Below are positions 1 to 64,000 of a DNA stretch of 64,000 bases, piece after piece (within the stretch, counting starts at the first letter, position 1; every line of letters starts with the position of its first letter). The translations under genes were made by a program, and so were the position numbers. The stretch is from Promethearchaeota archaeon. Lineage in GTDB: Archaea; Asgardarchaeota; Lokiarchaeia; Sigyniarchaeales; SOKP01. The notes beneath the pieces are model-generated. The model was not told the origin of the DNA. It saw only the letters and a list, made by a program, of their open reading frames with translations, and did no database searches. The stretch is taken from the NCBI GenBank assembly GCA_048938005.1, contig JBHLMQ010000001.1, forward strand, positions 64,001 to 128,000. Reading direction: 5' to 3'.

Positions 1-696
1 ATGCATACACACGATAATAGGAAGTATATTGCTGCTATCGAAGGTACAGAATTAGCTGAGATTTTTAAAAAGCGAAATATGAAAATAACTGATTTAAATA
101 AAAAATATAAGATTATTAAGAAAGTTGCTTTAGAAACAGATAAATGGAAACCTTATTTAAAGCGAGGTGGAGCAGATCAATACTATCGTCCAATAATGGA
201 AGGATTAGATTGGAATAAGAAATCAATAGAAAACTATGATATTCCGAAAAATGTCCCATTTGAAGAAGACGGGATTGTCATAAGCGGTGTAAGTTCCAGA
301 TTAGCAGCAAGATATATGCCGAGAGGTTGCTTTTGGGATTCTAATAAAGCCATTGGGTTTATAGTTAAAGAAAAAAGTATTTCAATTTTTTATTTTTTAG
401 GAATACTAAATAGTTCCTTATACAATTACTTGGCAAAAGGAATCATAAATAATACAAGCAGTATACAAATAACAGGGATCCATGCATTACCTTTTGTTTT
501 ACCTGATAATGAAACTAAAGAAAGAATAGAAGAGCTTGTTAATAAAATTATTAACTGTAAAATAAAAGATCAAAATTATAATTATATAGCAGAACAAAAA
601 GAGATTGATAATATAATTTTCAATTTTTATAGGAATAGATTTAATTTTTCATTGAGTTTAAAAGATAGATTAGATGAATTCTTTGCTGTTTATTGA
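1..696 (+). CDS. C-terminal part of a type IIG/Eco57I- or PglX-like restriction-modification protein (target-recognition region); probably begins before the window
   Basis: WKPYLKRGG, 'RLAARYMPRGCFWD', 'YFLGILNSSLYNY' and 'IHALP' resemble the C-terminal TRD region of adenine-MTase R-M proteins; no MTase motifs visible in the window. Confidence 0.6.
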   Translation: MHTHDNRKYIAAIEGTELAEIFKKRNMKITDLNKKYKIIKKVALETDKWKPYLKRGGADQYYRPIMEGLDWNKKSIENYDIPKNVPFEEDGIVISGVSSRLAARYMPRGCFWDSNKAIGFIVKEKSISIFYFLGILNSSLYNYLAKGIINNTSSIQITGIHALPFVLPDNETKERIEELVNKIINCKIKDQNYNYIAEQKEIDNIIFNFYRNRFNFSLSLKDRLDEFFAVY

Positions 697-731
697 AATA
701 TTTTTCATTCAGGTTTTTAGATAAAACCAAA

Positions 732-1415
732 TCAATTTATCCCTGTAACATGGGGACAGACTTTTCTACAAGTATTGCATTTCTTCAAAACATAACCTTT
801 CTGATGTTTATAAATGGAGTTTGATCTACATAGTTTTTGATTTACTGTGATTCCATCTAGAGCTTGTTTAGGACAAGAATTTATACAAATTTCACAATCA
901 TGCAAACATCCTTCGTAATCGGCTATTTGATCACCCTCTAAGTCTATATTTACTAAAATAGCTCCGAGTTGAATCATGTTGCCAAACTGATTGTTTATTA
1001 AAAGAGTATTTTTACCCAAGACTCCAAGTCCAGCAAGGTGACCAGCATGTCTTAATGATAATATTGCTCTTCCATATAACCTATCAGGTTCCCAATATTC
1101 ATAAGGGTCATCAGAGGGAATAGGAACAGCTCCAATCCCCAATTTTTCTAAATTTCTTGTTAATTTTACCGTTAGATTATCAACTTCCTGAATAATTAAA
1201 CTGCCAAGATGAGAATATGGAATAAAACTTGAAGCATTAAGAGGCTCATTTGGCACTGTTTTTGCAAAGACAATAACAGATTTACAATCTTCATAAATAT
1301 CTGTAGGATGAAAACCAACTGGAGCATTACTAAATCGATCAATAGGAGCGATCCCACACAAATCAAAACCTAAATCAGTCGCAATTCCTTTTATCAATTT
1401 TGAATTGATCATCAT
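732..1415 (-). CDS. QueG-like/reductive-dehalogenase-like Fe-S protein (epoxyqueuosine reductase family)
   Basis: GFDLCGIAP, LRHAGHLAGLGVLGKNTLL, CxxCxxCxxxCP and CxxCxxVCP motifs. Confidence 0.8.
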   Translation of the reverse strand: MMINSKLIKGIATDLGFDLCGIAPIDRFSNAPVGFHPTDIYEDCKSVIVFAKTVPNEPLNASSFIPYSHLGSLIIQEVDNLTVKLTRNLEKLGIGAVPIPSDDPYEYWEPDRLYGRAILSLRHAGHLAGLGVLGKNTLLINNQFGNMIQLGAILVNIDLEGDQIADYEGCLHDCEICINSCPKQALDGITVNQKLCRSNSIYKHQKGYVLKKCNTCRKVCPHVTGIN

Positions 1416-3229
1416 AATTTTTCTCCTTTAATTTCTTCTTCATATTTCTTTCTTTGATCTTTTAAATATTCTGGTATTGGAACATCCCACCAACCTACAG
1501 CAGGAGATCCAGTGAAAGGGTATTCCCTTTGAACTTCAATTTCTATTACTGCTGGTTTTCCTGATCTGGTAGCTTTATCAAGTGCAGGAAATATCTCGTC
1601 CTTTCTAGAGATTTTTTCAGAATAGCACCCAAATGCTTCACCAATTTTTGCAAAATCAGGAGAATATGTATTTCCATTTTTATCTTGAAAGGCTGTACCA
1701 TAACCTCGATCTTCACCAAAAGCTGCTTGTTGTAAATCCTTAATTGCAATCCAACCGTGATTATTAAGAACAATAAAAAATATATTATCCAATCCGAGTT
1801 GAACCGCTATTGACAATTCAGATATTGTCATCATAAAATCCCCGTCTCCAACTAGTGCAACAACTTGTCTATTTGGTTTTCCAATATCTATTGAACCTAA
1901 TTTAGCTCCAATTGCTGCGGGAATACTATAACCCATTGTTGAAAAACCACCAGCAGTAAGACATGTTTTAGGTTCATAAAACTCTAATTCTTGCAGCATC
2001 TGAGCTTGTACATTTCCAGAGCTAGTTACTATTACAGCATCTCGGTCAAAAAACTTCCTAACCTCCCTTAATACAGTAGATATCATTACTGGGATTTTTG
2101 AATCATCTCGATTTTCATCAAGAAATTTAAACCACTTCTTTTTCTCTTCTTGAATTTCTTTATAGTAACCAGTGGTTTTATAATTTTTTGAATAATCTCC
2201 CAATTCCTCTAAAATCTGATCCAGACAAGCTTTAGCATCCCCAAATATGCCTAATGTAACTGGATAATTCTTTCCAATTTCATGCGGATCGATGTCAATT
2301 TGAATGAGTTTTGTTGGTGGAATTGAAAAACTTACACCATCTTTATATGAACTCGCAGTTTCGTCAGCGAATCTGCAGCCTATTGCAAGAATAATATCAG
2401 CAGTGGAAGTCATTTTTAATCCAACTGTTGTACCTTTTGAGCCAGCTGACCAACAATAAAGTGGATGAGAATTATCAATAATATCTTTCCCCATCATGGT
2501 AACTACTACTGCTGCGCCTATTTTTTCTGCTAATGTTTTTATTTCCTCGCTAGCATTTGAAGAGATTGCTCCTCCACCTATAAATAAAACAGGTCTTTTT
2601 GCATCTTTAACTAATTGTACCGTTTTCTTTATAATCTCAGGATCCCCTCTTATACGCCCAGTTGCTCTTCTTTTGAGTGGATCTGGAATTTCAATTTCGA
2701 TAGAATTCGCTTGTACATCCATTGGGAGATCGATATGAACTGGTCCTCTTCTTCCAGTTAACATAATATTAAAAGCTCTCTGCATTATTGTTGTAAGTTG
2801 TCCTACTGTATCTACTTCAAAACTACGTTTTACTATAGGTTCTAAAATTTTGGGCATAGCAGAATCCTTTTTTCTCTCAATTTCTTGGAGTACACCTTTC
2901 CCTCTCATATGAACATGAGTATCTCCGGTAATTATAAGACAAGGAAAAGAATCAACAAAAGCATCGGCAATACCAATTGCTGTATTGATTGCTCCAGGTC
3001 CAATTGAAGTAAAAACACATAGAGGTTTTCCAGTAACTCTATAATATCCCACTGCAAGATGAACCCCTGCCATCTCTTGTTTAGGTTGAATCAACTGAAT
3101 TTTATCCTTATCTTTGAAGAATGCATCTACAAGCGGAAGATTTCCGTGTCCAGGGATTCCGATAACATATTTTATTCCTTCCTTTATTAAATACTTGGAG
3201 ATTATTTCTCCACCAGTATAGTTAGGCAT
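1412..3229 (-). CDS. Thiamine pyrophosphate-dependent enzyme, acetolactate synthase large subunit/IolD-like family
   Basis: GIPGHGN, TSIGPGAIN, GPVHIDLP and the GDGDF...VLNN TPP-binding motif. Confidence 0.85.
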   Translation of the reverse strand: MPNYTGGEIISKYLIKEGIKYVIGIPGHGNLPLVDAFFKDKDKIQLIQPKQEMAGVHLAVGYYRVTGKPLCVFTSIGPGAINTAIGIADAFVDSFPCLIITGDTHVHMRGKGVLQEIERKKDSAMPKILEPIVKRSFEVDTVGQLTTIMQRAFNIMLTGRRGPVHIDLPMDVQANSIEIEIPDPLKRRATGRIRGDPEIIKKTVQLVKDAKRPVLFIGGGAISSNASEEIKTLAEKIGAAVVVTMMGKDIIDNSHPLYCWSAGSKGTTVGLKMTSTADIILAIGCRFADETASSYKDGVSFSIPPTKLIQIDIDPHEIGKNYPVTLGIFGDAKACLDQILEELGDYSKNYKTTGYYKEIQEEKKKWFKFLDENRDDSKIPVMISTVLREVRKFFDRDAVIVTSSGNVQAQMLQELEFYEPKTCLTAGGFSTMGYSIPAAIGAKLGSIDIGKPNRQVVALVGDGDFMMTISELSIAVQLGLDNIFFIVLNNHGWIAIKDLQQAAFGEDRGYGTAFQDKNGNTYSPDFAKIGEAFGCYSEKISRKDEIFPALDKATRSGKPAVIEIEVQREYPFTGSPAVGWWDVPIPEYLKDQRKKYEEEIKGEKL

Positions 3230-3443
3230 TTTAATTCTTGTTAATTTGTAAGTTTTTATTAAATATAATGTGATAAATCAAAAATAGATTTAAATTTGTG
3301 TATCAATGATATCTTTTAAACGAGAATTTTTAATTAAATAATTAAAGTAATTTTGAAAATTCAATATGCCCCCTTGTTTTATAAAGTAAATTTCAAGAAT
3401 TAATCTTATATACCACATTACGGTATATTATTCAACTTAACTG

Positions 3444-4781
3444 ATGGGTAAAGTGCCTTCTGTTTTAGAAAAGATTCGAGTCCTAGGAGAAAATTCAAAA
3501 TACGATATTTGTGCTAGTACTGCTTCCAATCGTACAGACAAATATCCAAAACTTTTTGGAAATTCAAAAAAATGGATTGGTACTACAGAAAGTGGCGGGA
3601 TTTGCCACAGTTATACCCCTGATGGTCGATGTATGAGTCTATTTAAAACTCTATATACCAACAAATGTATATATAATTGTAAATACTGTTTTTCTCACAG
3701 TTCCAAGCATAAGATGAGCTTTACACCAGAAGAATATGCTCGAACATTTATGAAACTCTATTCCATGAATGTTGTAGAAGGTATATTCATTTCATCAGCA
3801 GTTTGTGGCAGTGCTGATAAAACAACTGAAGAGATGCTCGAGGCAATTCGACTTCTTCGATTTAAATATAATTTCAGAGGATATGTGCATTTTAAGTGTT
3901 TACCAGGAGTAAGTCAATATTTACTTAAAGAGGCTATCTCTTTATCTGATCGCATTTCGATAAACTCAGAAGCTTCCACTAAAGAACACCTTGCCGAAAT
4001 AGCAGAACAGAAAGATTTTGACCATGATATCATAACACGTCAGCGCTGGTTAAAACAAATTCGCATTAGACATAATGATGAAACACTCAAAATCATGAAA
4101 GATTTGAAACAAGACAACCAATTAAATTACCAAGAAAAAATGATTAAAGACCGACGAGATGATGGATATAAAAAATTTCGATGGGATGGTGCTCCAATTC
4201 TAAATAGTGGACAAACCACACAATTTGTAGTGGGTGCTGCTGAAGATGAAAGTGATTATGACCTGCTTAAACGAATCGATTGGGGGTATAAAGAAATTGA
4301 CCTAAGGCGAGCTTATTTTTCTTCATTCATCCCTATCGAAGGGACACCACTAGCAGATAAACAAGCAGCCCCTCTAGCAAGGGAGCATCGATTATATCAA
4401 AGTGATTGGTTATTGCGCATTTATCATTATAAACTAAAAGACGTTGCAGAAATATTAACTGAAGATGGTAATTTACCCAAAGGTGATCCAAAAATTCACT
4501 TAGCAAGAGGTTATTTTAAAGATCGTGGACTAGTGGATCCTAATATAGCATCGTATAGTGAATTAATCCGAGTTCCAGGGATTGGTCCAATTTCTGCTAA
4601 GCGAATTATTAACTTGCGATCACAAAAATTTGTATTTAAACGTCGCCAAGATTTAAAATCTGTTGGTGTTGTGTTAAAAAGGGCTGATCCATACCTCCTA
4701 ATAAACGGGCAAAATCAAACAACGCTTCAGAATTTTATTGATTATGATAATAGTAAAATTTCACAAGGAGATTTTATATGA
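3444..4781 (+). CDS. Putative DNA modification/repair radical SAM protein with C-terminal helix-hairpin-helix (TIGR03916-like)
   Basis: SKYDIC, GICHSYTPDGRCMSLFK, CIYNCKYC (CxxxCxxC), REHRLYQSDWLLR, LIRVPGIGPISA. Confidence 0.9.
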   Translation: MGKVPSVLEKIRVLGENSKYDICASTASNRTDKYPKLFGNSKKWIGTTESGGICHSYTPDGRCMSLFKTLYTNKCIYNCKYCFSHSSKHKMSFTPEEYARTFMKLYSMNVVEGIFISSAVCGSADKTTEEMLEAIRLLRFKYNFRGYVHFKCLPGVSQYLLKEAISLSDRISINSEASTKEHLAEIAEQKDFDHDIITRQRWLKQIRIRHNDETLKIMKDLKQDNQLNYQEKMIKDRRDDGYKKFRWDGAPILNSGQTTQFVVGAAEDESDYDLLKRIDWGYKEIDLRRAYFSSFIPIEGTPLADKQAAPLAREHRLYQSDWLLRIYHYKLKDVAEILTEDGNLPKGDPKIHLARGYFKDRGLVDPNIASYSELIRVPGIGPISAKRIINLRSQKFVFKRRQDLKSVGVVLKRADPYLLINGQNQTTLQNFIDYDNSKISQGDFI

Positions 4782-5440
4782 GAAAGTTAATACCAGAAAA
4801 AGACCCATTAGAAGTGGTTGGATGTGCTAAAGGACATTCACATGAAGAATTGATTCATAAACTACCCCGTCATTGTAATTTCACTTCGGCTCTAATCCAA
4901 AAGATTAAAGAAATTCCAGAAGTCATATTACGAAATTCAGGTACTCAACTCGCTAAGAAAGTCAACCGGATGATGCGAGAAGTGTCCACTGAAGCATATC
5001 GAGCAAAACAATTTACACGAACAAAGATAAATAACAAAGGTGTGCTTTTCGGCGTAGTCTCATTTAAACATAAAATTTTGGACCTCGTTTTGAAGTATTT
5101 TCATGAAAGATGGCCCCAGTGTATAATTTGTTTGCATAATGAACACACTCATAAAACAGGAGTAATAAATGAAAAAGGAATCATTCATGAGACTGATTTG
5201 TCTCTCGAGAAGGCTGTAGAAAAATTTAGTGAAAATCGACCAGTAATACCATATTTTGAAGATATCCAATTTTCTGGAGAAGAGATCTTTGAAACTCTAT
5301 ACAATTCGCAAAATATTCCTGAACGTGAAAATAAGCGTTATTTTAAAAGAATGATTCCTGACAAGTGTTTTGAATTACCTGGAATGAGAGGTGGAGTGGA
5401 AAAGCGTTTTCGAAATAAAAAGATTAATGATTATCTTTAA
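4778..5440 (+). CDS. DUF4130-family (TIGR03915-like) partner of the radical SAM protein
   Basis: Overlaps the upstream stop; EAYRAKQFTR, YFHERWP and YNSQNIPERENKRYFKRMIP match the DUF4130 pattern; known gene pairing. Confidence 0.75.
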   Translation: MRKLIPEKDPLEVVGCAKGHSHEELIHKLPRHCNFTSALIQKIKEIPEVILRNSGTQLAKKVNRMMREVSTEAYRAKQFTRTKINNKGVLFGVVSFKHKILDLVLKYFHERWPQCIICLHNEHTHKTGVINEKGIIHETDLSLEKAVEKFSENRPVIPYFEDIQFSGEEIFETLYNSQNIPERENKRYFKRMIPDKCFELPGMRGGVEKRFRNKKINDYL

Positions 5441-5442
5441 TT

Positions 5443-6219
5443 TCACATTATTTTCGCAAATAATTCTTTTCCGGTTTTATATGCTTTGCTTTCGATAGGT
5501 AAGTTTAAAAGATTTTCCCCCACTAAGTTCATTTTACTGATTTCATCGCTATTATCAATAAAACCAAGAAGCTTAACATGATCATCTTTAATGCTAGTGA
5601 CTTCTTTTTCAAGAATATCTCTAATATTTTCTGGAAATCTATTTCCGAGTATCCAGATATTTTCAAATTTTAAATCAACTTCTTTAGCTACTTCCAAAAT
5701 CCGTTTCATCGTATGGATCCCCATTTTACTCGGATCAGAAACTATTACTAAATCTGTTACCTTTTGACCAGTCTTCCGAGAAAAAAATTCCAACCCCGCG
5801 GGAGCATCAATGAGCACGAAGTCATAGTTTTTCGCTAATATGTCAATTATGCGTTTTAAATAATTATTTATACTGCAATAGCATCCCTCTCCTTCCGCTC
5901 GACCCATTTCCAAAATATCAAAGCGATCCATTTCGATTAAAGAATCAAAAACCTCAGATTCAACGATTTGATCCTTAGATACGTCGAGAGGTATTAATCT
6001 CTTTTGGATTTTCTGTTTAAACTCAGCCATTTTTCCCCCAATAGTTTCTTTAAAATGGATTTCTTTGCCGATAATGTCTCCGATATTTGCGTCGGGATCT
6101 GCATCAATTACGAGGATGTCGAGATCTTTAAATTTTTCAAGAAGATATTTGAGCATTAAGACAAGGAGAGTTGATTTTCCTACACCACCTTTTCCAGAAA
6201 AGGAGATAATTTTTTTCAT
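5443..6219 (-). CDS. cooC: CooC/AcsF-like nickel-insertion ATPase (MinD/ParA family)
   Basis: SGKGGVGKST, IDADPDAN, GEGCYC, DAPAGLEFFSR. Confidence 0.85.
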   Translation of the reverse strand: MKKIISFSGKGGVGKSTLLVLMLKYLLEKFKDLDILVIDADPDANIGDIIGKEIHFKETIGGKMAEFKQKIQKRLIPLDVSKDQIVESEVFDSLIEMDRFDILEMGRAEGEGCYCSINNYLKRIIDILAKNYDFVLIDAPAGLEFFSRKTGQKVTDLVIVSDPSKMGIHTMKRILEVAKEVDLKFENIWILGNRFPENIRDILEKEVTSIKDDHVKLLGFIDNSDEISKMNLVGENLLNLPIESKAYKTGKELFAKIM

Positions 6220-6374
6220 AAGATTCTCCTCATAATTATTGTTTATTCTTCAAGTAAAGATAATTGATTTTATGTTAAAAATTTATTATAAATAATTCAA
6301 AAGACTAGGGAATATTCTAATAGGAAATATAAACTTAAAAGGTGGAGAAATTAATAGTTAATAAATTGTTGTAT

Positions 6375-7184
6375 TTATTGTTCTTGTTTATATACAGGAA
6401 CGATTTTTGAGGTGAATTCTTCCAATGTATATGGAAACTGGTCCTCACTTGATATTTTGCCCAGTTCAAGCATGATTTGCCTTGCCAAGAGCCAAAATGC
6501 TAAACCTAATGCTTTCTTTCCTCGGTTGTTTACGGGAATCGCAAGGTCTATTCCATTAAGAGTATCATCGGTATCAAATAGAGCTACTACTGGAATTCGA
6601 GCTAATTTTGCTTCCCGTAATATTACTTTGTCAGCATGGGGATCAACAATTACTACAACACTCGCATCTTTAATATAGGTATCAATAATAGGATTGGTAA
6701 GTGAACCTGGAATAAATCTTGTAGTTATTGCTCGACATCCTAATACTTCACAGAATTTTTTAACAGGTTCTTTTCCATACCTTCGAACCGAAGTAACGAT
6801 GACTCTATCACTTCCTTCTTCAACGAATTTACTTAAAAATTTAGCTGCAATCTTTAGGCGCTCATCTGTTTGAGTTAAATCAATAACATATAGTCCGTAA
6901 TTAGTTTGTCTATAAATAAACCTTCTAGCATCTCCCGTTAATATTTTTGTTCCAATATGGATGCCACAACTTAAATATAGTTGTTTTCTTTCTTCATCTT
7001 TATCAATTAATTCTTCTTTTGCTTCTATTCCTGCTTCTATATCTTCAGTATCTAATAAATCAAGTTCTTCTTCCAGATCTAAATCTTCTTCAAAATCAAT
7101 CTCAAAATCTTCGCTAAAGTCTTCTCTATCATCAGTTTTTTTTTCTTTTTCTGGTTCTTCAGTTTTCTTTTTCTTTCGAGCCAA
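6375..7184 (-). CDS. rps2: 30S ribosomal protein uS2 with acidic N-terminal extension (TTG start)
   Basis: YLSCGIHIGTK, RFIPGSLTNP, PVNNRGKKALGLAFWLLARQI. Confidence 0.95.
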   Translation of the reverse strand: MARKKKKTEEPEKEKKTDDREDFSEDFEIDFEEDLDLEEELDLLDTEDIEAGIEAKEELIDKDEERKQLYLSCGIHIGTKILTGDARRFIYRQTNYGLYVIDLTQTDERLKIAAKFLSKFVEEGSDRVIVTSVRRYGKEPVKKFCEVLGCRAITTRFIPGSLTNPIIDTYIKDASVVVIVDPHADKVILREAKLARIPVVALFDTDDTLNGIDLAIPVNNRGKKALGLAFWLLARQIMLELGKISSEDQFPYTLEEFTSKIVPVYKQEQ

Positions 7185-7412
7185 ATTAGCAGCCTTATCT
7201 ATTTTTTTCTGACGTCATTTAAATTAAAATATTTTAGAATCCAACGACTAAAGAATATATTATTGAATACATAATAACTTTAATATTTTATTGAGTAGAT
7301 TTTTGTAAAGCATTAAGAACTAAAGTATTAATATACCAAAATAATTTTAATTATTATTATAATTCTTAGAATATAATTAGTAAAGATTGTTTTATCTAAA
7401 GTGGGTTGAACA

Positions 7413-7904
7413 ATGACTTCCTATCGATTAGTAATTGGTATTATTTTTGGAGTCTTACTAAGCTTTTTTTCTGTATTCTTCTTTAATATGACTGATATTC
7501 TTGCGCAAATTGATTTATACGCTGGAGGGGATGTATTAAAAATAGCTGCTTTATTAGTTGGGGCAAATTTTGATTTTGATATGATTTCATTTATTTATCC
7601 TGGACCCCCTTCAGTCTTAGGATTTTTTGCACCAGAGATTTTAGCATGGATCTTTATTGGTTTTATTTCAGGGACAATAGCAAAGGGTTTAAGACGTGGT
7701 GTAATAGTAAGTTCCTTAGTAGTGGTGATAGTTTTATTAATTTGGATAATATTAAGTATTATTTCTGGAGAGGATTTAATGGCTTTATTCCAAGGAACTC
7801 AATTAATTGAAACTTTAGGAGGTATAATTAGCGCTTTTATAGGAGTATTAATAGGAGGATTGGTTGGTGGATTAGTAAGTGGACCTTACGAAGAATTCTA
7901 TTAA
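7413..7904 (+). CDS. Hypothetical four-TM membrane protein
   Basis: Four hydrophobic, Gly-rich helices; SD-like GGGTTGA upstream. Confidence 0.7.
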   Translation: MTSYRLVIGIIFGVLLSFFSVFFFNMTDILAQIDLYAGGDVLKIAALLVGANFDFDMISFIYPGPPSVLGFFAPEILAWIFIGFISGTIAKGLRRGVIVSSLVVVIVLLIWIILSIISGEDLMALFQGTQLIETLGGIISAFIGVLIGGLVGGLVSGPYEEFY

Positions 7905-8044
7905 TATATTTCTAAAAAACCTATTAACATTTATTAACAATTATTTTTATGGGTTTAAGATCCCAGATTACATATTTTGAACAATATTGTATCGAATTTG
8001 TTAATAACTAAAATTTAAAGTTCACTGATTAATTACTAAACCTA

Positions 8045-8581
8045 ATGGTTAATAAAGAAGAAATTTTACCCGATCGGGAATTTGCATTAGATCTATTAAA
8101 AAAATTGAAAATTCCGCTATCAATTAGACGCCATTCAGAAAAAGTCTCAGAAAAAGCTATAGAAATTGCAAAGAAAATAAAAAAAGCTGATGTAAATCTA
8201 AGATTAATTGAAATTGGTGCTCTATTACATGATATTGGGAGAACTAAAACCCATGGTTTTAAACATGCTCTAATAGGAGGTAAAATCTTAAGACAGAGGG
8301 GTTTTTCAGATGGGCTCGCTAGAATCTGTGAGACTCACATTTTAGGGGGCTTAGACAAAGAAGATGCTAAAAAATATGGATTACCTGAAAGAGATTATCT
8401 ACCCATAACTCTTGAAGAAAAAATAATATGTTTAGCGGATAAACATATGGCTGGTACGAGAGAAGTGTCAATTCAAGACAGGTTTAATAGATGGTTTCAA
8501 AAATATGGGAGAAGTAAGATCTTATTAAAATCAAAAAAAAGAATTGAGAAAATTCAAAAAGAAATTGAAGAATTAATGTAA
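8045..8581 (+). CDS. HD-domain (HDIG, TIGR00295-like) metal-dependent phosphohydrolase
   Basis: RRHS, ALLHDIGR, ETHILGG, EEKIICLADK. Confidence 0.9.
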   Translation: MVNKEEILPDREFALDLLKKLKIPLSIRRHSEKVSEKAIEIAKKIKKADVNLRLIEIGALLHDIGRTKTHGFKHALIGGKILRQRGFSDGLARICETHILGGLDKEDAKKYGLPERDYLPITLEEKIICLADKHMAGTREVSIQDRFNRWFQKYGRSKILLKSKKRIEKIQKEIEELM

Positions 8582-8613
8582 CTAATTATCTTAAATATAT
8601 TTTCTTTATTTGA

Positions 8614-9903
8614 TTAACTAACCTCATATACTAACTCTTTATTTTTACATAAAGTTTCATAATCTTTATCTAATGAAAGAATTACTCTTCGAATTATTAT
8701 ATATGCTTTTAATAATACCTTAGGGTCGACCTTTTCAGGAAGGTCAACTTTATTATGAGCATATTTCCCACCTGCTCTTGTAACAATATCAACTGAATCA
8801 TATCCTCTTAAATGAAAAGGAACTGAATCAGTGTGAGCTCCCGTAGATAAATGATATCCTTTGATCTTTACACCCTCATCTATTGCTGCATTTTCTAAGT
8901 ATTTACTAAGTAAAGGCGCAATTTTTTTTCGAGGTAAAACACCATAAGATTTTAAATACTCTACTTGATTTCTACGTTCACCGACACAAGAAATCATATC
9001 TAAATTAATTTGAAATACTCTTCCTTTTATTAATTGGTTCTCATAATTATTCACAAACACTCTAGAACCCATAGTACCTAATTCTTCAGCAGAGAATTGG
9101 CAAAACCAAATATTAAAGTTATCAAGTGCGTTTTTTTTAAAATATTCGCTTAATTCAAATACCACTGCCATTCCAGAAGCATTATCCAATGCTCCGGGTG
9201 ATTTATTGTGGGTATTTAAAAACATTAGAAATACATTTGAAATTGAGATTAATATAGTAAAAGCCCAAATACTAGTTGCTAATATAAGAGGATTTATTTT
9301 TATTAAAGTATAAGTATGAATAAAGAGTAATATAAAAAATCCTCCAAGAAAAATTCCCCCATATAACCAAACTCTATAGAAAAATACCCTCCAATATGTT
9401 TTAAAAGTTTGTGATTTAGAATCTAAATGTGCCGAAATTATAATGTTTCCAGCATTGTCAGTTGGCACGGTTTTTGCTGGCAATTTTACAAACACATTAG
9501 TTGCTGAAATTGTCTTTCCATAATATTCTCCCCAAAATCCAGGATGTTCAGGATGTTTTAGACCTTTCATGATTAAGAAAACAACAATTGTCATTATTCC
9601 TCCTATAAGAATTGTATATAATAAATTAATATATGCAAACATTAAAACAAACAATGAAAAGGTTAAGTTAATGACCATGATTAACTTTATAAGTGTAGTA
9701 GAATAAAAATCTGAAAATTTAAACGTCTCGCTTTGAATTTGCGACCCATCAAATCCAATATCTTTAAAGGTCTTAATTGTTAAATCTACTGCTTTTGCTT
9801 CTCCAATTGTTCCAGCAAGACGTGGAAAACTAAAATTCTTAACATAATTAAATAAATTATCAATATTTAATGAGTAATCTTGAATAGAATTCCCATTTTT
9901 CAA
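8614..9903 (-). CDS. Membrane-embedded M28 family metallopeptidase
   Basis: SAHLDSK, PGALDNASG, AEELGTMGS, NLDM, TDSVPF; internal TM segments. Confidence 0.88.
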   Translation of the reverse strand: MKNGNSIQDYSLNIDNLFNYVKNFSFPRLAGTIGEAKAVDLTIKTFKDIGFDGSQIQSETFKFSDFYSTTLIKLIMVINLTFSLFVLMFAYINLLYTILIGGIMTIVVFLIMKGLKHPEHPGFWGEYYGKTISATNVFVKLPAKTVPTDNAGNIIISAHLDSKSQTFKTYWRVFFYRVWLYGGIFLGGFFILLFIHTYTLIKINPLILATSIWAFTILISISNVFLMFLNTHNKSPGALDNASGMAVVFELSEYFKKNALDNFNIWFCQFSAEELGTMGSRVFVNNYENQLIKGRVFQINLDMISCVGERRNQVEYLKSYGVLPRKKIAPLLSKYLENAAIDEGVKIKGYHLSTGAHTDSVPFHLRGYDSVDIVTRAGGKYAHNKVDLPEKVDPKVLLKAYIIIRRVILSLDKDYETLCKNKELVYEVS

Positions 9904-10001
9904 CTTTTATCAAAAAAAATTTATGAATTCTGATTTAATACTTTCTATTTTTATTATAGTAATGAAAATAAATGTTTTGTTATTTAATTTCATAATTTAC
10001 T

Positions 10002-10601
10002 TTAGAGTTTTAATTTATCAATAATAATTTTTTGTATTTTTTCTTGGACAAGTTCTATTATATCATCAGAGCTGATTACATGATATCCTTCTTGTTTAGC
10101 ACGAGCAAGATAAAGATCTCTTACTTTATCTAAGAAAGAAGTATCTTCAAATTTTTCCAAGTCTTTATCTTCTTTTCTTGCTAATGCTATTCTCGGTTCA
10201 ATATCTAAAATTATTGTTATATCAGGAATACCTACAAATTTATTGATCTCCTTAATCCAATCAACAGAAATCTTATCAGATTGTATCGATTGATATATTA
10301 TTGAGGACTCTAAATAACGATCGGAAATAACAATATAGCCTTCTTGTAATTTTTTTTGGATTTCATTATGGAAATGTAAATCTCTATCAGCAGCAAATAA
10401 TAGAGCATCTGTAGTGGGGGGAATTTCCTTATTTTTTAAAAATTCTCTTAATAATATTCCAATTTTGCTATTTGATGGTTCTTGTGTTAGATGAACATTG
10501 AAACCTTTGCTTTCCAAAAATCCTTTAAGAAGGTGACTGTGAGTAGTAGTCCCCGCCGCATCCCCGCCTTCCAGTACAATAAATAAAGATTTGTGCTTCA
10601 A
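10002..10601 (-). CDS. tmk: Thymidylate kinase
   Basis: FIVLEGGDAAGTTT, LLFAADR, ISDRY. Confidence 0.93.
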   Translation of the reverse strand: MKHKSLFIVLEGGDAAGTTTHSHLLKGFLESKGFNVHLTQEPSNSKIGILLREFLKNKEIPPTTDALLFAADRDLHFHNEIQKKLQEGYIVISDRYLESSIIYQSIQSDKISVDWIKEINKFVGIPDITIILDIEPRIALARKEDKDLEKFEDTSFLDKVRDLYLARAKQEGYHVISSDDIIELVQEKIQKIIIDKLKL

Positions 10602-10802
10602 TTTAATTCTAAAAATTAATTTTAAGTAGGTATATTTTTAATATAGTCAAAGTAAATTAATTATCAATAACAACTTATTTATATTATTTTTAATTCGCTT
10701 GGTTTATTAAAATATTAACAAAATAAAGTATAATCGAATATGTTAAAGACAATTTTTATATTTTACCAGAAAAATTAAAATGATTAAATTATCTTATTTA
10801 AA

Positions 10803-11198
10803 ATGAGAGAAATGGGTAAAAATAAGAACTTCGCTTACTGTAATAAATGTGAGAAAGAAATTTTCAAACCAAAAAGAAAATCCATAGAAAGCATTTATTA
10901 TAATGTCTGGATTTTTGCTATTATTTCTTCATTAGGATTCGCAATTGTTCCCTTTCTAATTTATCGCTATGTTATTTTGAAAAAAAATATTTGCCCGTAT
11001 TGTCAAAATCAATTAGATTTTTATAGATCACGTGAAGAAATTCCAGAACCAAAGGCACAAATTGCCCGAATACTTCAAACAATAGAACATGAGAAAAGAA
11101 ATAAAGAAGAAGACAAGGTATACTGTCCATACTGCCAACAAGAAATAAATAGACGAGAAGATATTTGCTCAAATTGTGGAGCTTCTCTTAAAGAATAA
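10803..11198 (+). CDS. Double Zn-ribbon membrane protein (LITAF-like domain plus C-terminal Zn ribbon), copy 1
   Basis: CNKC - hydrophobic hairpin - CPYC, then CPYC...CSNCG. Confidence 0.7.
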   Translation: MREMGKNKNFAYCNKCEKEIFKPKRKSIESIYYNVWIFAIISSLGFAIVPFLIYRYVILKKNICPYCQNQLDFYRSREEIPEPKAQIARILQTIEHEKRNKEEDKVYCPYCQQEINRREDICSNCGASLKE

Positions 11199-11262
11199 AA
11201 ATATATAAGGATATGAATATTTACTATTATGCAATTTAACTGTTTAAATATAAAATTACCTT

Positions 11263-11646
11263 ATGAATAATAAGATGACAACTAAAAACCCAAGTGGATA
11301 TTGCCCCCGTTGCCAGCAGAATGTATTATTAACTCGTGAAGAGATTGATACGTGTCTTGCTATAGTATTATTGATTTTTACTGCAGGAATTGGCTTAATA
11401 ATTTACCTCGCTATATACTATAGTAAACCTGAAGAATACTGCATTCATTGTCGTACTAAAGTCACAGCCTTTCAAACTCCTACTCCCTATACATATCAAC
11501 CTCAAACTCAACAGCCATCGTATACTACGCCTGTAAACATATCCGAGGAAATTACAGGAGGCAGACCTAATTTTTGCGCTCTATGTGGAGAGAGGTTAGA
11601 AGTTGGAGCAAGATTTTGTCCGAACTGTGGAAGTCAAATAACATAA
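11263..11646 (+). CDS. Double Zn-ribbon membrane protein (LITAF-like), copy 2
   Basis: CPRC - AIVLLIFTAGIGLIIY - CIHC, P/Q/T/Y-rich linker, CALCG...FCPNCG. Confidence 0.75.
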   Translation: MNNKMTTKNPSGYCPRCQQNVLLTREEIDTCLAIVLLIFTAGIGLIIYLAIYYSKPEEYCIHCRTKVTAFQTPTPYTYQPQTQQPSYTTPVNISEEITGGRPNFCALCGERLEVGARFCPNCGSQIT

Positions 11647-11765
11647 TATTGATTTTTTTTTGAATTTATTTTTTTTGTAGAGCTATTACTCCTATTCAAA
11701 TTTAAAAATTGGACTCCAAATTTTTTTAATTCTTTTAAAATCTCATATTAATTAAATAAAATAAA

Positions 11766-12155
11766 ATGATTTGGAGTGATAAAAAGATGTTTTGTCCAAA
11801 ATGTAATATGAATGTATACACAAAAAAGAATGATTTCAATATTGGTTTAGCGATTATTTTAGCTATATTCACTGGTGGTATAGGGCTACTAATTTATGTT
11901 GCTATTTATTTAGACAGGGAGCATAAACCCCGCTGTATTCATTGCGATTCTATCTGTTATGATAACAAAGAAAATAATCGACCAATTTCAAATTATCAGG
12001 TAATAAGTAGTTCCAATCAAGTACAGAGTCAGAAGCTAATTATAGAATCACAAGAAGCTGGGGAACACGCAAAATATTGTTATAATTGTGGATCTGAGCT
12101 AGATCAAAGCGCTAATGCTAAATTTTGTGCATTTTGTGGAAGTGCAACACAGTAA
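11766..12155 (+). CDS. Double Zn-ribbon membrane protein (LITAF-like), copy 3
   Basis: CPKC - AIILAIFTGGIGLLIY - CIHC, then CYNCG...FCAFCG; clear paralog of copy 2. Confidence 0.75.
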   Translation: MIWSDKKMFCPKCNMNVYTKKNDFNIGLAIILAIFTGGIGLLIYVAIYLDREHKPRCIHCDSICYDNKENNRPISNYQVISSSNQVQSQKLIIESQEAGEHAKYCYNCGSELDQSANAKFCAFCGSATQ

Positions 12156-12167
12156 TTTTTTTTGTAT

Positions 12168-13076
12168 TTATTCTTTTTTTTCCTTTAAAATCTTCATAAA
12201 TTCATAGAAATATTTGTATGAGTAATTGAAATGATAGTCTTCCTTAGAATATTCTAATGCTTCAGTAAAAAGATGTTTAAAACCTTTTAAGTCTTTCTTC
12301 TTGATTATAATTTTATATTCTTCAATTAAATTTTCGAGTAAGTCTAAAATTTTATGAAATTTATCATTTTTTATTTGGATTTCGCCGAACATTTCCATTT
12401 CTCTCTGAATAATGCTTTCAGCAAAAACTTTTTGTAATAGGAAAGTTGTACCTGTATATCGTGTCAATTCAGAGAGAGATTCATTCGTTCTTTTTAATAA
12501 ATTTAAAAATAAGATATTAAACATATGCGGTACTCCTAAGGTTAAAGCAATCCTTGAATCATGAATGTCAGGTATAGTTTCTGTTATAATAAATCCATCT
12601 GATCTAAATAAATCTAAGAATTTATTTATAATTTCATTATATTGTTCCGTTCCATCGATTTTTAATACAAGTATAACATAGTTTTTCATAGTTTTGATCC
12701 CTGGTCCAAACATTGGGTGAATCGATAAACAATTAATAGGATATTTTTCTTGAACTTCTCTTAATATTGTATAAATTTCTTGTTTTAGAGAAGTTATATC
12801 AAAAAGTAAGGAATCCTTTTTCATCAAGGGTGCAATTCTTTGAATCATTTCTGATGTAGAATTGATAGGAACTGAAATCATTACAATATCTGCATTTTCA
12901 ACACTCTTTTTGAGATCTAACTCATAATTGACTCCTAAGTTTTTAGCTACAATTTTTAGTTTAATTTCATTTCGAGCCAATAAAGTAACATTAAATCCAT
13001 GCCGCTTGAAATATTTTCCAAAAACTTGACCCATGCCACCAGAGCCACCAATGATGGTTATATTTTTACCTAGCAT
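12168..13076 (-). CDS. tyrA: Prephenate/arogenate dehydrogenase
   Basis: IIGGSGGMG, DITSLK, SIHPMFGP, HD...LGVPH. Confidence 0.9.
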   Translation of the reverse strand: MLGKNITIIGGSGGMGQVFGKYFKRHGFNVTLLARNEIKLKIVAKNLGVNYELDLKKSVENADIVMISVPINSTSEMIQRIAPLMKKDSLLFDITSLKQEIYTILREVQEKYPINCLSIHPMFGPGIKTMKNYVILVLKIDGTEQYNEIINKFLDLFRSDGFIITETIPDIHDSRIALTLGVPHMFNILFLNLLKRTNESLSELTRYTGTTFLLQKVFAESIIQREMEMFGEIQIKNDKFHKILDLLENLIEEYKIIIKKKDLKGFKHLFTEALEYSKEDYHFNYSYKYFYEFMKILKEKKE

Positions 13077-13954
13077 TATTTTATCCCAAGAAATTCAATA
13101 ATTTTATTTTTCATTAAATTAACGTTTGGTTTTTTATTAGTCCACCACTCAAACGCTAAGGCACCTTGATTAACTAACATATCTAATCCTCCAATCGTTT
13201 TACAGCCTTTTTCAGTAGCATTTTTTATTAATTTAGTTTCTATAGGGTTATAGACTATATCGTAAACAATTAAGTCATCATGTAAAAATTCAGCAGATAT
13301 GGGTGATAATTGAATATTTGGATACATTCCAATAGGAGTTGCATTAATCAGAATATCAGCTTTTTTAGATTCCCTTTTTAAAACACTAGTACTATTATAT
13401 TTTCCTTCAATATTAGTGTTAAAATATTTTTTTAATTCATTTGCTATTTTAATCGCTCTTTTTTCAGTTCTATTTACGATAACTATCTTATTAGCCTCTT
13501 TAGCCATAATATAAGCTATAGCTCTTGCTGCACCGCCAGCGCCTAATAACAAAACATTTTTTCCAGAAATCGAATACCCTGAATTTAAAAATGCCTTCAT
13601 AGCGCCTTCCGCATCGGTATTTCTACCTATTAAATAATCCTCATTATTTTTAATTGCATTCACCGCCCCTATTTTTTGTGCCATAGGCTCAATTTCATCT
13701 AAAAATTTCATAATTTTTTGCTTAAAGGGAATCGTCACATTAATTCCCAAGATATTAAATGCTCTAAATCCTTTCACCGCATGGCTCAAATTATTGGGAT
13801 GGATATTGAATGCTAAATAAATAAATTCAAGCTTTAGCTCACGTATAGCAGCGTTATGCATTATTGGACTTAGCGAATGCTCAATTGGATGCCCTATAAC
13901 GCAAAGGATTTTTATCCGCTCAGTAATGAAATTATTATCTAACATCTTAAACAT
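13076..13954 (-). CDS. aroE: Shikimate dehydrogenase
   Basis: GHPIEHSLSP, NVTIPFK, GAVN, NTD, GAGGAARA, DIVYNP, GLDMLVNQG. Confidence 0.95.
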   Translation of the reverse strand: MFKMLDNNFITERIKILCVIGHPIEHSLSPIMHNAAIRELKLEFIYLAFNIHPNNLSHAVKGFRAFNILGINVTIPFKQKIMKFLDEIEPMAQKIGAVNAIKNNEDYLIGRNTDAEGAMKAFLNSGYSISGKNVLLLGAGGAARAIAYIMAKEANKIVIVNRTEKRAIKIANELKKYFNTNIEGKYNSTSVLKRESKKADILINATPIGMYPNIQLSPISAEFLHDDLIVYDIVYNPIETKLIKNATEKGCKTIGGLDMLVNQGALAFEWWTNKKPNVNLMKNKIIEFLGIK

Positions 13955-13968
13955 TAATACTGATTATA

Positions 13969-14589
13969 TCAACCTATTATTTCATCATTGAAATGACTCT
14001 CAAATTCTTTTGATCGTACTATTGTGGCTTGTCTATATCTTTCAAAGCGATTTTCCCATTTAGCATCTACATTAAATGCAACCTTTGCAAAATTAATTGA
14101 TTTAATAGCTTTAGCCAATGGCTCTTGATCTTTTGGACGATATATTTTAATAGGATCTCCAATAGCAATGTTGTTTGGAGGGATAAAAAGATTAGCGGGA
14201 ACAACTGTATTTGCATGAATAAAAGCTCCAACAGCCACTGCAGCGCCAGATTGAACAACAGCACCTTGTAAAATAGTGGCACCTGTTGCTATATATGAAT
14301 TAGACTCAATTTCACACCCAATAAGTGTTGATTGAGGTGAGATAAAGACATGATCTCCAATTATTACTGGATACTCGCGATTTCCTGATGATGTAGCTCT
14401 AAGAACAGCATTTTCACATATTATGGAGTATTCCCCGATTTCGATTTTAGATCCCTCCGAATCAAGAACAGCTCCATACATTATCCGTGAATCTTTTCCA
14501 ATTGAAACTTTCCCGATAATAGTTGCTGTTGGTGCAATAAATACTGAGGAATCAAATATAGGTTTAAATCCTCTATGTTTTATTATCAT
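13969..14589 (-). CDS. Gamma carbonic anhydrase-like/hexapeptide-repeat protein
   Basis: FIAPTATIIGKVSIG and left-handed beta-helix hexapeptide repeats; the usual Zn-ligating His residues are not evident. Confidence 0.8.
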   Translation of the reverse strand: MIIKHRGFKPIFDSSVFIAPTATIIGKVSIGKDSRIMYGAVLDSEGSKIEIGEYSIICENAVLRATSSGNREYPVIIGDHVFISPQSTLIGCEIESNSYIATGATILQGAVVQSGAAVAVGAFIHANTVVPANLFIPPNNIAIGDPIKIYRPKDQEPLAKAIKSINFAKVAFNVDAKWENRFERYRQATIVRSKEFESHFNDEIIG

Positions 14590-14880
14590 CCTTTTTCACC
14601 TAATATTGTTTATAAAATTTTTGATTACAGATCAATTCTACATAATTTAATTTTTGTACATGAAAAAATGAGATTATTTAATTAAATGCTATTTAATATG
14701 TTTAAGATTAATAGGAATTTAAAATTATATCACTAAAATAGGAAAAATTAGATTTATTATGGGAAAATGGGAAAAAAAAAGTTACATTAGAAAAGTATGG
14801 ATTTTCAAAAGAGTTGTTTCTTTCTTACCTTATAAAAATTATTAAAAATGCAATTAATAAAATATTCAATGTAATTCATT

Positions 14881-15411
14881 ATGACTAAAAATTCCATTGC
14901 TCTTATTGGTTTTATGGCTACTGGAAAAACATTAATAGGAAAAGCATTAGTAGAGTACCTTGGTAGTGATTACACATTTATAGAAACAGATCAACTTATA
15001 GTTCAAGAAGTTGGTAAGCCTATTCCTAGAATTTTTGCTGAAGAGGGAGAAAGCAAATTTAGAGAGTATGAGATTTCTGTGTGTGAGAAAGCCTCTAAAT
15101 TAAATAAAGTTGTTATTTCATGTGGGGGTGGAGTAGTTTTGAATAAGGTCAATATTGAAAATTTAAAAAAAAATTGTCATATTGTCTTATTAAAAGCAAC
15201 TCTAGAGGAAATTTATAAGAGAGCTATAAAAAACGGAAAAGAAACTAGACCTGTTATTGATAAAGAAGATCCAAAAAGAGAAATTGAAGAGGCTCTAAAT
15301 TTTCGGAGATCTTATTATGATGCAGCAGCGGAGATCGTTATTGATACAACAAATAAAAAAATTCAGAATATTGTTAGAGAGATTGCTATAAAAACCCTTT
15401 TAAAAACCTAA
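14881..15411 (+). CDS. aroK: Shikimate kinase, bacterial AroK (NMP-kinase fold) type
   Basis: LIGFMATGKT, IFAEEGESKFR, ISCGGG, TRP. Confidence 0.93.
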   Translation: MTKNSIALIGFMATGKTLIGKALVEYLGSDYTFIETDQLIVQEVGKPIPRIFAEEGESKFREYEISVCEKASKLNKVVISCGGGVVLNKVNIENLKKNCHIVLLKATLEEIYKRAIKNGKETRPVIDKEDPKREIEEALNFRRSYYDAAAEIVIDTTNKKIQNIVREIAIKTLLKT

Positions 15412-15470
15412 ATTTAAATTTATCCACTCTACTAAATATTTAAAATATATTATAAAAGGGTAAAGCTATC

Positions 15471-15670
15471 ATGACAGAATATAAAAGAGTAAAATGCCCT
15501 CAATGTGGCAATGATAATCCACGTAAACTTCATGAAGAACCAGATAGGAATAAGGTGCTTTACTACAGTATAGGTAAAGCTATTTCAGCTTACCGCTGAG
15601 GCAGGGCACTCCGGTTTATGCAAAAAACATTAAGTGTGGAGATTGCGGTAATTATTTCAAAAAAAATTAA
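15471..15670 (+). CDS. Small Zn-ribbon protein split by a candidate 29-nt BHB/BHL intron (exons 15471-15571 and 15601-15670; 56 aa spliced)
   Basis: Spliced product MTEYKRVKCPQCGNDNPRKLHEEPDRNKVLYYSMQGTPVYAKNIKCGDCGNYFKKN has paired CxxCG knuckles; the unspliced frame stops at TGA 15597; absent from the ORF track. Confidence 0.8.
15572..15600 (+). other. Candidate archaeal endonuclease-type (bulge-helix-bulge/loop) mRNA intron
   Basis: Central helix CAGU(15566-69)/GCUG(15595-98); 3-nt bulges AU^A and AG^G; intron hairpin GGU-A-AAGCU/AGCUU-ACC; exon stem GUGCUUU(15555-61)/AGGGCAC(15603-09). Confidence 0.75.
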
Positions 15671-15709
15671 TTTATAATTATTTTTTTCTTATTTTTTTAA
15701 TTTTAGTTT

Positions 15710-16915
15710 TCACATTAATGATAAAACAATTTTATTTTGTGCCTTTAGCATATCTCCCATGATAAGTTCCATAGCTTCTTTAATATCTGGATTATTCTCA
15801 GAGATACTACGCTTAGCATTGACACTTGCCATTAATACTTCATTTAATCCACGTAATATCATATCAGGAGAATACCAAGGGCGTTGTGAAGCCCACCATT
15901 GCTGGCAGCTATGAATTCCCCGATCTAACAAATTCCTTGCATTATCGAATATCTTTTTCTTTTCATCATTCATACCATCCCGATATTTAGCTGCTAAATG
16001 AATTAAAGTAAGAGCATACATGAAAAATCTATGTTGTTCGATATGAATTTCATTAGTAGGGTCGAACCAGAGAGGAAAGGGTACATCCTGGATAATATCA
16101 TATGGCATTGTCGACCAACTGGAATCCCGTGGGACTTGAGTGAACCCTTTAGGAAATTTATCGACTATTTCTGAAATTGTACATATTTTCACATCATTTC
16201 GATGTGGTAGTACGCCAAATAACGGTATGAGAAAATTTTTAATTGCATGTTTTACATGGTGCCCAAATGTTTCACCATCCATTGCAAGTATTACATAATA
16301 ATCCTCAGAGGTGTTCTTATAATATAAACGTTTAATAAACGCATCAACGTTGTTAATCTTATCGAAAGCACAATCAATTGAGGTATAATCGTCCCTAAAT
16401 AGTAATTTTAATCCATTTGGATGGATTGATATATTATTCGTAGGAAACTCTGGTAAAGTATTGGCAATACCACTCATAATCATCCAATCAAATCCCGCCT
16501 TTTTAACAATTTTAAATACTTCTACAGAAACCGCCATTTCTGGGGGGAAAAATCCACGAGGCTTAAAAAGTTCCCCAAAAAAATGCCGATTAGTCTCATT
16601 ATTTAACTCTATTTGACGCGTAATTTCAGGTTCCGGAATTAAAGGAAGTAAAGGATGAAATTTACCTGAACCTGTAAATTCAATTTGCCCTCTAGAAGCT
16701 AGAGTAGTAATAGTCCCTATTAGATCATCATATCCAAAATCATGTAATTGTTCAGTTAAGGTTCCATTAATGTTTAGTGTTATTTTTACCTCTGGATGAT
16801 CTGTCAAGGCATTAAAAATAGGTCTATAGGATTCATTAACGATTTGTTTAATTACAGCCGGGATTTGAACTGGAGGTTGATAAATATGAAATAAAAAGGT
16901 AAAATAAACTACCAT
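15710..16915 (-). CDS. Glycoside hydrolase family 57 protein
   Basis: FHIYQP, HPLLPLIP, GFFPPEMA, MDGETFGHH, SSWS, SCQQWW. Confidence 0.92.
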   Translation of the reverse strand: MVVYFTFLFHIYQPPVQIPAVIKQIVNESYRPIFNALTDHPEVKITLNINGTLTEQLHDFGYDDLIGTITTLASRGQIEFTGSGKFHPLLPLIPEPEITRQIELNNETNRHFFGELFKPRGFFPPEMAVSVEVFKIVKKAGFDWMIMSGIANTLPEFPTNNISIHPNGLKLLFRDDYTSIDCAFDKINNVDAFIKRLYYKNTSEDYYVILAMDGETFGHHVKHAIKNFLIPLFGVLPHRNDVKICTISEIVDKFPKGFTQVPRDSSWSTMPYDIIQDVPFPLWFDPTNEIHIEQHRFFMYALTLIHLAAKYRDGMNDEKKKIFDNARNLLDRGIHSCQQWWASQRPWYSPDMILRGLNEVLMASVNAKRSISENNPDIKEAMELIMGDMLKAQNKIVLSLM

Positions 16916-16980
16916 ACTATATATTAAAAAATATATTATTTTTAATCTTCATAGTTTTTTTTTTAAAGGTTATAATTAAT

Positions 16981-17733
16981 TTAAAGATTATTCAGTATTA
17001 AATCATAAATTTCTCTCATTTTTTGGATTTCTATTTGTCCTGATGCTGTTTTTTCCTCAAGGGACGCATATGTAAAAAAGGATCCAGCAATGACACATGT
17101 AATTCTAGAGAAAACACCTAATGTTCCCATACAGAATGAGATAATTTTTTGATTTGAATTTGAGAATTCCTTACACAATTTTAATGGTATTATATTATCC
17201 TCGAAGTTTTGAGCTGTAAAAATAATTTTATAGATATTATCTTTAAGGTTTTTTGGCTCTAAAGATAATTCTTGGTTCAATTTTTTATTAAAATTCTGAA
17301 CCAGATGGATTCCCTCTTCATATGTTAGTGTTTTTTCAAAATTGTGATATGAATAAATTAATTTTACCCCTTTTTGAGACGTTAGATTAAGAATTTCACT
17401 TAAGATGTTTTTATCACTCCTTATTTCTATATCAAGATAATCAGGTTTAGATTCTATAAACATTTTTAAAATTTTTAAGCGATAGTCTTGTTCTATTTCG
17501 ATTTGACCACCTTCTAATGGATCTCTAAAAGTAAAGATAACAGCAGCATGAGGATGAATAATATTCAATAAATCTTTTACGAAATCTATGGTAATAGTTT
17601 TAATATCAGAAATATAATCGAATCTCAATTCAATTAGATTAGGTTCTTCTTTTATTACCTTATTAATTATTGGTTTAACTTCTTTTATCCTTGTATATCT
17701 AATAGGAATCGGAATACAGAGATTATATTTCAT
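16981..17733 (-). CDS. aroD: Type I 3-dehydroquinate dehydratase
   Basis: IELRFDY, IFTFRDPLEGG, SYHNFEKT, FCMG...SRI, TASGQI. Confidence 0.92.
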   Translation of the reverse strand: MKYNLCIPIPIRYTRIKEVKPIINKVIKEEPNLIELRFDYISDIKTITIDFVKDLLNIIHPHAAVIFTFRDPLEGGQIEIEQDYRLKILKMFIESKPDYLDIEIRSDKNILSEILNLTSQKGVKLIYSYHNFEKTLTYEEGIHLVQNFNKKLNQELSLEPKNLKDNIYKIIFTAQNFEDNIIPLKLCKEFSNSNQKIISFCMGTLGVFSRITCVIAGSFFTYASLEEKTASGQIEIQKMREIYDLILNNL

Positions 17734-17761
17734 AATTTAAAATGAAAATTAAAGAGATATT

Positions 17762-18406
17762 TTATATTTCGATAATTTTTTTTATATCGTCCTCGGTGTA
17801 ATTTAAAGTATCTGTAGCATCAACTTTTTTCAGTTTTCCTCTTTTCTTATAATATTTAATTAGAGGTTTAGCATTTTTTTCGTAAGCATCTAACCTATTT
17901 TTTAATGTTTCTTCATTATCATCGCTTCTTTGCTCAAAACTAATTTCAGCACCACATTTATCACAAATTCCCTCAACTTTTGGCGGAAGTGTAAATTTAT
18001 TATAAATCTCCCCACAGTTTTTACAGCCGTATCTGCCCAAAATTCTTTTAAATATAATATCTCTGGAAACTTGTAATAATAAAAGCAGATCTATTTCAGT
18101 TATATTTGATAATGCTTCTGCTTGAGGTAAAGTTCTCGGAAATCCATCAAGAATGAAGCCACCTCTCTGAACATCTTCTTTATTTAATCTATCTCTAACC
18201 ATTTCAATAGTAACATCATCAGGTACTAATTCACCCTTATCCATATAACTTTTAGCTTTTAATCCTAAAGGTGTTTCATTTTTTAAGTTTTCCCGAAAAA
18301 TATCTCCAGTACTTACATGAACGATTTCAGATAAAACTTTTTTTATCTGCCCCGAAAAAGTACCTTTTCCAGCTCCTGGTGGTCCAAATAATATTAATTT
18401 TTTCAT
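17762..18406 (-). CDS. adk: Adenylate kinase, bacterial/eukaryotic type with Zn lid
   Basis: LFGPPGAGKGT, STGDIFR, LDGFPRT, CKNC...CDKC, RSDDNEE; start moved to the ATG of MKKLILF. Confidence 0.95.
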   Translation of the reverse strand: MKKLILFGPPGAGKGTFSGQIKKVLSEIVHVSTGDIFRENLKNETPLGLKAKSYMDKGELVPDDVTIEMVRDRLNKEDVQRGGFILDGFPRTLPQAEALSNITEIDLLLLLQVSRDIIFKRILGRYGCKNCGEIYNKFTLPPKVEGICDKCGAEISFEQRSDDNEETLKNRLDAYEKNAKPLIKYYKKRGKLKKVDATDTLNYTEDDIKKIIEI

Positions 18407-18492
18407 TTTTATAAGCACTTTTAATTTTAATTCGTAGATAATTAAATTAGACATTAATTAAATTTATTTTGCTTAAATATATAGAAAAAAGT

Positions 18493-19080
18493 TCATCCAG
18501 TAAAATAAGAATATTCGATTTTTTTAATCAAGTATTGTACAATTCTTTTTTCTCTTAAGCTAAATAGAGGGGCGAAATCACTTTTTATTGAAGATCCATA
18601 ATAAGAATTTCCAAAAAAAGTATTTGATTTTTTAATTGCCTTTAATAATGGATTTTTATTCCCTATATGAAAATAAATCGAAATATCGTTAATAATTAAT
18701 ATTTTTGTTGGATTATCGTTAAAAAATTTTAATATTTTAAAAGTTTTTTTATAATTTTTACATGCATTTTCATAAAGTTCTCTTTTATTCCTTGCATTAA
18801 GGCGGGGTGGGATAATATCTCCTTCAAAATATATGTTCTTACAAATAACACTATTTTCGTAGAAGTCCTTGATTCTACCTCCAATTTTGATATTTTTAAT
18901 AAAATTTAGCGGTGGAGCAAAATCTAATACACTGATTTGTTTTTGATCAAAATGTTTTGATTCTATGAGAAACTGAATAAATTTTGCAGTATAATAAGTT
19001 TTTTTTGTATTAGTTTCTCCATATAGAAAAGTATAATGTCCAATGCAACTTTCAAAATTTAAAGATGGATTATACCTCAT
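18493..19080 (-). CDS. Conserved hypothetical protein with degenerate P-loop
   Basis: TFLYGETNTKKT (Walker A-like) and ILIIND (Walker B-like). Confidence 0.55.
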   Translation of the reverse strand: MRYNPSLNFESCIGHYTFLYGETNTKKTYYTAKFIQFLIESKHFDQKQISVLDFAPPLNFIKNIKIGGRIKDFYENSVICKNIYFEGDIIPPRLNARNKRELYENACKNYKKTFKILKFFNDNPTKILIINDISIYFHIGNKNPLLKAIKKSNTFFGNSYYGSSIKSDFAPLFSLREKRIVQYLIKKIEYSYFTG

Positions 19081-19105
19081 AAAATTGTATCATTAAATAT
19101 TGAAT

Positions 19106-19681
19106 TTAGAAAAAATCCTCCCAAGTTATTTTTGCTTGTTTTAAGATCATTAACATTATAAATCCCATAATAGATCCAGGAATACAACTTAACGCAAATA
19201 AACCCCAAAATGTATAAAGGCTTTCAATGGCAAAAATATTTCCTGAAATTAAATGTGCGATAGTTCCCCCTAAAAAAATCGTTCCCAATGGTTCTGTAAA
19301 AGCAGCTAATTCCACATATTTTGGATATTTTTTCCGTAAAAAATAAGAAACCATTCCAACAACAAAAGCTCCAGTTATTCCTCCATGAAATGCATGAATT
19401 GTACCAATTGAAAATGAAAATCTAAGGATGGCAATATCTAATGCTACTATAATAGCAAAATCTAAACCTATCAAAACACCCGTTATAGCATTAATAAAAT
19501 GAGCAAAGGGGTTGATCTTTGTCCCAAATATTAAAAAATATCCAAAGGGATTTAGATAACTTAATACTAATCCAATTGCTATAAAAATACCAGAAGCAGC
19601 TACTTTTTTAGTTAGAGTATTTTGGAAAAACCGTTTTTGTTTAGTTTTTACTTCCATCTGGTCAGAAATTTCCTCGTTCAT
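19106..19681 (-). CDS. thiW: ECF transporter S component, ThiW family
   Basis: PFAHFINAITGVLIG, GTIHAFHGGITGA, EPLGTIFLG. Confidence 0.85.
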   Translation of the reverse strand: MNEEISDQMEVKTKQKRFFQNTLTKKVAASGIFIAIGLVLSYLNPFGYFLIFGTKINPFAHFINAITGVLIGLDFAIIVALDIAILRFSFSIGTIHAFHGGITGAFVVGMVSYFLRKKYPKYVELAAFTEPLGTIFLGGTIAHLISGNIFAIESLYTFWGLFALSCIPGSIMGFIMLMILKQAKITWEDFF

Positions 19682-19811
19682 TTTTTAATCTGATTTGTTA
19701 AAGTAATTTTTCTTGTTAAATTTGAATAATCTACAAAGTTCTTTAAAATTTAATCATTTTTTGAATTAATCAAAATGTTTATCATAGTATTAATTAAGAA
19801 GTTATAAAGCT

Positions 19812-20486
19812 ATGAATCTTGGAGATCAAGAAATAAATCCTACAAAAATCATATGTATTGGTACAAATTATATGGATCATATCGAAGAAACTAAATTAGA
19901 TGTTCCTAAAGAACCTGTTTTGTTTCCAAAGACATTAAATTGCTTGATTTCCAATAAAGAATTTATTATTTATCCAAAATTTTTATACCAACAAAGAAAA
20001 TATAATAGAGTAGATTATGAAGTAGAATTAGCTTTTATTATAAAAGACAAATGTAAATATATTCCCAAAAATGAAGCATATAGCCATATACATGGGTATA
20101 CAGTTTTTAACGATATTACTGCAAGAAAAATGCAAGCGAAAGATATAATATCAAAATTACCATGGTTTCGTTCAAAATCATTTGACACCTTTGGACCCAT
20201 TGGCCCTAGGATTGTTAATACAGAGGAAATTAAAAATCCGCATAATCTGAAGATTGAATTAAGATTAAATGGAGAGACTAAACAATCTTCTAACACTAAA
20301 TATTTGTTATTTAAAATTCCTGAACTTTTGGAATATATCTCTACCTTTTTCACTCTCGAACCTGGAGATATTATAGCCACAGGAACGCCAAGTGGAATTG
20401 GACCTATACAACCGGGTGATATAATTGAAGCAACAATAGAAAAAATTGGAACTCTAACAAATAAGGTTGTTTTGGAAGGTGAGTAG
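19812..20486 (+). CDS. Fumarylacetoacetate hydrolase family protein, copy 1
   Basis: KIICIGTNY, DYEVEL, NDITAR, KSFDTFGPIGP, GDIIATGTPSG. Confidence 0.93.
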   Translation: MNLGDQEINPTKIICIGTNYMDHIEETKLDVPKEPVLFPKTLNCLISNKEFIIYPKFLYQQRKYNRVDYEVELAFIIKDKCKYIPKNEAYSHIHGYTVFNDITARKMQAKDIISKLPWFRSKSFDTFGPIGPRIVNTEEIKNPHNLKIELRLNGETKQSSNTKYLLFKIPELLEYISTFFTLEPGDIIATGTPSGIGPIQPGDIIEATIEKIGTLTNKVVLEGE

Positions 20487-20489
20487 AGT

Positions 20490-21167
20490 ATTAATATTAA
20501 AATTGGAAATAAAACTATAGATCCAACGAAGATAATTTGCTTAGGACGAAATTATTTAGATCATGCGCAGGAGATGAAAGCACAAGTCCCTAAGAGACCA
20601 GTATTTTTCGTAAAAACTGTGAATACATTAATCACTAATGGGAATCCAATTATTTATCCAAAAATATTATACAATAATCAGGATTATAATCGAGTAGATC
20701 ATGAAGTAGAATTAGCGTTTATAGTTTCTCAGATTTGTAAAAATATTCAAGCTGACCACGCTCACAAATTTATTGAAGGTTATACTGTTTTTCTTGATAT
20801 TACTGCTAGGAAAATGCAAATCAGAGATAGAAATATAAATTTACCATGGTATAGAAGTAAAAATTTTGATACTTTTGGTCCTATTGGTCCGAGGATCACA
20901 CCTTATAGTGAGATTGAAGATCCTCATAATTTAAATATTCAATTAAAAATTAATGGAGAAATACGGCAACAATCCAATACTATAAATATGCTTTTTAAAA
21001 TTCCAGAAATTTTAGCCTATCTTTCCAAGTTTATCACATTAGTCTCTGGGGATATTGTAGCAACAGGTACGCCAAGTGGAGTGGGATCAATCCAACCAGG
21101 AGATATCATTGAAGCTTCAATAGATCAAATTGGAACCATTACACATGAGGTAATTTTGGAAGAATAG
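20490..21167 (+). CDS. Fumarylacetoacetate hydrolase family protein, copy 2 (probable ATT start)
   Basis: Open frame upstream of ATG 20574 encodes the conserved NIKIGNKTIDPTKIICLGRNYLDHAQE; bounded by TAG 20484-86; SD AGGTGA 7 nt before ATT 20490. Confidence 0.88.
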   Translation: MNIKIGNKTIDPTKIICLGRNYLDHAQEMKAQVPKRPVFFVKTVNTLITNGNPIIYPKILYNNQDYNRVDHEVELAFIVSQICKNIQADHAHKFIEGYTVFLDITARKMQIRDRNINLPWYRSKNFDTFGPIGPRITPYSEIEDPHNLNIQLKINGEIRQQSNTINMLFKIPEILAYLSKFITLVSGDIVATGTPSGVGSIQPGDIIEASIDQIGTITHEVILEE

Positions 21168-21430
21168 AACTAAATTATAATTTTCTATGTAGGTAAGATT
21201 TAAGATTTATTTTTATTAGCAACATATTTTTAAACAAGAAATTTTATTATTTTCAGTAGTAGATAACAAATTAAAAAATATCAAAACGATTTTTAATAGC
21301 TTCTGAATTCGCCTAAGTTAACTACTGAGATGGGTGCAACAGATTTAATAATACTAAATTATAAAATTATAGATGAATTGATTAGATTTGTTAGTTAAAA
21401 TTTATTAATAATTAGTAATATCTTACTATA

Positions 21431-21616
21431 ATGATCGCAGAGGTTAATGAAGAAGTCAAGAAAGAAATTTTTAATTTAATATCAACTCCTGGAATTGAGA
21501 TAGAAGATATTATTGCTAAAGTAGGGTTGGATTATGATACAATATTAAAAATTTTATCTGAAGAATACTTTAAATGTAATCTCGATCATGGACGTAGGCC
21601 TTGTTGTAGATTTTAA
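21431..21616 (+). CDS. Small hypothetical protein, HTH-like with a C-terminal Cys cluster
   Basis: 61 aa; IEDIIAKVGLDYDTILKIL resembles an HTH; ends CNLDHGRRPCCRF. Confidence 0.55.
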   Translation: MIAEVNEEVKKEIFNLISTPGIEIEDIIAKVGLDYDTILKILSEEYFKCNLDHGRRPCCRF

Positions 21617-21830
21617 TTCATTCTTATTTTAATAAAACTTTTTAATTTCCCTTAATTCACTAAATCACTAAGTTCAAATAATTTTTAAATGGCTTAGGAC
21701 GTAATAATAAAACGGTTTCAATATAATATAGATATTGAAATGTTCTAGTAAGAAAATAGAGTTTATTTTTATGTTCATTAGTCTTTTAAAATTAGTATTG
21801 AAATAAATTACTGTTAGAAGATTAAAGAAA

Positions 21831-22325
21831 ATGAGTGAAAAAGGTAAAGTCGTTGTTAAGGCATTAGTAACTGGAGGAAGTGCCAGTGGAGGGCCTCCAA
21901 TTGGTCCTACCGTTGGTCCAACGGGAATTAATATTAAGGATGTAGTTGATGAGATCAACAAGCAGACAATGGTGTTTAAGGGATTAACAGTACCTGTTAG
22001 AATTGAATGTGATCCAGAAACAAAACAGTTTGAAATTTTTATCGAAACACCTTCAACAGCCTCATTATTATTAAAAGAAGTAGGCGCTGAAAAAGGGAGT
22101 TCTGTCCCTTCAGAAGATAAAATTGGGAATGTGACACTTGAACAAATTCAAAATGTTGTAGATGCTAAAAAAGATAAATTTTTGGATAAAAGCTATAAAA
22201 CAGCTGTAAAAACAGTGTTAGGAACAGCATTGTCGGTAGGGTTAACTGTAGAAGGAGAGGATCCAAGAATAGTCCAAAAAAGAATAGATAATGGAGAATA
22301 TGACGATAAAATAAGAGGTGATTGA
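21831..22325 (+). CDS. rpl11: 50S ribosomal protein uL11
   Basis: GGSASGGPPIGP, TPSTASLLLKE. Confidence 0.97.
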   Translation: MSEKGKVVVKALVTGGSASGGPPIGPTVGPTGINIKDVVDEINKQTMVFKGLTVPVRIECDPETKQFEIFIETPSTASLLLKEVGAEKGSSVPSEDKIGNVTLEQIQNVVDAKKDKFLDKSYKTAVKTVLGTALSVGLTVEGEDPRIVQKRIDNGEYDDKIRGD

Positions 22326-22331
22326 TAAAAA

Positions 22332-23060
22332 TTGAAAGTGGATGATAAATTATTAAAGAGATCATTAAACGCTGCTATTGATTTTTCTATAATTAAAAAA
22401 GAAGGATTTAAAGATAAAGTTAGAAAATTTGATGAATCAATTGATCTTATAATAAATATAAAAGATGTTAATCTAAACGATCCAAAAAACAGAATTGATA
22501 AAGAAATTATTTTATCGAACGAAATAATAACTGATGATAAACCCAATATATGTGTGATCGCTTCAGACGAGATATTACTTGAAGGCAAAAAACTCGGTAT
22601 TGATACGCTTGATTCAGACGGGTTGATTAAATTAAATAATGAAGAGAAAAAGTATAAGAAAAAATTTGCTAAAAAATATGATTATTTTGTTGTGGAAGAT
22701 AAAATGATGAGGGATGTTGCCCGATACTTAGCAAGATTTCTTGGACCTGTCGGTAAAATGCCAAAACCTTTCCCTACTGGATATGGAATCATTTCTAGCC
22801 CAGATGATTTAAAAGTAGCATATGAACGATATAAAAAAGTTATTCGGATTCAAATGAAAAAGCAACCTATTATTTTCGCAAAAATCGGGAAAAAATCTAT
22901 GGATAAGGAAAAATTATATGAAAATATGAAAACGGTTGTAAATTTTATTGTTGATCAAATGCCACATAAATTTAATAACTTTAGATCAATGTATCTAAAA
23001 TCTACAATGGGTAAACCTGTAAAAGTTACAGAAGAATTCCTAAAAAGCATTGAGGTGTGA
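22332..23060 (+). CDS. rpl1: 50S ribosomal protein uL1 (TTG start)
   Basis: RKFDESIDL, LGPVGKMPKP, KSTMGKPVKV. Confidence 0.95.
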   Translation: MKVDDKLLKRSLNAAIDFSIIKKEGFKDKVRKFDESIDLIINIKDVNLNDPKNRIDKEIILSNEIITDDKPNICVIASDEILLEGKKLGIDTLDSDGLIKLNNEEKKYKKKFAKKYDYFVVEDKMMRDVARYLARFLGPVGKMPKPFPTGYGIISSPDDLKVAYERYKKVIRIQMKKQPIIFAKIGKKSMDKEKLYENMKTVVNFIVDQMPHKFNNFRSMYLKSTMGKPVKVTEEFLKSIEV

Positions 23061-23064
23061 AATC

Positions 23065-23952
23065 ATGATTAAGAATAAACACATCCCACAATGGAAAATA
23101 GATGAAATTAATCATTTGGTTGATTTATTTAAGAACTATAAAAATATTGCTGTGATTGAAGTTGGTCGTATAAATGATATGCAATTTCAAGCAATGAAGA
23201 AAATTTTAAGAGGAAAAGCTGTATTTAGGATGTCTAAGAAATCACTTCAATTACGTGCCATAGAACATTATAAAAAAGAATCTAAAAAGAAAAATCTAGA
23301 TGAATTTGCAAAAAATATTCCAGGTCAATCTAGTCTTGTATTTACTAATATCGACTTGTTTGAATTAAAAAAGATTTTTCTTGAAAACGAGTGGATGGTC
23401 CCTGCAAAACCGAATGAAATTACTCCAGTAGATATATGGGTCCCTGCGGGTGACACTGGACTTCCCACAGGTCAAGTGATAAGCGAATTAAACATGACTT
23501 TGCGATTACCGACAAGAATAATAAATGATACAATCCATATTCGGGAAGATACAAGAACACACAAAGCTGGTGATCTAGTCAATGTTAAACAAGCTGCAGT
23601 TTTGAAAAAGCTAGGAATTACACCTATAGAATCATTGATTAAGATCCACTTTGCATGGAGTGATGGCGAAATTATCCCTGAAGAAATTTTATATATGGAT
23701 ATAGAACAATTGGAGCATGATATTACTATAGCTTACAGACAAGCATTAGGAATTCTTTTTGAAATGCCTTTCTTTTCAGAAGATATGACAGATAAATACA
23801 TTCATAAAGCTGTATCTGAAGCTAATATCTTAAATGCTCATATTTTTGGAGAAGGTATCGAAACATCTATAAGAGAAAAACCTAAAGTTGAAGAAAAGAA
23901 ATCAGAAGATGAAGAAGAAGAATCTGTTGGTATTGGAGGATTATTTGGGTGA
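23065..23952 (+). CDS. rpl10: 50S ribosomal protein uL10 (P0)
   Basis: IPQWKIDEI, PAGDTGLPTG, acidic tail ending GIGGLFG; ATG 23065 follows SD GAGGTG. Confidence 0.95.
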   Translation: MIKNKHIPQWKIDEINHLVDLFKNYKNIAVIEVGRINDMQFQAMKKILRGKAVFRMSKKSLQLRAIEHYKKESKKKNLDEFAKNIPGQSSLVFTNIDLFELKKIFLENEWMVPAKPNEITPVDIWVPAGDTGLPTGQVISELNMTLRLPTRIINDTIHIREDTRTHKAGDLVNVKQAAVLKKLGITPIESLIKIHFAWSDGEIIPEEILYMDIEQLEHDITIAYRQALGILFEMPFFSEDMTDKYIHKAVSEANILNAHIFGEGIETSIREKPKVEEKKSEDEEEESVGIGGLFG

Positions 23953-24028
23953 ATAATTTAGATTTTTTTTAAATTTCTATTAAAATTACAAATATAATGA
24001 TAAAAAAATAAAAAAGAGGTTTGATTAT

Positions 24029-24316
24029 ATGGAAAGTATTTACGCTGCCTTATTATTACATAAAGCTGAAAAAAAAATTACTGAGGCAAATTTAGAGAAA
24101 GTATTGACTGCAGCAGGTGCGAAAGTTGATAAAACCGAAATTGCTAAGCTCATTACTGGATTGAAGGGAGCAGATATCGATAAAATTATAAAATCAACTA
24201 GTACCATGCCAGTAATGGCATCTCCATCCGAAAAACCTGCTAAAAAGAAAATAGAAGAAAAAGAGAAAAAAGAAGAAGTAGAAGAAGAACCCACAGGTAT
24301 TGGTTCATTATTTTAG
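24029..24316 (+). CDS. rpl12: Ribosomal stalk protein P1 (aL12)
   Basis: MESIYAALLLH, acidic tail ending GIGSLF. Confidence 0.95.
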   Translation: MESIYAALLLHKAEKKITEANLEKVLTAAGAKVDKTEIAKLITGLKGADIDKIIKSTSTMPVMASPSEKPAKKKIEEKEKKEEVEEEPTGIGSLF

Positions 24317-24575
24317 CCTGAATGCAGAATAGAAAAATTAAAGCTAATGATTCAAAAGGTAGTAATAACTGGATAGTGAATAATATATAAATAGTTGTTA
24401 TTTTAAAGGATAACATTTTTACTCGAAATTTTTCAGAATATACTTAATTTTGAATCGCAAACTTTTTTTTAAATTCAATTTTTTTTAAATTACATTTTAA
24501 AATAAAGAATAACAAAATATCTACCTAATTGATTTACTAAAATTTACTTTAAAAAACTCACGTTGTTGAATATAA

Positions 24576-26057
24576 ATGGCTGGAAAGTTTCTAAAATTCT
24601 TCTCACCATTCGTAAAGGCAATGCCGGAACTCAAACAACCGCAACGTGAAGTTTCTTTTAAAGAAAAATTCATTTGGACCGCTGTTGTTTTGATCATTTA
24701 CCTAATCTTAAGTAGTATTCCTCTTTACGGTACCCAGATGGCCGAATCAACTGATTATTTCTATTGGTTAAGAGTAATTCTTGCGAGTACACGCGGTCAC
24801 TTAACAGAATTAGGTATAGGTCCCATAGTTACAGCTGGTCTTATCATGCAGTTACTTTTAGGTTCAAGGATAATTAATGTAAACATGGCAGATCCATACG
24901 ATAGAGCTATGTTTAGTGGAGCTCAAAAAGTGCTTGCTATATTTTTAACGATATTCAATGCTATAGCCTATATTTTAGGGGGGGCATTTGGCCCATTATC
25001 AAGCATTGTGGATGCATATGGTGTAGGAGGACCATTCTTTATTTTTTTCCAGTTATTATTTGCTGGAATAATAATAGTATTGTTAGATGAATTACTTCAA
25101 AAGGGATGGGGTCTTGGTAGTGGAGTTTCTTTATTTATAGCAGCGGGTGTTGCTGGACAGATCTTTTGGCATGCTTTTAGTTTTGTCCCTGCTGCTGATG
25201 GCGTCCCAACAGGAGTTGTAATTGCTTTCTTTTCAGTGTTATTTGATGGTAATCCTGATACAAACCTTGGAACTATTCTTATACGAGGAAATTTTCCATC
25301 ATTGATAGGGGGTCTTACGACACTTTTAATATTCTTTTTAGTAATCTGGTTTGAATCTACGCGAGTTGAGATCCCACTTGCATATCGAGGCTATCGAGGT
25401 TTTAAAGGTAAATACCCCATGAAGCTCCTTTATGTCTCCAATATCCCTGTGATTTTGGTCAATGCGTTATATGCTAATATTCTATTCTTCGGACAATTAT
25501 TAGCGGGACCTACATCCGGATTGCGGGCATCAAATGGTGGAATTATCCCTGATTTTTGGCTTAATTTAATAGGAGTGTTTGAATCTGAAACAGCGGATGT
25601 GGGAAGTCAACTTATACCGAAAGGCGGGTTAATTTATTTGCTCACACCTCCATTAGGAGTTGATCAGTTAGCAGAAAATCCTCTTAGAGCCGTGATTTAT
25701 TTAGTGATATTTATTTTTCTTTGTATATTGCTCGGCCGTGTATGGGTCGAAGTTTCCGGATTAGCACCACGTGATATTGCCAGTCAAATAATAGATTCAC
25801 AGATGCAAGTACCTGGATTTAGGAGCTCTGGTAAAATAGTCGAACGAATATTGAAGCGATATATCCCAACACTGGTAATATTAAATGGTATTATTATTGC
25901 ATCATTGAGCTTCTTCGCAGATAGCTTAAGAGCGTTAACTTCAGGCACGGGATTACTAATAACAATTGGAATTGTGCATCAATATGCCGAGACAATCTCG
26001 AAGGAACTCGCAGCGGCACAATACCCAGGCATGCGTGCTATGCTTGGTTTAGATTAG
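24576..26057 (+). CDS. secY: Protein translocase subunit SecY/Sec61alpha
   Basis: ELGIGPIVTAG, GLGSGVSLFIA, YPMKLLYVSNIP, PGFR. Confidence 0.98.
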   Translation: MAGKFLKFFSPFVKAMPELKQPQREVSFKEKFIWTAVVLIIYLILSSIPLYGTQMAESTDYFYWLRVILASTRGHLTELGIGPIVTAGLIMQLLLGSRIINVNMADPYDRAMFSGAQKVLAIFLTIFNAIAYILGGAFGPLSSIVDAYGVGGPFFIFFQLLFAGIIIVLLDELLQKGWGLGSGVSLFIAAGVAGQIFWHAFSFVPAADGVPTGVVIAFFSVLFDGNPDTNLGTILIRGNFPSLIGGLTTLLIFFLVIWFESTRVEIPLAYRGYRGFKGKYPMKLLYVSNIPVILVNALYANILFFGQLLAGPTSGLRASNGGIIPDFWLNLIGVFESETADVGSQLIPKGGLIYLLTPPLGVDQLAENPLRAVIYLVIFIFLCILLGRVWVEVSGLAPRDIASQIIDSQMQVPGFRSSGKIVERILKRYIPTLVILNGIIIASLSFFADSLRALTSGTGLLITIGIVHQYAETISKELAAAQYPGMRAMLGLD

Positions 26058-26224
26058 ACGGATAATCTCATCTAATCAAAAAGAAATTATGTAAGACTAG
26101 CTTAGATTATTATAAATATAATTATTTTTGATTTAGATCAAGCATAGAATTATTTATGAATTTATTATGAAAACTAAATCATCTGAAAACTTTATAATTA
26201 TTTCAATATAAATAATCTATAGAG

Positions 26225-26824
26225 ATGTTATCTTTGATGTTTGTAACTTTTTGGGATTTCATTATAAATCCTCCAGGAACGATGATATTTGTTTTTTTGT
26301 TAGCTTTAGCAACAGCGTTAATTAGTGCTCTTTTAACAAAGTGGTTAGTAGATACTGAAGAAATAAACCGGAAACAAAAACAAATAAAAGCTCATGAAGA
26401 AGAAAAACAAAATATAATTGATTTAGCAGAAAATGACCCTGAACGCTATAGAAAGGCTCGAAAAAGATGGGAACGTAAAGATGCTATGTTAAAGAAAACA
26501 CAGCAACGAATGGCGCTTCAAAGGATGAAACCAACATGTATAACATTTATTCCAATGATTATAATTTTTGGTATTATGAATACGATTTTTGGCGGGAGAC
26601 AAATAGCATTATCCCCGATGCACGCTAATGATGTTCCAATAATAGGCCCAATAATAAGTGCTGATGCATTTTGGATTAATTTTACAGCTTGGTACTTTCT
26701 TTGCTCTTTGGGAATTAACACACTTGTTCAAAGGGTATTAAAACTTCAGAGCCAAGCTTCAGGAGGAATGGGAGGTATGTTTGCTGGCCAGAAAGCAAAA
26801 TCATTAGAATTTCCAGAGGTATAA
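26225..26824 (+). CDS. EMC3/TMCO1 (Oxa1 superfamily, DUF106) membrane insertase
   Basis: TM - coiled coil - MKPTCITFIP - WYFLCS; usual position downstream of secY. Confidence 0.88.
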   Translation: MLSLMFVTFWDFIINPPGTMIFVFLLALATALISALLTKWLVDTEEINRKQKQIKAHEEEKQNIIDLAENDPERYRKARKRWERKDAMLKKTQQRMALQRMKPTCITFIPMIIIFGIMNTIFGGRQIALSPMHANDVPIIGPIISADAFWINFTAWYFLCSLGINTLVQRVLKLQSQASGGMGGMFAGQKAKSLEFPEV

Positions 26825-26851
26825 CATATTAAATCTATATAAATAAATATA

Positions 26852-26982
26852 CGCAACGGGAGGGATATATTCCCATAAGAAGTGGCTTCTTATCGTTTGA
26901 ACCCCCGAGTGCATTCACACACCGGCTTTCTGGGACAGAATCCTCTCCAAGCCGGCGCCGTACCGGGCTAGGCAACCGTTGC
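26852..26982 (-). tRNA. tRNA-Ser(GGA) with two introns (17 nt at 37/38, 26928-26944; 30 nt at 58/59, 26867-26896)
   Basis: Acceptor stem GCAACGG/CCGTTGC plus G73, anticodon stem CCGGC/GCCGG, long variable arm, T-stem GGGGG/CCCTC; both inserts form BHB motifs. Confidence 0.9.
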
Positions 26983-27033
26983 ATATAAAAAAATAAATAT
27001 TCAAATTATTTTCTTGATTTTAATTTACTTATA

Positions 27034-27306
27034 CTATTTTATAGGGATAGAGACAAGTTCTTTCATTTTCTTTTCTAATTTTGCTTTTTTAATCGCAGCT
27101 TCTACTTCCTCATGCGACGCTCCTTTCTTGATTTCTACAGTTTCTGTAATTGGTTCAATATGTTTATAATTTATCCTTCTTCTTCGAACTTTTAATCCAT
27201 CAATAAGCAAGTAATTCTTATCAATGACATCAACAATAACACAGTAATATCCTGATTCTCTTCCCATGGTTTTTATGCATAATCTTCCAATATTGTACAC
27301 GCTCAT
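27034..27306 (-). CDS. rpl14e: 50S ribosomal protein eL14
   Basis: IGRLCIKTMGRESG, CVIVDVIDKNY, VRRRRINYKHIEP. Confidence 0.95.
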   Translation of the reverse strand: MSVYNIGRLCIKTMGRESGYYCVIVDVIDKNYLLIDGLKVRRRRINYKHIEPITETVEIKKGASHEEVEAAIKKAKLEKKMKELVSIPIK

Positions 27307-27453
27307 ATAATTTGTCACCAAATTATTTATAAAATTTTCTTTATTACTGACTTTTTTAAGTGGCCAGTAAACAAAAACAATTTATAGTGATTTAGAAAAT
27401 CAATACGAAAATAAAATTTTTATGCTTTTTCCAATCATATTAGTTTATCACAA

Positions 27454-27987
27454 TCACATTTTTTCTAAGATTGAAAGAATTTCTTGTAAAATTTCCTCAA
27501 CTGTAAGGTTTTCTGTATTTATAATTAGGTCATATGTTTTTTTTACTACTTCTTGATCGCTCAAATCGATATTATAGAGATGTTTAAATCGTGCTAATTC
27601 TGATTCTTCTCTCAATTTCGTCTCTTTTAACTTTTCTTCATAAGGTGTACTGTCTCTTTCGGCCATTCGTTTAACTCTGATTTCTAATGGACATAATAAT
27701 AATATTTTAAAATCTGCTATAGATTTCAGAATATATCCACTTAATTGACTGTCAATAATGATATTCCCTTTTTGGGCAATTTCAATTATTTTTTCATCTA
27801 ATTTTTCATCTATTTCAGGATTTTTTTCAACATATTCAGTAAATTCTTCTAATGTCATATTCATTTCTTGTGCAAGATCTCTAAATGCTTGTCCAGTGCT
27901 GTAATATCGGATTCTTAAATTTTTTGCAATTAGTTTTCCTATTGTACTTTTACCAGTTCCGTGGAGACCTGAAATAGTCAAGATCAT
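27454..27987 (-). CDS. cmk: Archaeal cytidylate kinase
   Basis: TISGLHGTGKST, STGQAFR, RVKRMAERD; lies between L34e and L14e. Confidence 0.93.
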   Translation of the reverse strand: MILTISGLHGTGKSTIGKLIAKNLRIRYYSTGQAFRDLAQEMNMTLEEFTEYVEKNPEIDEKLDEKIIEIAQKGNIIIDSQLSGYILKSIADFKILLLCPLEIRVKRMAERDSTPYEEKLKETKLREESELARFKHLYNIDLSDQEVVKKTYDLIINTENLTVEEILQEILSILEKM

Positions 27988-28092
27988 TATATTATAAATT
28001 GTGTGATTTAGAATATTAATTCAATTATTAAAATGAAAATTTATGATTTTTTCTATTAAAACTATAGAATCAAGAAAAAAATTAAAAATGAA

Positions 28093-28362
28093 TTATTGAC
28101 TCCAAACCGTTTCTTTTATTAAAGATTGAAGACATTTTGCGCAATATCTTCCACTTTCCGTTCTATTTGCTCTTCTCGCTGTTTTATATGTTTTAGTCAT
28201 TTTGGAAGGTCGTAATCTTGGAATAGATTGAAGTGGTTTTTTACAAATGGCACAAATTGCTCTTTTGGGTTTTCTTCTCCAATAATGGGTAATATTTTGG
28301 TTTCCGGGGGTTCTTAATTTCTTCCTAGCTTGAGCTTTAGATCGTAAGCTTGGACGTGGAAT
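28093..28362 (-). CDS. rpl34e: 50S ribosomal protein eL34 (ATT start; absent from the ORF track)
   Basis: (M)PRPSLRSKAQARKKLRTPG...CAICKKPL...CAKC; ATT sits where the MPRP Met is expected; canonical L34e-cmk-L14e order. Confidence 0.92.
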   Translation of the reverse strand: MPRPSLRSKAQARKKLRTPGNQNITHYWRRKPKRAICAICKKPLQSIPRLRPSKMTKTYKTARRANRTESGRYCAKCLQSLIKETVWSQ

Positions 28363-28457
28363 TGCAATTACCTTTTTTTTCTTATTTTTGAGATAATATT
28401 AAATTAAAAATAATATGAAGTTAAAGAGCAGAAGAAATATTAATTTTGCGATTTTTA

Positions 28458-29081
28458 TTAAGTTTTTAGAGTTATTTTATTTTGAAATTCTTTAAATATA
28501 TGATATAAATTATCTATGAATTCCTCTTTTATTTTCGCATCATATTTAAGTTTATCAATGTTATTTAATGCTTTTTTTTGAAGTGACTTAACCCTAAATA
28601 AAATATCATCTAATCCTGGAAAATCATTTAGATTATGAGTCAATTCTTCGAATAAGTTAAAGATAAAGTCATTTTTTGTTAAACCGTCTAAAGATAAAGC
28701 ATCCATTAGAGTTATAAAAGAAGAGGTTATTTCTGACGTAATACCTGGTAATTCTAGAAAAGTTCGATTTTTCGTAGATAATTTATCATCTGATAAATTT
28801 AGGGAAGAAACTCGATTTATAATAGTAATTGCGGTTTTGTATTCGTGGGAAATATCCATTTTTTTTAATAAATCTGACAAGTGGAGATTATTCTCTTTTA
28901 GGATAAAGTTTAACTTTATTAAATTATTCATAGTACTTTTTAAAGCTTTTCTGAAGAAATTATCATTAACTATACCTTTTTGATATTTATTATTCAAGTT
29001 TGTTATAGATTTAACTAATGCGAAGAGCTCAGATTCAATTTTTATTTTATTATCGGAAGCAATGTAATTATCTTCAACCAT
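28458..29081 (-). CDS. Vps28-like (ESCRT-I) protein
   Basis: ESELFALVKSI...YQKGIV N-terminal motif and ITSSFITLMDALSL, matching the Vps28 FITxMDALKL signature. Confidence 0.75.
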   Translation of the reverse strand: MVEDNYIASDNKIKIESELFALVKSITNLNNKYQKGIVNDNFFRKALKSTMNNLIKLNFILKENNLHLSDLLKKMDISHEYKTAITIINRVSSLNLSDDKLSTKNRTFLELPGITSEITSSFITLMDALSLDGLTKNDFIFNLFEELTHNLNDFPGLDDILFRVKSLQKKALNNIDKLKYDAKIKEEFIDNLYHIFKEFQNKITLKT

Positions 29082-29144
29082 ATTAAAGTTTAACAATTAT
29101 AAATTGAAATTTATATATAAGGTTTGGATTGAGAGTTAATAAAT

Positions 29145-30071
29145 TTAACCAAATATTGTTGGGCGTAAAAAGTAGAATAATATCGCAACTAAAACACCAA
29201 TGATAATAGTAGGGATTAATACTCGAGTAGTTGAAGAATTACTTAATTCTCTCATAGCTAGGGTCATCAAAATAGGAACCCATACTGCAATAGTTAATGC
29301 ATCAATTATATCTAATATTGCCCAGGTTCTCGCATTAAACATTTGATTTAATACTGTGTCATCAAAAGGAGTAATAATAGCAGTAGTTACACTCGGAAAG
29401 GCGAATAGAATAATTAATATTTTTAAAGAATTTATCAATAAAAATGGTGTGAATGCACATAACATCATTTTGAATTTATGTGATCCTTCTAATTGTAGCA
29501 TTGTACCACCTTTATATATACTGAATGGACTTACATCTGCTTCTTTATATTTTTCTTTTTGTTCTTTAAATGAGCCAAAACGCTTTTCTAATTTATCTGT
29601 GAATCCTACAGCATAATTAGCTCCTTTACTAAACAACCATATTAGAATTGCAAAAAAAATTAATTCAAAGCAGAAACCAAATACAAAAAAAGTAGCAAAA
29701 AAACTTATATTAAACAAGAAGTGTGTGAGTGAAAAAGCAGGGGCGTTACTAAAGTTAAAATGTGAAAGAAATGCTATGCCCATTAGGCCATATAATATTG
29801 AACAAAATAATAAAATCAGCCATCCTGGTGCTTTACTTCTTTTATGATTGATATCATGAAAAGCTTTTGGGGCATTCACAAAAAGATAAAAAATTTTCAT
29901 ATACCATGGGTATGGAGCAGTCCATTCTGCTTCATATCTTCTAAAAAACCTAATTTTTTCAATCCTTTCAATTTTTAATCTAAAACCACAGAAATTACAG
30001 GCAAAACTATCAGCAGTATTCTCGTTTCCGCATCTAGGACAACGCTGAAATGCTGCAACTGTCTGAGACAT
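29145..30071 (-). CDS. Zn-ribbon plus Yip1-like multi-pass membrane protein
   Basis: CPRCG...CNFCG, LFVNAPKAFHDI (Yip1-like 'P..F'), five TM helices. Confidence 0.65.
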   Translation of the reverse strand: MSQTVAAFQRCPRCGNENTADSFACNFCGFRLKIERIEKIRFFRRYEAEWTAPYPWYMKIFYLFVNAPKAFHDINHKRSKAPGWLILLFCSILYGLMGIAFLSHFNFSNAPAFSLTHFLFNISFFATFFVFGFCFELIFFAILIWLFSKGANYAVGFTDKLEKRFGSFKEQKEKYKEADVSPFSIYKGGTMLQLEGSHKFKMMLCAFTPFLLINSLKILIILFAFPSVTTAIITPFDDTVLNQMFNARTWAILDIIDALTIAVWVPILMTLAMRELSNSSTTRVLIPTIIIGVLVAILFYFLRPTIFG

Positions 30072-30195
30072 TCTTTCTAATATATTTTAATAATTTTAAT
30101 AATAATCATATAATAAAATAATCTTATAAACATTTCTTCAAATTTTGAAATCATCTTATAATTAGAATTTTCTGTAAATAGGTATTTCGTATCAA

Positions 30196-31257
30196 TTACC
30201 GAAATTCTATTATGAAATGTGCGTTTTCTTTTTTAATATAATATTTTCTGTTTAAAAATAATTTAATTAATTCTAAATTAGTTTTAGTATGATTTGTAAT
30301 CTCGAGTACTTTTATTCTTGACGGCTCCTTAGCGAAAGCCATGAATGGTATTAATTGATCGCTTAAATAATTGTCAACGGGAATCTCTTTTTTAATATAT
30401 TTGACAAGTTCATTAACAGCCAGTTTAGCAAGATTTTCTGAAGTAATATTTCTTTCTCCTAGTATTGTTCCTGAAGAAATGATAGCTCCCGTATCTGAAC
30501 AAGCCCATAAAGAAAGTCCTACCCCTGGACTCAATGAATTTACATATTTAAAATCAATTTTAATATCCGTTTTTAGATTTTTCTTTAGTTGTTCAAGTGC
30601 AGATTTTTGTATTCTCTCGCCCACCTTATTTCTTCTTAATTGATTAGTAATTATTATTTCTCCCTGAATTAAATCTAAGTTTCCTAATTCGATTAGAGAG
30701 ATAGGCATAATCTTATTTTTGGGAGGGAATAGAGTACATTTTACAAGAGCACCTCCTTTTGGATAAAAACCATGTTTCTGAATATCAACATCAATCTTAA
30801 AACCATAATTTTTAAAAATCTTATATGTAACTTCTTTAAGATAATTAAGACTTGGAGCCCATTTGCCAAAAGTTCCCCCTCCATCGACTAAAATTTCAAT
30901 TTTTTCTTGTCCGTTGAATCTCATACAAGCTATCTGGACAGGTTGAAGTAACAGTCCTATGCTTCCAGCTGTTCCAATCTCAACCTTAATATTATTTTTT
31001 ATTGATTGATAAGGGTGTAATGTGATTTCTGTAGTCCCAACTCTACATTCAGATAATTTGCTATTTGTTAATTCCGATAATGTTTTTAATCCCATTAAAT
31101 GTTGTAACCTTAATCCAGGTTTAGGTCTATTTGCTCTTATATTTTTTATTCGAATTGATCGCATAAATAATACTGAAAATCCTGCTCCTATTCGAAGTAT
31201 TGCACCTCCACCTTCTCCGAAAGAGCCATCAATATCTAAAAATTTCCCTACTGCCAT
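30196..31257 (-). CDS. rtcA: RNA 3'-terminal phosphate cyclase
   Basis: IDGSFGEGGG, NIRANRPKPGL, GFYPKGG, YLSDQLIPF, HTKTN. Confidence 0.95.
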   Translation of the reverse strand: MAVGKFLDIDGSFGEGGGAILRIGAGFSVLFMRSIRIKNIRANRPKPGLRLQHLMGLKTLSELTNSKLSECRVGTTEITLHPYQSIKNNIKVEIGTAGSIGLLLQPVQIACMRFNGQEKIEILVDGGGTFGKWAPSLNYLKEVTYKIFKNYGFKIDVDIQKHGFYPKGGALVKCTLFPPKNKIMPISLIELGNLDLIQGEIIITNQLRRNKVGERIQKSALEQLKKNLKTDIKIDFKYVNSLSPGVGLSLWACSDTGAIISSGTILGERNITSENLAKLAVNELVKYIKKEIPVDNYLSDQLIPFMAFAKEPSRIKVLEITNHTKTNLELIKLFLNRKYYIKKENAHFIIEFR

Positions 31258-31260
31258 GAG

Positions 31261-32385
31261 TTATTTACTTTTTTTATACAAAGACTGTATTCGATTAATT
31301 CCATTGATTTCTTCAATTAATTCAACTATTTCTTTTGGAACTAAAGTTTTCCACGTTTTATTATTCTTTATAATTAGATTTCTAATATTATTTCCATTAA
31401 ACTTTTTATTAAAAATGGTTAGTTTTTTCTCAACCTTAATTCCTTTATTAAAAAATAATTCTCTTACCCAATCACTATTAGAAAAAATTGAATTAAATTC
31501 CCCTACAATTGAGACTACATGATCTACCCATTTTTTAGCATTAAAGATATCTGGAATATAATATATTTCATATCTCTTGGACTGGAAACCCCTTTTTTCT
31601 AAGGATGCATTGAGAAATTTTTTTCGTTCTTCGCTAGTAAAGGGATCATTTAAAGTGTGGGATAATTGGGAGCTTCCTATTCCAATTTTTACTTTTTCAT
31701 ATGTTTTTAAAATACTTTTAAGAACATAAATATGACCATGATGTAGAGGTTGAAATCTCCCAATAAATAAAGCAATGCTGTTTTTCCCTTCGGTTCGTTT
31801 AATTTCTTTCTCAAAAAGAGATAACACGCTTGTGTTTAATAATTTTTTCCATATTTTTTTTGAATAATCGATATTTCTTCTATGCTCCAACAGATTTAGA
31901 AGTTCAGTCTTATTATAAAACTTACTGAATTTAACATCTAACTCTTTCGGATTAGGATTTAATGGAACATTGCGGTCAACAATTCCTAGAAAAACATATG
32001 CAATCTCATCACCATCAGTATTTATATCATAAAACAGCACTTTTTGAATAGCTTCAGGGGGAATTCCAAATTCTTCTTTAAGTTCTCTTATTGCATTCTT
32101 CTTGATTTTATTCAGATCTAAATTTCTTTCCCAAATTACATGTCCTGAAGAGGAGTCAGTAAAATACTCAGGAAATGTCTTCTTAGAGATTGCGCGTTTC
32201 TGAATTAAATATAAAGGTTCTCCTTTAGATGTTTCAGATAAGATAAAAAATCTGGTAATTAAATGGCTTATTTTTTTATTATGGACCTCTTTTCGTTCCA
32301 TTGGGAAAACATATTTAGATATTTGGCCAGATTGTAAATATTTTTTATTTTCTTCAGTAATGCATGCTAAAATTTCTTTTTCCAT
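31261..32385 (-). CDS. Nudix domain (N-terminal) fused to NMN adenylyltransferase (C-terminal)
   Basis: IQKRA...FP...SSGHV...AIRELKEEFGI (IDI-like Nudix), then FIGRFQPLHHGH, GIGSSQ, DPFT (NadM). Confidence 0.88.
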   Translation of the reverse strand: MEKEILACITEENKKYLQSGQISKYVFPMERKEVHNKKISHLITRFFILSETSKGEPLYLIQKRAISKKTFPEYFTDSSSGHVIWERNLDLNKIKKNAIRELKEEFGIPPEAIQKVLFYDINTDGDEIAYVFLGIVDRNVPLNPNPKELDVKFSKFYNKTELLNLLEHRRNIDYSKKIWKKLLNTSVLSLFEKEIKRTEGKNSIALFIGRFQPLHHGHIYVLKSILKTYEKVKIGIGSSQLSHTLNDPFTSEERKKFLNASLEKRGFQSKRYEIYYIPDIFNAKKWVDHVVSIVGEFNSIFSNSDWVRELFFNKGIKVEKKLTIFNKKFNGNNIRNLIIKNNKTWKTLVPKEIVELIEEINGINRIQSLYKKSK

Positions 32386-32396
32386 ATTCTTTACTC

Positions 32397-33224
32397 CTAT
32401 ATTTTGATTGTTATAATATCTCCTACTTTAAAACCTAAATTTTTAGCTGCATTACCTCGGTTAATTGAAATTTCAAGAAAGTTAGAAGAACCAACAAGAC
32501 ATAGTAGAGAATCTACAGGTACACATGAAAAATGAGAAGAAAAAATCCCTTTATAATTTCGTTGTTTAATAATTATGGAGATTTTTGAGCCATCATCTAT
32601 AGTTAAATTTGTATTTTTTATTTTATTTCCAATCATTTCAATAGTTGTTGTTCCATTACCAAAGGAATCTATGTATTGTATTGAACTTTTAATGCTATTA
32701 TTTTTTAAATCCAATTCATAAACTATTGGAAATTTTAATAGATTTTTAAAATTGAAACTTGGACCAAGATCACTTAAAGGAAAATTTTTAAATTTTGTAA
32801 TATAGGCTCCTATTGGTGCCATGATATCTCTACCATGAAATGTTGGTGATACAGGCTGATTAAAATAATCTTTGTTTTTAACATTGATACAAATAGATAA
32901 ATCTGATAGATCAAATACATTTGGAAAAATTCCGTTATTAGGCCCTATGAAAAAATGATTTGACTTTGTTTTTAATGCTATTATTTCTCTGGCACTACCA
33001 ACTCCTGGATCAACAACAGTTATAAAAACAGTGCCTTTAGGAAAGTGATTATATGTAGATTTTAATATGTATGATGCCTCAATTATTGAATATGAAGAAA
33101 TATCATGTGAAATATCCACTATCTTTACAAGGGGATTAATCTTCAATATAACTGCTTTTATAGCGGCTACATAATGCTGACCTCTTGGACCAAAATCAGT
33201 TAATAATGCAATAATAGGTTCCAT
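32397..33224 (-). CDS. SAM hydroxide adenosyltransferase / chlorinase-fluorinase family (DUF62)
   Basis: LLTDFG, VVDPGVGS, GPNNG, TFHGRDI, IDSFGN, LEISIN. Confidence 0.93.
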   Translation of the reverse strand: MEPIIALLTDFGPRGQHYVAAIKAVILKINPLVKIVDISHDISSYSIIEASYILKSTYNHFPKGTVFITVVDPGVGSAREIIALKTKSNHFFIGPNNGIFPNVFDLSDLSICINVKNKDYFNQPVSPTFHGRDIMAPIGAYITKFKNFPLSDLGPSFNFKNLLKFPIVYELDLKNNSIKSSIQYIDSFGNGTTTIEMIGNKIKNTNLTIDDGSKISIIIKQRNYKGIFSSHFSCVPVDSLLCLVGSSNFLEISINRGNAAKNLGFKVGDIITIKI

Positions 33225-33342
33225 TTTGTTTAAAAAGGGTGGATAAATTTCTTTTCAGAAGAACTTTTTATTTGCTATTTTATGAACACAACAAGAATTA
33301 TTCATAGAAAAAATTTATGAAAATTGAAATAAAAAAATCAGA

Positions 33343-34245
33343 TTACTTCTTTTTATATTTTTCATCTACTTCATGGAAACTTCTTAGTGCTTCAGATTTC
33401 AGTCTATATTCTTCCTCTTTGCCAAATTCTACTAATTTCTTGGAAATTTCACTTGCTTTTTTATATAAAATATAGGCTGTATTAAAATCCTCATTTCTAA
33501 GAGCGTTTCTCGCATCTAGTACGAATTTTTCTCTTTCTTTAGATAGTTCAGGGATTTGCCCGCAAAAATCGCCTTTTTCCCTAAGTGAAGTAGCAATATC
33601 CATAATGTAGAAGCTTTCTGCTATTTCTGCTGCTTTATTATAAAATTTGGCTGCTTTTTCATATTCTAAAGATTTAATTGCATTTTCAGCCATTTTGTAG
33701 TATTCTGAAATTTTAGTATGTTCTCTATTTTCAATTTTTTCTACCAATTCTTGAGCAATTTTTCTTTCTTGTTTCTCGCCACTAAGCATGAATTTAGTAA
33801 TGTTAATAATACTAGCCTTTAATGCTTCAGGTTGTAGTATATCTATTAATGGTTCTAAATGCTCCAAATATATATCTTTTAATATTATTTCAAATTCTTC
33901 TCTTGATTTATTAAAAATATTAAGACTTGGAATCTCGAATGCTTCTGCCGCTTCTTTAAGAGATGAACGAAATTTCTCAGGTTTATCGTCTTCATTTAAT
34001 AATAAACCAATTATAATTCCTGATGCTTTCCGAGTTAATCTTCCTTTAAATTTATGATCATACGAAAAAATTTGAAGATCCTTTATTTTTAGCAAATTAT
34101 ACTCATTTTTTGAATGATCAAGATTTAACCTGAGAAATAAATCATTTGTAATTTCAAAATCAGATTTACCCTCCTTAAAATAATACCCCATAATCTTATA
34201 ATCAGAATCGGTTGGAAGTAATATTACAAAACAGCCCATTGGCAT
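33343..34245 (-). CDS. Hypothetical protein with longin-like N-terminal alpha/beta domain and TPR/MIT-like helical C-terminus
   Basis: Beta-strand pattern GCFVILL...IIIGLLL followed by a helix; C-terminal repeats 'YEKAAKFYNKAAEIA' and 'FNTAYILYKKASEIS'. Confidence 0.55.
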   Translation of the reverse strand: MPMGCFVILLPTDSDYKIMGYYFKEGKSDFEITNDLFLRLNLDHSKNEYNLLKIKDLQIFSYDHKFKGRLTRKASGIIIGLLLNEDDKPEKFRSSLKEAAEAFEIPSLNIFNKSREEFEIILKDIYLEHLEPLIDILQPEALKASIINITKFMLSGEKQERKIAQELVEKIENREHTKISEYYKMAENAIKSLEYEKAAKFYNKAAEIAESFYIMDIATSLREKGDFCGQIPELSKEREKFVLDARNALRNEDFNTAYILYKKASEISKKLVEFGKEEEYRLKSEALRSFHEVDEKYKKK

Positions 34246-34316
34246 TAAAATTTTCACTCCCTATTGTATATTTTTATTAAATTGGATTGATACCAAAAAC
34301 AAAAAGATATATTGTT

Positions 34317-34739
34317 TTATGATTGACTAGCACTAATAATTCTATTAGTTTCTTCTCTAATAGATTGTATAATGTTTAATAATTGAGCAAAATATAGATT
34401 ATCCGCTACTGTTTTCGAAGCTTGCCTGATAATCTCTATAGCTTTTTTTTCTTCTTCAGTTATTGCTTCAATAGATTTTTTCTCCCAAAGTTCTTTAACT
34501 TTTTGATTAAAATCATCAGAAAGTTCTTGAAGACTTTTGCTAGATTGAACTCTGAATTGTTTTAAGACTTCGACGATTAACCTAATATTCTCTGTTATTG
34601 AAACCGTTTGTTCAGAGAAAGTTTGACTCATTTGGTTAATTGCTGCGCTCATTCGGTTGACCTGAGCTATTGTTCCATCTAAAGAACTCATAATTTGATT
34701 TACTTTTTGGATCATTTCATCTAAAAGTTGTTCTGCCAA
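34317..34739 (-). CDS. Coiled-coil hypothetical protein (TTG start)
   Basis: Heptad pattern throughout; SD GGTGA 6 nt upstream; begins MAEQL like its neighbour (MAEML). Confidence 0.75.
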   Translation of the reverse strand: MAEQLLDEMIQKVNQIMSSLDGTIAQVNRMSAAINQMSQTFSEQTVSITENIRLIVEVLKQFRVQSSKSLQELSDDFNQKVKELWEKKSIEAITEEEKKAIEIIRQASKTVADNLYFAQLLNIIQSIREETNRIISASQS

Positions 34740-34771
34740 TATTTCTCACCTATTTTTAAATAAATTGAAAT

Positions 34772-35185
34772 TTATTGTTCCACCACTTCTTCTTCAACAG
34801 ACTCTTTAAGGCCCTTTACGGAATCAATAGCTTCTGATAATAATAAATTTACCGTATCTTGATTTAGAATACCTTCAGAAAGTTTAGCAAAATCCTCAAG
34901 CTTTTCAATTAAATTTTTAAGAGCATCTAAACCCAGACCATCATGAATAACTTTTAATTCTTTAGTTGCTCCCTCTCCAATTTCTTTAACAGCATCAACA
35001 TGTTTTGTTTGAGTAACGTTTATCTCATTAGAAAATTCTTCTAACTTCGCTGTTAAATTTGAAATCTTTTGTTCAATATTCTGATTAAGAGAATTGAGAG
35101 ATTCATTTAGCTGTTGTATCGCCGCTCCAAGCTGTGCAATCCTTTTATAAATGTTCTGTAAAAGATCAGTTAACATTTCAGCCAT
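34772..35185 (-). CDS. Coiled-coil hypothetical protein
   Basis: Heptad pattern; similar length and start to the downstream neighbour. Confidence 0.75.
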   Translation of the reverse strand: MAEMLTDLLQNIYKRIAQLGAAIQQLNESLNSLNQNIEQKISNLTAKLEEFSNEINVTQTKHVDAVKEIGEGATKELKVIHDGLGLDALKNLIEKLEDFAKLSEGILNQDTVNLLLSEAIDSVKGLKESVEEEVVEQ

Positions 35186-35336
35186 AAAAAATCAACTTTT
35201 TTAATTTTTTTTTGGAATTATAAAAATCTCTTTATTTAACTTCAATTACTAATATAACAGATTACATCAATAAAAAAATTTTTATGTTTTTATTTCCTTA
35301 TCTCTATAATAGATAAAGTCAATCTTTATTATAAAA

Positions 35337-35460
35337 GCTCCCGTAGCTCAGCTTGGTTAAAGCGCGGGTCTTATAAGGCCCTACAGACATACAAAGCAAA
35401 AAAAAAGTGTCTGTATTGCGTAGATACCCGAGATCGGGGGTTCGAATCCCCCCGGGAGCA
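35337..35460 (+). tRNA. tRNA-Ile(UAU) with a 49-nt intron (35377-35425, position 38/39)
   Basis: Acceptor stem GCTCCCG/CGGGAGC plus A73; anticodon stem CGGGT/ACCCG with loop CT-TAT-AA; T-arm GGGGG-TTCGAAT-CCCCC; splice motif TTAT/GTAG with bulges AA^G and AT^A. Confidence 0.85.
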
Positions 35461-35669
35461 TTTTGTTAAAATACTCTTAGTAGTATTAATTAACATACAT
35501 ATTGAAGAAATATATCTTTTCAAATAGTTATGGATGATTTTAAAAACAAATCAAATTTCGTGAAACATCTCTTTTACGTTCTTCCATATATATTTGAATA
35601 ATATCTCAATATATCTTGAAATAAAACTTTTCAATCGATATTAAAGAATAATTTTAGAAAAATAGATTT

Positions 35670-36350
35670 TTATTTATCAAGATTTGAACTGATCAAATCA
35701 AGTAACCATCTTTTTATCTGTGTAAGGTTTTTGAGAATACCCGATACAAGATTTTCAGGAAAATTTTGTTCTTGTTCTAGTCTCTGAGCAGTCTCCATCC
35801 ACTTATTTAAAGCCAATTGTACTAAACTTGCACCTTCAGCTTCCATAAACATTGGGACAACAGCAGCCGATTCTCTTGCATCCCCAATAGCAAAATATAT
35901 CCTTCTGTTTACCCCTTTTAACATTACTAAATTTGCGCATTCATCGAGTTTTCTCTCAACTAAGATACTTTTTAAAATTTGAGTCTTAAACTCTGTATCT
36001 TTTGAAGTAAAATTTTCTTTCCTTCTTTTCAAAGTAGGGTGGATTTCTGTAATTACTTTATTACCTGTTGTTCCCTCACTAAAATATTTAGTAATTTTTA
36101 ATGAGTCATCTAAGGCTTCTATTGATGTAAATTTTTTGCTATTTGAATATAGGATTGCCTTAGAACCACCTTGATCTTCACTGGAAGATAATTTTATATA
36201 AATATTTCTCATAGTAACAGAATTACATGTATGATAAGCTAACTCAAACATTTCTCGAGGCGTTAAAGAGCCATACGGTACTTCTATTTGTTTAAAAAGC
36301 CATTGGGAAGTAATGACATTATTAAATTGGTTTAAAAGACGGTTTTCCAT
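35670..36350 (-). CDS. Conserved-looking hypothetical protein downstream of SepSecS
   Basis: 226-aa ORF with normal composition and SD AAGGA; no family recognised. Confidence 0.7.
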   Translation of the reverse strand: MENRLLNQFNNVITSQWLFKQIEVPYGSLTPREMFELAYHTCNSVTMRNIYIKLSSSEDQGGSKAILYSNSKKFTSIEALDDSLKITKYFSEGTTGNKVITEIHPTLKRRKENFTSKDTEFKTQILKSILVERKLDECANLVMLKGVNRRIYFAIGDARESAAVVPMFMEAEGASLVQLALNKWMETAQRLEQEQNFPENLVSGILKNLTQIKRWLLDLISSNLDK

Positions 36351-36473
36351 TACGAATTCCTTTCTGTCGAATTAATTTTATTCGTATAATTTTTATTAAA
36401 ATATAGAACTTCTAGTTTTTATTTATTTTTATTTCTGTTTAAATAGAACTTCAAAACTTATGCATTTTTTCAA

Positions 36474-37838
36474 TCAAAGGACTATTTGATTATATGCTTT
36501 TTCAAATCTTTCGACAGCAGAAAGAATATCATTTTCTTTTGCACCAATTGCGGCATTCATAACAATATAAGGTGTCTGATAATTATCACAACAAGTTCCA
36601 AATGCTTTCTCTTGTGGGTTATAGACTCTAGGTCCAGTAACTCTTAAATTATATAAGGCTCCTCCAAGAGCATAAAATTGTTCTTCTTTCAAATTACTTA
36701 AAGATAATGCAACTGCTACTGGATTATAAATATCAAGAATTCTTTCATTTATTTTTTCTGCAACTTCTCTAAGTCTTCTTTCCAGAGTTTTTCGATTTTT
36801 TTGTTGTTCTTCAATTAATTTCTGATAACCATTAATTCCTAAAGATAACATTGAAATTAAAAAATTCACAACCGGGGTAGCTGAGGCACGTCCAGCATAA
36901 GCTTGGCTTATTTTCGCAATATCTTCTTTAATAGGTGATGCGATTAGAGCTCCACCAACAGGAGTGAGGAAATTCTTATCTGTTGATTGGATTATTGCAT
37001 CGACTCTACCCGCGTCAATTGCAGATCGAATTAATTTCATCCACTCATAACTTTGAACACCGTATGCATTAATAACTATGTGAACAAGCTCATTTTCTTT
37101 AGCAAATTTGCTAATTTCTTTTATATTATCTGGTTCGCGAGGTGGAAAAAAACTGGTTATAGAAATAACAGCAAAACAGTTTTCATCTAAATTAGATTTT
37201 ATATCTTCAACTGGTATTCGTACAGCATCACCAAAAATCTTACCCTTGATGATTTTTGTTTTAAAACCCATTAAATCAATCGACTTCAATAGCGATTTAT
37301 GATCAATTTGAGGAACCAATACGGTACTTTTAGGATTCATATTTTGTTCCCCCCATTCTGGTTTTAAAGCCCCTAAAGTTAAGGATAATGACATTCCAGT
37401 ACACAAAGGGACCACAATCGCATCCTTAATATTGGATAAACCAAAATTTCTTAATATATTTCGAGCTAAGTAGTTAGAGAGATCATACATAATTGAACCT
37501 CCAGGTGCTTTTGGTTGTGGAGCTGTTAAAAAACCACTTCTTCCCACACCGTGACAAAATCCTGCTGATGTTCTTAAATGTAATTTTGAAGCGATCCTTG
37601 CTTCTCTTTCACCTACTCTTGCAGCTTTACTATCTTTATCTGTATCCATATTTGAAAGAGTCTGAAGGAGGAATTCTATTTGTTCTTCAGTCCACGGTTC
37701 TTTTGGGACTGATCTTTGTTCAAAAAGGATTTTTATTGGATTCAAAAACTCTTTTAAAACAAGCTGGCCCCTATTCAACATGTTTTTAGGAATATTTGAA
37801 CCTTCGAAAAATTCAATGATTTTATTAAAATCGACCAT
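36474..37838 (-). CDS. spcS: O-phosphoseryl-tRNA(Sec) selenium transferase (SepSecS)
   Basis: GEREAR, HGVGRSG, QPKAPG, HKS, NAYGVQ, QSTDKNFLTPVGG, YAGRAS; directly downstream of tRNA-Sec. Confidence 0.96.
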   Translation of the reverse strand: MVDFNKIIEFFEGSNIPKNMLNRGQLVLKEFLNPIKILFEQRSVPKEPWTEEQIEFLLQTLSNMDTDKDSKAARVGEREARIASKLHLRTSAGFCHGVGRSGFLTAPQPKAPGGSIMYDLSNYLARNILRNFGLSNIKDAIVVPLCTGMSLSLTLGALKPEWGEQNMNPKSTVLVPQIDHKSLLKSIDLMGFKTKIIKGKIFGDAVRIPVEDIKSNLDENCFAVISITSFFPPREPDNIKEISKFAKENELVHIVINAYGVQSYEWMKLIRSAIDAGRVDAIIQSTDKNFLTPVGGALIASPIKEDIAKISQAYAGRASATPVVNFLISMLSLGINGYQKLIEEQQKNRKTLERRLREVAEKINERILDIYNPVAVALSLSNLKEEQFYALGGALYNLRVTGPRVYNPQEKAFGTCCDNYQTPYIVMNAAIGAKENDILSAVERFEKAYNQIVL

Positions 37839-37871
37839 TAAAAACACTTTTTCTTAATATTAATGATATTT

Positions 37872-37964
37872 TGGCGGCCCTCGAGGGGAATCGAACCCCT
37901 ATCCCTCCGCAGGATAACTGGGTTTGAAGCCCAGCGTCAGAGACCACTCCAACTGTCAAGGGCC
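37872..37964 (-). tRNA. selC: tRNA-Sec(UCA), 9/4 fold, encoded CCA
   Basis: 9-bp acceptor GGCCCTTGA/TCGAGGGCC, 7-bp D-stem GTTGGAG/CTCTGAC, anticodon loop CT-TCA-AA, long variable arm, 4-bp T-stem, G73-CCA. Confidence 0.96.
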
Positions 37965-38057
37965 ATAAAAAATACTTATTTCTAATTCAAATTATTTATC
38001 TTTTTAAAAGAAGTTTTTGGTTATAAACAGTGGCATAAATTCAATTAATAAAAATGA

Positions 38058-39272
38058 TTAAAAAAAATCACTTACTTTCCTTCCTTTTTCAAAAATAGCA
38101 TTAGTTTTTTCCATAATATCAGGAATATCTATTTGTTGTGGACATTTTTCCAGACATTCACCACATTGAATACATAAACTAGCGGCTCCTTCTATTTCAT
38201 CACCTTCAGATATCCTTTTTTCTAATACTTCTTGCGTTTTCACCATATCATTATAGAAAAAACTTATTCTTGATCTGCCTCTTTCACCCCAATAATAAAT
38301 CTCATTTAGTAATCTAAAAACTGCCGGAATTGTGACTCCATTTGGGCACGGTAAGCAATATCCACAGCTCGTACAATCCACTATTGTATATTTGCTATAT
38401 GCATCACGCAATTCAGAAATTGTTATTAATTCCTCATCAGTTAAAATTTTAATTCCTGAATTATTAGCAGATTCAATATTTTCCTTAACTTGTTGCATAA
38501 TACTCATTCCACTTAATACAACGGAAACTTCAGGGTGGTTCCAAACAAATTGTAAAGCCCAATCAGCCATAGTTCTCTTAACTTTTGCTTTTTCTAAAAC
38601 TGCTTTAATTTCTGGTTTTGTATCCAATTTATGCTCTGGAATTGCTAACTTTCCACCTCGAATTGGCTCCATAATAATTAATGCAATATTTTTATTGCCA
38701 GCATATTCTACTCCTTTAGTACCTGCTTGATATTCAATATCAAGATAATTATATTGAATTTGGCAGCAATCCCATTGATAATAATCTATTATCTCTTTGA
38801 ATACCTCAAAATTATCATGAAATGAAAATCCTATGTGTTTTATTAGCCCTTTAGATTTTGCTTCCTCGATCTTTTCTATTAAATTAAGATTTTTTATTTT
38901 TTCTAATCTTTGCTTATTTAAACCATGAAAGAGATAAATGTCAGGATTAGTTTGTAATCTCTCAATTTGTTCATTCAGAAATCTATCAAAATCCTCTCTT
39001 TTCTTTACTAACCACATTGGCAATTTTGTTGTGAGGTGGACTTTCTCACGATAGCCATCCTTTAGTGCTTTTCCCACTAAAATCTCACTTTCACCATTAT
39101 GGTAAGGGTATGCTGTGTCTATATAGTTAATTCCATTGTCAATTGCATAGCGAATCATTTTAATTGCTTCATCCTCTCTTATTTTAAAATGTTGGTCAAT
39201 CGGTAATCGCATAGCACCAAATCCAAGAACAGATACTTCCCAATCAAGGGATCCCATTTTTCTATATTTCAT
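38058..39272 (-). CDS. Aldo/keto reductase with C-terminal 4Fe-4S dicluster domain
   Basis: LGFGAMRLP, IDTAYPYH, GFSFH, QIQYNYLD, MEPIRGG, CTSCGYCLPCP, CIQCGECLEKCPQ. Confidence 0.93.
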   Translation of the reverse strand: MKYRKMGSLDWEVSVLGFGAMRLPIDQHFKIREDEAIKMIRYAIDNGINYIDTAYPYHNGESEILVGKALKDGYREKVHLTTKLPMWLVKKREDFDRFLNEQIERLQTNPDIYLFHGLNKQRLEKIKNLNLIEKIEEAKSKGLIKHIGFSFHDNFEVFKEIIDYYQWDCCQIQYNYLDIEYQAGTKGVEYAGNKNIALIIMEPIRGGKLAIPEHKLDTKPEIKAVLEKAKVKRTMADWALQFVWNHPEVSVVLSGMSIMQQVKENIESANNSGIKILTDEELITISELRDAYSKYTIVDCTSCGYCLPCPNGVTIPAVFRLLNEIYYWGERGRSRISFFYNDMVKTQEVLEKRISEGDEIEGAASLCIQCGECLEKCPQQIDIPDIMEKTNAIFEKGRKVSDFF

Positions 39273-39536
39273 ATTATAGTTCTCATTTTTTTTTAATTAA
39301 AGGAAGAAATATACAATGTTAATTGAAGTTTATTTTTCATTTTTATAAAAAAATTAAGTATTCATTCGTATGAGTGTAAATCTATTGTGTGGATATTACA
39401 AGTCTTAATAAAACATCTTCTTCAAAATAAAAGTAATTTAAATAATTAATTACTAAATTTGAACTGTTTTTTTCTTTATAAATACAAAATAGTTATTATT
39501 TTTAAAATAAAACTATAAAAAACAAGTGAAAATTTT

Positions 39537-39710
39537 ATGAGCAATGATGTAGATTTAGCGATTGAGTTAAATTTACTGGAGTGCCCTTTTTTAACTTCAT
39601 GTGTACTTCCAAAAATACAGTTTTTATGCAAAATTCCTGAATGTAAAAATTGTCCAGACTATAATCATAAGGTGGAAAGGATCTATCAAGCTCCTAATCT
39701 GAATTTTTAA
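39537..39710 (+). CDS. Small Cys-rich hypothetical protein (57 aa; absent from the ORF track)
   Basis: MSNDVDLAIELNLLECPFLTSCVLPKIQFLCKIPECKNCPDYNHKVERIYQAPNLNF; five Cys; stop overlaps the stop of the convergent gene. Confidence 0.6.
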   Translation: MSNDVDLAIELNLLECPFLTSCVLPKIQFLCKIPECKNCPDYNHKVERIYQAPNLNF

Positions 39711-40429
39711 AATTTGCTGATGATTTGGTCTTTATATCTAATATATTCTTTTAAATCTTTAATTTTCTCAAGTTTAAAGCGTTTTAATCCTGAATCTGAT
39801 AAATTATAATCATAAACTCTTTCAAGAAAAGTCGAGATTAAGAATGCGGTGGCTCCCCAGACAGTAAATACCTTTCCATTCTCTTTTTTAATATAATTAA
39901 AATAGAAAATTGGAAATTTTTTACTATTGATATCAACGGCCTGTTCTTTAAAATTTATTTTTTTAATAAAAAAGTCTATAGGGATTTTAACAATTTCCTG
40001 TACTTCTCTATCATCTTTTACTAATTTTTGATCTTTATCAATAATTCCTATAAAGGGAGTAATTATATACTTTGTCATTGTTGGAAAATCATCAAGACAA
40101 CCAATTATTTTAATATTATCTTTAGAAACACCAATTTCTTCTTCTGTTTCTCTTAAAGCGGTATCTCTCAAAGATTCATCTAATACAGGTTCAAATTTTC
40201 CACCAGGAAATGACATTTCACCTCTATGTCTTGTACCCTTATCTGATCGATGAATAAAAATTAATTCATATGGTTTATCTTCATAAGGAATTATTGAAAA
40301 AAGAACTGCTGAACTTGTAAAGAAATCATCTTTTATTGATATTCTTAAGGGTGAATCACAGGGATATAAGCTTTTTTTAATAAATATTTCATCGAAAATT
40401 AAGTTTAGTGTATCCATTTGTATTAGCAA
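39707..40429 (-). CDS. Nudix hydrolase, CoA pyrophosphatase (NudL/NUDT7) family
   Basis: SAVL, HRGEMSFPGGK, TALRETEEEIG, VWGATA. Confidence 0.92.
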   Translation of the reverse strand: MLIQMDTLNLIFDEIFIKKSLYPCDSPLRISIKDDFFTSSAVLFSIIPYEDKPYELIFIHRSDKGTRHRGEMSFPGGKFEPVLDESLRDTALRETEEEIGVSKDNIKIIGCLDDFPTMTKYIITPFIGIIDKDQKLVKDDREVQEIVKIPIDFFIKKINFKEQAVDINSKKFPIFYFNYIKKENGKVFTVWGATAFLISTFLERVYDYNLSDSGLKRFKLEKIKDLKEYIRYKDQIISKF

Positions 40430-40501
40430 AGATTTAAAGATATCTATTATTTAAAAAACATAATATTTTATCCTAAAAAAGATTTTAGCAAGTGTTTAAT
40501 T

Positions 40502-40801
40502 ATGAAACTTCCGAAGGAGCTTAGAGATAAAACTGAATTTGGTGGAAGTGCTAAAAACAGAAAGTGTTCAATAAAGGCTTGTAAGGAAATTGCTATTCGG
40601 TCACTCTCAGAAAATTCCTGGAAAAAATATGTCGAAAAAGCAGGCTTAAAATATAATGAAAATTCACGACATAAAATTTATTTATGCAAAAAGCATTATA
40701 ATGAATCTAATAAATTTAGAAAGTCCCAAGAAAAGATATTTCAGAAAAAAGGCTTTTTAGATGATTCGGTTGCTGTTAGGAAAGGAGATTGGGAATATTA
40801 A
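40502..40801 (+). CDS. Small basic hypothetical protein, probable C3H Zn-binding domain
   Basis: CSIKAC ... YLCKKHY. Confidence 0.7.
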   Translation: MKLPKELRDKTEFGGSAKNRKCSIKACKEIAIRSLSENSWKKYVEKAGLKYNENSRHKIYLCKKHYNESNKFRKSQEKIFQKKGFLDDSVAVRKGDWEY

Positions 40802-40923
40802 GGAATTGCAGCCATTTTTTTATACAAATTACTTATTAAATTAAATTGTCCCTCAATAATTCCTATAGTTAAGAGAGATAACCCTATAAGTAATATTATA
40901 ATAGTAATTAATTTGTTTCTCAT
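40798..40923 (-). CDS. Small single-TM protein (41 aa; absent from the ORF track)
   Basis: MRNKLITIIILLIGLSLLTIGIIEGQFNLISNLYKKMAAIP; follows the 40975-41823 gene and overlaps the convergent stop. Confidence 0.55.
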   Translation of the reverse strand: MRNKLITIIILLIGLSLLTIGIIEGQFNLISNLYKKMAAIP

Positions 40924-40974
40924 ATTTATCTTGTCTTTAAATATTACTTAATAAAAATATTTTTACTATAAATT

Positions 40975-41823
40975 TTATTTTGATAATTTTTCTAAGGTAT
41001 TAATTTTAGTATTAATTTTTTTTAATTTAAGATCAAAATCTTTATCTTGCTGCGTGTATTCATCTTCTGTAATTTCTTTTGCACGAAATCTACCTTTATT
41101 AAGCTTTCTCTCCCCGGATAATTCAGTTTTTTCCAATTTTAGATCTTGAATCCATAATTTCATTCCTTCTACCAGATCTTCTCTTTCATTTTCTAAATCA
41201 GTTTTCTCTTGCTTATATTTCTCTCTTAATTTTTCGAACGTTTCTTTATCAACTCTATGTAGTTTATGTTCTCTAGATAAGTTTTCTAGTTGAAATATTT
41301 TAGTATCAATATCTTGGTTGATCCTTTGAACAATAAAAGGCTCTTCTAAATTCTGCTTAATAACACTCTCTTTCTGTTTTAGTTCATTTATTAAGGTTTT
41401 AATTGCCTCTAATTTTATATTTACTTCCTTTTTATATTCCATATCATATTCATATCGCGGGTCTTTTGTAGATTTTGAAATTTCATTTAACCTTTCTATC
41501 AGAACTTTTTTATTTAGTTGAATATCATTATACTCAATATAATAAACCATTTGTTCTTTTACATCCTCGGGAAGAGGTTTCGTTTCTCTTTTTTCCTTGG
41601 TTTTTTTAGGTTTTTTTTTAATTTTTTCTTCCATTTCCAAAATTTCTTCCTTTTCTTCTCCTTTCTCTTCAACTCTTATTTCTTCTTCTTTCTTTATTGG
41701 TTCTTTTCTCTCTATTTTTCTTTCTGCTTTTGGGATGTCAATTAGCATAGGTTTACCACATATAATACAGAATTTATCTGTTTCTTTTACTGGATTACCA
41801 CAATAAGGACAAAATTTAGCCAT
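40975..41823 (-). CDS. Zn-ribbon plus long coiled-coil protein (CdvA-like coiled-coil pattern)
   Basis: FCPYCG...FCIICG, charged linker, repeated 'VDKETFEKLREKY' and 'ITEDEYTQ' motifs. Confidence 0.7.
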   Translation of the reverse strand: MAKFCPYCGNPVKETDKFCIICGKPMLIDIPKAERKIERKEPIKKEEEIRVEEKGEEKEEILEMEEKIKKKPKKTKEKRETKPLPEDVKEQMVYYIEYNDIQLNKKVLIERLNEISKSTKDPRYEYDMEYKKEVNIKLEAIKTLINELKQKESVIKQNLEEPFIVQRINQDIDTKIFQLENLSREHKLHRVDKETFEKLREKYKQEKTDLENEREDLVEGMKLWIQDLKLEKTELSGERKLNKGRFRAKEITEDEYTQQDKDFDLKLKKINTKINTLEKLSK

Positions 41824-41991
41824 AAGCTCCACGTTTAGGATATGTTATTAAACTAATCATATGATATTCTAAATTAAAATCATAATTAAAATTAATTGAG
41901 TCCGATTTTTGAAATTTCTTAAATTATACTAATTTTTTAGTCATAACCAATGACAAGATATAAATTTTTTTCATTTTTTAAGTAAATAAGG

Positions 41992-43410
41992 ATGGAAATT
42001 GAAAAGAAAATCCCCGTCCACATTGGATTATTCGGACATATTGACTCTGGAAAAACCAAAATTGCTTCAGTACTTAGTGAAATAATTTCTACAGCTGGTA
42101 TTGATGCTCATCCACAAAGCAAAGAGAGAGGGATTACAATAGATTTAGGATTTACAAGTTTTATGCTTGATCAATACTTAATCACATTAGTAGATGGTCC
42201 AGGTCATGCAGATCTAATAAAAATTAGCGCTTCCTCAGTAGAAATTATTGATTGTGCTTTAATTGTTATTGACATTAATAAAGGGCCTCAAGTTCAAACT
42301 GGTGAGCATATAATTATTGTTGAGTCGCTCAATATCAAAAAAATCATTGTTATCCTCAATAAAACTGATTTATTCTCTGGAAATCTCGATGAAGAAATAA
42401 AAAAAACAAGAAAATTTTTCGATTCAACTTCCTTTGGTTATAATGTGCCAATTTTTGCGGTTTCTGCGAAAGAAAAGATTGGATTTGAAGAATTAAAAAA
42501 AGGTATATTAGAAACAATAAATTTTCTAAAGATTGAAAGACAAACTAAAGGAGATATTATAATTCCTATTGATCATCATTTTCCAATAAAAGGTATGGGA
42601 GCAATATTAACAGGGACAATTTTGGTTGGAACGTTAAAAGTAAATCAAAACTTAGAAATATTGCCTGTAAAAACATCTGGTAGAGTTAAAACTATCCAAA
42701 TTTTCCACCAAAATGTTTATTCTGCAAAAGCAGGTGATAGAGTTGGCATTAATATGAAAGGTTTAGATTTGAAAAAGGTTTATCGAGGGTGTTATGCTAC
42801 AACCAATCCTAATGCTTTTGAATATTGCAATATAATTGAGGTAAAAGTAAATAATAATAAACTCTTCAAACCTAAAACCAATTTTGGTACTCAAATACAC
42901 ATTACTATTGGAATGGTGACTACTAGTGGAAATATTTATCCTTACTATGATTTGGATGGAAAAAGGATTCAAACAATTGTTTCAAATGAAAATAGAGGAT
43001 TTAAGGCCCTAATAATCTTAAAGGAAAAAGTTTTAATAAAAAAAAAGAAATCAATCATGCTATTAAGTCGATTAGATTTACCTCCAACTACTTTAAGAAT
43101 ATTGGGATCAGCAGAGCTATTGAAGATACATAATGAATCCCCTTTATTTCATAAATATAAAGTAAAAAGAGGCACCATCAAAAATCTAGAACATTCTCAA
43201 GGGATTATCTGTGTAGGATTAGCACAAAGCGCTACTGGGGCAAAAAAAATTGTGGGAAAAGAATTAGAACCCCCTTTTACTAAAATTTTAGATACATTCG
43301 GTTCAAAGGGTGCAGTAATCGTTGGGATTAGCGGTAAAGAGACAAAAATAAAGAGAGGAGATCCAGTATTTCTAAAAGAATTAAGGAGTTTTCAACTAAA
43401 AAACATTTAA
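41992..43410 (+). CDS. selB: Selenocysteine-specific elongation factor SelB/eEFSec
   Basis: GHIDSGKT, DAHPQSKERGITIDLGF, VDGPGHADL, QTGEH, DHHFPIKG, RLDLPPTTLRI. Confidence 0.95.
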   Translation: MEIEKKIPVHIGLFGHIDSGKTKIASVLSEIISTAGIDAHPQSKERGITIDLGFTSFMLDQYLITLVDGPGHADLIKISASSVEIIDCALIVIDINKGPQVQTGEHIIIVESLNIKKIIVILNKTDLFSGNLDEEIKKTRKFFDSTSFGYNVPIFAVSAKEKIGFEELKKGILETINFLKIERQTKGDIIIPIDHHFPIKGMGAILTGTILVGTLKVNQNLEILPVKTSGRVKTIQIFHQNVYSAKAGDRVGINMKGLDLKKVYRGCYATTNPNAFEYCNIIEVKVNNNKLFKPKTNFGTQIHITIGMVTTSGNIYPYYDLDGKRIQTIVSNENRGFKALIILKEKVLIKKKKSIMLLSRLDLPPTTLRILGSAELLKIHNESPLFHKYKVKRGTIKNLEHSQGIICVGLAQSATGAKKIVGKELEPPFTKILDTFGSKGAVIVGISGKETKIKRGDPVFLKELRSFQLKNI

Positions 43411-43450
43411 ATTCCCAAAAATTTATATTATCTTAACAGAGGTGTTAAAA

Positions 43451-43885
43451 TTGGAAAAAGCTGATGGCTCTGAAATTTCAATAAGCCAAGATATACTAGA
43501 CGAATTAATGCGTGCTTTAGAAAGGCTAGAAGCTTCGACAGATTTAGAAGGAACTGCAGTGGTTTCAAAAACAGGGTTAAGAATTGCGAGTTCTGAAACT
43601 GCTGATGTTGTATGGGATATTTACAGTGCGAGCCCCGCAACATTAATTTCATTAGGTGAAAAAATTAGTCAAGGATTAGAACAAGGTGAATTAAGGGATA
43701 TTGTTATTCGAGGGACTAAAGGGTATACAATTATCTTGGTTGGTTCTGCTGATAATAATTTTATGCTATTTACGAATTGCAAAAAAGGATATAAATTAGG
43801 GTACTATTTCCACAAAATAAGAAAAGCCTTCAAGGAAATGGAACCTGTTTTAAGAAAAATTGAAACTAAAAATATTAATTATTAA
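43451..43885 (+). CDS. Roadblock/LC7 domain protein (probable TTG start)
   Basis: LEGTAVVSKTGLRIAS, ATLISLGEKISQGL, IVIRGTKGY; SD GAGGTG upstream. Confidence 0.88.
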   Translation: MEKADGSEISISQDILDELMRALERLEASTDLEGTAVVSKTGLRIASSETADVVWDIYSASPATLISLGEKISQGLEQGELRDIVIRGTKGYTIILVGSADNNFMLFTNCKKGYKLGYYFHKIRKAFKEMEPVLRKIETKNINY

Positions 43886-43961
43886 AATATTTTATTTTCT
43901 TCTGATGTCTTAACTTCGTTAAAATTAATAAAAAAAGAAAGAATTCATTAAATAGCAGTTT

Positions 43962-44351
43962 TTACTTTATTAGCCATTTTACTTCATCTCCATCATTTAA
44001 AGGGTATTCCGGTGCACCTACATTTGGGAAATTATTATTAACCATATAAACCCATCCCCCACTAATTCCATCGATTTCTGATACGTAAATGCCCCAGCTA
44101 AAATCTACATATTCAATATCGCACCATTTGTCTAAAGCATCAAAAGCCGTTGTTTTTCCATTATCCAAAGTAAAGTTTTCATGGACTCTAATAGTTCCAT
44201 TTTTATAATCAACAATTAACGTAATATTTTTGACGCTTTCTTTTGGAGTTTCGGTTGGAGTATAATATAGGTTGAAATTAGCTATTATAAGCAATGAAAA
44301 ACTGGTTATCCCTGCAATTGCTATAATGAAAAATTTTAATTTCTTATTCAT
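43962..44351 (-). CDS. DUF4430 (transcobalamin-like C-terminal) membrane-anchored protein
   Basis: N-terminal TM, TAFDAL, GIYVSEIDGI, GWVYMVNN, VGA..Y.LNDGD.V.W. Confidence 0.85.
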   Translation of the reverse strand: MNKKLKFFIIAIAGITSFSLLIIANFNLYYTPTETPKESVKNITLIVDYKNGTIRVHENFTLDNGKTTAFDALDKWCDIEYVDFSWGIYVSEIDGISGGWVYMVNNNFPNVGAPEYPLNDGDEVKWLIK

Positions 44352-44393
44352 AGAAGGGGTTCACTAATTCGAAAAAATAAAAATTAAAAATTT

Positions 44394-45206
44394 TTAATTT
44401 GTTCTTATTTTCTTTATTAAATTATGTATCACAATTATTAAAGTTGTAGCAATTACAGTACTAAGCAGCAATAATGGAAACGATGGTATTACTGGTTCAG
44501 TTTTTTGAAAATTTAACTCATAATCACTTAATTGTAGCTCGAGATCTGGACCAAAACTGCTCTGAACTTTACTATAAACTAAAATACCAGTTATTTTATC
44601 ATAAATCATCGTACAATTTTGATTCTTGTTATCTTGTTTAAAAGCAAATTCAACAATGTAATCATATTCCTTATAAATTAAACTTCCTTGCATGAATCCT
44701 GGCCCGGATACCTGGTCTATTGCCAAGGTTATTAAGTTTTCTAAATTATTAATTTGAATTAGAAAACCAGAATGAAACGAGTTATAACCAATAGCTAAAG
44801 ATAATCCCGCTTCGCTATTAGATACATTATAGAATGTAGTGTTAGTAATTAGTATTCCTGCTACATTTTCCATGAAAGTTATGTTAATATAGGGAATAGG
44901 GTTGTTAAAACAAGATGGAGCATATGCTAAAGGATCATCATCATAAAATCCTGTGAAATTAACAATGATCTGCCCTCCAGGATTTGTAATAGCATCACCT
45001 CTTGAAGACCAATTTAAATCGAGCCAGGTAAATTTAGAATCAAATTGCGTTATGTTATATATATAAGGTCTATTCAAATCTAATTGTTGATAATAGTTTA
45101 CTGGAATAGTATTATTTGCCATAGTTGAAGCAATTGTTGCAGAGAATATTAGTGGAACTATCATTAAACAAATAAGTATTTTAATTGAAATTCGATTAAG
45201 TCTCAT
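44394..45206 (-). CDS. Secreted/surface protein with C-terminal sorting-type anchor
   Basis: Signal peptide, several NxS/T sequons, C-terminal IPSFP + TM + basic tail. Confidence 0.75.
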   Translation of the reverse strand: MRLNRISIKILICLMIVPLIFSATIASTMANNTIPVNYYQQLDLNRPYIYNITQFDSKFTWLDLNWSSRGDAITNPGGQIIVNFTGFYDDDPLAYAPSCFNNPIPYINITFMENVAGILITNTTFYNVSNSEAGLSLAIGYNSFHSGFLIQINNLENLITLAIDQVSGPGFMQGSLIYKEYDYIVEFAFKQDNKNQNCTMIYDKITGILVYSKVQSSFGPDLELQLSDYELNFQKTEPVIPSFPLLLLSTVIATTLIIVIHNLIKKIRTN

Positions 45207-45321
45207 AATTATCTATTTTTTTCTTTAGTTTTTTATATAATAATATAAGCGCTTTTCCAAAGTGATTCTATTTTCATTTTTAGATCATAATTTTTAATAT
45301 GATTTTATAAAAGTAACATTT

Positions 45322-45403
45322 AATTTAAAGATAGGGTAACTTACCCTATAAAAACTTGGATTCTTACTCTTAAAAGATTGAACGTAGAACATGTGAAAAA
45401 TTT
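45322..45403 (+). repeat. Left copy of an ~80-bp inverted repeat with palindromic core TAGGGTAA-C-TTACCCTA
   Basis: AATTTAAAGATAGGGTAACTTACCCTA...TTACTCTT...TAGAAC...TGAAA matches the reverse complement of 47171-47252. Confidence 0.75.
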
Positions 45404-45501
45404 AAAAATTTGCTTCTTTTAAAATGATTGAGATTTTTAAATAATACATGATTTAATCAAGACAAACAAGAAAATTTTATTTTAGAGAGAAGAATTAAAA
45501 T

Positions 45502-46041
45502 ATGTCATCCAATGATATTAAAGAAAAATTTGGAAAGGAAAGAATTACCAATGAAATTAAAGAGAGTTACGAACATAAATTAGTCCAAAGACTCGAAGCT
45601 CCCCTTCTAGGATTAATTTTCTTCAGTATTGCGCTATGGGGTTCGAAGTTATTCACGTTTATCTCTCCAGGAACGAGTATAAAGTTCTTTATTGGAATTT
45701 ATGAAATTCATTTCCACCATTTTCATTATGGCATCATTGCATTGGCAATTGGATTAATACTTACTTTTTTTGAAGGAAAATGGTTTGTGAGAATTGAACA
45801 TATTCTATTTGGTGCGGGTTTAGGATTTATCGTTGATGAATATTGGTTGCTTTTAATATTGAATGATACAACTTATTTCGGTCCACAATCACAATTTATC
45901 TCCATGATGATTGGAATAATAATTACTTTGATTTATGTGGTAATAATCGTTGGAGTTTATTTTTATACGAGAGGAGAGCGAAAACTTTGGAAAGAGCTAT
46001 ATGACGCAGTAAAATCCGGCAAAATAAAAATGGATATATAA
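45502..46041 (+). CDS. Hypothetical membrane protein with His-rich motif
   Basis: Four TMs; IHFHHFHYG and GAGLGFIVDE motifs. Confidence 0.75.
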   Translation: MSSNDIKEKFGKERITNEIKESYEHKLVQRLEAPLLGLIFFSIALWGSKLFTFISPGTSIKFFIGIYEIHFHHFHYGIIALAIGLILTFFEGKWFVRIEHILFGAGLGFIVDEYWLLLILNDTTYFGPQSQFISMMIGIIITLIYVVIIVGVYFYTRGERKLWKELYDAVKSGKIKMDI

Positions 46042-46053
46042 AAATTTTTTTCT

Positions 46054-46518
46054 TTAAAGTAAAGCTTTATTTATAATTTTTTCTTTTAATCCTTGCAGTG
46101 CTTTTTGCCATGCATTTTTAAAATAATTGCGAGCTTTTTGCCACTCTGCATCCTTTCTCCAGCCTGTATGGAATAAATGAATCAGTGTTTTATTTGGATC
46201 TTTTTCATTTTGAGAAAAAAATACAATCACATGGGTGAGAGGATCAGCAATATTCATAAAAGATTGAAAATCAACAGGTCCCTTCCAATTAAATGATATA
46301 AATTTATATCTCTCGATTCCAGTAATTTTACAGCCAATTGTGCTATTTTTTTCTCTGTTCTCAGGTTCCCAAAAAAGTTCATATTTCCCTCCAACCTTGG
46401 GATCTACATCAGCTTTTTCAGTTAACCAGCTCTCTAATAATTCATTGACAGTAAATAAATCAAATGCAGCAGATATGTTACAATGTATTTCTTCTTTAAT
46501 CAGAATAATGTCCTCCAT
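46054..46518 (-). CDS. SRPBCC/Aha1-like domain protein
   Basis: LESWL, DPKVGGKYEL, ISFNW, HLFHTGW, W..AL..LK. Confidence 0.88.
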   Translation of the reverse strand: MEDIILIKEEIHCNISAAFDLFTVNELLESWLTEKADVDPKVGGKYELFWEPENREKNSTIGCKITGIERYKFISFNWKGPVDFQSFMNIADPLTHVIVFFSQNEKDPNKTLIHLFHTGWRKDAEWQKARNYFKNAWQKALQGLKEKIINKALL

Positions 46519-46688
46519 AATTATGCACTAAAAATTAGTAACTGAGTAATTTTATTCTTTTAATTTAGTATTAGTTATTCACAGATTATTTAAAGATTTT
46601 TTTATAAAAATGTCAAAAATTTATATATATTAATATAATAATTAGTTTTAGCAAATAAAATCAAATCCAAAATAAAAAGGTAGAAATC

Positions 46689-47105
46689 ATGTCAGAACTA
46701 GAAAGAAGTATTAATGGATTAAGTGAATTTGTTAAAGCCATAAAAGAGGGGTATGAATTATTAAATGCTAATGAAAAATTTAAGGAAGAGTTTAAAGATG
46801 CAAATTTTAAAATACTTCTAAATCCAAAAGACAGATAATATGCTGCTTTAATAACAGTTGAAAATGGAACTGTGTCCGTTGGGGGGATATAAAACAAACC
46901 AAAAGAAAATATATCGAAAGAAAAGTTGGGTTGGGATAGTTATATGAAAACTACAAGGCAAATATTTAAGGATATCCGTGATGGAACGCTTTCAAGTCGT
47001 GATATAAGAGAGAAGGTTCTCGCTCGTAAGATAAAAGTTAAAGGATTAAAATATTTAGCATCATTTAGTCAAATGAGTGCTTTACGAAGAGGAGATACTA
47101 AATAA
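46689..47105 (+). pseudogene. SCP2-like lipid-carrier gene with two in-frame TAA stops (46836, 46890)
   Basis: A single frame reads MSELERS...KILLNPKDR*YAALITVENGTVSVGGI*NKPKEN...WDSYMKTT...VLARKIKVKGLKYL..., resembling the SCP2 pattern. Confidence 0.7.
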
Positions 47106-47170
47106 GACATTAAAATTTACTAGATATCAACTAAAATATTCTTTAGACCATTTTCTTTAATTCACTTTGA

Positions 47171-47252
47171 AAATATTTCATACGTTCTATTCTTATTATT
47201 TGAAGAGTAAAAGTCCGGAGCTCGTAGGGTAAGTTACCCGTATCTTTAAATT
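47171..47252 (-). repeat. Right copy of the ~80-bp inverted repeat
   Basis: Reverse complement reads AATTTAAAGATACGGGTAACTTACCCTA...TTACTCTT...TAGAAC...TGAAA. Confidence 0.75.
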
Positions 47253-47305
47253 CTTTCTATACTTAATAATTAACATATCTAAAAAAAAATTACACAGAGA
47301 TTATA

Positions 47306-47950
47306 TTGGAATTAAAATCAGAAGCAAAAAAACCTAGTGAAAAAGTGGAATTTATAGATACTGAGCAAGAAAGAGTAAGTCATTCAATATTGTTGGAAAG
47401 AAGCTCTTTTCGAATTGCTTTAATCAGCACTTTTACTGCATTAGCTATCGTTTTAGGGTACTTGTTAGCATATATACCTAATATAGAGTTATTTACTTTA
47501 ACCATATTTTTATCAGGTTTTATCCTAGGTAAAAGAGATGGTATAATTGTTGGCTTTTTAAGTTCACTTATTTTCTGTTTTTTTAATCCTCTAGGGGCAT
47601 CTCCTTTACCGCTTTTAACTTTCCAATTAATTCATTATTCAATAACAGGATTAGTAGGGTCTTTATCCAACACTTATTTGAAAAAGAAGGATTTCTTTAA
47701 TCCAAACAAAGATTTATACATATTTTTTGTAATGGCTTTTTTTGGAGTACTTGGAGCATTAATCACATTGACTTTTCAGATATTATCTACATTAGGTTAT
47801 ACTTTTTCTTATGTTGGCACTATCAATGGATTTTTACCCGTGTTTCTTACAAATATAGCTTTTACTGCTATACATATAATTGGAAACACACTTGGATTCA
47901 TCTTTATATTGCCAGGACTAATCCAGCTTATAAACAGGATGCTTCATTAA
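47306..47950 (+). CDS. ECF transporter S component
   Basis: IALISTFTAL, IPNIELFT, FNPLG, HIIGN; six TMs. Confidence 0.85.
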   Translation: MELKSEAKKPSEKVEFIDTEQERVSHSILLERSSFRIALISTFTALAIVLGYLLAYIPNIELFTLTIFLSGFILGKRDGIIVGFLSSLIFCFFNPLGASPLPLLTFQLIHYSITGLVGSLSNTYLKKKDFFNPNKDLYIFFVMAFFGVLGALITLTFQILSTLGYTFSYVGTINGFLPVFLTNIAFTAIHIIGNTLGFIFILPGLIQLINRMLH

Positions 47951-47962
47951 AAAAATAAGAAT

Positions 47963-48106
47963 TTAAAAAATAGCTAATAATGCTATCGCAGATGGCAACA
48001 TCAAAACTAATATTAATACTATACAAATTAACATACAGATATTTCTCTTTTTTCTCTCCTCATTACTATCATCAAAATCATTCTCATTGAAATTTTCTAC
48101 TTCCAT
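47963..48106 (-). CDS. Small tail-anchored membrane protein (47 aa; absent from the ORF track)
   Basis: MEVENFNENDFDDSNEERKKRNICMLICIVLILVLMLPSAIALLAIF: acidic head, basic patch, C-terminal TM. Confidence 0.55.
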   Translation of the reverse strand: MEVENFNENDFDDSNEERKKRNICMLICIVLILVLMLPSAIALLAIF

Positions 48107-48176
48107 CTTATTTTCTCTTGTATTAATTTCCTTTTAAAACAGATAATATAGAAGGAGTATTGATATTATGAGCAGC

Positions 48177-48659
48177 TTATTCTACCTGAGCCAATAAAGT
48201 AAGCTTACCACCGGCGGCTTCAATTTTTCCAATTGCTTTTTTTGAAGCATTGTTAACAGTTATGTTAATTTTTTTATTAATTTTACCACGCCCTAAAATC
48301 TTTTGTATATTAATTTTGTTTAAATCAATACTGTATGTATTTCCAGATTTAGTGGCTTTTTTATCAATAACCAAATTTTCAATATATTGATCTAAGTCTT
48401 TGACATTAATAGTATTAACTTGATAAATTCTAACAATGTCTTGAGGTCTTTTAAAACCTCTCTTTCCAATATCCCAATCTGGGTCTGGAAATCCGAGTTC
48501 TTTTTGTTTTAAATAGTAGCTTTTCTTACTTTTTTTCCATTGAGTAGTTTTCCCTCTTCCAGCGCGTTGTCCTGTTTTCCGATGTTGTCCCACTCTCCCA
48601 TGTCCATGTGTACGCCTACCTCTCATTGTGCGGACTTTTTTTGGAAATTTTCTTGTAAT
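48177..48659 (-). CDS. rpl15: 50S ribosomal protein uL15 (probable ATT start)
   Basis: (M)TRKFPKKVRTMRGRRTHGHG, KILGRG, KIEAAGG; SD AGGTGA 6 nt before ATT, and its TGA is an in-frame stop. Confidence 0.95.
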   Translation of the reverse strand: MTRKFPKKVRTMRGRRTHGHGRVGQHRKTGQRAGRGKTTQWKKSKKSYYLKQKELGFPDPDWDIGKRGFKRPQDIVRIYQVNTINVKDLDQYIENLVIDKKATKSGNTYSIDLNKINIQKILGRGKINKKINITVNNASKKAIGKIEAAGGKLTLLAQVE

Positions 48660-48676
48660 GATTGTTCACCTTTTTA

Positions 48677-49201
48677 TTATAGCATTTTGTGTATTAATTC
48701 ATTAATATATAAACCAACATTGCCAAGTGTTCCTCCTTCATTGAAATGTTTCTTAATAGTACCTCGATGTCCCTTTTTTGGCGGATGTAAGCGGAAAATT
48801 GGTTTAATTTTGTATATATATTTTTCTCGATATTGTATTTCTCCGTTCAGTAGCGCTTTAGCTAATTCTCTAAAATTTTTATAACTGGTTAAATTCTTGA
48901 TATGTTCTTCTGTTAGCGATTTATTACCTTCCACTTTTCCTCTTACTCTTAATAATCTAATCAATGTTTTTTCATCAATTTCTCCAAAAGCAATATAATC
49001 CTTACATTTTATAAGCATTCCTTTATACGAGGGAGTACCCCATATAAGAACCCCATGGTTTAATTTATACATTCTAAGCATCTTTAATGTATCTAATATT
49101 TTTCCTCTCATACCTGGAGCTCCTCTTATACGAATTGCAAAATATAGTTTTGGTGTTAATTCTCTTTCTTTTAATTTCGATTTCTTTTTTGCCATAGCCA
49201 T
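48677..49201 (-). CDS. rpl30: 50S ribosomal protein uL30
   Basis: AIRIRG, TLKMLR, FRLHPPKKG. Confidence 0.95.
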   Translation of the reverse strand: MAMAKKKSKLKERELTPKLYFAIRIRGAPGMRGKILDTLKMLRMYKLNHGVLIWGTPSYKGMLIKCKDYIAFGEIDEKTLIRLLRVRGKVEGNKSLTEEHIKNLTSYKNFRELAKALLNGEIQYREKYIYKIKPIFRLHPPKKGHRGTIKKHFNEGGTLGNVGLYINELIHKML

Positions 49202-49218
49202 TTAAGCACCACTCTTTT

Positions 49219-49833
49219 TTATAAATTAAAGTTGTATTTATGAGCATTTTTTAATGCATTAAATGTTGCTTTTACTAGATTTTCACTTGTTCTCGTGTCG
49301 CCGAAAGTCTTGCTCCACATATCTTCAATCCCACATAATCTTAAAACTGGCTTTACTTTGTCTGCACAAGCTAATCCTACGCCCACGGGCGCTGGAATGA
49401 GTTGAATTCTAATTGAGCCACATTTTCCTTTAATCTTAAAGGGAATACTATGAGTTCCTCCACATCCACATTCTTTACTTCCACAACCTCTTAAAACTGG
49501 AATCACTGAAAGTTTTGCTTTATCAATTGCTTTCCTAATAGCAGGTCCAACTTCTCGGCTTTTAGCTGATCCAACTCCAATAAATCCATCTGCCCCAACG
49601 AGTACAACTGCTTTGAACTTAGATCGCTGTCCACTCGCGGTCATCTGTTGGACCATCTTTATATCTGTTACATGTTCTGTTAATTGAGGTAAAAGTATAT
49701 TTATTATTTCTTTTTCTTTAACCACTATATTATTTTGAAATATTTTATCTAGAGTTATGAGCCCTTGTTGAACTAATTCTCCTAATTTGGTTTTTGGAAC
49801 CCATTCTTCATCCATATTTCTTAATCGACTCAT
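49219..49833 (-). CDS. rps5: 30S ribosomal protein uS5
   Basis: WVPKTKLGELV, RGCGS, GKCGS, PAPVGVGL. Confidence 0.96.
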   Translation of the reverse strand: MSRLRNMDEEWVPKTKLGELVQQGLITLDKIFQNNIVVKEKEIINILLPQLTEHVTDIKMVQQMTASGQRSKFKAVVLVGADGFIGVGSAKSREVGPAIRKAIDKAKLSVIPVLRGCGSKECGCGGTHSIPFKIKGKCGSIRIQLIPAPVGVGLACADKVKPVLRLCGIEDMWSKTFGDTRTSENLVKATFNALKNAHKYNFNL

Positions 49834-49846
49834 TTTTTTCACTTTT

Positions 49847-50440
49847 TTAGGTTTTATTTTCAATCATTTTCAAAGAATCTGAAAATATTTGACTAATTTT
49901 CAGTGGATTCAATTTTTTCTTGTTTAAATAACCGGAGAATATTTGTTCATATTTTTCCGGCTCATTTGATTTTAGGATTTTTGCGTAAGCTTCAATATGA
50001 ATACCCTTAATTCTTTCTTCTAAGCCTTCCGGAAAAAATTCATTGCGATAAGGAATATTTATTCCTGTATCTAATAATCCTTTGCAAGCAGCAAGTATTC
50101 GATTTCTATGGTAGAAGATACCTAAATCAAAAATAGCATCTTGAATATTTTTAGATTTTGCTTTTAATCCTGCTAAATAACCAGTTAAATACGCTGCTGG
50201 AATGTTTCCAGTATTAGCATTCCAGCCATATTTTGATGTTAATTCCTTAGAAAAAGCAGAGATTAGAACTTTATCCCCCCCTATTTTAGACTGAACAATT
50301 TGAACGCTTATATGATCATTTGAAGCTCGAATAACTACTCTTAATTTTTTTGATTTTAGTAATCTCAATCTTTTTTGATAATCTGTTTTGCCATCATAAC
50401 GTCGTCGAAATGATCTTCTATACCTTGGACCTGTTGCCAT
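49847..50440 (-). CDS. rpl18: 50S ribosomal protein uL18
   Basis: MATGPRY, GKTDY, NIPAAYLTG. Confidence 0.96.
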   Translation of the reverse strand: MATGPRYRRSFRRRYDGKTDYQKRLRLLKSKKLRVVIRASNDHISVQIVQSKIGGDKVLISAFSKELTSKYGWNANTGNIPAAYLTGYLAGLKAKSKNIQDAIFDLGIFYHRNRILAACKGLLDTGINIPYRNEFFPEGLEERIKGIHIEAYAKILKSNEPEKYEQIFSGYLNKKKLNPLKISQIFSDSLKMIENKT

Positions 50441-50442
50441 TT

Positions 50443-50898
50443 TTAGCGACCCCTTCTTATTAATTCTTTTTCTTTAATATATCTATTCAATTGAGCAACA
50501 CTAGTAAACATTCCACCTTTTGCATTCTTGTATAGTTTTCGATAATTAACGGCAGTAATTAATTTTCGATTTCTAAGTTTTTTTAGTTCTCGTCTAATTG
50601 GACGAATTCGTTGGATCCAAGCTCTTTTCCTTGGAGTTCTTGCATGCTTTTTACCCTTTCTTTTTCCTAATCCTCTCGCTTTTCCTTTTTTCTTCCGCTG
50701 ATGCCTAATGTTTTTTCTATAGTTTGAGATGCCTTCCTTATATTTTTTCTGTATTGCCCCTTGTTTTATTAAATTACGAATATCTTCACGCGTAATTGCG
50801 AGGGAAATATCTTCAATCAAATATGGATCAAAATAAACTCTGTTTTTTCCGCATTTGAGAATCTCAGCTGCCATCCTTTTTTGTGGATTTAAATTCAT
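50443..50898 (-). CDS. rpl19e: 50S ribosomal protein eL19
   Basis: QKRMAAEILKCG, AITREDIR, LYKNAKGG. Confidence 0.96.
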   Translation of the reverse strand: MNLNPQKRMAAEILKCGKNRVYFDPYLIEDISLAITREDIRNLIKQGAIQKKYKEGISNYRKNIRHQRKKKGKARGLGKRKGKKHARTPRKRAWIQRIRPIRRELKKLRNRKLITAVNYRKLYKNAKGGMFTSVAQLNRYIKEKELIRRGR

Positions 50899-50901
50899 TC
50901 C

Positions 50902-51420
50902 TTACCTCCTCTTTTTCTTTGTATTTTTATCCTTAATTTCAAAAGAATCTTCTAATTCATCTACATCGATAAATTCTTCGTCTTCAATATCAGATATTGG
51001 CGTTTCTACCATTGCTTCCAAGCTTTCAATTTCTTTTTGTGAAATTCCAAGATTTAATATTTTAAAACCTCTTTTTTGACAGTAATCGATAAGTGCAATG
51101 CGTTTTTTAGCCCCCAATTTTCCTGAAATTTTAATGCCATGCTTTTTTTTATTTAAAATAGATAAATCTTCTTTGGTAGTAATCCTCACTTCTTCATACC
51201 CTGATGGATGTAAACCTCTTACTTTTTTAGGGCCTCTATATCCAATTGTTGGAGATTTAACGCCTGATTTCTTTTTTTTTCGCGTTTTTGAATCGATACC
51301 TCTGGCTTTTCTCCAAGAATCTTTTACTCTTTTATATCTCCAAGATTCAACTCGCCTAAATAAGGGTCTTTTTTTATTTATCTTTTTGCGAAGTTCCATT
51401 AATCTTTTATCTTGTACCAT
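50902..51420 (-). CDS. rpl32e: 50S ribosomal protein eL32 with acidic C-terminal extension
   Basis: WRKARGIDSK, GYRGPKKVRGLHPSG. Confidence 0.96.
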   Translation of the reverse strand: MVQDKRLMELRKKINKKRPLFRRVESWRYKRVKDSWRKARGIDSKTRKKKKSGVKSPTIGYRGPKKVRGLHPSGYEEVRITTKEDLSILNKKKHGIKISGKLGAKKRIALIDYCQKRGFKILNLGISQKEIESLEAMVETPISDIEDEEFIDVDELEDSFEIKDKNTKKKRR

Positions 51421-51435
51421 GATAAATACCTCACT

Positions 51436-52014
51436 TTATTTTATTTCCCAGAGGATTTCTTCTCCAAGCATTTTTTTGTATAAATAAACACCATCTTGAA
51501 AAACTCGTGGATCTTTTTTACGAATACGACAAGCTCTTTTAACATTAGCCGCTGCTTGTCCTAATGATTCCTTATCAGGACCTATAAAATAGATATCATC
51601 TCCAATAACTTCTACATTTACATTTTCCGGGTATTCTGCAGTTCTTGGGGCCCTTTCTCCTAAGAAATTAACAATATGTATTTCTCTCTTATCTGATTTC
51701 ACTTCACAATTACAAGGAAAATGTGAGTAACATATTTTTGAGATATATTTATAATTTTTTTGAACACCCAGGATTAAATTATTAATAATACTAACGACTG
51801 TTTTAATTAAAGCTAATGTTCCACCTTTCGGAAAGTTTGTTGAAAAAATAATTTTTTTATCCTCAATTGAGACTTTTATACCTCTAACATGAGAGAAATC
51901 TTTTATAATATCTCCATTTGGTCCTTTTACCCTAATATGATGCCCACCTTCTAAAGTTACTTTAACTCCTTTAGGAATTTCCAATTCTTCCTTAAAGAAT
52001 GCAATTTTTACCAT
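51436..52014 (-). CDS. rpl6: 50S ribosomal protein uL6
   Basis: YSHFP, NFLGERAPR, KDPRVFQDGVY. Confidence 0.96.
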   Translation of the reverse strand: MVKIAFFKEELEIPKGVKVTLEGGHHIRVKGPNGDIIKDFSHVRGIKVSIEDKKIIFSTNFPKGGTLALIKTVVSIINNLILGVQKNYKYISKICYSHFPCNCEVKSDKREIHIVNFLGERAPRTAEYPENVNVEVIGDDIYFIGPDKESLGQAAANVKRACRIRKKDPRVFQDGVYLYKKMLGEEILWEIK

Positions 52015-52037
52015 ATCATCTATACCTCATGATTGAT

Positions 52038-52421
52038 TTAATAGACATAACATAAAGTATGCCCACTTATTTGTTTTTCTTCAGCCTCTTTCATTGTCAT
52101 AATTCCTTGGTTCGTTGTTAATATGATTATCCCTAAACCAGGAGCAGGTAATAGTTTTCTTTCTAACATTTCGAACTGAGAAATCTTATAATTCAACCTC
52201 ATTAAACCTGCACATTCATTTATTTTACCTAATAACGCAATTTTAAATTTTCCTTGACGTCCATCATCATATCGTTCGAATTCTCCAATATAGGCGTTTT
52301 TTTGAAATATGCGTAACACTTGTTGAAGAATTTTTGAAGCTGGACTAATTATCACTTCATTTTTGCGTGCTCTTTCAGCATTTTTAAGAGCGCAACATGC
52401 ATCTGCTAAGGTATTTGCCAT
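52038..52421 (-). CDS. rps8: 30S ribosomal protein uS8
   Basis: YIGEFE..DDGRQG, LLPA, TTNQGIM. Confidence 0.95.
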   Translation of the reverse strand: MANTLADACCALKNAERARKNEVIISPASKILQQVLRIFQKNAYIGEFERYDDGRQGKFKIALLGKINECAGLMRLNYKISQFEMLERKLLPAPGLGIIILTTNQGIMTMKEAEEKQISGHTLCYVY

Positions 52422-52458
52422 AAATTTTCACTCTATTCTAATTCTTTTCACATTATTT

Positions 52459-52608
52459 TTATTCAAATCTTTTAAATCCAATATCTTTACCTATTTCATA
52501 GAAACATCTTCTACATATATATAATCCATAACGACGTATCACTCCTCTGTGTGTGTGACATCTTCTACACTCTCTCTGGCCCTTACCGTAATGTTTGCCC
52601 TGTGGTAT
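52459..52608 (-). CDS. rps14: 30S ribosomal protein uS14 (ATA start; absent from the ORF track)
   Basis: (M)[48 protein letters not shown]; between L5 and S8; SD AGGTGA 6 nt upstream with in-frame TGA. Confidence 0.95.
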
Positions 52609-52627
52609 CTTCTTTCACCTTAATTCA

Positions 52628-53221
52628 TTATATAAATTCTAAATCTAATTCTTTTACAATATCAACTCCAAATTTTTGCATTAAAAAATATTGAGTTTCT
52701 TCACGGGATACATAATGATGTTTTGGAACTTTTTTACGAGCTTTACGTCTAAATTTCACTCTCATCCCCGGGCGTATTACCCTTCCTACACAATCTAAAC
52801 CCCATATACCAATTGTATTATCATATTCAATACCCGGGATAGAAATATGTTCTGTTATTCCAAAACCAAAATTTCCATAATTATCAAAACTTTTTCTTAA
52901 GATTTTATTATTAGTTACAATTAATAATCTTTTAAGCAGCTTTTCTGCATTTTGACCCCTAATAGTTATTTTGGTGCCAATCGGACGCCCCTTTCTTAAA
53001 TTAAATTCTTTCACATTAGTTTTTGATAATGTCTTAATTGCCTTTTGACCTGTAATTGTTTCTAGCACGTTAACTGCTTTCTCCAATTCCTCTCCTCCAA
53101 CTCCAACACCAATATTTAGCACTAATTTTTCTAAATAGGGTCTTTTCATGGGATTTTTCCATTTTTCTTCAAACTTTTTTGACAGAGCTTCTGGAATTTT
53201 TCTTTTAGCTTTAACAGACAT
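52628..53221 (-). CDS. rpl5: 50S ribosomal protein uL5
   Basis: NPMK, LNIGVG, FDNYGNFGFGITEH. Confidence 0.96.
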   Translation of the reverse strand: MSVKAKRKIPEALSKKFEEKWKNPMKRPYLEKLVLNIGVGVGGEELEKAVNVLETITGQKAIKTLSKTNVKEFNLRKGRPIGTKITIRGQNAEKLLKRLLIVTNNKILRKSFDNYGNFGFGITEHISIPGIEYDNTIGIWGLDCVGRVIRPGMRVKFRRKARKKVPKHHYVSREETQYFLMQKFGVDIVKELDLEFI

Positions 53222-53252
53222 TTTATGTCACTTACTCTCTCTCTTTAAATTA

Positions 53253-54008
53253 TTAACTTCCTATTTTTGGTAAATCAATTTCAGAATTATCTTCCCCAAT
53301 AATAAATGTATAATCATATAGAGTTTCTGTATAATCCCCATTGTGTTGAATAGAGACTGTACTTGCTTTAGGGCCAAATTTTTTCAAAATATTATTGATT
53401 TTTCCAATTTGTCCGATGTTTTTACCAGATATAATGAGGGCTAAATTATTTTCTTTAAATTTCAAAATCTTGTTGATTTCTTGTTCAGGAATAGAAATTT
53501 TCAAAACATCCATTCGTTTATATATATCTTCTTTCGGATTCCTAGGATCTTGAACTTTAATTAAAATATTTCTTCCATCATGAAGATTTAATTGTATATG
53601 ACCACCCTTTATACTTGTTTTATTGTTTATTCTACATAATTTGAAAGCACTCTCTGCTTCAGAAATTTCATGCAAAATTAAGCCGTAATGAGAATCTGGA
53701 AGTATTCTATAGTGTTTATTCATTTTTTCAATAGATATAACATCCATTAAACCTAATGGAAATGATTTATTTCTAACGGTTTTTCCATCAACCTTAAAAT
53801 AACCCAAACCAATTAATTTTTTCGCTTCTCTATGACTATCAACAATATTGAGCAAATCTCTAACAACGTGAAGCAGTGGTAAACAAAATCTACTAGGATG
53901 AGCTCCTGGAGATGGACTTACAAAAAATTTACCATGTTTTCTTTTAATTTGTAAGTATGCGGGAGTATTGAGCCTTTTTAACACTTTTTGACCGCCATGT
54001 CGAGTCAT
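53253..54008 (-). CDS. rps4e: 30S ribosomal protein eS4
   Basis: PSPGAH, FPLGLMDVI, QLNLHDGRN. Confidence 0.96.
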   Translation of the reverse strand: MTRHGGQKVLKRLNTPAYLQIKRKHGKFFVSPSPGAHPSRFCLPLLHVVRDLLNIVDSHREAKKLIGLGYFKVDGKTVRNKSFPLGLMDVISIEKMNKHYRILPDSHYGLILHEISEAESAFKLCRINNKTSIKGGHIQLNLHDGRNILIKVQDPRNPKEDIYKRMDVLKISIPEQEINKILKFKENNLALIISGKNIGQIGKINNILKKFGPKASTVSIQHNGDYTETLYDYTFIIGEDNSEIDLPKIGS

Positions 54009-54011
54009 AAT

Positions 54012-54440
54012 TTACTTTTCCTCCTCTTTTTCTTTCTTTGGAGCTTTTATTTCTTCTTTATAAAACCCATACAGAGCTTTTCTTTCGATCATGTTCGCGC
54101 GCCATGGATCCATTTTCTTTTCTTTCGCAAACTTAGTAATAATTAAATTCGATATATGTATTGGAGGATGAAACTGGGTTCCGTCAGTCTTATCGAATTG
54201 GGCTTCTTTAATTTTTGCTCGCTGATTTTTCGTAATTTCAATAATTTCACCTTCAAAATCCTTAAATTCGCCCCTGCATACTCTTACTTGATCACCAACT
54301 CTAAGAGGGAGCCTTTTAATCCCATATTCATCACGAAGAAAATCAGCTACCCTAGTACTAAGCAATTTTGACCGTTGATGATTCTTGTAATTATAGAGAG
54401 CTTTTCTTTGCTTTCTTGGTTGTATTGTTTTAACTTTCAT
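54012..54440 (-). CDS. rpl24: 50S ribosomal protein uL24
   Basis: QPRKQRK, LRVGDQVRVCRGEFK, IHISNLII. Confidence 0.95.
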   Translation of the reverse strand: MKVKTIQPRKQRKALYNYKNHQRSKLLSTRVADFLRDEYGIKRLPLRVGDQVRVCRGEFKDFEGEIIEITKNQRAKIKEAQFDKTDGTQFHPPIHISNLIITKFAKEKKMDPWRANMIERKALYGFYKEEIKAPKKEKEEEK

Positions 54441-54458
54441 TTTTTATTTTATCTTTTT

Positions 54459-54884
54459 TTATATTATTAATGATGAAATTGATGCTAATCTTGGAAACAT
54501 TTCTGCTGCTTCTCGTGCGATTGGTCCTCTAATCTCTGTTGCCCTTGGATCACCTTCTTTTGTAACAAGGACACCAGCATTATCTTCAAAACAAAGTCTT
54601 GTTCCGTCTATTCGTCTATAAATCATTTTTTGTCTAACTATTACAGCTTTTACGATATTTCCTCTTAATTCTGGTTTACCCTTTTTAATTGTAACCGTAC
54701 ATACGCTTCCAACTGATGCCTTTGGTAATCTTCTTAATCGTGTCTTAAAACCATCTACATTAATTATTTGAGCTATTTTAGCCCCTGAATTATCTGTAAT
54801 GGTAATTCTTGATCCATTACATAAACCATAGCTTGTACGCGGTTTAGTATATGTCTTTCTTCCAAGTTTTCTTCTTGTTCCCAT
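54459..54884 (-). CDS. rpl14: 50S ribosomal protein uL14
   Basis: DNSGAK, KKGKPELR, FEDNAGV. Confidence 0.96.
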   Translation of the reverse strand: MGTRRKLGRKTYTKPRTSYGLCNGSRITITDNSGAKIAQIINVDGFKTRLRRLPKASVGSVCTVTIKKGKPELRGNIVKAVIVRQKMIYRRIDGTRLCFEDNAGVLVTKEGDPRATEIRGPIAREAAEMFPRLASISSLII

Positions 54885-55238
54885 TTACACAGCCCCACTT
54901 GAAATTTTATCTAATACTATAAATGCTTTTGTTTTAGAAATTTTTCGAGATTCTCCAACTCTTACTAAATCTCCTATCTCAACCTCATGGCTTAAACACT
55001 CTGGTAAATGACAGGCTAGACGCGTATTACGACGCTCATATCTTTGATACTTTTTAACAAATTGAACATAATCCCTTCTAATAATAATAGTTTTTTGTGA
55101 TTTTTTACTCACTACAATACCTTGCGTAATTTTCCCTCTAATTCTTGATTTTCCATGATATGGGCAGAATTGGTCATTACATTCTTCAGCTTTAACCTTA
55201 GGAGGAACTACACCAGGGATACCAATATTTCTACTCAT
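54885..55238 (-). CDS. rps17: 30S ribosomal protein uS17
   Basis: CNDQFCPYHG, KYQRYERR, GESRKISKTK. Confidence 0.96.
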   Translation of the reverse strand: MSRNIGIPGVVPPKVKAEECNDQFCPYHGKSRIRGKITQGIVVSKKSQKTIIIRRDYVQFVKKYQRYERRNTRLACHLPECLSHEVEIGDLVRVGESRKISKTKAFIVLDKISSGAV

Positions 55239-55549
55239 TTTTTTAACCATCTCTTCTTCTTTAAACTTCTTAATCTATTCACGGGAAATCCAACAATCTT
55301 TTCTCCTTGAACTTCTAGATAATAATCCTCTCCATCATTCATATATTCTGATATTTTAAACCGAAATATATAATCTTTTTTAATATATTTCTTGATATTA
55401 TTATCCTTTTCAATTATTATCATATTTCTTGTTTCATCAATAACAACGCCTAAATTCAAGAATTTCTTATCTTTAGACATCGATTTGGGTTTAGCAAAGG
55501 TTTTAAAACCAATCAGGTCATGATATATAAAATATTTTGGATTTATCAT
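55235..55549 (-). CDS. rnp1: RNase P protein subunit p29 (Rpp29/POP4)
   Basis: HDLIG, GVVIDETRNM, GEKIVGFPVNR; usual position between L29 and S17. Confidence 0.88.
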   Translation of the reverse strand: MINPKYFIYHDLIGFKTFAKPKSMSKDKKFLNLGVVIDETRNMIIIEKDNNIKKYIKKDYIFRFKISEYMNDGEDYYLEVQGEKIVGFPVNRLRSLKKKRWLKK

Positions 55550-55746
55550 CGTTTCTCTTCATTCATTACAGTTAATATTCTTGCTATTTGTTTTCTTAAT
55601 AATTTTGCTTTGGCGGGATTGTCAGAAAGCCCTCCACCAGTTTGCATTGAGTAAAGTATCATTAATTCCTCTCTTAAATTAATTAATGCTCTTTCCCTCT
55701 CTCTATCATCCATTTCTCGAATTTTTTTTGCTGTTAAAATGTCCAT
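55546..55746 (-). CDS. rpl29: 50S ribosomal protein uL29
   Basis: IREM, DNPAK, RKQIARILTV. Confidence 0.95.
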   Translation of the reverse strand: MDILTAKKIREMDDRERERALINLREELMILYSMQTGGGLSDNPAKAKLLRKQIARILTVMNEEKR

Positions 55747-55769
55747 ATTCCATCACAATTTTGTTCTTA

Positions 55770-56567
55770 TTACTTTTTTTCTTTGTTTGAACCCTCTTTT
55801 TCATCTTCTGTATCAGGAGTTAATGAAATCTCAGAAATTTTTTCCTCATCTACTTCATCAAGAATTTTCTTATCCTCCTCGCTTAAAACTCCTTCTACCT
55901 CCTCAATAACATAATCTGCTCGTGTTTTTGCTAGTTTTACCTGCTTTTCTGCCTGAGCTTTAACTAATAGATCATCCTTGATTTTAATGTCATCACCCAT
56001 TTTCGTATTAGCCTGCATTATTTTCACAATTACTCCTAGAACTCCTGATTTCTGTATACATTGAGCAACACCCTTATCTACACCTTCTTGCGCAGGTTGA
56101 CCACTCTTAGATATAGTACCTGCACGGAAGATTTGTGTTCTTGCTCTTTGAGAAGTAACTTTCCCTGAGATAATAATCTCTACACCTCGTGCACCAGCAT
56201 CCATTACTTTTCTCAGAATATAATAACCCGCTCTTCTATAATGTCTTCCTCTATCAAGACTATATGCTAATCTTTCAGCCATTATTTGAGCATCTAAGTC
56301 TGGCTGATCAACTTCTTCTACTTCAATCTGAGGCATTTCAAGTCCAAAACGATCTTGAAGGACTTCTGTAATTTCTTGAATTCTCTTTCCACCTTTGCCA
56401 ATTACTAAACCTGGGCGAGAGGTTTTTAAGGTAATCCTTACCCCTAGTGGTGTACGTTGTAGCTCAACACCTGCAAATCCAGCACGAACTAACTCTGAAC
56501 GTAAATATTCATTTATTTGCATTAGCTTAATCCCTTGTTCAATAAAATTTTTCACTAGAGGACTCAT
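55770..56567 (-). CDS. rps3: 30S ribosomal protein uS3 with acidic C-terminal tail
   Basis: RPGLVIGKGG, GARGVEIIISGK, GVLGVIVKIM. Confidence 0.96.
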   Translation of the reverse strand: MSPLVKNFIEQGIKLMQINEYLRSELVRAGFAGVELQRTPLGVRITLKTSRPGLVIGKGGKRIQEITEVLQDRFGLEMPQIEVEEVDQPDLDAQIMAERLAYSLDRGRHYRRAGYYILRKVMDAGARGVEIIISGKVTSQRARTQIFRAGTISKSGQPAQEGVDKGVAQCIQKSGVLGVIVKIMQANTKMGDDIKIKDDLLVKAQAEKQVKLAKTRADYVIEEVEGVLSEEDKKILDEVDEEKISEISLTPDTEDEKEGSNKEKK

Positions 56568-56617
56568 TTTATCTCAACTTTTTTTGATTAACTATCTTAA
56601 TTTTATCATTAATTTAC

Positions 56618-57097
56618 CTAACTTGGGAACTCGTAAATAACAATTTCTACATGTGAAAGGTGTTTATTTTTTGCCGTACTACGCCCACGAGCACGTGGGA
56701 TATATCTCTTTATTATTCTTCCCCTATGCGTTGCTGCATGAATAATCCTGCATAGATCAATATCTAAACCCTTATATTCTGCGTTTGATTCTACAGACGT
56801 AAGAATTTCATATATTCTAGCTGCTGCTTTTTGAGGATACCTTCCAGCATACCATTTAAATTGTTTTAAATCATTTCTATGGGCGACTTTTTTCTTATGT
56901 CTTCTGAATGGTACTGATTGCTCTAATCGGATTACTTTTTCCAAAAATGTTTTTGCTTGATCTATTTTCATTCCTTTAATTACCGCACAAATCTCTCTCC
57001 CATGCTTTGGTTTAATTCTGACATCACGACCCGATGCTTTTGCTAATCTATCGGCATCATATTTCTGTTCTACAAATGAATAATCCCAGGTAGGCAT
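56618..57097 (-). CDS. rpl22: 50S ribosomal protein uL22
   Basis: GRYPQKAA, NAEYKGLD, PRARGR. Confidence 0.96.
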   Translation of the reverse strand: MPTWDYSFVEQKYDADRLAKASGRDVRIKPKHGREICAVIKGMKIDQAKTFLEKVIRLEQSVPFRRHKKKVAHRNDLKQFKWYAGRYPQKAAARIYEILTSVESNAEYKGLDIDLCRIIHAATHRGRIIKRYIPRARGRSTAKNKHLSHVEIVIYEFPS

Positions 57098-57123
57098 CTA
57101 TTATCAACTCGTTTTATAAATAT

Positions 57124-57699
57124 TTATTTCAATGGAACATATTTTGAACTTCTTGTGGCTCCAATCCCTGGTGATCCATGTTGGACTCTTTTTCTGGTCA
57201 AAGAAAACTCCCCAAGATATTTTCCAATCATTTCAGGTTTAATCTCAACCGTTTCAAAGATCCTCCCGTTGTATACTCCAATTTTGAGCCCAACCATCTC
57301 TGGAAAAATGATCATATCGCGTACATGTGTACGAGTCAATAGATCTTTCCCACGTTTTTTAGCACGATAAGCCCTTCTTAATCTTTCAAGCAATTTTTTT
57401 TGTCTTGGTGGTAATCCTCTTTTCAAAGAACGTCTAGATCTGGCTGGTAATAATTGAATGAATTGATCCATATTCATTTTCTTCAATTCATCTAAGGTAT
57501 GCCCTCTATATTTGAATCTTAGTCGGTCTAACTCTGCTTCAGTATCCAGTTCTTCTTTTTCCTCCAATTCTTCTTCTAGTTCTTCTTCTATTTCAGTTTC
57601 TATCTCTTTCTCTGAATCTAAATCTTTTTCTGAATCATTCTCAGACTCTTCATCCATTTTTTCTGATATTTTTTCATCAGATTGTTCATCCGGAGCCAT
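57124..57699 (-). CDS. rps19: 30S ribosomal protein uS19 with long acidic N-terminal extension
   Basis: [38 protein letters not shown]. Confidence 0.96.
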
Positions 57700-57926
57700 T
57701 TTTTAACCAATCTGCTTATTCCATTTATTAAATTCTGTAAATTTTTTCCTATATAACTTATTGCGGTAAGGTTTGTAGTGTTACATTAATTTTAACTTTT
57801 AGGTTAAGCTAGCAAAAATCATAAAACTTATAAGTGTTAGATGTAATTTTAAAGAAAATCTCACCTATCTAAATATCTCAAATTACAAGCTGCTTTTTGT
57901 ACGCTTTTTTCATGATTAAAAAAAAC

Positions 57927-58604
57927 TTATTCGTAATAATTTGGATTATAAACTCGTTCTATATCATTCTCATCAAATCTTCCATTCCATCTTTCTTTAA
58001 CTAACACAAATTTATTTCTTTCTTTATTGGGATTAATAATAGAATGGTAAGTATTTATAAGGTTTTGAAATGTTGTTTTAGATTCAACAAAATAATGCAC
58101 TTTATTCCCATTGATAATAATAGGTTTACCCTCCAAAATTTCCCAGAACTCATTTCTATATTTATGAGTTTGAATTGAAAGACCAAACTCTGGTCGAATA
58201 AAAATTAAATTATAATCTGGGTAAGTAAATTTAAAGCTATACCACTTCGGAAGTGTATCAGTATATCCTTTGGGGATATTATATTTTTTTTTAAATAATT
58301 CTGGTTTAAGATTAATCTTCTTTGAAGATTCGTATTTATAAGGATGATAAATTATTTTATAACGTGAAATATCTCGATTATAATGAATATTTAGTACATC
58401 TTTTCCAATATTTATTATCATGTAATAAGAGTTAGGTTTAATTTTTAAATCTGAGTTTGAAATTTCTTCAGTTAGAAAAGATGTCCCATTGATTAGAAAA
58501 ATATCTTCATAATTTTTTTTATTTATATCGATTTTTAATTCATGGGAATTTGTCTTTCTCATTAATGTACCTCTATGAACAGGAAGTTTTTCTTTTTCCA
58601 ACAT
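57927..58604 (-). CDS. Cupin protein, type II mannose-6-phosphate isomerase-like
   Basis: PKW, LSIQTHKYRNEFW, YHSI, FDENDIERV. Confidence 0.7.
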   Translation of the reverse strand: MLEKEKLPVHRGTLMRKTNSHELKIDINKKNYEDIFLINGTSFLTEEISNSDLKIKPNSYYMIINIGKDVLNIHYNRDISRYKIIYHPYKYESSKKINLKPELFKKKYNIPKGYTDTLPKWYSFKFTYPDYNLIFIRPEFGLSIQTHKYRNEFWEILEGKPIIINGNKVHYFVESKTTFQNLINTYHSIINPNKERNKFVLVKERWNGRFDENDIERVYNPNYYE

Positions 58605-58615
58605 ATTCCCTCTTT

Positions 58616-59584
58616 TTAATCAATATATCCATTTAAATCTTTTAGTCTATTTTTAATTTCTTTCAAAAATGGCATCGATGCTTGAGCTCCTTTTCTAGTA
58701 ACAGCAATAGAAGCAGCTATAGTTGCATATTTAACAGCATCTAAGATTGATCTGCCTCTACTCAACATACTTGCTAAGACACCTATAAAACAGTCTCCTG
58801 CTCCCACAGTATCTACAGTTTTAACTTTAGGAGCAGGTACTTCGAAAAAATTATTTTCCTTTCCATCAAAAATTATAGATCCTTTACTTCCCAAAGTGGT
58901 TATAATATATTTTATACCTAAACGAGCAATATCTTCTGAAGTATGAATAATTTTTTGTTTTCCCTCTTTAATTGAATCTTTGAAACCTAATAATGAATGC
59001 AAATGAAAAAGTTCACCTTCGTTTGGAACTATGACATCTACTTTATTTAAAATTTCTTGTGGAATTGGTTTCAATGGGGCAGGATTTAAAATCTTAATAA
59101 CATTTCCTTTAGAAGCTATTGAAAATACATATTGAATTGTTTCAATTGGTATTTCCATCTGAACTACTAATGAAGTTGCATTTTCGATTATTTCTGTTTT
59201 AGAACTTATATCATTGGGATTAAGTTTAGAATTAGCTCCTGGTGCTACACTTATCATATTTTCACCAGTTTCATCAATTAATATAAAAGCCACTCCACTT
59301 GGTTCTTGAGGATCTCTAATAACATAGTCCATATTAATACCCTCATCTCTTAATCGAGAAACCATCTGATCACCAAATAAATCAAGTCCAATCTTCCCTA
59401 TGAAAATAGTCCTAGCTCCTGATCTCACAGACGCAACTGCTTGATTTGCCCCTTTCCCTCCTAAAAATTGTTTAAAAGTGCCTCCTGTGACAGTTTCTCC
59501 TGGATTTGGAAATCTTTTTGAATAGATGTTTAAATCCATATTACTTGATCCGATAATAACAACATATTCAGTTTCTCCAGGCAT
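58616..59584 (-). CDS. rbsK: Ribokinase (PfkB family)
   Basis: GSSNMDL, GGKGANQA, LNPAP, PNEGE, DTVGAGDCF. Confidence 0.93.
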   Translation of the reverse strand: MPGETEYVVIIGSSNMDLNIYSKRFPNPGETVTGGTFKQFLGGKGANQAVASVRSGARTIFIGKIGLDLFGDQMVSRLRDEGINMDYVIRDPQEPSGVAFILIDETGENMISVAPGANSKLNPNDISSKTEIIENATSLVVQMEIPIETIQYVFSIASKGNVIKILNPAPLKPIPQEILNKVDVIVPNEGELFHLHSLLGFKDSIKEGKQKIIHTSEDIARLGIKYIITTLGSKGSIIFDGKENNFFEVPAPKVKTVDTVGAGDCFIGVLASMLSRGRSILDAVKYATIAASIAVTRKGAQASMPFLKEIKNRLKDLNGYID

Positions 59585-59813
59585 AAATTCGGCACTAAAT
59601 TTTAACGAGTGTTTTAATTATTATTATTCCTATATTGTCTATTTGTGGAACATCTTAATATTTTATTTTCTATCCAATAGTTTCGATCGAATAGTTTTAA
59701 TTGAATAATTTTTTAAAAAATAATATTAAGCAAAATTTACATGCTAACATATTCAGAATTAATCTTATTAAAATAATAAAAATAAAAAAGAGAAATTTTA
59801 AAAGGTTATAACT

Positions 59814-60143
59814 ATGGCTAAGGATAAGATTATTGGCGCAATTGTAATGATCATTGGGATATTTATCGCTATCATTTATACATTAGGATCTATTGTAGAT
59901 CTCTACATGGTAAAGGTTTTAAACATTGGGGGTGGACTTGATCTTACATCTAGCTGGTTTTTTGGATTGGATATACTAAGTTGGGAACTTATGGTAGTTT
60001 TACCAATGTGGCTTTTAATAATTTTAATTTCTATTATAGCTATTTGGATTGGATACAGTATGTTAACCACACCAGCACCAGTTCCACTTGAAGAATTGGA
60101 AGAGGAGCTAGCCGCTGAAGAGGAAGCGGAAGAATCTGATTAA
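59814..60143 (+). CDS. Two-TM membrane protein with acidic tail
   Basis: DKIIGA, WIGYSMLTTPAPVPLEELE. Confidence 0.75.
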   Translation: MAKDKIIGAIVMIIGIFIAIIYTLGSIVDLYMVKVLNIGGGLDLTSSWFFGLDILSWELMVVLPMWLLIILISIIAIWIGYSMLTTPAPVPLEELEEELAAEEEAEESD

Positions 60144-60279
60144 ATAACTCTTATATTTAAATTTTTATTTTTTTCATTTTTCGGCATTCTTTTTTTTTAC
60201 TTAAAATGGATTGTTTCAATTATATCACCTCAATTTTTTAATGATTTTCACAAATTTTACTATAAATTTCTTTATAAAT

Positions 60280-61473
60280 CTAAAATTCATCCAATATGTA
60301 AGCAAAAATTCTCCCATCATCATGACAACTAAATAAAAATCTATTTTCTATAAGGAATTGAATTTTGTTTATACATGAATAATGATTTTTATTAAAAAGG
60401 ATTTTTCCTATTTGTTCTTCGATAATAATGAGCTCCCCTTTAGTTGTACCAACAAGAATAAGAGACATGTCAGGAATTTCTATAAATTTCAGAAATTCAA
60501 TATTGTATCCTTTTAATTCCCATTTTACATCGAGAAATTCATTTAGACAGATGAGTTTTGAAGTAAATTTTACATTCTCAATCGGTATTGAGTTATCAAA
60601 ATAAGCAAACGAATAAGTACTTACAATCGCATTATTGAAAATTTGAAATGGGTATGATATACATTTCCATACAGAGTCATTGAATTCCTTGGTTTTAAGT
60701 TCTTTTTGTGTCTTTTTATTTATGAAATGTAATCTCATATCATCGCCACCACATAATATAACTAATCCATCAATTGAATTTATATACGAAATACATCGCA
60801 TCTTATTAGAAAATCTTTTAAACCACAATAGTTTTCCATTATTTCCATCAAAATTTCTGATTGTTCCATCATTTCCACATGCTAATATTTCTTTTTTATT
60901 TAGGTTTTTATCATCTAAGAAAACAATCGCATCACCAATTCCCTCTTCAAAAATTTGCCCCCATACTAAATTACCATCTAATGGATTTAAGGTTCTCATA
61001 GTTTTATCAAGTGAAAACGCGATTAATTCATCTAAATTATCATTATTTATATCATCAATAAGGATTCCACTAAGTGAAGCACCAAATTTATGGTTCCAGA
61101 AAGGATTCAAACTATATGTAATGTTAGGTTTAAATACTCTTAATATACCATCCATTCCACCCAAAATTAATTCATTTTCACCATCTTTATCAATATCATA
61201 TATTCTTGAGTGCCAAATTGGAGAACCTTTCGAAATCAGTTCTTTATATAATAATTTACCTTTTAAAGAAATGATTAATACCATTCCACCTTTTGTAATA
61301 GCAATGATCTCTATCTGCCCGTTATTATTAATATCACCTAATTCAATACCTAGAATAGGTTCATTATATTTGAAATTCCAGAGTTCTTTAACTTTCAAGG
61401 TGATTTGATAATTTGATATTAAAAGATTTGCTATAGTTTTAAAGAAGTACAAATAGTTGATAACTTTTCTCAA
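60280..61473 (-). CDS. Beta-propeller protein with FG-GAP/VCBS-like repeats (start uncertain)
   Basis: DINNNGQIEI, DIDKDGENELILGGMDG, DINNDNLDEL, CGNDGTIR repeats. Confidence 0.8.
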   Translation of the reverse strand: MRKVINYLYFFKTIANLLISNYQITLKVKELWNFKYNEPILGIELGDINNNGQIEIIAITKGGMVLIISLKGKLLYKELISKGSPIWHSRIYDIDKDGENELILGGMDGILRVFKPNITYSLNPFWNHKFGASLSGILIDDINNDNLDELIAFSLDKTMRTLNPLDGNLVWGQIFEEGIGDAIVFLDDKNLNKKEILACGNDGTIRNFDGNNGKLLWFKRFSNKMRCISYINSIDGLVILCGGDDMRLHFINKKTQKELKTKEFNDSVWKCISYPFQIFNNAIVSTYSFAYFDNSIPIENVKFTSKLICLNEFLDVKWELKGYNIEFLKFIEIPDMSLILVGTTKGELIIIEEQIGKILFNKNHYSCINKIQFLIENRFLFSCHDDGRIFAYILDEF

Positions 61474-61575
61474 TAAAAACGAAATTTATATTTTTTATTT
61501 TATTATCAAATATAGGATTATTATAAAATAATCAAAATTTAGAAAATATAAATAATAATTGAAAGGAGAAAAAAA

Positions 61576-61773
61576 ATGTCTTTTGACATTAAAATTGATA
61601 TGGATGCTTGTACTGGTTGTGGCACTTGTTACGAGGTGTGCCCTAGTGAATGTTTTGGGGAACCAGAGGGGGACAAGGTTAACGTTATTGAAGAAAACAG
61701 AGAAGATTGCACAGGATGTCGAGCATGCGAAACTCAATGTCCTGAGGAAGCCATAGAAATTATCGAGAATTAG
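61576..61773 (+). CDS. 2[4Fe-4S] ferredoxin, copy 1
   Basis: CTGCGTCYEVCP and CTGCRACETQCP; SD AAGGAG. Confidence 0.95.
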   Translation: MSFDIKIDMDACTGCGTCYEVCPSECFGEPEGDKVNVIEENREDCTGCRACETQCPEEAIEIIEN

Positions 61774-61963
61774 ATTACATCTTAACTTTTTTCTTTTTTT
61801 TATTCTAAGAATAATAACTCTTCTATTATAATCAAAATATATATCTTATTTACGTTTAAAAGTTCATTTTAAAAGTTTTTTTTCTAATATAAAAATGAAA
61901 TTTAAATCATTTACTTAATTTATTATGAATAGACAATATTAAGATGTGATAAGGTTAAGTAAT

Positions 61964-62161
61964 ATGTCTTTTGAGATTAAAATTGATATGGATGCTTGTT
62001 CTGGTTGCGGCACTTGTTACGAAGTATGCCCGAGTGAATGTTTTGGAGAACCAGAGGGGGACAAGGTTAATGTTATTGAAGAAAATAGAGAAGATTGTGT
62101 AGGTTGTAGGGCATGCGAGACTCAATGTCCTGAAGAGGCAATCGAAATAATAGAAAATTAG
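61964..62161 (+). CDS. 2[4Fe-4S] ferredoxin, copy 2
   Basis: Same length as copy 1 with three amino-acid differences. Confidence 0.95.
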   Translation: MSFEIKIDMDACSGCGTCYEVCPSECFGEPEGDKVNVIEENREDCVGCRACETQCPEEAIEIIEN

Positions 62162-62263
62162 GATTCAAGAATAAACTAATTTGATACTTATTTTTTTTTA
62201 TTTTTTTGTTTAAAAAAAGCTTTTTTATGAAAGTATTGATTTCTTTTAAGGTATTTCTATAAA

Positions 62264-63547
62264 TTAAAAATCTGCGCAAAGAAAAACTATTATTTCTTTG
62301 ATTAAAGTCTTAATATCTCTTATTCTTACAAATTCATTTACTCCATGTGTATTTGAAATTGCAGATTCTACTCCTGTAAAAATTACATCATCTGAGTTTA
62401 AAATCTGAGCAATATATCCCATATCTGACGATTCAGCAGTTCCAATTGTTTGGATATCATCCTCTTTTATATTCTCTACTAATGAAATTGTTTTTTTCCA
62501 TCGTTTTATGCTTGAAGTTTCAGGATTTATTTTTAAAGGGGGATTATCATAATTAAATGTTGTATTAACTTGTAAAGCTTTGCTTTGAGCTTTTCCTCTT
62601 TCAATAGCTTCTAATAATTCCTGTTTGACTTCTTCATAGTCCTCGTCAGGAATAATTCGACGATTTATGATTAATTGGCAATATCCAGGAATAATATTTT
62701 CCTTTTCCCCGGATTTTATGATAACAAGACTGAACATTGGTCTTAAGTTTTTGTGAGTTCTCTCTCTTGGATCTCCTGGGATATCTTTGCTCCTTCGCTT
62801 TTCGACAATTTTTTTTAATTTCATAAGTTCGTTTAAGATTGGAATCATTTCTTCTAAAGCATTAATACCAAGAAAATTTCTTCCAGAATGACTACTTTTT
62901 CCTATGGTTTCAATAATAACATTTAAATCACCAGCAGTACCTATAGCAATTAAAGGAATTATTACTCCATCCATGCAAAACATAGTTCCATTGATATAAC
63001 CTTTTTCTGCTAGGTAACGGACTCCTGGATATACTCCAACTTCTTCATCGGTGCAATTCAAAACTTCGATATTAAATTTCGGTCGTAGGTTTAATTTATT
63101 AATTAATTGTAATGCTAAAATCAAGCACGCCATACTGCCTTTCATATCAGCTGTGCCACGCCCATAAATTCTTCCACTTTTTGTTAATGTAGCTTCAAAA
63201 GGATGATAACGCCATTTTTTCTCTCCTTTATCAAATGCAGGAACAACATCCATATGTCCATAAAAAGTGATAAAAGCTTTCTGATTATAGTCTTTAGTAG
63301 CAACAAGATTTATTCGAGGGCCATTTAGAGGATAAGGAATCTGTTTAATAATTTCTTCTGGAACTATTATTTCTCTCAGTGAAAATCCTAATTCTCTAAA
63401 ATATGGTGAAATGGCGTCGATATATTCTCGATAGGAATTACCAGGAGGTACAGATGTATCAATTCTAATTAATGTTCTCATTAATTCCATGATACAATCC
63501 AAATCTAGACTTTCCACAGCCTCAAGAATTTTATTTAGATTAACCAT
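62264..63547 (-). CDS. M20 family ArgE/DapE-like deacylase
   Basis: GHMDVVP, YGRGTADMKG, DEE, GKSSH, NIIP, HGVNE. Confidence 0.93.
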   Translation of the reverse strand: MVNLNKILEAVESLDLDCIMELMRTLIRIDTSVPPGNSYREYIDAISPYFRELGFSLREIIVPEEIIKQIPYPLNGPRINLVATKDYNQKAFITFYGHMDVVPAFDKGEKKWRYHPFEATLTKSGRIYGRGTADMKGSMACLILALQLINKLNLRPKFNIEVLNCTDEEVGVYPGVRYLAEKGYINGTMFCMDGVIIPLIAIGTAGDLNVIIETIGKSSHSGRNFLGINALEEMIPILNELMKLKKIVEKRRSKDIPGDPRERTHKNLRPMFSLVIIKSGEKENIIPGYCQLIINRRIIPDEDYEEVKQELLEAIERGKAQSKALQVNTTFNYDNPPLKINPETSSIKRWKKTISLVENIKEDDIQTIGTAESSDMGYIAQILNSDDVIFTGVESAISNTHGVNEFVRIRDIKTLIKEIIVFLCADF

Positions 63548-63663
63548 TTTTCCAATAATATTGTATTTTTGTTACTTAGAATAAAGTTGAATATTATAAA
63601 ATTTGCTCCAAAAACAAGATATAATAAATTATTAAGGATCTTTAATAGTAAAGTAATGAGAAT

Positions 63664-63999
63664 TTACCATAATAATATTCGACCACATTTCTTACATGTT
63701 CCTTCATTAATTTGTGAATTAAGACAATTTTCATGGTATGTGGCCTTACAAGTTTGACACATATAAATTTTTCCCTTATATTCAGTAAAATCGTATCCAC
63801 AATAAATACATTCAATAGTATAGGAGAAATTAGGGCTATTCACATTTGCTTCAGTTATTTGGGAGGTTTCTGTTAAACTACTCCCTCCAGTAGCAGGTGT
63901 TAAGTAATTAGTTTGTTGAGGTGGTGATACCCATTGTTCTTCTAAGGGAGGTTGATATTGTTGGTGAGGTTGAGGCGATTGCCAATTAGAAACATATCC
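63664..63999 (-). CDS. C-terminal fragment of a protein with P/Q-rich linker and C4HC3 RING/PHD-type Zn finger (gene starts beyond the window)
   Basis: ...QSPQPHQQYQPP...CIYCGYDFTEYKGKIYMCQTCKATYHENCLNSQINEGTCKKCGRILLW*. Confidence 0.8.
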   Translation of the reverse strand, partial: GYVSNWQSPQPHQQYQPPLEEQWVSPPQQTNYLTPATGGSSLTETSQITEANVNSPNFSYTIECIYCGYDFTEYKGKIYMCQTCKATYHENCLNSQINEGTCKKCGRILLW

Positions 64000-64000
64000 A

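What the first reader, a model, noticed from the sequence alone, without database searches (positions are those of the whole stretch)
15471..15670. Candidate tRNA-type (BHB/BHL) intron in a protein-coding gene of an Asgard archaeon; splicing restores a Zn-ribbon protein
Seen in sequence: ATG 15471 opens MTEYKRVKCPQCG...VLYYS, which stops at TGA 15597. The partner half of the Zn ribbon (QGTPVYAKNIKCGDCGNYFKKN*) lies downstream in another frame. The intervening RNA folds as exon stem GUGCUUU/AGGGCAC, 4-bp central helix CAGU/GCUG, 3-nt bulges AUA (15570-72) and AGG (15599-601), and intron hairpin GGU-A-AAGCU-loop-AGCUU-ACC. The 3' bulge sits in an internal loop, so the motif is a relaxed BHL form. 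Established: archaeal splicing endonuclease (EndA) cuts after the second nucleotide of each bulge and RtcB ligates; the best-known archaeal mRNA example is the crenarchaeal cbf5 intron. Applying that rule removes exactly 15572-15600 (29 nt), joins AU+G into a Met codon, deletes the stop and gives a 56-aa protein with both CxxCG knuckles. The frame constraint and the structure agree independently. Inference: mRNA splicing in a eukaryote-related lineage, conceptually like the short frameshifting XBP1/HAC1 introns, possibly tying this protein's expression to endonuclease or ligase activity.
Basis: partly seen in the sequence, partly recalled or inferred. Interest (0 to 1): 0.95.

Follow-up and report, generated by a model that had tools for sequence, protein, structure and literature searches.

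The report
Mini-intron in an Asgard protein gene
A 29-base tRNA-type intron splits a tiny zinc-ribbon protein gene in 35 related Asgard archaeal species, which would make it only the second protein-gene family known to carry such introns in archaea.

Summary
No RNA evidence could be obtained.

- **Gene structure.** ATG 15471 opens a frame that stops at TGA 15597-15599. Removing 15572-15600 (29 nt) joins AU+G into a Met codon and gives a 56-aa four-Cys protein.
- **Distribution.** The genus has 54 genomes and 49 hold the gene. 35 carry an insert of exactly 29 nt at this site. 14 lack it and read YYS-M-QG at the predicted junction.
- **Structure support.** In the 35 inserts, 93.5% of proposed pair cells pair, against 26-50% in slid controls. 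Nine pairs change on both sides.
- **Selection.** Both exons are under purifying selection in the spliced frame (dN/dS about 0.08). Unspliced reading stops inside the insert in 35 of 35.
- **Motif type.** The motif is a relaxed HBh' form: the 3' cut site lies in an internal loop.
- **Machinery.** The genome encodes two EndA paralogs and RtcB. One paralog is alpha-like and keeps the A. pernix catalytic and specificity-loop residues.
- **More introns.** Five genomes carry further 30-32-nt inserts elsewhere in the same gene: four BHB-like and one (G015) relaxed like intron 1, of which it is a near-copy.
- **Limits.** On one sequence alone the motif is not significant.

The parts
15471..15571 (+). 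Exon 1: start codon, first CxxC knuckle, ends with AU, the first two bases of the split Met codon
   Evidence: Conserved in 49 of 54 genomes of the genus. dN/dS 0.076 among intron-bearing orthologs. The last two bases are AT in 35 of 35 intron-bearing and 15 of 15 intron-less orthologs.
15572..15600 (+). 29-nt intron (predicted cuts 15571|15572 and 15600|15601), with an in-frame UGA at 15597-15599 for the unspliced reading
   Evidence: Exactly 29 nt at the same site in 35 genomes. An in-frame stop lies inside the insert in 35 of 35. Single copy in the genome. No Rfam family.
15601..15670 (+). Exon 2: G of the split Met codon, the invariant QG.PVY motif, second CxxC knuckle, stop TAA 15668-15670
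   Evidence: Spliced frame open in 33 of 33; unspliced frame has a stop in 28 of 33. dN/dS 0.085.
15566..15569 (+). Central 4-bp helix, 5' strand (exon, CAGU)
   Evidence: Pairs with 15595-15598. 99.3% of cells paired in 35 sequences, with CG to UG, UA and UG to UA, CG changes.
15595..15598 (+). Central 4-bp helix, 3' strand (intron, GCUG)
   Evidence: helix 2.
15570..15572 (+). 5' three-nucleotide bulge (AUA); cut after its second base
   Evidence: Unpaired in the MFE fold and in the RNAalifold consensus. The first two bases are invariant and the third varies A/G/U.
15573..15594 (+). Intron hairpin (inner helix h'): 4 bp, one bulged base, 4 bp, 5-nt loop
   Evidence: 7 of 8 pairs show changes on both sides across 35 sequences.
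15599..15601 (+). 3' cut site (AGG; cut after the second base), lying in a 4x4 internal loop rather than a clean bulge
   Evidence: Position 15600 varies A/G/C among orthologs; 15599 and 15601 are invariant.
15555..15561 (+). Outer exon-exon helix, 5' strand (GUGCUUU)
   Evidence: Pairs with 15603-15609. All seven pairs are kept in 23 of 35 intron-bearing genes, against 5 of 15 and 14 of 71 intron-less ones.
15603..15609 (+). Outer exon-exon helix, 3' strand (AGGGCAC)

Best explanation
Bases 15572-15600 are an archaeal endonuclease-type mini-intron (bulge-helix-bulge family, relaxed HBh' form) inside the mRNA of a 56-aa zinc-ribbon protein of a Promethearchaeota (Asgard) archaeon.

Inferred mechanism:
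1. The pre-mRNA folds so that exon bases CAGU pair with intron bases GCUG. This gives a 4-bp ruler between the two cut sites.
2. The heteromeric (alpha-beta) splicing endonuclease EndA cuts two bases 3' of each strand of that helix, at 15571|15572 and 15600|15601.
3. RtcB joins the exons, creating the AUG codon for the invariant Met and shifting into the frame of the second zinc knuckle.
4. The 29-nt intron is released, probably as a circle.

Unspliced mRNA can only give a 42-aa peptice fragment with one knuckle.

Shown here: the structure, its covariation, the exact junction, selection on both exons, and the presence of the enzymes. Inferred: that cleavage and ligation happen, and by these enzymes.

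The intron was probably gained once within the genus. The same short gene has taken up other introns of this kind at nearby sites in other species.
For: 1. **Distribution.** 49 of 54 genomes of the genus hold the gene. 35 have an insert of exactly 29 nt at the same site and 14 have none.
2. **Junction.** Every intron-less ortholog reads ...AGT/TCN ATG CAR GG.... This is the product of cutting AU|N...NN|G. Moving either cut by one base gives Ile or a stop instead. Exon 1 ends AT and exon 2 starts G in 35 of 35.
3. **Covariation in 35 sequences**.
   - 93.5% of cells pair, against 25.7-50.1% when partners are slid by 1-3 columns.
   - 9 of 19 pairs change on both sides (39 cells).
   - 0 of 500 shuffles reach these values.
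   - The inner hairpin covaries at 7 of 8 pairs and the central helix is 99.3% paired.
4. **Selection on the exons**.
   - Exon 1: dN 0.079, dS 1.042 (412 of 528 pairs usable).
   - Exon 2 in the spliced frame: dN 0.110, dS 1.300 (355 of 528 pairs usable).
   - Stops in exon 2: 0 of 33 in the spliced frame, 28 of 33 in the unspliced frame, 21 of 33 in the third frame.
5. **Same locus.** The shikimate kinase gene lies directly upstream in 29 of 30 loci, including 5 of 6 intron-less ones.
6. **Synonymous sites keep the outer helix.** The pair of columns 8 and 58 holds in 28 of 35 intron-bearing genes, against 7 of 15 and 24 of 71 intron-less ones.
7. **Independent inserts of 30-32 nt** elsewhere in the gene restore the frame in the same way. 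G029, L118 and L132 have a 4-bp central helix, two 3-nt bulges and an 8-9-bp hairpin. G015 has the 4-bp central helix and the 5' bulge but 0 outer pairs. G016 has only 3 of 4 central pairs.
8. **Enzymes.** The genome has two PF01974 paralogs and one RtcB.
   - The 198-aa paralog aligns end to end with A. pernix EndA chain 3p1z_B. It keeps the equivalents of K44 and R46 (specificity loop), Y125, H133, K164, R157 and W183 (residue roles from passages of PMC3241643).
   - Passages of PMC5829648 state that Asgard archaea have the (alpha-beta)2 type with that loop.
Against: - **No RNA evidence.** No RNA run was listed for this stretch, so neither the junction nor a circular intron has been seen.
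- **The 3' cut site is not a clean 3-nt bulge.** The strict hBHBh' motif is therefore not met. An alternative pairing of two of its bases with the Tyr codons is possible in most species.
- **One sequence alone is not significant.** The fold z-score is -1.55. The motif plus ORF-restoring criterion is not enriched over controls in the genome.
- **Non-independence.** The 35 sequences are close kin from one genus, so shuffle-based counts overstate independence.
- **The outer helix is largely fixed by conserved codons.** Five of its seven pairs are also present in nearly all intron-less genes.
- **No other copy or other interrupted gene was found in this genome**, so the case stands alone there.
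Confidence: 0.87

Rival explanations
1. The insert stays in the mRNA and the ribosome crosses it by programmed recoding: translational bypassing of the gene-60 type, or a -1/+2 frameshift stimulated by the conserved hairpin.
For: An in-frame stop lies at the end of the insert in 35 of 35. A conserved hairpin starts right after the Ser codon. The reading frame must change by +2. Passages of PMC2738675 note that cbf5 introns were once mistaken for frameshifts, so the two readings are easily confused.
Against: - No matching take-off and landing codons are present. AGU or AUA precede the insert and AGG or AAG precede CAG (read).
- No slippery heptamer is present.
- Bypassing would not produce the Met that is invariant in all intron-less orthologs, whereas the split AU|G is invariant.
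- Eight of 35 inserts have an earlier in-frame stop, at codon 2 or 5.
- Insert-coded peptides are not conserved.
- The exon-intron pairing CAGU/GCUG covaries. A downstream stimulator would not need that.
- Inserts of 29, 30, 31 and 32 nt, needing different frame changes, all carry a 4-bp helix between the two cut sites and a 5' bulge (3 of 4 pairs in G016).
Confidence: 0.04
2. The insert is a fixed, unspliced disruption. The gene is a conserved split gene or pseudogene, and only the 42-aa exon-1 peptide is made, if anything.
For: Gene callers would see only a 42-47-aa ORF. No RNA data contradict this.
Against: - Exon 2 has no start codon of its own in G000, yet it evolves at dN/dS 0.085 in the spliced frame with 0 of 33 stops.
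- The insert length is held at exactly 29 nt in 35 species.
- The helices covary.
- The four Cys and the SMQG.PVY core are invariant across the family, so half a ribbon is unlikely to be functional.
Confidence: 0.03
3. The insert is removed from RNA, but not by EndA and RtcB. Another nuclease and ligase might act, or it might be a self-cleaving element.
For: Enzyme assignment is by analogy only. The 3' site departs from the canonical bulge.
Against: - 29 nt is too small for any known self-splicing intron, and no Rfam family matches.
- Both cut sites lie two bases 3' of a 4-bp helix, which is the EndA ruler as described in passages of PMC5829648 and of the 2026 bioRxiv preprint.
- The genome has the broad-specificity EndA type and RtcB.
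- No IRE1-type RNase domain was found in the genome. The control genomes could not ring for that family, so this last point is weak.
Confidence: 0.05

Closest known systems
cbf5 pre-mRNA intron of Crenarchaeota (Desulfurococcales, Sulfolobales); Yokobori et al. 2009, PMC2738675 (abstract and passages seen)
   Same: [quoted passage not shown]
- Flanked by a BHB-like structure and dependent on a heteromeric EndA.
- It interrupts a conserved and essential part of the protein.
- It is present in a clade and absent from relatives.
- It is easily mistaken for a frameshift.
   Different: - A different gene: a 56-aa zinc ribbon, not cbf5. cbf5 in this genome is one open 342-aa frame.
- A different lineage: Asgard, not Crenarchaeota.
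- Several introns at nearby sites of one tiny gene, including an intragenic near-copy.
- Splicing of cbf5 was shown by RT-PCR and in vitro. Here nothing has been shown at RNA level.
Non-canonical tRNA introns of Asgard archaea (PMC11291895, passages; bioRxiv 10.64898/2026.10.13.758758, passages)
   Same: - The same presumed machinery (EndA and RtcB).
- The same size class.
- Relaxed motifs.
- Repeated gains at sites where the surrounding RNA can form the motif.
   Different: - The host is an mRNA, so removal changes a reading frame.
- Those papers' passages deal with tRNA genes only. The preprint has 0 occurrences of 'mRNA'.
BHB intron in the 5' UTR of Haloferax volcanii HVO_1309 (PMC7714728, abstract and passages)
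   Same: An mRNA substrate of the archaeal splicing endonuclease, released as a circular RNA.
   Different: It lies in the untranslated leader, is 46 nt long, and does not interrupt the coding sequence.
HAC1/XBP1 unconventional mRNA splicing in eukaryotes (recalled; RtcB's role in XBP1 splicing is stated in the abstract of PMC8718801 in the listing)
   Same: It works alike. A short intron is cut by a protein endonuclease at structure-defined sites. The exons are joined by an RtcB-type or tRNA ligase. A frame change is needed to make the active protein.
   Different: The nuclease is IRE1 and the motif is a pair of stem-loops (recalled), not EndA with a BHB. No IRE1-type RNase domain was found here (weak test). 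No evidence exists that the archaeal event is regulated.

Membership tests
Archaeal endonuclease (EndA) intron, strict hBHBh' motif | [quoted passage not shown] | tested here: not met
   The central 4-bp helix, the 5' bulge and the inner helix are present. The 3' site lies in a 4x4 internal loop, and the outer helix starts 4 nt (5' side) and 1 nt (3' side) away from the central helix and the 3' site (outer bp 0).
Archaeal endonuclease intron, relaxed HBh'/BHL motif | A central 4-bp helix, one intact 3-nt bulge and the adjoining helix; the second cut site sits two bases 3' of the other strand of the central helix, in a loop | tested here: met
   CAGU/GCUG, bulge AUA, a hairpin of 8 bp with one bulged base, and the 3' cut two bases after GCUG. 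The motif definition is taken from passages of PMC5829648.
Archaeal endonuclease intron | The structure is conserved by compensatory change | tested here: met
   35 sequences: 93.5% of cells paired, 9 pairs with changes on both sides, slid controls 26-50%.
Archaeal endonuclease intron | Excision at the predicted bonds gives the sequence of intron-less homologs | tested here: met
   The junction AU+G equals the ATG of 15 of 15 intron-less orthologs read and of 36 further orthologs.
Archaeal endonuclease intron | The host encodes a splicing endonuclease able to cut relaxed motifs, and an RtcB ligase | tested here: met
   Two PF01974 paralogs: one keeps the catalytic triad and the K/R of the specificity loop, the other lacks the His. 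RtcB scores 568 bits. This is sequence-level evidence only.
Archaeal endonuclease intron | Cleavage and ligation are observed in RNA (spliced junction, circular intron) | not testable with these tools
   No RNA run was listed, so read laying could not be used.
cbf5 intron family | The intron lies in the cbf5 (TruB-family pseudouridine synthase) gene | tested here: not met
   The host gene is a zinc ribbon with no Pfam family over its cut-off. cbf5 of this genome is uninterrupted.
Translational bypass (T4 gene 60 type) | Matching take-off and landing codons flank the gap | tested here: not met
   Codons before the gap (AGU, AUA) do not match the codon before CAG (AGG or AAG).
IRE1-dependent HAC1/XBP1 splicing | An IRE1 kinase-RNase is present | tested here: inconclusive
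   PF06479 was not found in the genome, but the family rang in none of the control genomes.
Self-splicing introns and other curated RNA families | A match to an Rfam model | tested here: not met
   0 matches at E <= 1 in 15300-15800.

The most novel reading that the evidence does not exclude
In Asgard archaea the tRNA-splicing machinery also acts on messenger RNA, and BHB mini-introns are still mobile there.

One 170-nt gene has been colonised at least three or four separate times. The evidence is the 29-nt intron held in 35 species, an intragenic near-copy 45 nt downstream in one species, and unrelated 30-32-nt introns at the next Tyr-Lys codons in two genera.

Splicing would then be an obligatory step, and possibly a switch, for making a small zinc-ribbon protein. 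That protein's only solved relative is the C-terminal domain of a Lokiarchaeota gelsolin. The event would be an archaeal counterpart of HAC1/XBP1-type frame-switching splicing, in the lineage closest to eukaryotes.
Probability: 0.3. Interest if true: 0.92.

Novelty: new member of a known kind. Interest (0 to 1): 0.82.

Why it matters
- **Rarity.** Endonuclease-type introns in archaeal protein-coding sequence were known from one gene family only: cbf5 of Crenarchaeota. A 2020 paper says so explicitly (PMC7714728, passage). Eight full-text searches found no report for Asgard archaea.
[quoted passage not shown] It comes with unusually clean comparative evidence.
- **Intron gain.** Several gains fall in one tiny gene, including a duplicated intron. 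That makes the open question of how BHB introns arrive directly testable.
- **Annotation.** The gene will be annotated as a 42-47-aa fragment in most of these genomes.
- **Experiment.** It gives a simple substrate for testing the range of Asgard EndA.

Tried and rejected
- **RNA evidence.** The look-up of sequencing runs for 15300-15800 listed no RNA holder ('none was listed'), so read laying was never called.
- **Genome-wide search for more mRNA introns in this genome.**
  - A scan for the HBh' geometry (4-bp central helix, 3-nt bulge, at least 5 inner pairs, intron 14-70 nt) gave 105,051 motifs.
  - Requiring that excision joins two open frames gave 6,172, against 6,368-6,454 with the 3' cut shifted by 1-2 nt.
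  - Stricter helices and a codon-usage filter (224 against 209-241) gave no enrichment either. That filter demanded 40 open codons on each side, so it excludes the known intron itself.
  - Conclusion: the scan cannot find such introns without homology. It shows neither presence nor absence of others.
- **Repeated element.** The covariance model R1 found only the locus itself in the genome (94.3 bits; next hit 20 bits, E 1.26). blastn-short found only 11-17-nt chance matches. A repeated mobile element in this genome is therefore rejected.
- **Upstream repeat.** The 11-nt direct repeat between 15459-15469 and 15573-15583 is one of many 11-mers of that kind and is not conserved in relatives. It is rejected as meaningful.
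- **Hidden interrupted orthologs.** Five genomes of genus g28 had weak best hits. They held only full-length paralogs.
- **Protein function.** No Pfam or NCBIfam family is over its cut-off. Structure prediction and the protein atlas were not available.
- **Assembly artefact or private insertion.** Rejected, because the insert occurs in 35 separate assemblies.

Full report
**What is in the sequence.**
- The + strand holds ATG at 15471 and a frame that ends at TGA 15597-15599, giving 42 aa with one CxxC knuckle.
- From 15602, in the +2 frame, the sequence encodes the second CxxC knuckle up to TAA 15668-15670.
These are GUGCUUU/AGGGCAC, CAGU/GCUG, the three-base bulge AUA 15570-15572, and a hairpin at 15573-15594.
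- The 3' site AGG 15599-15601 is not a clean bulge. Two of its bases can pair with the Tyr codons, between two mismatches.
- Taken alone the fold is unremarkable: z = -1.55, and 14 of 200 shuffles fold as well.
- The genome holds 105,051 motifs of this geometry. 6,172 of them would join two open frames, no more than in frame-shifted controls.
- So the single-sequence argument 'structure and frame agree' is not evidence by itself.

**Orthologs decide the matter.**
- With the 33 residues of exon 1 as query, 49 of the 54 genomes of the window's genus hold the gene at E <= 1e-8. The five without a match are 58-97% complete.
- I read all 49, plus one ortholog from another family of the order.
- 35 carry an insert at this site, always exactly 29 nt. 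14 in the genus, and the outgroup, carry none.
- The intron-less genes read Tyr-Tyr-Ser-Met-Gln-Gly. The ATG is exactly what joining the AU at 15570-15571 to the G at 15601 produces.
- Shifting either cut by one base would give Ile or a stop.
- Exon 1 ends in AT and exon 2 begins with G in 35 of 35 intron-bearing genes.
- The genes are true orthologs. A shikimate kinase gene lies directly upstream in 29 of 30 loci with flanks, including 5 of 6 intron-less ones.
- At the level of the order (154 genomes), matches truncated at residue 34-37 occur in 35 genomes, all of this genus.

**Structure.** I aligned 67 columns around the insert without gaps, first for 24 and then for all 35 sequences. For the structure outer helix / central helix / hairpin:
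- 93.5% of 665 cells form standard pairs, against 25.7-50.1% when the 3' partners are slid by one to three columns.
- 9 of 19 pairs have changes on both sides (39 cells).
- None of 500 shuffles reaches these values.
- The hairpin covaries at 7 of 8 pairs.
- The central helix is 99.3% paired, with C-G to U-G or U-A and U-G to U-A or C-G replacements.
- RNAalifold independently returns the central helix, the 5' bulge and the hairpin.
- These sequences are close relatives, so the shuffle counts overstate independence. The slid controls and the two-sided changes are the sounder evidence.
- The outer exon-exon helix is mostly a by-product of conserved codons. At its two synonymous positions, however, pairing is kept more often in intron-bearing genes.

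| Measure | Intron-bearing | Intron-less, same genus | Intron-less, other |
|---|---|---|---|
| All seven outer pairs kept | 23 of 35 | 5 of 15 | 14 of 71 |
| Columns 8 and 58 paired | 28 of 35 | 7 of 15 | 24 of 71 |

**The gene is alive.** I used 33 intron-bearing genes; G015 and G016 were left out because they have a second insert.

| Region | dN | dS | Usable pairs |
|---|---|---|---|
| Exon 1 | 0.079 | 1.042 | 412 of 528 |
| Exon 2, spliced frame | 0.110 | 1.300 | 355 of 528 |

- Exon 2 has no stop in the spliced frame in 33 of 33. It has stops in 28 of 33 in the unspliced frame and in 21 of 33 in the third frame.
- Unspliced reading always ends inside the insert (35 of 35), and the insert-coded residues are not conserved.
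- Across 36 further orthologs the four Cys and the Ser-Met-Gln-Gly-x-Pro-Val-Tyr core are invariant. The intron therefore sits in the most conserved part of a single small domain.

**More introns in the same gene.**
- **G015** has, 45 nt downstream of the first intron, a second insert of 31 nt. It is about 80% identical to the first, including the exon context CAGUAU. It has the same 4-bp helix, 5' bulge and 3' spacing (inner 4 bp plus a bulged base, 0 outer pairs), and its removal restores the frame.
- **G029** lacks the first intron but has a 32-nt insert two bases after the next Tyr codon. It has central helix UUAU/AUAA, bulges AAA and AAA, an 8-bp hairpin and two outer pairs.
- **Two genomes of another genus** (loci L118 and L132) have 30-nt inserts at that same position. 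They carry in-frame stops and mutually similar sequences. They are probably the two g28 genomes with 'stops inside'.
- **G016** has a 30-nt insert there or one codon further on. Two solutions exist, each with 3 of 4 central pairs. This one is the least certain.
- Inserts of 29, 30, 31 and 32 nt need different frame corrections, yet each restores the frame when cut two bases after each strand of its central helix. That argues for endonuclease splicing and against ribosomal recoding.

**Machinery and organism.**
- The genome encodes two tRNA-intron endonuclease paralogs and one RtcB.
- The 198-aa paralog aligns over its whole length with the A. pernix enzyme (3p1z_B). It keeps the Lys and Arg of the specificity loop, the Tyr-His-Lys triad, and the Arg and Trp of the pocket (roles from passages of PMC3241643).
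- The 205-aa paralog lacks the His, as expected of a structural subunit.
- Passages of PMC5829648 state that Asgard archaea have this (alpha-beta)2 type with the loop that confers broad specificity, and that HBh' is one of the relaxed motifs.
- ARAGORN with the intron option reported 12 intron calls among the few tRNA genes it found. I printed 110 of 117 output lines, which show 15 genes. This fits the heavily interrupted tRNA genes described for some Asgard lineages (PMC11291895, passages).
- Record titles of the 80 relatives' loci returned (95 confirmed by tblastn, the best 80 kept) name Promethearchaeota or Promethearchaeia.

**History.**
- On a tree of the 141 alignable coding columns the intron label needs 3 changes, against 13.1 when shuffled. 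The well-supported branches allow a single origin.
- An AU test does not reject the intron-bearing genes being one clade (p = 0.418).
- The tree is short and weak. One gain within the genus, with or without a precise loss, is the simplest reading.

**What the protein is.**
- No Pfam or NCBIfam family is over its cut-off.
- A profile of 36 orthologs matches residues 287-332 of PDB 7whg_G, 'Lokiarchaeota gelsolin (2DGel)', at E = 3.6e-8.
- The genome has a 335-aa paralog with two gelsolin repeats and this ribbon at its C-terminus, and also a 64-aa stand-alone paralog.
- A link to the actin system is a lead, not a finding.

**Literature.**
- PMC7714728 (passage) states that cbf5 was the only such mRNA case besides its own 5' UTR example.
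- PMC2738675 (abstract and passages) gives 16-44 bp for cbf5 introns.
- The 2026 preprint on Asgard tRNA introns does not mention mRNA.
- Subscription journals and supplements were not searched.

**Verdict.**
- It remains unproven at the RNA level.
- It is a new member of a known kind, in a lineage and with a pattern of repeated gain that make it well worth an experiment.
- The regulatory (XBP1/HAC1-like) idea is untested.

Noticed in passing
L019 (G015), second insert 45 nt downstream of the first intron: A 31-nt near-copy (about 80% identical, including the CAGUAU exon context) of the 29-nt intron sits in the same gene. It looks like an intragenic intron duplication or transposition.
   Followed up: partly
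L061 (G029), L118, L132; L011 (G016): Unrelated 30-32-nt BHB-like inserts lie two bases after the Tyr codon that follows Pro-Val (G016 perhaps one codon later). They occur in two different genera and look like repeated gain at one site. The G016 case has only 3 of 4 central pairs.
   Followed up: partly
whole genome G000: ARAGORN with the intron option finds very few tRNA genes in 3.7 Mb, most of them with an intron call. This suggests heavily interrupted tRNA genes that standard tools miss.
   Followed up: no
window 37872-37964 (-): A tRNA-Sec gene (anticodon tca) is the only tRNA ARAGORN finds in the window.
   Followed up: no
L002 640-1647 (+) (G000 contig 48) and L003 1429-1623 (-) (contig 44): Paralogs of the zinc ribbon: a 335-aa protein with two gelsolin repeats and this ribbon at its C-terminus, and a 64-aa stand-alone copy. 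The family profile matches the C-terminus of PDB 7whg_G, a Lokiarchaeota gelsolin.
   Followed up: partly
G000 contig 57, 75780-76121 (L143): The cbf5 homolog (TruB_N) lies in one open 342-aa frame. The classical crenarchaeal cbf5 intron is therefore not present here.
   Followed up: yes
window 15459-15469 and 15573-15583: An 11-nt direct repeat joins the region just upstream of the start codon and the start of the intron hairpin. It is not conserved in relatives and is one of many 11-mer matches in the genome.
   Followed up: yes
window 13969-17733: Neighbours are a hexapeptide transferase (-), shikimate kinase (+, directly upstream), a GH57 glycosyl hydrolase (-) and a type I 3-dehydroquinase (-). 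The zinc-ribbon gene sits between aromatic amino acid genes with no evident functional link.
   Followed up: partly
G112 contig 50 (two places), G110 contig 224, G144 contig 64, G127 contig 28: Several paralogous zinc-ribbon matches in genus g28 carry a single in-frame TAG or TAA without any length change. These may be pseudogenes or recoded stops. They were not examined.
   Followed up: no
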